From a virus (taxonomy: Duplodnaviria > Heunggongvirae > Uroviricota > Caudoviricetes), in the IMG/VR virus record IMGVR_UViG_2579779052_000010: a stretch of 9,116 nt of DNA. One strand, given 5' to 3'. Positions 1 through 9,116 of the stretch are shown in pieces (the first letter of the stretch is position 1; each line of letters begins with the position of its first letter). The position numbers were made by a program, and so were the translations under genes. The notes beneath the pieces are model-generated. The model ran no database searches. It was not told where the DNA came from and saw nothing but the letters and a program-made list of their open reading frames with translations.

Positions 1-483
1 ATGACGAAGAAAAAAGCACATAAACCTGGTTCAGCGACCATCGCGCTTAACAAGCGCGCCCGTCACGAATACTTTATCGAAGAAGAGTTCGAAGCGGGAC
101 TTGCCCTGCAAGGCTGGGAAGTTAAATCCCTGCGCGCAGGAAAAGCCAATATCAGCGACAGCTACGTCCTTCTGCGTGACGGAGAGGCATTTCTGTTTGG
201 CGCTAACATCACGCCAATGGCCGTGGCCTCCACGCATGTGGTGTGCGATCCTACCCGTACCCGCAAGTTACTTCTCAACCAGCGCGAACTGGACTCATTG
301 TACGGTCGCGTCAATCGAGAAGGCTATACCGTAGTGGCGCTCTCCCTGTACTGGAAAAATGCCTGGTGCAAAGTGAAAATCGGCGTCGCCAAAGGTAAGA
401 AACAGCACGATAAACGTTCAGATATCAAAGAGCGCGAATGGCAGGTGGATAAAGCGCGTATCATGAAAAATGCCCACCGTTAA
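1..483 (+). CDS. smpB: SsrA-binding protein SmpB (complete, 160 aa)
   Basis: Translation [30 protein letters not shown]... matches enterobacterial SmpB as I recall it; stop TAA at 481-483; tmRNA gene lies immediately downstream, the conserved smpB-ssrA arrangement. Confidence 0.96.
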
Positions 484-653
484 ACCTGCACTCCAATTAT
501 TGACCAGTTCCTCACCGCGCCTCCCTCTCCGGCGGCGCGAATGAACATCTTATTGGTTATCACATCCGACACAAATGTTGCCATTCCATTGCTTAATCGA
601 ATAAAAATCAGGCTACATGGGTGCTAAATCTTTAACGATAACGCCATTGAGGC

Positions 654-683
654 TGGTCATGGCGCTCATAAATCTGGTATACT
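654..683 (+). promoter_or_regulatory. Putative sigma70 promoter of ssrA (-35 TGGTCA 654-659, 18-bp spacer, -10 TATACT 678-683)
   Basis: Hexamers read directly. The -10 sits about 15 nt upstream of the mature tmRNA 5' end at 698, consistent with a short 5' leader that is processed off. The -35 is weak. Confidence 0.35.
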
Positions 684-697
684 TACCTTTACACATT

Positions 698-1060
698 GGG
701 GCTGATTCTGGATTCGACGGGATTTGCGAAACCCAAGGTGCATGCCGAGGGGCGGTTGGCCTCGTAAAAAGCCGCAAAAAATAGTCGCAAACGACGAAAA
801 CTACGCTTTAGCAGCTTAATAACCTGCTTAGAGCCCTCTCTCCCTAGCCTCCGCTCTTAGGACGGGGATCAAGAGAGGTCAAACCCAAAAGAGATCGCGT
901 GGAAGCCCTGCCTGGGGTTGAAGCGTTAAAACTTAATCAGGCTAGTTTGTTAGTGGCGTGTCCGTCCGCAGCTGGCAAGCGAATGTAAAGACTGACTAAG
1001 CATGTAGTACCGAGGATGTAGGAATTTCGGACGCGGGTTCAACTCCCGCCAGCTCCACCA
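698..1060 (+). ncRNA. ssrA: tmRNA (transfer-messenger RNA, SsrA), 363 nt
   Basis: Starts GGGGCTGATTCTGGATTCGACGGG and ends GGTTCAACTCCCGCCAGCTCCACCA (tRNA-Ala-like acceptor/T-arm with encoded CCA). Internal tag frame present. Sequence agrees with E. coli tmRNA from memory. Confidence 0.96.
787..819 (+). other. tmRNA tag reading frame GCA AAC GAC GAA AAC TAC GCT TTA GCA GCT TAA (ANDENYALAA-stop)
   Basis: Direct translation from resume codon GCA at 787 to TAA at 817-819; canonical enterobacterial degradation tag. Confidence 0.9.
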
Positions 1061-1071
1061 AATAAAACAAA

Positions 1072-1100
1072 GGGTTACGTGAAAACGTAGCCCTTTTTTT
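1072..1100 (+). terminator. Rho-independent terminator downstream of ssrA (8-bp stem GGGTTACG/CGTAGCCC, 6-nt loop, T7 run)
   Basis: Stem 1072-1079 pairs with 1086-1093 (one G-U wobble), followed by TTTTTTT at 1094-1100. The minus-strand reading is also followed by a U-rich tract, so it may act bidirectionally. Confidence 0.6.
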
Positions 1101-1106
1101 ATGCCC

Positions 1107-1147
1107 CGTGGCGGCAAAATGGCGACAGACGATTGGGCGTGGCGACA
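1107..1147. repeat. Three copies of a 10-bp motif CGTGGCG(G/A)CA (1107-1116, 1118-1127 as aaTGGCGACA, 1138-1147)
   Basis: Read directly: CGTGGCGGCA, AATGGCGACA and CGTGGCGACA, lying between the tmRNA 3' end and the ogr terminator. Position suits integrase arm-type binding sites of the prophage att region; function not demonstrated. Confidence 0.35.
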
Positions 1148-1154
1148 TGGGCAA

Positions 1155-1176
1155 TAAAAAACCCGCCAGTGGCGGG
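1155..1176 (-). terminator. Rho-independent terminator of ogr (minus-strand stem CCCGCC/GGCGGG, 3-nt loop, U6 tract)
   Basis: On the minus strand CCCGCCACUGGCGGG (1176-1162) is followed by UUUUUU (1161-1156), directly abutting the ogr stop codon at 1179-1177. Confidence 0.55.
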
Positions 1177-1392
1177 TTAGTATGCAAACTGCTCCTGCAG
1201 GCCTTTTGGATGCGGTGGAGCTGCACTGATTTTCTCCGGGCGGCAAACCGATCTCACAAACGTTTCATGGGTTACAAACGTATGCCCGCATTCAATATTT
1301 GTACATTGGTTGTAACGCTCTTTGGTTTCGCTGGAGACCTGAAAGCTGCTGCGTGTATGTGCTGCCATTCCACACAACGGACAATTCATCAT
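1177..1392 (-). CDS. ogr: Ogr/Delta-family zinc-finger late transcription activator (about 71 aa)
   Basis: Translation MMNCPLCGMAAHTRSS...TKERYNQCTNIECGHTF has the CxxC...CxxxxC pattern and resembles P2 Ogr (MFHCPLCQHAAHARTS...). The supplied ORF starts at a TTG (1398); I prefer ATG at 1392-1390, preceded by AAGGAG with about 8-nt spacing. Last gene before the att end, as in P2. Confidence 0.85.
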   Translation of the reverse strand: MMNCPLCGMAAHTRSSFQVSSETKERYNQCTNIECGHTFVTHETFVRSVCRPEKISAAPPHPKGLQEQFAY

Positions 1393-1463
1393 GAGCAACT
1401 CTCCTTAATCATTTTTGCTGAAATCGCAATAATGATACACCATAATTCAATTTTGAGAACCAA

Positions 1464-2561
1464 TTATTCCATTTCGAGATCGTCTATTTTCACCTCAAAA
1501 TCCAGGCTGGTCGTAAATCCATTATCTGCAGTAACGGTATGGGTCAGCGTGGTAATGGTCCATTCAGCATCATCAATCTGCTTTTTGAACCCCTGCACCT
1601 TTACCGGCATTTCCGTATAGAGATCAGCGCGCCCTTCTGCCAGCTGCATAGAGAATGAGGCCACACCACGCTGCAGGCGCTCCCATTGCATTTTTGCTGC
1701 CCGTTCTGCATTGCTTCGGTTCGCATAAGTCCGACTGAGGACCAGCACGTTTTCATCCGTACCGACCAGGTAATCCCCCTGTTTCTCCTCCGGCGTTTTT
1801 GTCGTTGTGGTTTTACGCTTCCGCTTTACCTTTACCGCTTCTTTTTTTACCGGTTCCCGCGTATGTAGCCAGCTGGCAATAACGCCGGTATAGGCGCCAC
1901 GGTCTGCCAGAGTGAAGCGGTGGCCATCGCCATCTTTACGGGTAATCGTGATAACCGGCAGCGCTTTGCCACTGGCAGTTTTGCCCTGGCCCTGCCGGAG
2001 AAACAGCAGATTGCCATCCTTCACAGATGCAATGGCGCCATACTGGCGCGCCAGCCGCATCAGGAAACTGGCGTCGCTCTCGTTTGTCTGGTCGATGTGA
2101 TCGATCGCTTTGTCGGTCAGGTCTTTGCCCAGCGCCATTTTCAGGTTATGGCGCCCGGCTATTTCTTTCACCACCTCCCCCACGGTTGTCTGGTGCCATG
2201 ACTTTTCACGCCGGGTATTCAGCGTTTCCCGGAAGTCTGCGCTGCGGGCGCGAATGGTCAGACGGTCAGGCGCGCCACTGTGTTCAATTTCATCTACCGT
2301 ATAACCGCCCTTTGGGAACAGCGGCTGACCTTTCCAGCCCAGCGCCACGGTGATCACCGCTCCACGGCGCGGCAGCACAATCAGACCGTCCGCGTCGTCC
2401 AGCTCCAGATCAAGCTGGTCAGCCTCAAAGCCCCGGTTATCGGTCAGGGTCAGGCTCATCAGGCGCTTATCCAGCACCGTTGTAATATCCTTACCCTCAA
2501 TCGTGATGCTGAATGCTGGCGTTTTGCTGCCGGTATTCAGCAGCCCTGAATCAAAACTCAT
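1464..2561 (-). CDS. D: Phage late control gene D protein (P2 gpD-like tail protein), 365 aa
   Basis: Size, position (last tail gene before ogr) and sequence character match P2 gpD. Start ATG overlaps the U stop as ATGA at 2561-2558 (translational coupling). Confidence 0.88.
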   Translation of the reverse strand: MSFDSGLLNTGSKTPAFSITIEGKDITTVLDKRLMSLTLTDNRGFEADQLDLELDDADGLIVLPRRGAVITVALGWKGQPLFPKGGYTVDEIEHSGAPDRLTIRARSADFRETLNTRREKSWHQTTVGEVVKEIAGRHNLKMALGKDLTDKAIDHIDQTNESDASFLMRLARQYGAIASVKDGNLLFLRQGQGKTASGKALPVITITRKDGDGHRFTLADRGAYTGVIASWLHTREPVKKEAVKVKRKRKTTTTKTPEEKQGDYLVGTDENVLVLSRTYANRSNAERAAKMQWERLQRGVASFSMQLAEGRADLYTEMPVKVQGFKKQIDDAEWTITTLTHTVTADNGFTTSLDFEVKIDDLEME

Positions 2562-3043
2562 GACAGTAACCCTCCCACCGTTCCGCTGACGCTGCCAATT
2601 ACAGACGTTGCCGTGTCCTGCAGAATGCCCAGCTGATCGCTAAGGCTGCCGAACATATCTGCCAGCGACTCATCAACCCTTTTCAGTGACAATGAAAATT
2701 CAATCCGGCGCGGCATCCCGTCACGGAAAAATTCTGCTTTCGTCTGGTTCAGCCCCTCGATCACATACATGCCATAAATCGTGCCACTTCCCTCGATCAG
2801 GGGCCACGCCTTGCCCAGCTCCGCCATCTGTTCCAGCGCCAACATAGACAGCCTGCCGCCGGTGATTTCCGGTAACAGCACCCCGGATAGCGTCAGCGTG
2901 TCATTATCCGGCCCCAGAAATTGCGTGGTGGCGCGACGGTTTACGCGGCTGTTTGTCGCATGGCGCCAGCTTCGCTGATACTGCAGCTCCTGATAAGGGA
3001 CCGTGCGCAGCTCGAAAACAAATAATCCCAGCACCATCATCAT
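2558..3043 (-). CDS. U: Phage tail protein U (P2 gpU-like), 161 aa
   Basis: MMMVLGLFVFELRTVPYQ... N-terminus and size typical of P2 gpU. Start overlaps the T stop as ATGA at 3043-3040. Confidence 0.86.
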   Translation of the reverse strand: MMMVLGLFVFELRTVPYQELQYQRSWRHATNSRVNRRATTQFLGPDNDTLTLSGVLLPEITGGRLSMLALEQMAELGKAWPLIEGSGTIYGMYVIEGLNQTKAEFFRDGMPRRIEFSLSLKRVDESLADMFGSLSDQLGILQDTATSVIGSVSGTVGGLLS

Positions 3044-5835
3044 TCGTCATAGCCCCCCTGATCGCTGTAGTTACTCCGGGCCTTCGCCCTGATCCGACGG
3101 TCACGCTCATCGAGCTGGCGCGCCACCTCTCGCGCAATGTCCTGCGCATTCTGCCCTGGCTGCGCCTGGATAATAATCTGCGTGGGCGCGTCCACATGGA
3201 AAACTGGCTGCGCGCTTGCGCCCTGCCCCATCATCACGGCGCCCGATTTCACCGGCAGGCTAAACGGATGAAGCGGGGCCGCATCGACCGGCGCCGCAGC
3301 CACCCCCATCATCCCGGCAACCACCGAGGCCAGCGCCGCTGTGCGTCGCCTGCTGGTTACGTTTACCGGGCCGTTGACAATCTCCGGCCCATTCTCCCCC
3401 ACGATGCCAAACTGCCCGCGCGGGATATTGCCGCCGGTGTCGTACATTCCCGCGTAAGCCGGGAATCCGCCGGGCGGCAACATCACGCTGCCGTTACCGC
3501 CCAATGTGGCAGGCGTCTGATTTGGCAGCCTGGCGCTGGCGGCCTCTTTGTTAACCAGACCAAGTTTATCCAGCAACCAGACCACACCGGATTTCAGAGA
3601 CTCCAGCGGATGCAGTGCCATATTCAGCCCTTCCGCCAGCATTTCCCCGAACAAACGCCCCATTGATGCCGCGCTCTGCAGCTCTGCCGCCGTCGATTTA
3701 ACTGGCGTCAGCAAGTCGGTAAACCAGCCCCACAACTCCCTGACCTTATCCCCTACCCACTGAAAAATGGGCATTAGCGGGGTGAAGGCTGACAGGATCG
3801 GCGCAGCTGCCGCTTTGAACCCTTCCACCACGCCCCCCAGAAAGGCGCTGATAGGTTGCCAGTATTTCCAGACCACCATCGCCACCCCAGCCAGCGCAGC
3901 CACCACCAGACCGATCGGACTCAACAGCGCGCCCAACAGACCGCCCACAGAAAACAGCGCCACACGCAGCACTGCCAGCGGCCCGGAAACCAGCAAACGC
4001 AGCACCCCACCCGTGCGGGTCGCTGCAGCTGCAGCAGAAGGTAAAGCCTTAACCGCCAGCATCGACAGCGCGAACCGGATCACCGCAATCGGCCCCAGCA
4101 CTGCAGCCACAGCCACCGCCAGCGTACCCAGCCCGACAGTGATCGCCGCCGTCGCCGCAGCCACTTTCATCAGCGTGCCAGCCAGCACGGGATTCTGCTC
4201 AACCCAGCGCCGCAGCGCCCCGGTCACGCCTTTAACCATGCTCATGATATCCATCAGCGGCTGGCGCAGCGTTTCCCCCAGGCTGCTGAAAGCGTTCTGC
4301 GCGCCCGTCTTAACCAGCAACCACTGCGCAGACAATGAATCTTTATTAATGTCGGATTCTTTCTGCATTGAGCCGTTCGCATCAGCTCCGGCGGTGAGTT
4401 TCAACTGGCGCTGCAGCTCCGGCAGGTTGTTAGCCAGTTTCGCGGCATCATCGCCAAACTCTTTACCAAAAATCATCGTCATTGCAGACAGGCGCTTATC
4501 CTGCGGCAGCTTGTTGACCTTCTCCAGTACGCGCTGAATAGTGCCCATGGCATCCGTGGTCATCTGCTTTTCGATCTCTGCCGGATTGAGTTTCAGCAGG
4601 TCCATACCTTCAAAAAAGCGTTTGCTTTGCATGGTGGCAATGGAAAGCTCACGCACCATGGCATTTGAAGCACTGGCGGCAATTTCAGGCGCGGCGCCCA
4701 GAGAAAGGAAAGTTGAACCCAGCGCCGCCGCTTTGCGGAAGTCGAGGCGGTCAGCCACGCCCCCCATGCGCTGCAGGACGTTGATAATATCCCCGCCCTT
4801 TGACATGGCGTTATCGTCCAGGTAGTTCAGCGCATCGCCCAGCTGCTCAATGTTGCGCGTAGGCACTTTATACAGCTGCGCTATTTTTCCTAACCCCTCC
4901 GCCAGTTCATCTGCAGGCAGCTCAAAGGCCGTTGCTGCTTTAGCCGCGGTGGAGGCAAAGGCCAGCAGATCGCGCTTCTGGTCCTCAAAAGGATCATCCT
5001 GATTGATCACGCCCATGCGGGCGCCCCCCTCAACCAATGCCGCGTAGTCAATCGCGCCGTTCTCCATCGGCAGCTGCTCACTGGCTGCTTTGATGGCATC
5101 CTGCATTTCATAAAACTGCTTTGTGCGGTTGCCGTTGTCGTCACGCAGCCCATTAACCTGTTTTGCCACGCCTTTCATGGCATCTTCCATGCTGGCATAA
5201 CTCCTGACCGCAGCCACAACCGGCGCCCCCATTGCTGCGCCAGCGGCTGCCGTTGTCGCCCCGGCGCCAGCGATGCGATCACGAACTTCAAGACGGCGGG
5301 AATACTGCTCACGGACCGCATTCATCCGCGCCTGCTGTTCCCCCAGGCGTTTGAGTGATTTTTGCTGGCGGTCCAGCGCCTGCCGCGTTTCGTCAGCATT
5401 CTGCCGCAGCTCGCGCTGGGCGCTGCTAAGCTTGCGGGTATCCAGCCCTGCTTCATTCAGGGCCAGCCGCTGTTTTTGTACGGACTGACGCAAGCCGTTG
5501 TACTGCCCCTGCAGCTCATTAACACGGTTTTTTGCCTGTTCAAGCAGCCTGGCCTGCTGCGCCGTAGGGCGGTTGGTTGCTGAAAACTGCGTTGCAAGTT
5601 TTGCGGCCTCTTCGCGCGCAGCTTTCAGGTTTTGACCGGTGACGGCAAGCTGTCCGTTCGCCTTACGAAAGCCATCAATACGGGCGGCCTGAGAATCAAG
5701 CGCTTTAAGGCTGGCACGACTTTGCTGGATTGCGGCTGCCAGCTCCTTAGAGCTGGCCTGCGCAGAACGGAAGGGGCGGGTGAGTTTATCCACCGCGTTC
5801 AGAATGACCTGCAGGCGCAGGTTGTTATCGCTCAT
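3040..5835 (-). CDS. T: Tail tape measure protein (P2 gpT-like), 931 aa
   Basis: Long protein with a Q/R/A/L-rich, probably coiled-coil N-terminal part, an Ala/Gly-rich central stretch and hydrophobic Ala/Val/Leu segments later on; located between E/E' and U as in P2. Confidence 0.9.
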   Translation of the reverse strand: MSDNNLRLQVILNAVDKLTRPFRSAQASSKELAAAIQQSRASLKALDSQAARIDGFRKANGQLAVTGQNLKAAREEAAKLATQFSATNRPTAQQARLLEQAKNRVNELQGQYNGLRQSVQKQRLALNEAGLDTRKLSSAQRELRQNADETRQALDRQQKSLKRLGEQQARMNAVREQYSRRLEVRDRIAGAGATTAAAGAAMGAPVVAAVRSYASMEDAMKGVAKQVNGLRDDNGNRTKQFYEMQDAIKAASEQLPMENGAIDYAALVEGGARMGVINQDDPFEDQKRDLLAFASTAAKAATAFELPADELAEGLGKIAQLYKVPTRNIEQLGDALNYLDDNAMSKGGDIINVLQRMGGVADRLDFRKAAALGSTFLSLGAAPEIAASASNAMVRELSIATMQSKRFFEGMDLLKLNPAEIEKQMTTDAMGTIQRVLEKVNKLPQDKRLSAMTMIFGKEFGDDAAKLANNLPELQRQLKLTAGADANGSMQKESDINKDSLSAQWLLVKTGAQNAFSSLGETLRQPLMDIMSMVKGVTGALRRWVEQNPVLAGTLMKVAAATAAITVGLGTLAVAVAAVLGPIAVIRFALSMLAVKALPSAAAAATRTGGVLRLLVSGPLAVLRVALFSVGGLLGALLSPIGLVVAALAGVAMVVWKYWQPISAFLGGVVEGFKAAAAPILSAFTPLMPIFQWVGDKVRELWGWFTDLLTPVKSTAAELQSAASMGRLFGEMLAEGLNMALHPLESLKSGVVWLLDKLGLVNKEAASARLPNQTPATLGGNGSVMLPPGGFPAYAGMYDTGGNIPRGQFGIVGENGPEIVNGPVNVTSRRRTAALASVVAGMMGVAAAPVDAAPLHPFSLPVKSGAVMMGQGASAQPVFHVDAPTQIIIQAQPGQNAQDIAREVARQLDERDRRIRAKARSNYSDQGGYDE

Positions 5836-6276
5836 CGCTGGCTCCGCTTCTCTGTATCGCTTTGTACCGCCATTCCAGCACTTCGGTCAGCGGCATAACG
5901 TCAGTGACGGAGGGCGGCCAGTGAAAAATGGTGGCAATATCTGCCACCAAATCATCTACCGTCAGGCAGTCGGTAAACCGGCAAGCACCGACTTCTTCAA
6001 CAAAAAAGTGACCACCTCAACAGACAACGAGGTGAGATCGGCGGGGTCCAGCTCTGCCATTTCCTGCGGCGTCAGCGTCGGGGTGGAAATGCGGGGGATC
6101 ACCGTCATCATGGCGCCCACATCCATATCCATAAGGGCCTGCAGGCGCGTGCCACGCAGTGCGCCGGATTGCGGCTTACGCAGTACAATTTCAGTGATTT
6201 CAGTTTTACCACGCTTGATTGGGGTATCCAGCTGCACAGTCTTTTCAGTCAGTTTATCGCTCATTATCTTTTCCAT
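5825..6276 (-). CDS. gpE+E' frameshift fusion (about 150 aa: E residues 1-92, then 58 aa from the -1 frame)
   Basis: Hand translation of the -1 frame from 6001 gives VEEVGACRFTDCLTVDDLVADIATIFHWPPSVTDVMPLTEVLEWRYKAIQRSGASDER-stop, ending 11 nt inside the T start. This fills the otherwise non-coding 126-bp E-T gap. Confidence 0.65.
5962..6276 (-). CDS. E: Tail assembly chaperone gpE (zero-frame product), 104 aa from first ATG
   Basis: Small ORF between FII and T as in P2. A second in-frame ATG at 6264-6262 (MSDKL...) may be the true start. Stop TGA at 5964-5962. Confidence 0.82.
   Translation of the reverse strand: MEKIMSDKLTEKTVQLDTPIKRGKTEITEIVLRKPQSGALRGTRLQALMDMDVGAMMTVIPRISTPTLTPQEMAELDPADLTSLSVEVVTFLLKKSVLAGLPTA
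6001..6007 (-). other. -1 programmed frameshift slippery heptamer T TTT TTG (minus strand) in the 3' end of E
   Basis: Minus-strand codons ACT TTT TTG (Thr-Phe-Leu, residues 90-92 of E) form an X XXY YYZ heptamer. The -1 frame stays open for 58 codons to TAA at 5827-5825. A TTTTTTG site is the reported P2 E/E' recoding signal. Confidence 0.7.
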
Positions 6277-6313
6277 TAGGGTTATTGCGCGGCCTGCCGC
6301 GCCATCAGGTTAA

Positions 6314-6829
6314 TCAGAGGCCAATTGCGTTGCGGTGTTCTTCCAGCAGGTCCACACCATCACAAATTTCGACCATATTGATAACATCGACCTCATAGAG
6401 CACCTCACCGGCGATCGTCAGCTTCGCATAGGTATTGGTGCTGCTGACCTTCGTGGAATTGCTCTCGCCCGTTTTCAGTTCGCCAGCATCCACCTCTTTA
6501 TGGCGCCCACGTACAACCAGCTCAACCGCCTGCACTTCGCCGGTATCGTCACGCTGAATTGAGCCAGTGAAACGCAGCTGGATGCCGTCGACAGTGGCTT
6601 TCCCCATCTGCTTGTATAGCAGTGACTCCATACCGCCAATTGAGAATTCGGTATCCAGCGCGCCATCATCCAGCCCCAAATCCACATCTGCAGATCCCGG
6701 CATCCCGCCGCCGCGATATTTTTCAAACTTGCGTGAATACTTTGGCAAGGTGATTGACTCAACAATCCCCATCCAGTTGTTCCCGTCGTTAAACAGGTTC
6801 AGGTGCTTTAACTTGCGTGGTAATGCCAT
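6314..6829 (-). CDS. FII: Major tail tube protein (P2 gpFII-like), 171 aa
   Basis: MALPRKLKHLNLFNDGNNWMG... resembles P2 FII; strong RBS AAGGGGGA upstream of ATG at 6829-6827; directly downstream of the sheath gene. Confidence 0.92.
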   Translation of the reverse strand: MALPRKLKHLNLFNDGNNWMGIVESITLPKYSRKFEKYRGGGMPGSADVDLGLDDGALDTEFSIGGMESLLYKQMGKATVDGIQLRFTGSIQRDDTGEVQAVELVVRGRHKEVDAGELKTGESNSTKVSSTNTYAKLTIAGEVLYEVDVINMVEICDGVDLLEEHRNAIGL

Positions 6830-6838
6830 GTATCCCCC

Positions 6839-8011
6839 TTATGCGCTGACGCGGCTGGCAAAATCGACCAGATAGCGATCGGTGATGCGCTGGCGCAGCA
6901 TCAGATTTTCAAGCGGCGGCACTGGCGTATAGTCGTAGTCGATCGCCAGTTTCCCGGCTTTCAGGGTGTCCTTATCGTTCACCGACTCATCCAGCCAGCA
7001 ATCACCACCAATCAGATAGCCCTGGTTAACCAGGCTGCGCATTTTGGCGCGGATACCTTCGATAATGTCGCGGGCCAGTGATGGATTCAGCGGCATATCA
7101 ACTGCCCACATATGCGCTTCCGCCATGGTGTCAGCCAGCACCTGCGCCGTGCGGGTGTAGTTTTCAAACTGGAACAACGGATCATCACTGAGGCAACGGG
7201 AACCCCAGAAGCGGAAACCGTCTTTACGAATGAGGGTGGTGATATCGTTCTGGTTAAGCAGTCCCGCATCCGTTGCCGGGTCCTGCAGATCCCAGGACAC
7301 ATCAGCGGACAGGCCAGTGACGCCATTCACGCCCACGTTAGACAGGGTTTTGTGCCAGCCGGTCTGCTCGTCAATTTTGGCGCGCATACCCAGCGCGCGG
7401 GCGGTGGCAAAAGCCGTCGCATCCGCCTGCAGCACGGTGTCAAAGTTGATAAAGTCAGGCCAAATCAACATCCCTTCACGCTGGCTGAAATTCTCACGAT
7501 AGGCGATCGCTTCCTCCATCGTTTTGCAGCCATAGGCGGAAAGGTAAGCGAACCCGCGCAGGCTCTGCGCCACGCTAAGCAGTTCAGTGGAAACCGCCTG
7601 CGTATCATGGCCCGGCACACCGAGGATGCGCGGCTTAACGCCCAGCTGCGACTGCGCAGACAGCAGCGCTTTGATGCCCGTTTTTTTACCGTCTGCCGTG
7701 ACGCCGCCGATAATATTGGCGGTGGTTTCAGCTTCGGTTTCACCCTGGGCCACGCGGATAACCACGGTGACAGGCTTTGCCTGATCTGCAATAGCATCCA
7801 GCGAGCGGGCCAGCGTGCCGGACTCGCCTGCTTTGCCGCTGGCGGTCAGCACATCGGTCAGAAGGACCGGCTTATTGAGGGGGAACACGGACGCATCGGC
7901 ATCATCGCCGGTGCAGACCATGCCCACGATGGCTGCGCTCACCGTGGTAATCGTTCGGGTGCCTTCGTTGATTTCTTCAACGCGCACGCCGTGGTGGTAA
8001 TCCTGAGCCAT
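6839..8011 (-). CDS. FI: Contractile tail sheath protein (P2 gpFI-like), 390 aa
   Basis: [19 protein letters not shown]...LIWPDF...[16 protein letters not shown]...[13 protein letters not shown] closely resembles P2 FI as recalled; RBS GGAGA about 9 nt before ATG at 8011-8009. Confidence 0.93.
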
Positions 8012-8033
8012 AAGGCATTATCTCCGGTTGACA

Positions 8034-8101
8034 GGGATGCCTTATGTTCTGGTTGATACGCACGCGGCGCACGTGTTTCTGCCTGTGCCATCACTGACAC
8101 A
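8034..8101 (-). promoter_or_regulatory. Candidate Ogr-dependent late promoter for the FI-FII-E-T-U-D operon, with TGT-N12-ACA dyad at 8084-8101
   Basis: TGTGCCATCACTGACACA contains the TGT-N12-ACA element that P2/P4 late promoters carry near -55. It lies 73-90 nt upstream of the FI ATG with -10-like CATAAG (8046-8041) about 45-50 nt downstream of the dyad centre. The motif is short and could occur by chance. Confidence 0.4.
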
Positions 8102-8113
8102 ATAACGGGGTTT

Positions 8114-8671
8114 TCAGCCTGGCTGGCTGGCGGGAAATTTCTTATACAGCGTGGAAATACCCACATCAAAAAGCAGCGCCACGCGCTGACGTGTTTCACC
8201 TGCAGCCAGTAACCGCCCGGCCTGCGCCCATTGTTCCTGTGACAACTTTGGACGGCGCCCGCCGATTCTCCCCTGCGCCCTTGCTGCTGCCAATCCCGCA
8301 CGGGTTCTTTCCACAATCAGTTCACGCTCCATTTCAGCCAGGGCGCCCATAATGTGGAAGAAAAAGCGCCCCATGGGTGTCGAGGTATCAATGCTGTCCG
8401 TCAGACTGCGGAAATTAACAGCCCGCTGCCGCAGTTCCTCCACGAGAATCACCAGATGCCGCATACTGCGCCCAAGTCGATCAAGCTTCCAGACAACCAG
8501 CGTATCTCCTGGCGACAGGGTTTTAAGCAGCTTTTTTAATCCGGGGCGGTCCGATGTTTTACCGCTCATTTTATCCTCAAATATCAGCTCACATCCTGAC
8601 CGTTCCAGCGCATCACGCTGCAGTGCAGTATTTTGTTCATTTGTTGATACACGTATATAGCCTACTAACAT
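8114..8671 (-). CDS. Serine recombinase, DNA invertase family (Hin/Gin/Cin/Pin-like), 185 aa
   Basis: N-terminus MLVGYIRVSTNEQNTALQRDAL with catalytic-serine context (RVST), typical small-resolvase/invertase length and a C-terminal HTH-like segment (GETRQRVALLFDVGISTLYK). RBS GGGAGG 4 nt before ATG at 8671-8669. Confidence 0.92.
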   Translation of the reverse strand: MLVGYIRVSTNEQNTALQRDALERSGCELIFEDKMSGKTSDRPGLKKLLKTLSPGDTLVVWKLDRLGRSMRHLVILVEELRQRAVNFRSLTDSIDTSTPMGRFFFHIMGALAEMERELIVERTRAGLAAARAQGRIGGRRPKLSQEQWAQAGRLLAAGETRQRVALLFDVGISTLYKKFPASQPG

Positions 8672-8723
8672 GCTGCCTCCCTGATAAAAGGCAGCATTGT
8701 GCTACTCAACGATAGATTTTTGA

Positions 8724-9116
8724 TCAAAGGCTAAAAATTTCGTTAATCCAAGCGGAGGTTTCAGGAGAGCGTACAAATGGGCCATGAACACTCGCGTAAC
8801 ACCCCTTTGATGCCACATCCCGCTCAAGGTTAATACCGATCCAATCAACCGAGCAGATTACTCTTTCATCATCTTCGACAACACCTTTTACGATTCCTAT
8901 ATGCTTAATCGCAATCATAGGGTTGCCACGGCCTTTCATCCTTTTTATGGCGATTCGATCTCCAGGCCTGATTTCTTTTGCCGCTTCGAATTGAACTTTG
9001 TCTTCATCAATTCCCCATCCCAAAACCCAGATGTGGTTTTTAACGAACTTCTCATCCTGGTGGTCAACACCATTCCAAGACGCGCCAACTAACCAATAAC
9101 GCTGCTGATTATCCAT
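8724..9116 (-). CDS. Hypothetical protein, 130 aa, AT-rich cargo gene; loosely beta-barrel (PUA/EVE-like) pattern, unverified
   Basis: Intact ORF with ATG exactly at the window edge and stop TGA at 8726-8724. Visibly AT-richer than the tail genes. No similarity to P2 structural or tail-fibre assembly proteins that I can recognise. YWLVGASW...GDRIAIK...IGIVKG is only loosely reminiscent of PUA-like folds. Confidence 0.6.
   Translation of the reverse strand: MDNQQRYWLVGASWNGVDHQDEKFVKNHIWVLGWGIDEDKVQFEAAKEIRPGDRIAIKRMKGRGNPMIAIKHIGIVKGVVEDDERVICSVDWIGINLERDVASKGCYASVHGPFVRSPETSAWINEIFSL

Follow-up and report, generated by a model that had tools for sequence, protein, structure and literature searches.

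A very likely P2-type E/E+E' programmed -1 ribosomal frameshift in the tail arm of a Fels-2-like prophage

The window, i.e. the whole stretch of 9,116 nucleotides analysed here, is the FI-FII-E-T-U-D-ogr arm of a Fels-2-like prophage that adjoins ssrA. Within this arm, a programmed -1 ribosomal frameshift of the P2 type very likely joins gene E to the extension E', so that two products, E and E+E', would be made from a common start. Taken alone, the slippery heptamer and the open -1 frame behind it are not statistically unusual and are weak evidence. The decisive support for the predicted frameshift is the homology of the extension and the conservation of the site across related phages.

The E/E' locus and its slip site

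E and E' are placed between FII, the tube gene, and T, the tape-measure gene, in the canonical order of tube, chaperone and tape measure. The features of the locus are:

3040-5835, minus strand: gene T, tape measure protein of 931 aa (Pfam PF10145 PhageMin_Tail), starting at ATG 5835
5825-6001, minus strand: E' extension, 58 codons of the -1 frame from the re-read G6001, then TAA 5827-5825
5962-6000, minus strand: dual-coded overlap, with the E tail LKKSVLAGLPTA and its stop in the zero frame and the start of E' in the -1 frame
5962-6264, minus strand: gene E, zero-frame product, putative tail assembly chaperone of 100 aa from the conserved ATG 6264
6001-6007, minus strand: slippery heptamer T TTT TTG in the X XXY YYZ register, predicted -1 shift site
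6017-6019, minus strand: TGA closing the -1 frame 10 nt upstream of the heptamer, the 5' limit for a productive shift
6314-6829, minus strand: gene FII, tail tube protein (Pfam PF04985, 2.7e-58), the neighbour upstream of E

The heptamer TTTTTTG lies at 6007-6001 at ORF offset 269 (269 mod 3 = 2), with the zero-frame codons AC[T TTT TTG]. Because the TGA at 6019-6017 closes the -1 frame upstream, a shift yielding the extension is confined to 6016-5965. Read from G6001, the -1 frame holds 58 sense codons (VEEVGAC...GASDER) before TAA 5827-5825, and its end overlaps the start of T by 11 nt. Between the stop of E at 5964-5962 and the start of T there is a gap of 126 bp (5836-5961), which is filled by E'. 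The first-pass annotation had described a heptamer in the X XXY YYZ register at codons 90-92, a -1 frame of 58 codons ending 11 nt inside T, and an extension accounting for the seemingly empty gap between E and T. All of this was recovered at the same coordinates, with the codons counted from ATG 6276.

The start codon of E is a different matter. The 104-aa minus-strand ORF at 6276-5962, which begins at an in-frame upstream ATG and had been taken as E, does exist. In most close relatives, however, E starts at the equivalent of ATG 6264 (MSDK...) with cAGGAAAAGAac before it, and 'atGGAAAAGAta' in the window is the homologue of the Shine-Dalgarno (SD) region that precedes the E start in these relatives. 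Since the start is conserved at this position, E probably begins at ATG 6264 rather than 6276, giving an E of 100 aa, an E+E' of 146 aa and a heptamer at codons 86-88.

Several counts within the window put the heptamer and the open frame into perspective. TTTTTTG occurs four times against 2.25 expected, and 27% of positions drawn at random have an open frame of 58 codons or more. The seven genes hold 12 in-register heptamers, and a long -1 extension follows only the one in E (58 codons vs 28 or fewer). Only two of the 12 lie near the 3' end of a gene, and the other one, in T, extends by a single codon.

Relatives of E and E' and the conserved slip site

Both parts of the predicted fusion belong to known families. 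The E protein matches Pfam PF10109 Phage_TAC_7 (E = 8.8e-19, 67.8 bits vs a cutoff of 25) and PHROG 103 'tail protein' (4.7e-42), while the extension matches Pfam PF06528 Phage_P2_GpE (E = 5.2e-19, 67.9 bits vs a cutoff of 23) as well as PHROGs 1756 and 6416. The alignment of the extension to P2 gpE', suggested as a check in the first-pass annotation, is gapless. Over the whole fused product, 68/139 positions (49%) are identical to P2 gpE+E' (E = 1e-49), again gapless through the junction, where ...VVTFL-VEEVGAC... is collinear with ...VVGFL-VAELGAV... of P2. The pattern V-x-E-x-G..F..L-x-V-D-D in the -1 frame after the heptamer is common to the window and P2, and the ADIATIFHW motif of E' is near-invariant among relatives. 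A tblastn search with the fused protein found 414 phage records, 349 of which cover at least 80% of the query; the full-length matches among those listed are split in two pieces, as two frames predict. For E, E' and the fusion, neither the PDB sequence search nor NCBIfam returned an informative match, and no solved structure of a relative was found in the PDB by sequence.

The conservation of the site was assessed in a comparative set of 77 loci with both E and E' parts, ranging from Enterobacterales to Burkholderiales and Neisseriales, in which the identity of E is 37-98%. In every one of them E' is encoded in the -1 frame, the -1 ORF begins either upstream of the heptamer or right at it (exactly at the heptamer in the relatives L041, L044 and L070), and TTTTTTN stands in register at the homologous site (G in 62 loci, A in 11, T in 2 and C in 2). 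The first T of the heptamer is the third position of its codon in 77/77 loci, the XXY codon for Phe is TTT in all of them, and the next codon is always TTN. The background in these genes is 19% for T at third positions and 17% for Leu encoded by TTR. Because the codon with the first T encodes 11 different amino acids and yet always ends in T, selection at the slip site acts on nucleotides and not on amino acids. Past the site, the zero-frame tail of E varies among relatives in sequence and in length (6-19 aa), whereas the -1 frame can be aligned starting with the codon directly past the heptamer.

It is extremely unlikely that E' is a separate small gene translated without frameshifting from an internal start at TTG 5950 or GTG 5947. 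A 41-aa ORF (5950-5825) is present, PGAP-style records annotate a CDS of this kind as a 39-45-aa 'GpE family phage tail protein', and a GTG, ATG or TTG is found 17-18 codons past the junction in most relatives. However, this internal start is not conserved, with Ile (ATC/ATT/ATA) or Gln codons in its place in at least 15 loci of several clades. In addition, the -1 frame is open and conserved at the protein level from the heptamer onwards (the gapless 49% identity to P2), and none of the 77 loci has a stop between the heptamer and the internal start. A separate gene would also leave the invariant in-register T6 unexplained, and the fusion product is described in the P2 record and the literature.

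Another explanation for the conserved run is slippage of RNA polymerase, which would add one U on the T6 run in some mRNAs and lead to the product ...TFF-VEEV.... A single-nucleotide insertion in the run gives the same frame. What is conserved is a homopolymer run, its conservation alone does not separate slippage of the polymerase from that of the ribosome, and seven loci carry runs of 7 T or more at the site. Nevertheless, we give this reading hardly any probability. The run has only six T in most loci, while productive transcriptional slippage in bacteria uses runs of about 8-9 or more, and no lineage has lengthened it much, contrary to what selection for polymerase slippage would produce. 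The X XXY YYZ register is also kept in 77/77 loci despite the 11 amino acids encoded before the run, and the P2 case is called translational in its record and in the literature.

For the ribosomal frameshift, the expected sequence of events is as follows. Most ribosomes would translate from ATG 6264 to TGA 5964-5962 and release the chaperone E of about 100 aa. In a minority of ribosomes positioned at U UUU UUG, the P-site tRNA-Phe on UUU and the A-site tRNA-Leu on UUG would both slip back by one nucleotide and re-pair on UUU UUU. These ribosomes would read 58 more codons to TAA 5827-5825, giving an E+E' of about 146 aa that has its N-terminus in common with E and the junction ...VVTFL|VEEVGAC.... 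The residue at the junction depends on the mode of slippage: Leu would indicate tandem slippage (...VVTFLVEEVGACR), and Phe would indicate slippage in the P site only or an insertion by RNA polymerase (...VVTFFVEEVGACR), and the sequence alone fits both.

Since the element is an integrated prophage adjoining ssrA and is known here from its DNA sequence only, it could also be a fossil, i.e. a defective prophage whose inherited heptamer and open -1 frame are no longer expressed or functional. This is very unlikely, as each of the seven tail-arm genes of the window (FI, FII, E/E', T, U, D, ogr) is an intact ORF of full length that matches its family strongly, and E and E' are free of disruptions and 98% identical to their counterparts in a Kluyvera prophage.

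RNA elements around the slip site

Downstream of the heptamer, a candidate stimulator was predicted in the form of a bulged hairpin of 10 pairs (7+3 bp) that begins 7 nt after the heptamer and is no stabler than shuffled sequences (z = -0.34). RNAalifold found no consensus structure downstream of the heptamer among relatives. In the 48 distinct relatives compared, the pairs of the hairpin form in only 67% of cells and covary little, and it was rejected as a stimulator. Likewise, the long-range stem of the P2 type (CUGAUGGCGG...CCGCCAUCAG), which is striking in P2 and 186, shows covariation across the alignment that is not above controls, and it was rejected as a general feature. The Rfam search returned no frameshift element and only a sub-threshold chance match to PhrS.

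Upstream, an SD-like GAGGTGG is located 5 nt before the heptamer, and in about 75% of the loci the complementarity to the anti-SD at the 3' end of 16S rRNA peaks sharply 9-15 nt before it. The spacing of the SD-like element in dnaX is about 10 nt, and that of GAGGTGG is shorter. Synonymous resampling did not support an upstream stimulator (p = 0.45 for the window and 0.1-0.4 for most loci), and GAGGTGG is explained by the conserved Glu-Val-Val codons (E/K-V-V in relatives) together with local codon usage. Stimulated -1 sites of the dnaX or IS type have a conserved 3' stem-loop or pseudoknot at 5-9 nt from the heptamer and/or an SD-like element about 10 nt upstream, and neither was supported here. 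The absence of a hairpin has been noted for P2-like phages of Burkholderia and, citing Xu et al. 2004, for P2 itself in the relevant passage of PMC3091744. Furthermore, U_UUU_UUG is not among the heptamers ranked as highly efficient in E. coli (Sharma et al. 2014). Because of this ranking and the lack of a supported stimulator, the shift is probably inefficient, which fits a chaperone needed in low amounts.

A second structure lies within E' itself, 45 nt after the heptamer. It is an 8-bp hairpin at 5949-5929 (UGGUGGCA-GAUAU-UGCCACCA), followed by U5 in this window, whose stability exceeds that of synonymous recodings of its peptide, and one relative carries a compensatory double change in it. 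We regard it as unlikely that this hairpin is an extra, undescribed RNA element of the frameshift cassette in the Fels-2-like clade. If it were, it might act as a partial terminator or as a processing or stability element that lowers the dosage of T, U and D, or alternatively influence ribosome traffic at the slip site from a distance.

Comparison with known systems and consequences for annotation

The closest described system is that of P2, whose reference record (NC_001895) contains a joined E+E' CDS labelled '-1 frameshift' with the frameshift site beside the same TTTTTTG. In the relevant passage of PMC3091744, which cites Christie et al. 2002 and Xu et al. 2004, a -1 shift at TTTTTTG in P2 yields E (91 aa) and E+E' (142 aa). 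The records of Fels-2 and 186 describe the same slippage, and the same heptamer is found at the homologous site in P2, Fels-2 and 186. The window and P2 agree in the heptamer and its register, in the placement of the site close to the 3' end of E, in the gene order FI-FII-E-T-U-D-ogr with the same Pfam families, and in an extension (58 aa here vs 57 in P2) that ends just inside T. They differ in the length of E (100 aa here vs 91 aa in P2) and of its zero-frame tail past the slip site (12 aa vs 6 aa), and the TAA of E' comes three nucleotides later here, with an overlap with T of 11 nt vs 8 nt in P2. An overlap of 8 nt is found in 46 relatives and one of 11 nt in 6/77 loci, the window included.

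The closest named phage is Fels-2, a Salmonella phage of the genus Felsduovirus (loci STM2699 / STM2697.1), with an identity of 83.5% at the nucleotide level, 94% for E and 91% for E', and the same slip-site context GAGGTGGTNAC TTTTTTG TTGAAGAAGTCGG. Its record notes that E+E' arises by translational slippage. Fels-2 is integrated beside ssrA, like this prophage. In contrast to the window, its E' has 57 aa, ends in TGA and overlaps T by 8 nt; the window and two relatives from Kluyvera (L005) and Citrobacter (L010) have one extra E' codon and a TAA.

The G/GT frameshift of the lambda tail assembly chaperone (Levin et al. 1993; Xu et al. 2004, 2013, 2014) is outlined in the part of PMC5009743 that deals with it. 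Lambda gpG and gpGT are also two proteins with a common N-terminus, encoded between the major tail (tube) and tape-measure genes, and a -1 shift that occurs at low frequency close to the end of the first ORF produces the longer one. On the other hand, lambda is a siphovirus and this element is a P2-like one with a contractile tail, the slip site is G GGA AAG there and T TTT TTG here, and no sequence similarity was detected between the gpG/gpGT and E/E+E' systems. The first-pass annotation had likened the locus to both P2 E/E' and lambda G/GT; for P2 the likeness extends to an identical heptamer, register and position, and for lambda to the logic and genomic position. E and E+E' would be tail assembly chaperones, judged from their homology with P2 gpE/gpE+E' and the analogy to lambda gpG/gpGT. 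In chaperone pairs of the lambda G/GT class, neither product is part of the virion. Binding of the tape measure and recruitment of the tube have been demonstrated for lambda (PMC5009743); by analogy, the common E part would attach to T, the tape measure protein, and the E' part would bring in the tube protein FII. A fixed low shift rate would then set the ratio of E to E+E' for correct tail assembly.

The E/E+E' frameshift predicted here is ordinary and already described, and current understanding is unchanged by these findings. They do bear on annotation. The statement that the extension is routinely missed by ORF callers applies to the joined CDS, but not to the distal part of E', which is usually called as a separate CDS of 39-45 aa; curated records annotate the E+E' join. 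The locus should be annotated with a single joined E+E' CDS that shifts by -1 at 6001, in place of a stray ORF of 41 aa or an empty gap of 126 bp, and the start of E should probably be set to 6264. The survey also cleanly illustrates how selection on a slip site acts at the nucleotide level, with an in-register T6 invariant in 77 loci and the preceding residue varying among 11 amino acids. Most lineages keep the heptamer ending in G, which is absent from the highly efficient list of Sharma et al. 2014, and this fits selection for a low ratio of E+E' to E.

Arrangement of E and E' in the window

The -1 frameshift arrangement is present as the first-pass annotation observed it. The ORF listing contains a minus-strand ORF of 104 aa from ATG 6276 to TGA 5964-5962. 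The heptamer TTTTTTG at 6007-6001 lies at offset 269 of this ORF, so that the zero-frame codons read AC[T TTT TTG] in exact X XXY YYZ register. From G6001, the -1 frame runs through 58 sense codons (VEEVGACRFTDCLTVDDLVADIATIFHWPPSVTDVMPLTEVLEWRYKAIQRSGASDER) to TAA 5827-5825. Since the 931-aa downstream ORF, the tape measure gene T, begins with ATG 5835, this E' extension terminates 11 nt within T, and the gap between the E stop and the T start covers 126 bp (5836-5961). An upstream TGA at 6019-6017 shuts the -1 frame, which leaves an interval of about 50 nt, heptamer included, for a productive shift. All of these coordinates, from the heptamer to the gap, proved correct on re-reading.

The extent given for E, 5962-6276, is right for the ORF and its stop and probably wrong for its start. 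In most Fels-2-like relatives, E starts with MSDK..., preceded by cAGGAAAAGAacATG. The window carries atGGAAAAGAtaATG at the aligned position. ATG 6276 thus falls within the segment homologous to their ribosome-binding region, and ATG 6264, conserved in the relatives, is the probable start. With this start, E would have 100 aa, the heptamer would be codons 86-88, and E+E' would have 146 aa; the frameshift is unaffected. The extra in-frame ATG 6276 (minus strand) is common to the window and the related Kluyvera locus L005 and arose where other relatives have the ribosome-binding region of E. ORF callers will tend to choose it, over-extending E by four codons.

In Pfam, the zero-frame protein has a match to PF10109 (Phage_TAC_7, 'tail assembly chaperone proteins E, or 41 or 14'; 8.8e-19) and the extension one to PF06528 (Phage_P2_GpE; 5.2e-19), with which PHROGs concur (103 for E; 1756 and 6416 for E'). 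The neighbouring features, with phage genes assigned by family matches and the invertase by Pfam, are as follows.

Features surrounding E and E' in the window
1-483, plus strand: smpB, host gene
698-1060, plus strand: ssrA tmRNA, host gene, tag ANDENYALAA
1177-1398, minus strand: Ogr/Delta zinc-finger protein, last phage gene
1464-2561, minus strand: D
2558-3043, minus strand: U
3040-5835, minus strand: tape measure T
6314-6829, minus strand: tube FII
6839-8011, minus strand: tail sheath FI
8114-8671, minus strand: Hin/Gin-type serine DNA invertase (Resolvase and HTH_7, 1.4e-51), just upstream of the sheath gene

This set of tail genes, with ssrA and smpB beyond it, identifies the window as the late-gene arm of a P2-like prophage adjoining ssrA. 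The prophage end adjoins both host genes (1-1398), and ssrA is also the integration site of Fels-2. That the prophage has decayed is disfavoured because every tail-arm gene is intact. The invertase presumably governs the inversion of a tail-fibre segment outside the window; a search of 8000-9116 for inverted repeats gave none. The closest named phage is Fels-2 (83.5 % nucleotide identity across the E region), and the closest genome locus belongs to a Kluyvera sichuanensis prophage whose E and E' are each 98 % identical.

Homology and conservation of the slip site

The sequence features alone are no more than expected by chance, and the evidence proper is homology and conservation. TTTTTTG occurs four times in the window (2.25 expected), and about 27 % of random positions at its 55 % G+C stay open for at least 58 codons. 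The seven minus-strand genes hold 12 in-register X XXY YYZ heptamers, and only that of E has a long -1 extension (58 codons; 1-28 for the others). Two of the 12 lie near a gene 3' end, the E site and one in T that extends a single codon. The invertase gene has the classic efficient -1 heptamer A AAA AAG in register at its codon 45 (8531-8537, minus strand). Since the -1 frame stops there after 2 codons, a shift would merely truncate the protein, and this heptamer is probably incidental.

The P2 reference record NC_001895 lists a 91-aa E alongside a joined CDS for E+E' ('shares amino terminus with gpE; -1 frameshift') and marks, as a misc_feature adjoining the heptamer, the 'site of -1 translational frameshift'; the Fels-2 and 186 record notes describe the same slippage. 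All three phages carry TTTTTTG in the window's register at the homologous codon, and their extensions, terminating just within T, are 57 aa compared to 58 in the window. According to a passage of PMC3091744, which cites Christie et al. 2002 as well as Xu et al. 2004, the P2 shift takes place at TTTTTTG, with products of 91 aa (E) and 142 aa (E+E'). The alignment with P2 gpE' proposed earlier as a check was run with the fused product against P2 E+E' and was gapless through the junction (window ...VVTFLVEEVGA..., P2 ...VVGFLVAELGA...), with 68/139 identical positions and E = 1e-49. Together with both Pfam matches and the shared heptamer register, this bears out the claimed P2-type arrangement.

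A tblastn search of phage records with the fused protein matched 414 records, 349 with at least 80 % query coverage. Among the matches listed, the full-length ones were split into two pieces, as expected from two reading frames. The survey drew on 76 loci in bacterial contigs, one genome per species, and on four phage loci; 77 loci, window included, had both parts. Their E identities range from 98 % down to 37 %, and they cover Enterobacterales, Pasteurellales, Orbales, Burkholderiales, Neisseriales and one metagenome-assembled Rhodobacteraceae genome. Every one of the 77 has E' in the -1 frame of E, a -1 ORF whose opening lies at the heptamer or before it, and an in-register TTTTTTN at one and the same alignment position (last base G in 62, A in 11, T in 2, C in 2). 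The codon of the first T encodes 11 amino acids (Thr, Gly, Ser, Asn, Leu, Pro, Phe, Ile, Tyr, Asp, Ala) and ends in T in every locus; the second is always TTT, never TTC, and the third always TTN. Outside the slip site, the same genes have T at 19 % of third positions, and TTR makes up 17 % of their Leu codons. The constraint therefore acts on nucleotides rather than residues. E' overlaps T by 8 nt in 46 loci and by 11 nt in 6 of the 77, window included.

Automated annotation usually treats E' as separate and, by implication, self-initiated, so the earlier claim that ORF callers miss the extension needs a small correction. Independent initiation of E' would leave the invariant T6 unexplained. 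Furthermore, the internal start codon is not conserved in relatives, whereas protein conservation in the -1 frame starts directly after the heptamer: the frame is alignable from the first codon and contains a near-invariant ADIATIFHW motif, and the zero-frame tail is variable (6-19 aa). RNA polymerase slippage on the T6 run is also compatible with conservation by itself, but is unlikely to make the frame change, since the run is only six long, keeps its codon register and is not lengthened in most lineages. The frameshift interpretation is thus supported, with two small corrections concerning the start codon and the pipeline treatment of E'.

Probable slippage mechanism and predicted RNA structures

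In the best-supported account of the ribosomal frameshift, P-site tRNA-Phe and A-site tRNA-Leu would slip -1 simultaneously on U UUU UUG, with the predicted junction ...Thr-Phe-Leu|Val-Glu-Glu.... Re-pairing is likewise possible on the variants TTTTTTA, TTTTTTT and TTTTTTC of relatives. The efficient E. coli heptamers listed by Sharma et al. 2014 (PMC4066793) include H_HH.U_UU.Y and do not include U_UU.U_UU.G. Most loci end the heptamer in G, which hints that a low shift rate may be wanted, as in lambda with its G:GT ratio of about 30:1 (PMC5009743).

Two candidate stimulators found no support. A hairpin predicted 7 nt after the heptamer was no more stable than shuffled sequence (z = -0.34) and not conserved in relatives (67 % of cells paired, few compensatory changes), for which RNAalifold gave no consensus structure. 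Within the E region, complementarity to the 16S rRNA 3' end is greatest at the SD-like GAGGTGG (6008-6018 region, minus strand), which lies 5 nt before the heptamer, and a peak 9-15 nt upstream occurs in about 75 % of loci. In synonymous resampling, the conserved Glu/Lys-Val-Val and local codon usage often yield this signal (window p = 0.45), which explains it. Rfam contained no relevant element. The slip site apparently functions with no recognisable stimulator, in line with what is reported for P2-like phages; the same passage of PMC3091744 states for Burkholderia P2-like phages that the slip site is conserved and no downstream hairpin was found.

A hairpin within E' (5929-5949, minus strand; UGGUGGCA-GAUAU-UGCCACCA, then UUUUU), flagged as terminator-like, is the one mildly surprising feature. 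In 48 distinct relatives, pairing holds in 89 % of cells, and three pairs are changed on both sides, for example in the related locus L041 (GTC/GCG instead of GTG/GCC). Its stability exceeds that of synonymous recodings in the DLVADIATIF (Fels-2-like) clade (window p = 0.0175); it is absent in the P2/186 clade, and the U-tract is not conserved. Lying 45 nt downstream, it is too distant for a classical frameshift stimulator. A second, GC-rich hairpin (GCGCGG-CAGG-CCGCGC; 6287-6302, minus strand) lies between FII and E. Relatives keep a hairpin at this position, with compensatory changes in the arms (GGCACGG...CGTGCC in locus L022, GGTGCGG...CCGCACC in locus L034), and the 186 record annotates the equivalent spot as 'tI; partial terminator'; no T-tract follows it in the window.

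Judged from their P2 homologues and the analogous lambda system, E and E+E' would act as chaperones for the tape measure protein, with E' as the part that would recruit the tube protein; a PDB sequence search found no solved structure of any E/E' relative. The E/E+E' frameshift belongs to the textbook features of P2-like phages and is annotated already; its value here is one of annotation only.

Follow-up and report, generated by a model that had tools for sequence, protein, structure and literature searches.

The window, by which we mean the whole 9,116-nucleotide stretch that was analysed, extends from smpB and ssrA into the right arm of a P2/Fels-2-like Escherichia coli prophage integrated at ssrA. 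Its features are as follows, the prophage genes within it all lying on the minus strand.

1-483, plus strand: smpB
698-1060: ssrA, the tmRNA gene (tag ANDENYALAA), abutting the prophage end
1177-1398, minus strand: ogr
1464-2561, minus strand: D
2558-3043, minus strand: U
3040-5835, minus strand: tape measure gene T
5962-6276, minus strand: E
6314-6829, minus strand: tail tube gene FII
6839-8011, minus strand: tail sheath gene FI, with which the downstream late operon begins (Pfam Phage_sheath_1, Phage_sheath_1C and Gp18_domIII_N)
8114-8671, minus strand: serine DNA invertase gene of the Cin/Gin type, 185 aa (ATG-to-stop open reading frame, Pfam and PHROG matches)
8582-8653, minus strand: predicted Fis-dependent recombinational enhancer, nucleotides 19-90 of the invertase gene, placed by homology
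8587-8601, minus strand: 15-mer GGTCAGGATGTGAGC (gene nucleotides 71-85), agreeing with the presumed Fis consensus GNNYRNNWNNYRNNC at 7/7 specified positions
8670-8697, minus strand: 12-bp RNA hairpin AUGCUGCCUUUU/GGGAGGCAGCAU, in which the Shine-Dalgarno sequence of the invertase and the AU of its start codon AUG are base-paired
8715-8726, plus strand: hix-like half-site GATTTTTGATCA, a chance match outside the system
8724-9116, minus strand: cargo gene for a standalone PUA-like (EVE/YTH-type) protein of 130 aa, its ATG being the last triplet of the window

The smpB-ssrA portion is 99.6% identical to E. coli chromosomes, and the prophage portion aligns with Fels-2 at about 81% DNA identity, window 1040-8662 corresponding to Fels-2 positions 1-7644. 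As the homology with the attP end of Fels-2 begins at window position 1040, the point of integration is the 3' end of ssrA. A search of 5,426 complete E. coli genomes and of a phage collection did not find the locus; the matches were pinE, at about 77% identity, and phages of the Fels-2 type, at about 80%, and the cargo gene is in none of the records. The prophage is found in draft assemblies of E. coli, Citrobacter and Kluyvera, and the exact invertase protein occurs in 141 blocks of public assemblies. The exact proteins are recorded under E. coli 1-250-04_S3_C1 and 'MULTISPECIES Enterobacteriaceae'. In Kluyvera (L007 and L008), a 96%-identical prophage sits at another locus, beside ybjL, ybjM and grxA.

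The sequence-only reading had placed a serine DNA invertase at 8114-8671, on the strand of the tail operon and directly 5' of FI, and both statements are borne out. The open reading frame is real and full length, and its product matches Pfam Resolvase (PF00239, E 1.4e-51, residues 3-135) and HTH_7 (PF02796, E 2.9e-13, residues 138-181) as well as PHROG 125, 'DNA invertase' (E 5.8e-93). It lies 102 nt 5' of FI on the same strand, and FI is followed by the remainder of a P2-type tail operon, namely FII, E, T, U, D and ogr. Aligned with other invertases, the protein shares 78% of its residues with P1 Cin and 72% with Mu Gin, and the figure is 83-84% for the enzymes of Fels-2 (83%), MET_P1_103_31 and an Atlantibacter prophage. 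With Gin at 72% and Cin at 78%, and with the solved Mu Gin structures 3uj3 (E 1.5e-86) and 4m6f (E 3.9e-85) matched far ahead of gamma-delta resolvase (E 9e-30), it stands nearer to the invertases than to the resolvases. The predicted product is a Cin-like small serine recombinase of the Din type (Hin/Gin/Cin/Pin). Ser9, Arg7, Asp64-Arg65, Arg68, His106 and Met114 all fall in invariant columns of an alignment that includes Cin, Gin and Fels-2; the protein is full length, every conserved residue is intact and nothing in the alignment points to inactivation, so that the substitutions at the catalytic serine which the earlier reading had named as a sign of an inactive enzyme are not found.

The 102-nt gap between the invertase gene and FI holds, at window 8084-8101 and some 81 nt before the FI ATG, the dyad TGTGCCATCACTGACACA, of the form TGT-N12-ACA, a pattern that we take to be the Ogr/Delta activator site of P2 late promoters. 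This pattern occurs three times in the window against 1.4 expected, and it is the position of this copy that suggests the Ogr/Delta reading. In a prophage of Atlantibacter hermannii (L014, 7078-7509), an additional gene of 143 aa, without a Pfam match and on the opposite strand, lies between the invertase gene and FI; it is a further cargo in the same hotspot.

The window itself holds no crossover site. When 26-mers were scored against the Din-family consensus TTCTCNNAAACCNNGGTTTNNGAGAA with a threshold of at least 15/20 positions, none in the window reached it, in keeping with the earlier statement that 8672-8760 has no convincing 26-bp site. The one half-site-like element pointed out there, GATTTTTGATCA at 8715-8726, is indeed present and agrees with GGTTTTTGATAA at 10/12 positions, but its significance does not hold up: the window contains two such matches against 0.55 expected, and 21/200 shuffled sequences do equally well. 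We rejected it as a component since it is at chance level, overlaps the cargo stop codon and is hix-like, whereas the real sites are cix-like. These lie beyond the window. Two public contigs, L004 and L009, carry the whole 9,116-base window at 100% identity, and L004 continues past its end (with every locus turned so that the invertase reads on the plus strand, window position = 14550 - L004 position). L004 has exactly two 26-mers scoring at least 15/20, in inverted orientation and with complementary cores:

L004 5323-5348 (would-be window 9202-9227): proximal site ATCTCGTAAACC-AA-GGTTTAAGAGAA, 19/20
L004 3399-3424 (would-be window 11126-11151): distal site TTCTCGAATACC-TT-GGTTTAAGCGAA, 18/20

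The proximal site lies upstream of the cargo gene, with 85 nt between it and the ATG. As it starts 86 nt past the final base of the window, it could not be seen from the window alone; its outer half, GGTTTAAGAGAA, is the same as that of P1 cixL. The distal site is about 1.9 kb further on, inside the tail-fibre gene H, after codon 215. The search for a pair of inverted 26-bp sites upstream of 9116, which the earlier reading had put forward as a check, thus succeeds, with a cix-like pair. Exact scans for the proximal junction in the viral_contigs and metagenome_contigs collections gave 0 matches.

The decisive evidence comes from another E. coli assembly, L006, which is 99.99% identical to the window. 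Its flanks are identical to those of L004 at 3269/3269 positions on the left and 11099/11100 on the right, while the 1,924 bp between the site centres agree at only 612/1924 positions when compared directly and at 1924/1924 once reverse-complemented. The sites of L006 read ...GGTTTACGAGAT on the left and TTCGCTTAAACC... on the right, the inner half-sites being exchanged relative to L004; this swap is exact, as cleavage and crossover at the central TT/AA dinucleotide predict. Both orientations therefore exist among otherwise identical contigs. Among the 24 longest cargo-bearing contigs, about 12 have the arrangement of L004 and about 5 that of L006, both counts being approximate because they rest on an automated grouping of similar places; one (L061) carries a different cassette with its own site pair and another (L062) has the proximal site only. 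Five of the 24 (L063, L064 and similar ones, including a contig of GCA_000627435.1, the probable source assembly) end inside the site, 105 nt upstream of the cargo ATG, and the truncated contigs (L063, L064) begin at TAAACCAAGG, the first base common to both orientations; across this junction the two versions read ATCTCG|TAAACCAAGG and TTCGCT|TAAACCAAGG. Such breaks are expected of a de Bruijn assembler when the reads mix both states and, together with the differences between samples, they suggest that inversion occurs within a single culture.

The invertible segment carries the tip of the tail fibre. The first 215 residues are common to both H products, of 438 aa and 424 aa, which diverge just past LEYLGL, a stretch encoded by the site itself. 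The small gene after H changes along with it, being a 126-aa Caudo_TAP chaperone with the 438-aa H and a 71-aa open reading frame with the 424-aa H. The kinship with invertases, the catalytic domain with Ser9 followed by the HTH, the paired sites, the two orientations and the fibre-tip segment together place the system in the Din type. We accordingly assign a probability of roughly 90% to the reading that an active Cin/Gin-family invertase flips a 1,924-bp tail-fibre segment outside the window and that the cargo gene is a later insertion. The suggestion of a tail-fibre inversion switch whose segment lies further upstream is thereby upheld by the L004 site pair and by the opposite orientations of L004 and L006.

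In Gin, Hin and Cin, dimers bind both sites and an enhancer bound by Fis in cis assembles the invertasome. Phosphoserine links to Ser9 form as all four strands are broken at the 2-bp core, one pair of dimers turns by 180 degrees, and the ends are sealed again. By analogy, dimers of the present invertase would bind the two inverted 26-bp cix-like sites outside the window, its presumed substrates, and would form a synapse with an enhancer, occupied by Fis, near the start of the invertase gene. The strands would be cleaved at the central dinucleotide and rejoined after a rotation by 180 degrees, which would flip the 1,924 bp, exchanging the C-terminal half of H and the downstream small gene and probably altering receptor specificity, and with it the host range.

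An enhancer is predicted within the invertase gene by homology with P1, whose record annotates an 'enhancer of Cin-mediated C-segment inversion' at cin nucleotides 19-90. Window 8582-8653 aligns to it without gaps at 56/72 identical positions, compared with 70% over the whole gene; the conservation of this stretch is not independent evidence, as the same region codes for the catalytic N-terminus with the active-site motif. At the position of the 15-mer GGTCAGGATGTGAGC, cin, gin and the invertase genes of Fels-2 and MET_P1_103_31 also have a 7/7 match to the presumed Fis consensus, which makes five genes in total. GGTCAGGATGTGAGC is the one clear 15-mer in the window invertase gene; a second Fis site was sought there at a distance of 48 bp, and no clear consensus match appeared. 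His106 and Met114, which we take to be positions where mutations in Gin confer independence from Fis, are wild type here and would fit a regulated enzyme, and dependence on Fis and the enhancer is predicted by analogy. The predicted enhancer is about 550-645 nt from the proximal site, comparable to about 460-560 nt in P1, so that the gene inserted between them should not disturb invertasome assembly.

The leader of the invertase gene has a further feature in the 12-bp hairpin at 8670-8697 (MFE -21.7 kcal/mol, z -2.33; 5/200 shuffled sequences fold as well). Four genera, Kluyvera, Atlantibacter and Erwinia among them, retain the stem sequence at their cargo-bearing loci, with no compensatory changes between them, and the hairpin may act as a translational damper that holds invertase translation low. 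Scans for sigma-70 promoters around the junction in both orientations gave none on the sense strand of cargo and invertase; the two sigma-70-like sites that a wider scan of L004 gave are on the other strand or towards the end of the invertase gene. Cargo and invertase are presumably co-transcribed.

The gene directly upstream of the invertase was described in the sequence-only reading as not tail-fibre-like, and this description stands, its product having no match in Pfam (E up to 0.001), PHROGs, PADLOC or NCBIfam. The protein is assigned a PUA-like beta-barrel fold; it does not fall within the Pfam EVE, YTH or ASCH models, and nothing above noise came from a profile search against the PDB. 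Its invariant residues include the aromatic and basic W30, W34, W92, W123, H72, H111, R54, K58, R59 and R99, which might belong to a binding pocket. In Fels-2, SEN8, MET_P1_103_31 and Mu, which lack the cargo, the site-to-invertase spacing is 54-55 nt. In the present prophage the gap is 530 nt, made up of an 85-nt AT-rich spacer (32% GC), the 393-nt gene and 52 nt; the gene has 44.8% GC against 55% for the prophage, and leader homology with the relatives returns only about 30 nt before the invertase ATG. The low GC, the widened gap and the point at which homology resumes indicate a moron-like insertion by which about 475 bp entered the leader of the invertase gene, and the cargo looks like a later acquisition of this kind and not like recombination machinery. 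A 141-aa variant of the cargo is present in two copies in one E. coli assembly.

Homologues of the cargo are found in Verrucomicrobia, Cyanobacteria, Planctomycetes, Neisseria, Pseudomonas and others. An invertase stands beside the cargo only in close enterobacterial relatives, in Erwinia rhapontici and Atlantibacter hermannii (78% identity), both with site pairs of their own and both retaining the order of site pair, cargo and invertase. None of 36 distant homologues has an invertase in flanks of up to 7 kb on each side, and no neighbouring gene recurs across the family, local synteny being confined to Neisseria and Ottowia. On these grounds a recombinase travelling with the cargo, one of the alternatives offered by the earlier reading, is ruled out as a general rule; relatives with an invertase in the same slot and no cargo likewise speak against an enzyme decoupled from the fibres. 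On a metagenome contig (L018/L019, 5711-7756), a distant homologue stands between transposase fragments, which precede it, and the gene for a 681-aa AAA_15/AAA_21 ATPase, which comes after it, a setting that looks like a defence island.

Two other explanations of the locus have to be set against the fibre switch. One holds that invertase and cargo form a functional or mobile module, in which the recombinase moves or regulates the cargo or inversion switches its expression. The two genes are adjacent, co-oriented and 52 nt apart, their pairing is retained in prophages of E. coli, Citrobacter, Kluyvera, Atlantibacter and Erwinia and, with no promoter of their own detected, read-through across the site could drive both. 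However, closely related invertases, at 83-84% identity, do their work in this slot with no cargo beside them, and only 1/39 cargo-family loci in species-representative genomes, that of Erwinia, has an invertase; two further homologue contexts, in a cyanobacterium and on a metagenome contig, have none, nor has the family as a whole any conserved neighbour. The inverted segment, moreover, does not include the cargo, whose orientation is the same in either state, and the scan revealed no outward-facing promoter-like site in either orientation. We consider such a module very improbable.

The other explanation, that the invertase is an orphan or has decayed and no longer inverts anything, would account for a window without a crossover site, and it finds some footing in a lineage represented by L003 (5100-9500, the same as the L062 contig). 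Here an identical invertase and cargo adjoin a tail-fibre region that has been replaced by one with a 452-aa H, open reading frames of 62 aa and 369 aa and a 170-aa TAP; the proximal site (L003 9445-9470) is a perfect 20/20, and the partner site on the left was not found even at a lowered threshold. To judge from its sequence, this lineage may have a locked switch and an orphaned invertase. For the prophage of the window, the full-length gene with all its conserved residues, the paired sites in a contig identical to the window, the occurrence of both orientations in otherwise identical contigs and the five contigs that break exactly at the site leave orphanhood or decay as the least probable of the explanations that we considered.

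The active fibre switch has close parallels among known systems. The invertases of Fels-2 (STM2702), SEN8 and MET_P1_103_31 occupy the same slot between the fibre genes and FI in P2-like prophages at ssrA, are 83-84% identical to that of the window and have paired 26-bp sites with one partner inside H. The layout of Fels-2 and SEN8 is that of the present prophage, running H, tfa (G), inverted tfa' (G'), H' fragment, site, invertase, FI. They differ in having 54-55 nt from site to invertase where the 130-aa cargo gene here makes up much of 530 nt, and Fels-2 has the core TC/GA in place of TT/AA. P1 resembles the present system in its Cin protein (78%), in the outer half-site GGTTTAAGAGAA of cixL, in the stretch homologous to its annotated enhancer (56/72) and in a C segment that bears alternative fibre C-termini with their chaperones. 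In contrast, cin points towards its segment and cixL overlaps its 3' end, whereas the window gene faces away from its segment, like that of Mu; the P1 segment is also about 4.2 kb long against 1.9 kb here, and the host element here is a P2-like prophage. Mu shares with our locus the order S(H)-constant, site, segment, site and an invertase reading away from the segment, together with a Gin that is 72% identical and whose structures (3uj3, 4m6f) are matched at E 1e-85 or better; it differs in its gix half-sites, TTATCCAAAACC / GGTTTACAGGAA, and in having no gene inserted between gixR and gin. The peculiarities of the present switch are thus the gene between site and invertase, the TT/AA core and the short 1.9-kb segment.

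The position of the cargo is that of the P2 Z/fun hotspot, from the tail-fibre gene G to FI, which often carries a DNA invertase and defence-like cargo (2024 preprint); the gene found here encodes neither Z/fun nor a defence protein listed in PADLOC. It also departs from the PUA-like readers of the EVE, YTH and ASCH groups (PH1033, the VcaM4I N-domain, THYN1 and McrB-N), among which it has no membership at the sequence level, in standing alone, with neither a fused nuclease nor a conserved partner gene. As a tentative and rather doubtful proposal, the cargo might found an undescribed family of standalone EVE/YTH-like readers, spread over many phyla and with no partner gene, which in the Z/fun hotspot would perhaps serve as a single-gene anti-phage or epigenetic sensor, for example by binding the hypermodified DNA of incoming phages, and perhaps be co-expressed with the invertase from one leader.

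These observations settle the annotation of the prophage as the bearer of a working two-state tail-fibre (host-range) switch, and this switch explains the assembly breaks at the locus. The distribution of the prophage over E. coli, Citrobacter and Kluyvera fits an element able to change its receptor specificity. An insert of about 0.5 kb that separates the crossover site from the invertase gene and its predicted enhancer is evidently tolerated, inversion not being abolished by it. The switch itself is of an ordinary and well-known kind, and the cargo protein alone is mildly novel; as a well-folded, unannotated PUA-like family in a hotspot known for defence genes, it is the sole new lead that the locus provides.

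Follow-up and report, generated by a model that had tools for sequence, protein, structure and literature searches.

A stand-alone EVE/YTH-like protein inserted in the tail-fibre inversion cassette of an E. coli prophage: a probable modified-base reader

The DNA analysed here, referred to as the window, is a stretch of 9,116 nt that runs from the E. coli chromosome into a prophage and ends with an AT-rich gene for a 130-aa protein. This protein adopts the EVE/YTH fold, and its gene was inserted into the tail-fibre inversion cassette of the prophage. Very probably it is a modified-base reader carried as inserted cargo, and it is called the reader gene below. There is good support for the fold and for the domain role: in longer relatives, which are HNH and McrBC enzymes, this domain is found at the specificity position. 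For the complete reading, namely that an effector-less modified-base reader, carried as prophage cargo, marks or blocks the modified DNA of superinfecting phages, the arguments on the two sides are about balanced. Anti-phage defence as the role of the reader is a tentative assignment, for which we see slightly less than an even chance.

Results

Prophage setting

Positions refer to the window unless another sequence is named (Table 1). The prophage part begins at about position 1100, and its genes are read on the minus strand. It is preceded by smpB (Pfam SmpB, 1.5e-57) and ssrA, a stretch with 99.6% identity to E. coli genomes. A terminator-like hairpin follows the end of ssrA, and the prophage end comes next. 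The prophage backbone shares approximately 81% DNA identity with Salmonella phage Fels-2, and ssrA is the integration site common to both. The prophage is Fels-2-like (P2-like) and integrated at ssrA of E. coli, and the window covers its right end.

Two further features of the window were recorded. A 170-aa ORF with a GTG start, located opposite ogr and the end of gene D, has no Pfam match and is unlikely to be a gene. Positions 3751–4200, within the tape-measure gene T, combine a strong positive AT skew of 0.40–0.47 with 63–66% GC; a tandem-repeat scan of the whole window, including this segment, detected no repeats.

Table 1. Positions of features in the window and on related sequences
Feature	Sequence	Position	Strand	Remarks
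smpB	Window	1–483	+	E. coli chromosome
ssrA (tmRNA)	Window	698–1060		E. coli chromosome
Terminator-like hairpin	Window	~1071–1099		
170-aa ORF	Window	1108–1620	+	
ogr	Window	~1177–1392	-	
D	Window	1464–2561	-	
U	Window	2558–3043	-	
T	Window	3040–5835	-	Tape measure
E	Window	5962–6276	-	
FII	Window	6314–6829	-	
FI	Window	6839–8011	-	Sheath
Serine invertase gene	Window	8114–8671	-	185 aa
Hairpin at invertase start	Window	8671–8696	-	
Spacer between reader and invertase genes	Window	8672–8723	-	52 nt
Reader gene	Window	8724–9116	-	130 aa; AT-rich inserted cargo; stand-alone EVE/YTH-like (PUA-fold)
Crossover sites	L003	3399–3423; 5324–5348		25-nt inverted repeats
Invertible segment	L003	3399–5348		Just past window position 9116
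Invertible segment	L004	3334–5283		Just past window position 9116
DUF2971 gene	L002	4292–5233		E. coli prophage cargo
FRG-domain gene	L015	1460–2368		Atlantibacter prophage cargo
143-aa ORF	L015	9078–9509		Atlantibacter
Panacea/SocA-domain gene and 226-aa partner	L019	7687–8886		Erwinia prophage
Type I-C operons with reader homologue	L028; L051	2647–9427; 266–5148		
AAA_5 McrB-like/McrC pairs	L101; L100	4653–7963; 4995–8556		Agrobacterium and Enterococcus plasmids

The reader gene

The ORF of the reader gene was recovered with the coordinates and translation given in the initial annotation, and its ATG starts with the terminal base of the window. Nothing of the gene is cut off: the same 130-aa protein was predicted on contigs from 150 blocks of the assembly collection, and contigs L003, L004, and L006 match all 9116 bases of the window at 100% and continue past it. 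A truncated ORF was ruled out by the complete, identical protein on the longer contigs. Some annotations begin 11 codons further upstream, which results in 141 aa; the family alignment and a GGAG Shine-Dalgarno sequence favour the 130-aa start.

The AT-richness ascribed to the gene was borne out, with a GC content of 44.8% (GC3 42.7%) compared to 57.3% in the prophage part of the window. Sliding windows of 393 nt across the tail genes had a minimum of 49.6% GC, and none of the 6815 was as low as the reader gene.

Orthologues of Atlantibacter hermannii and Erwinia rhapontici each share 78% amino acid identity with the E. coli copy. Between these two orthologues, a dN/dS of 0.055 was determined; in comparisons with the E. 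coli copy, synonymous sites were saturated while the protein was still 78% identical. The low dN/dS and the identity of the orthologues indicate a real coding gene under strong purifying selection. Public records of E. coli, Citrobacter, and Kluyvera label it as 'hypothetical protein' or 'phage associated protein', and literature searches on its accessions and on solo PUA-like anti-phage proteins found no reports.

Insertion into the tail-fibre inversion cassette

The gene had been placed between the tail-fibre module and FI. This interval is right, but FI is not the adjacent gene, as the gene of a serine invertase intervenes; neither the invertase nor the location in an inversion cassette had been noted in the initial annotation. 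The invertase matches Pfam Resolvase (1.4e-51) and HTH_7 (2.9e-13) and is of the Gin/Hin/Pin type. It shares 83% amino acid identity with the Fels-2 invertase and approximately 77% nucleotide identity with E. coli pinE.

On the contigs that extend past position 9116, the gene order is H, an assembly gene, an inverted alternative assembly gene with an alternative H 3' end, the reader gene, the invertase gene, and FI. The tail-fibre 3' region is flanked by 25-nt inverted repeats with the core AAACCAAGGTTT, which is typical of Gin/Hin/Cin/Pin crossover sites. Between the site centres, 1926 bp are exactly inverted in L003 compared to L004, with flanks that are 100% identical, and the switch is thus active in nature. 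Inversion swaps the H 3' end and the assembly gene. A serine invertase, flanking inverted sites, and both orientations were all found, as in the Gin/Hin/Cin/Pin inversion systems. The reader gene itself lies outside the invertible segment, between the invertase gene and the right crossover site, which ends 85 nt upstream of the reader ATG. The earlier suggestion that it may belong to a larger system, with more genes upstream of 9116, did not hold: what follows there is the crossover site and then the invertible genes for tail fibre and fibre assembly, with no more cargo.

In Fels-2, the crossover site (AAACCTCGGTTT) is located 62 nt from the start codon of the invertase gene with no intervening gene, and the last ~30 nt of the invertase leader can be aligned between Fels-2 and the prophage of the window. 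Given this gene-free interval and the alignable leader, the reader gene with its flanks represents an insertion of approximately 0.5 kb. Besides being absent from Fels-2, the reader had no hit when 50,697 phage records were searched by tblastn and 5,426 complete E. coli genomes by megablast. Variable presence, deviant composition, and a position between the tail-fibre genes and FI characterize the gene as moron-type cargo. The tail-fibre-to-FI interval (Z/fun, within the tail genes) had been named as an accessory and defence hotspot of P2, which is stated in the literature (PMC13586616).

Classification as accessory cargo, and not as a structural or tail-fibre assembly protein, was upheld: no profile match was significant, the composition is unlike that of the backbone, and the gene is not ubiquitous at this slot. 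A structural or assembly function would be suggested by the position beside the tail-fibre genes and by nothing else. The protein matches neither the Caudo_TAP profile (PF02413) nor a structural family in Pfam or NCBIfam, the Caudo_TAP chaperones are encoded by separate ORFs upstream, and homologues of the reader occur in chromosomes outside prophages as well as being missing from Fels-2 and all phage records. The probability of such a function is close to nil.

The order crossover site, reader gene, invertase gene is common to E. coli, Atlantibacter, and Erwinia. The Erwinia prophage has another baseplate type (Baseplate_J and DUF2612) and the same order of tail fibre, crossover site, reader, and invertase. 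Judging from gene order, the cassette evidently travels as a unit between phage backbones. The conserved order on a differing Erwinia backbone, together with the similar divergence of reader (78%) and invertase (84–86% amino acid identity), would also suit an accessory factor of the switch, i.e., a reader that tunes Gin/Pin-type inversion, for instance by the DNA methylation state. A gene between crossover site and invertase gene stays linked to both, however, and linkage alone is therefore weak proof. Furthermore, Fels-2 has the same type of cassette without the reader gene, and a serine recombinase was found nearby in only four of 77 loci, one of which (Photobacterium, L024) has it four genes away on the opposite strand. 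To our knowledge, the inversion systems of Mu, P1, and e14 work without such a factor. A role as inversion accessory is very unlikely, and the invertase is part of the host cassette, separate from the function of the reader.

A hairpin with an 11-bp stem (UGCUGCCUUUU / GGGAGGCAGCA) encloses the Shine-Dalgarno sequence of the invertase gene and the A of its ATG. Its RNA fold has an MFE of -21.3 kcal/mol (z = -1.8), and the stem is kept in the E. coli, Atlantibacter, and Erwinia copies, whereas the loop is variable. This hairpin may keep translation of the invertase low. The reader and invertase genes are probably co-transcribed. A weak conserved -35-like element is present approximately 60 nt upstream of the reader ATG; a consensus promoter scan upstream of the gene had no pick-up, with weak -35/-10-like elements only. 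The co-orientation of the two genes, the short spacer, and the -35-like element suggest low constitutive co-expression.

Other cargo was seen in the related prophages. A DUF2971 gene in an E. coli prophage and an FRG-domain gene in the Atlantibacter prophage both lie between tail genes S and V and are read from the opposite strand. The Atlantibacter prophage also carries a 143-aa ORF between invertase gene and FI, and the Erwinia prophage a Panacea/SocA-domain gene with a 226-aa partner downstream of the invertase gene.

Protein family and fold

The reader protein has no match in Pfam (E ≤ 0.01) or NCBIfam and none among the PADLOC families (PADLOC-DB 2.0) at E ≤ 1; a single PHROGs match (E 0.1) was non-significant. 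Searches of 43 family members against Pfam at E ≤ 5 returned noise (FeoA, GldM, etc.), with no EVE (PF01878), YTH, or ASCH among the matches. PDB sequence searches with the protein and with the family profile yielded chance matches (Jagged-1, haemagglutinin, and CusF), and a search of viral folds in BFVD gave weak matches to uncharacterised proteins.

Homologues are nevertheless numerous. A word-indexed search found 43, nearly all of 120–135 aa, with an invariant GDRIAIKR motif. An exhaustive profile search extended the family to 688 clusters (50% identity) at E ≤ 0.001, with a taxonomic spread that takes in Enterobacteria, cyanobacteria, Neisseria, and Planctomycetes. Stand-alone proteins make up most of the family.

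An AlphaFold2 model built from the family alignment (pLDDT 92.4, pTM 0.87) shows a beta-barrel with three helices. In the fold comparison, scores were 10.0 for the EVE protein PH1033, 9.7 for VcaM4I, an EVE-HNH enzyme specific for 5hmC/5mC, 8–9.3 for several YTH m6A readers, 7.9 for THYN1 bound to 5mC DNA, 7.5 for an ASCH domain, and 6.9 for the N-terminal domain of McrB from Thermococcus gammatolerans in complex with m5C DNA. Foldseek agreed with an EVE/YTH-like fold at a probability of 1.00. The PUA-like pseudo-barrel can be superposed on the solved domains, which places the protein in the EVE/YTH clade of the PUA-like superfamily at fold level. The initial guess of a PUA/EVE-like barrel was therefore right as regards the fold, but the sequence family is separate from EVE.

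Across 140 diverse members, W30, D53, K58, G74, and W92 are near-invariant, followed by Y7, W8, F24, and W123. A catalytic Cys/His site was considered as well; the candidate residues C106, H72, and H111 show less than 75% conservation across the wide family, and HNH-fused members have another residue in place of the Cys. As far as conservation can tell, the pattern fits a candidate binding pocket better than an active site and would be compatible with an aromatic cage. The same residues speak against a small PUA/ASCH-type enzyme or ligand binder, which would hydrolyse or sequester a modified nucleoside, nucleotide, or signalling molecule without reading a polymer. The EVE and YTH fold matches also outscore ASCH, and the fusion partners described below suggest DNA recognition. 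Such an activity is highly improbable.

The same domain in nuclease and McrB relatives

In five longer family members, the reader part is followed by an HNH domain (Pfam HNH or HNH_2) at the C-terminus. The reader protein is 40–42% identical to their N-terminal reader part over the whole domain. In one of these relatives the HNH part matches VcaM4I (7e-14), and in another it matches E. coli McrA (8e-5). A diverged reader domain was also found near the N-terminus of two plasmid-borne AAA_5 McrB-like proteins, each with McrC (PF10117) encoded next to it; the family HMM matches these McrB-like proteins with E ~1e-7 (nominal database size, one million sequences). Fusions to VcaM4I-like HNH, McrA-like HNH, and McrB (with McrC) put the domain at the specificity position of three modification-dependent restriction architectures. 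In type IV enzymes, a nuclease or translocase is fused to the reader or serves as its partner. This holds for the relatives with HNH fusions and McrB-McrC pairs, whereas the 130-aa protein is the domain alone.

Further fusions were noted in one set of members (P0059, P0076, P0086, P0122, P0150, and P0152). They comprise an N-terminal domain of unassigned type (IWWCNQ...GD.TVHYRSG), a weak Phd/YefM antitoxin-like segment (E 3.5e-4), and an N-terminal extension of approximately 90 aa, also unassigned.

These architectures bear on the nature of the target. The YTH relatives read RNA, and RNA may be the target of the reader, too. YTH-like binding of a modified base in mRNA, tRNA, or rRNA, with altered translation or RNA stability in the lysogen, fits the YTH fold matches and the slightly acidic pI of 6.1, which is atypical for a strong DNA binder. 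The fusion partners of the family, DNA nucleases and McrB, are DNA-targeting, however, and RNA-metabolism genes are not recurrent in the neighbourhoods. We consider an RNA reader to be improbable and modified DNA to be the likelier ligand.

Neighbourhoods of solo copies

The surroundings of solo copies were compared in 80 loci, with one genome per species and crude ORF calls. Partner genes were searched for by all-against-all BLAST within four genes on either side in 77 non-redundant loci. No conserved partner gene, nucleases included, was found; recurrent neighbours were limited to the invertase in enterobacterial prophages and Cas4 in Neisseria and Ottowia. The lack of a conserved partner across the 80 genomes also argues against the multi-gene system that had been considered at the outset.

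Elsewhere, the neighbours include DNA methyltransferases, GmrSD_N, GajA-like ATPases, Cas4-like and CoiA nucleases, ApaLI, Zeta toxin, KAP NTPase, toxin-antitoxin pairs, integrases, and transposases. One member adjoins a defence-associated cluster with TerB, a BrxC/BrxD-type ATPase, a DEAD helicase, SIR2, and HerA. Overall, the neighbours of solo copies are varied and lean towards conflict and mobile functions. Carriers of the reader are prophages, small IS-flanked plasmids, and integrase neighbourhoods, and homologues are also present in cyanobacterial, Neisseria, and other chromosomes outside prophages.

In a Neisseria sp., cas7 and cas4 of an intact type I-C operon are separated by a reader homologue, with gaps of 26–27 nt. 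N. gonorrhoeae has a decayed version of this arrangement. The operon of the Neisseria sp. additionally contains a 251-aa gene of unassigned function ahead of cas1.

The carriage on mobile elements would also be expected if the solo reader served counter-defence, occupying modified sites on phage or host DNA in competition with McrA, McrBC, or EVE-HNH-type nucleases. A type IV specificity module without its nuclease could in principle act as such a dominant-negative competitor. Members inside chromosomal CRISPR-Cas operons and defence islands, where genes of host defence are expected, do not suit shielding. In addition, the prophage copy lies in the late tail region beside the invertase gene and not among early genes, so the protein would be absent before incoming DNA is attacked. 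We know of no DNA hypermodification in P2-like phages, which also counts against this explanation. Its probability is accordingly low.

Discussion

Possible mode of action

The most plausible scenario is that the reader gene is expressed in the lysogen, probably from the same weak transcript as the invertase gene. The protein would bind nucleic acid, most likely DNA, with a modified base, and this base may be flipped into the candidate pocket lined by the aromatic residues Y7, W8, F24, W30, W92, and W123 together with D53 and K58. Binding could then mark or block the modified genome of a superinfecting phage. The reader would thus correspond to the recognition half of type IV restriction and would act by binding alone or together with a nuclease provided in trans. 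It would be of selective value in conflicts with phages or mobile elements that carry modified DNA.

Arguments against this scenario are the lack of an effector domain in the protein, of a conserved partner, and of a PADLOC match, as well as the slightly acidic pI and the weak promoter-like elements. A precedent for action by binding alone is given by catalytically dead McrA and its isolated reader fragment, which still prevent plaques of T4gt, but at low titre only, the fragment restricting this phage weakly (PMC6182155); binding alone may hence be a weak defence.

A further proposal is that the nuclease-less reader is itself the conflict module. It would act either by binding-only exclusion, a 'nuclease-free type IV restriction', or as a portable specificity adaptor that guides unrelated machinery to modified DNA in trans, such as nucleases of the host or, for Neisseria, the enclosing type I-C CRISPR-Cas operon. 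This proposal is unlikely; if true, a self-sufficient reader would explain the hundreds of partnerless solo copies that are kept by purifying selection.

The prophage copy offers a clean single-gene test of whether an effector-less reader affects phage infection. Moreover, the gap between crossover site and invertase gene can hold cargo, which is then transferred along with the cassette from one phage backbone to an unrelated one. Should the reader gene turn out to have no phenotype, the value of the present analysis would be one of annotation and little else.

Comparison with known systems

Stand-alone EVE proteins and EVE/YTH-nuclease fusions have been described (PMC7641849, PMC6765204, PMC12707154), and the kind of protein is therefore known; so far, nothing about the reader gene runs counter to expectation. 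New are the large EVE/YTH-like family, which profile libraries miss (Pfam, NCBIfam, and PADLOC; PHROGs non-significant), the solo copy within the tail-fibre inversion cassette of an E. coli prophage, and the copies embedded in type I-C CRISPR operons. As the libraries do not see this family, its members are annotated as 'hypothetical', including those that serve as the specificity domain in HNH or McrBC enzymes.

The EVE proteins (PH1033/UPF0310 and the EVE domain of VcaM4I) have a fold like that of the reader, but a relation at sequence level is not detectable. The motifs of the reader differ (YW.VGA, GDRIAIK, W92, and W123), and it has no nuclease. Compared to the YTH domains of YTHDC1, YTHDF1-3, and Mmi1 and the McrB N-terminal domain of T. 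gammatolerans, the reader shows 6–14% identity; YTH domains read m6A in RNA.

With regard to location, the reader resembles the accessory genes of P2 (Z/fun, tin, and old) and the hotspot systems, being AT-rich variable cargo in the tail-fibre-to-FI interval. It is related neither by sequence nor by domain to fun, tin, old, or the PADLOC models, and its gene is located inside an inversion cassette, in contrast to the classical P2 hotspot near cos.

A parallel to its setting is found on the e14 element, where McrA is encoded next to pinE, a Pin-type invertase gene, at the tail-fibre end of the element. The location of McrA on e14 has been described (PMC12707154). McrA is, like the reader, a prophage-borne protein beside a Pin-type invertase gene, and it recognizes modified cytosine. 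A relative of the reader family has a McrA-like HNH domain; McrA itself brings its own nuclease, whereas the reader protein has none. The McrA reader (NEco) differs in fold and is reported to recognize the base without flipping it (PMC7145662).
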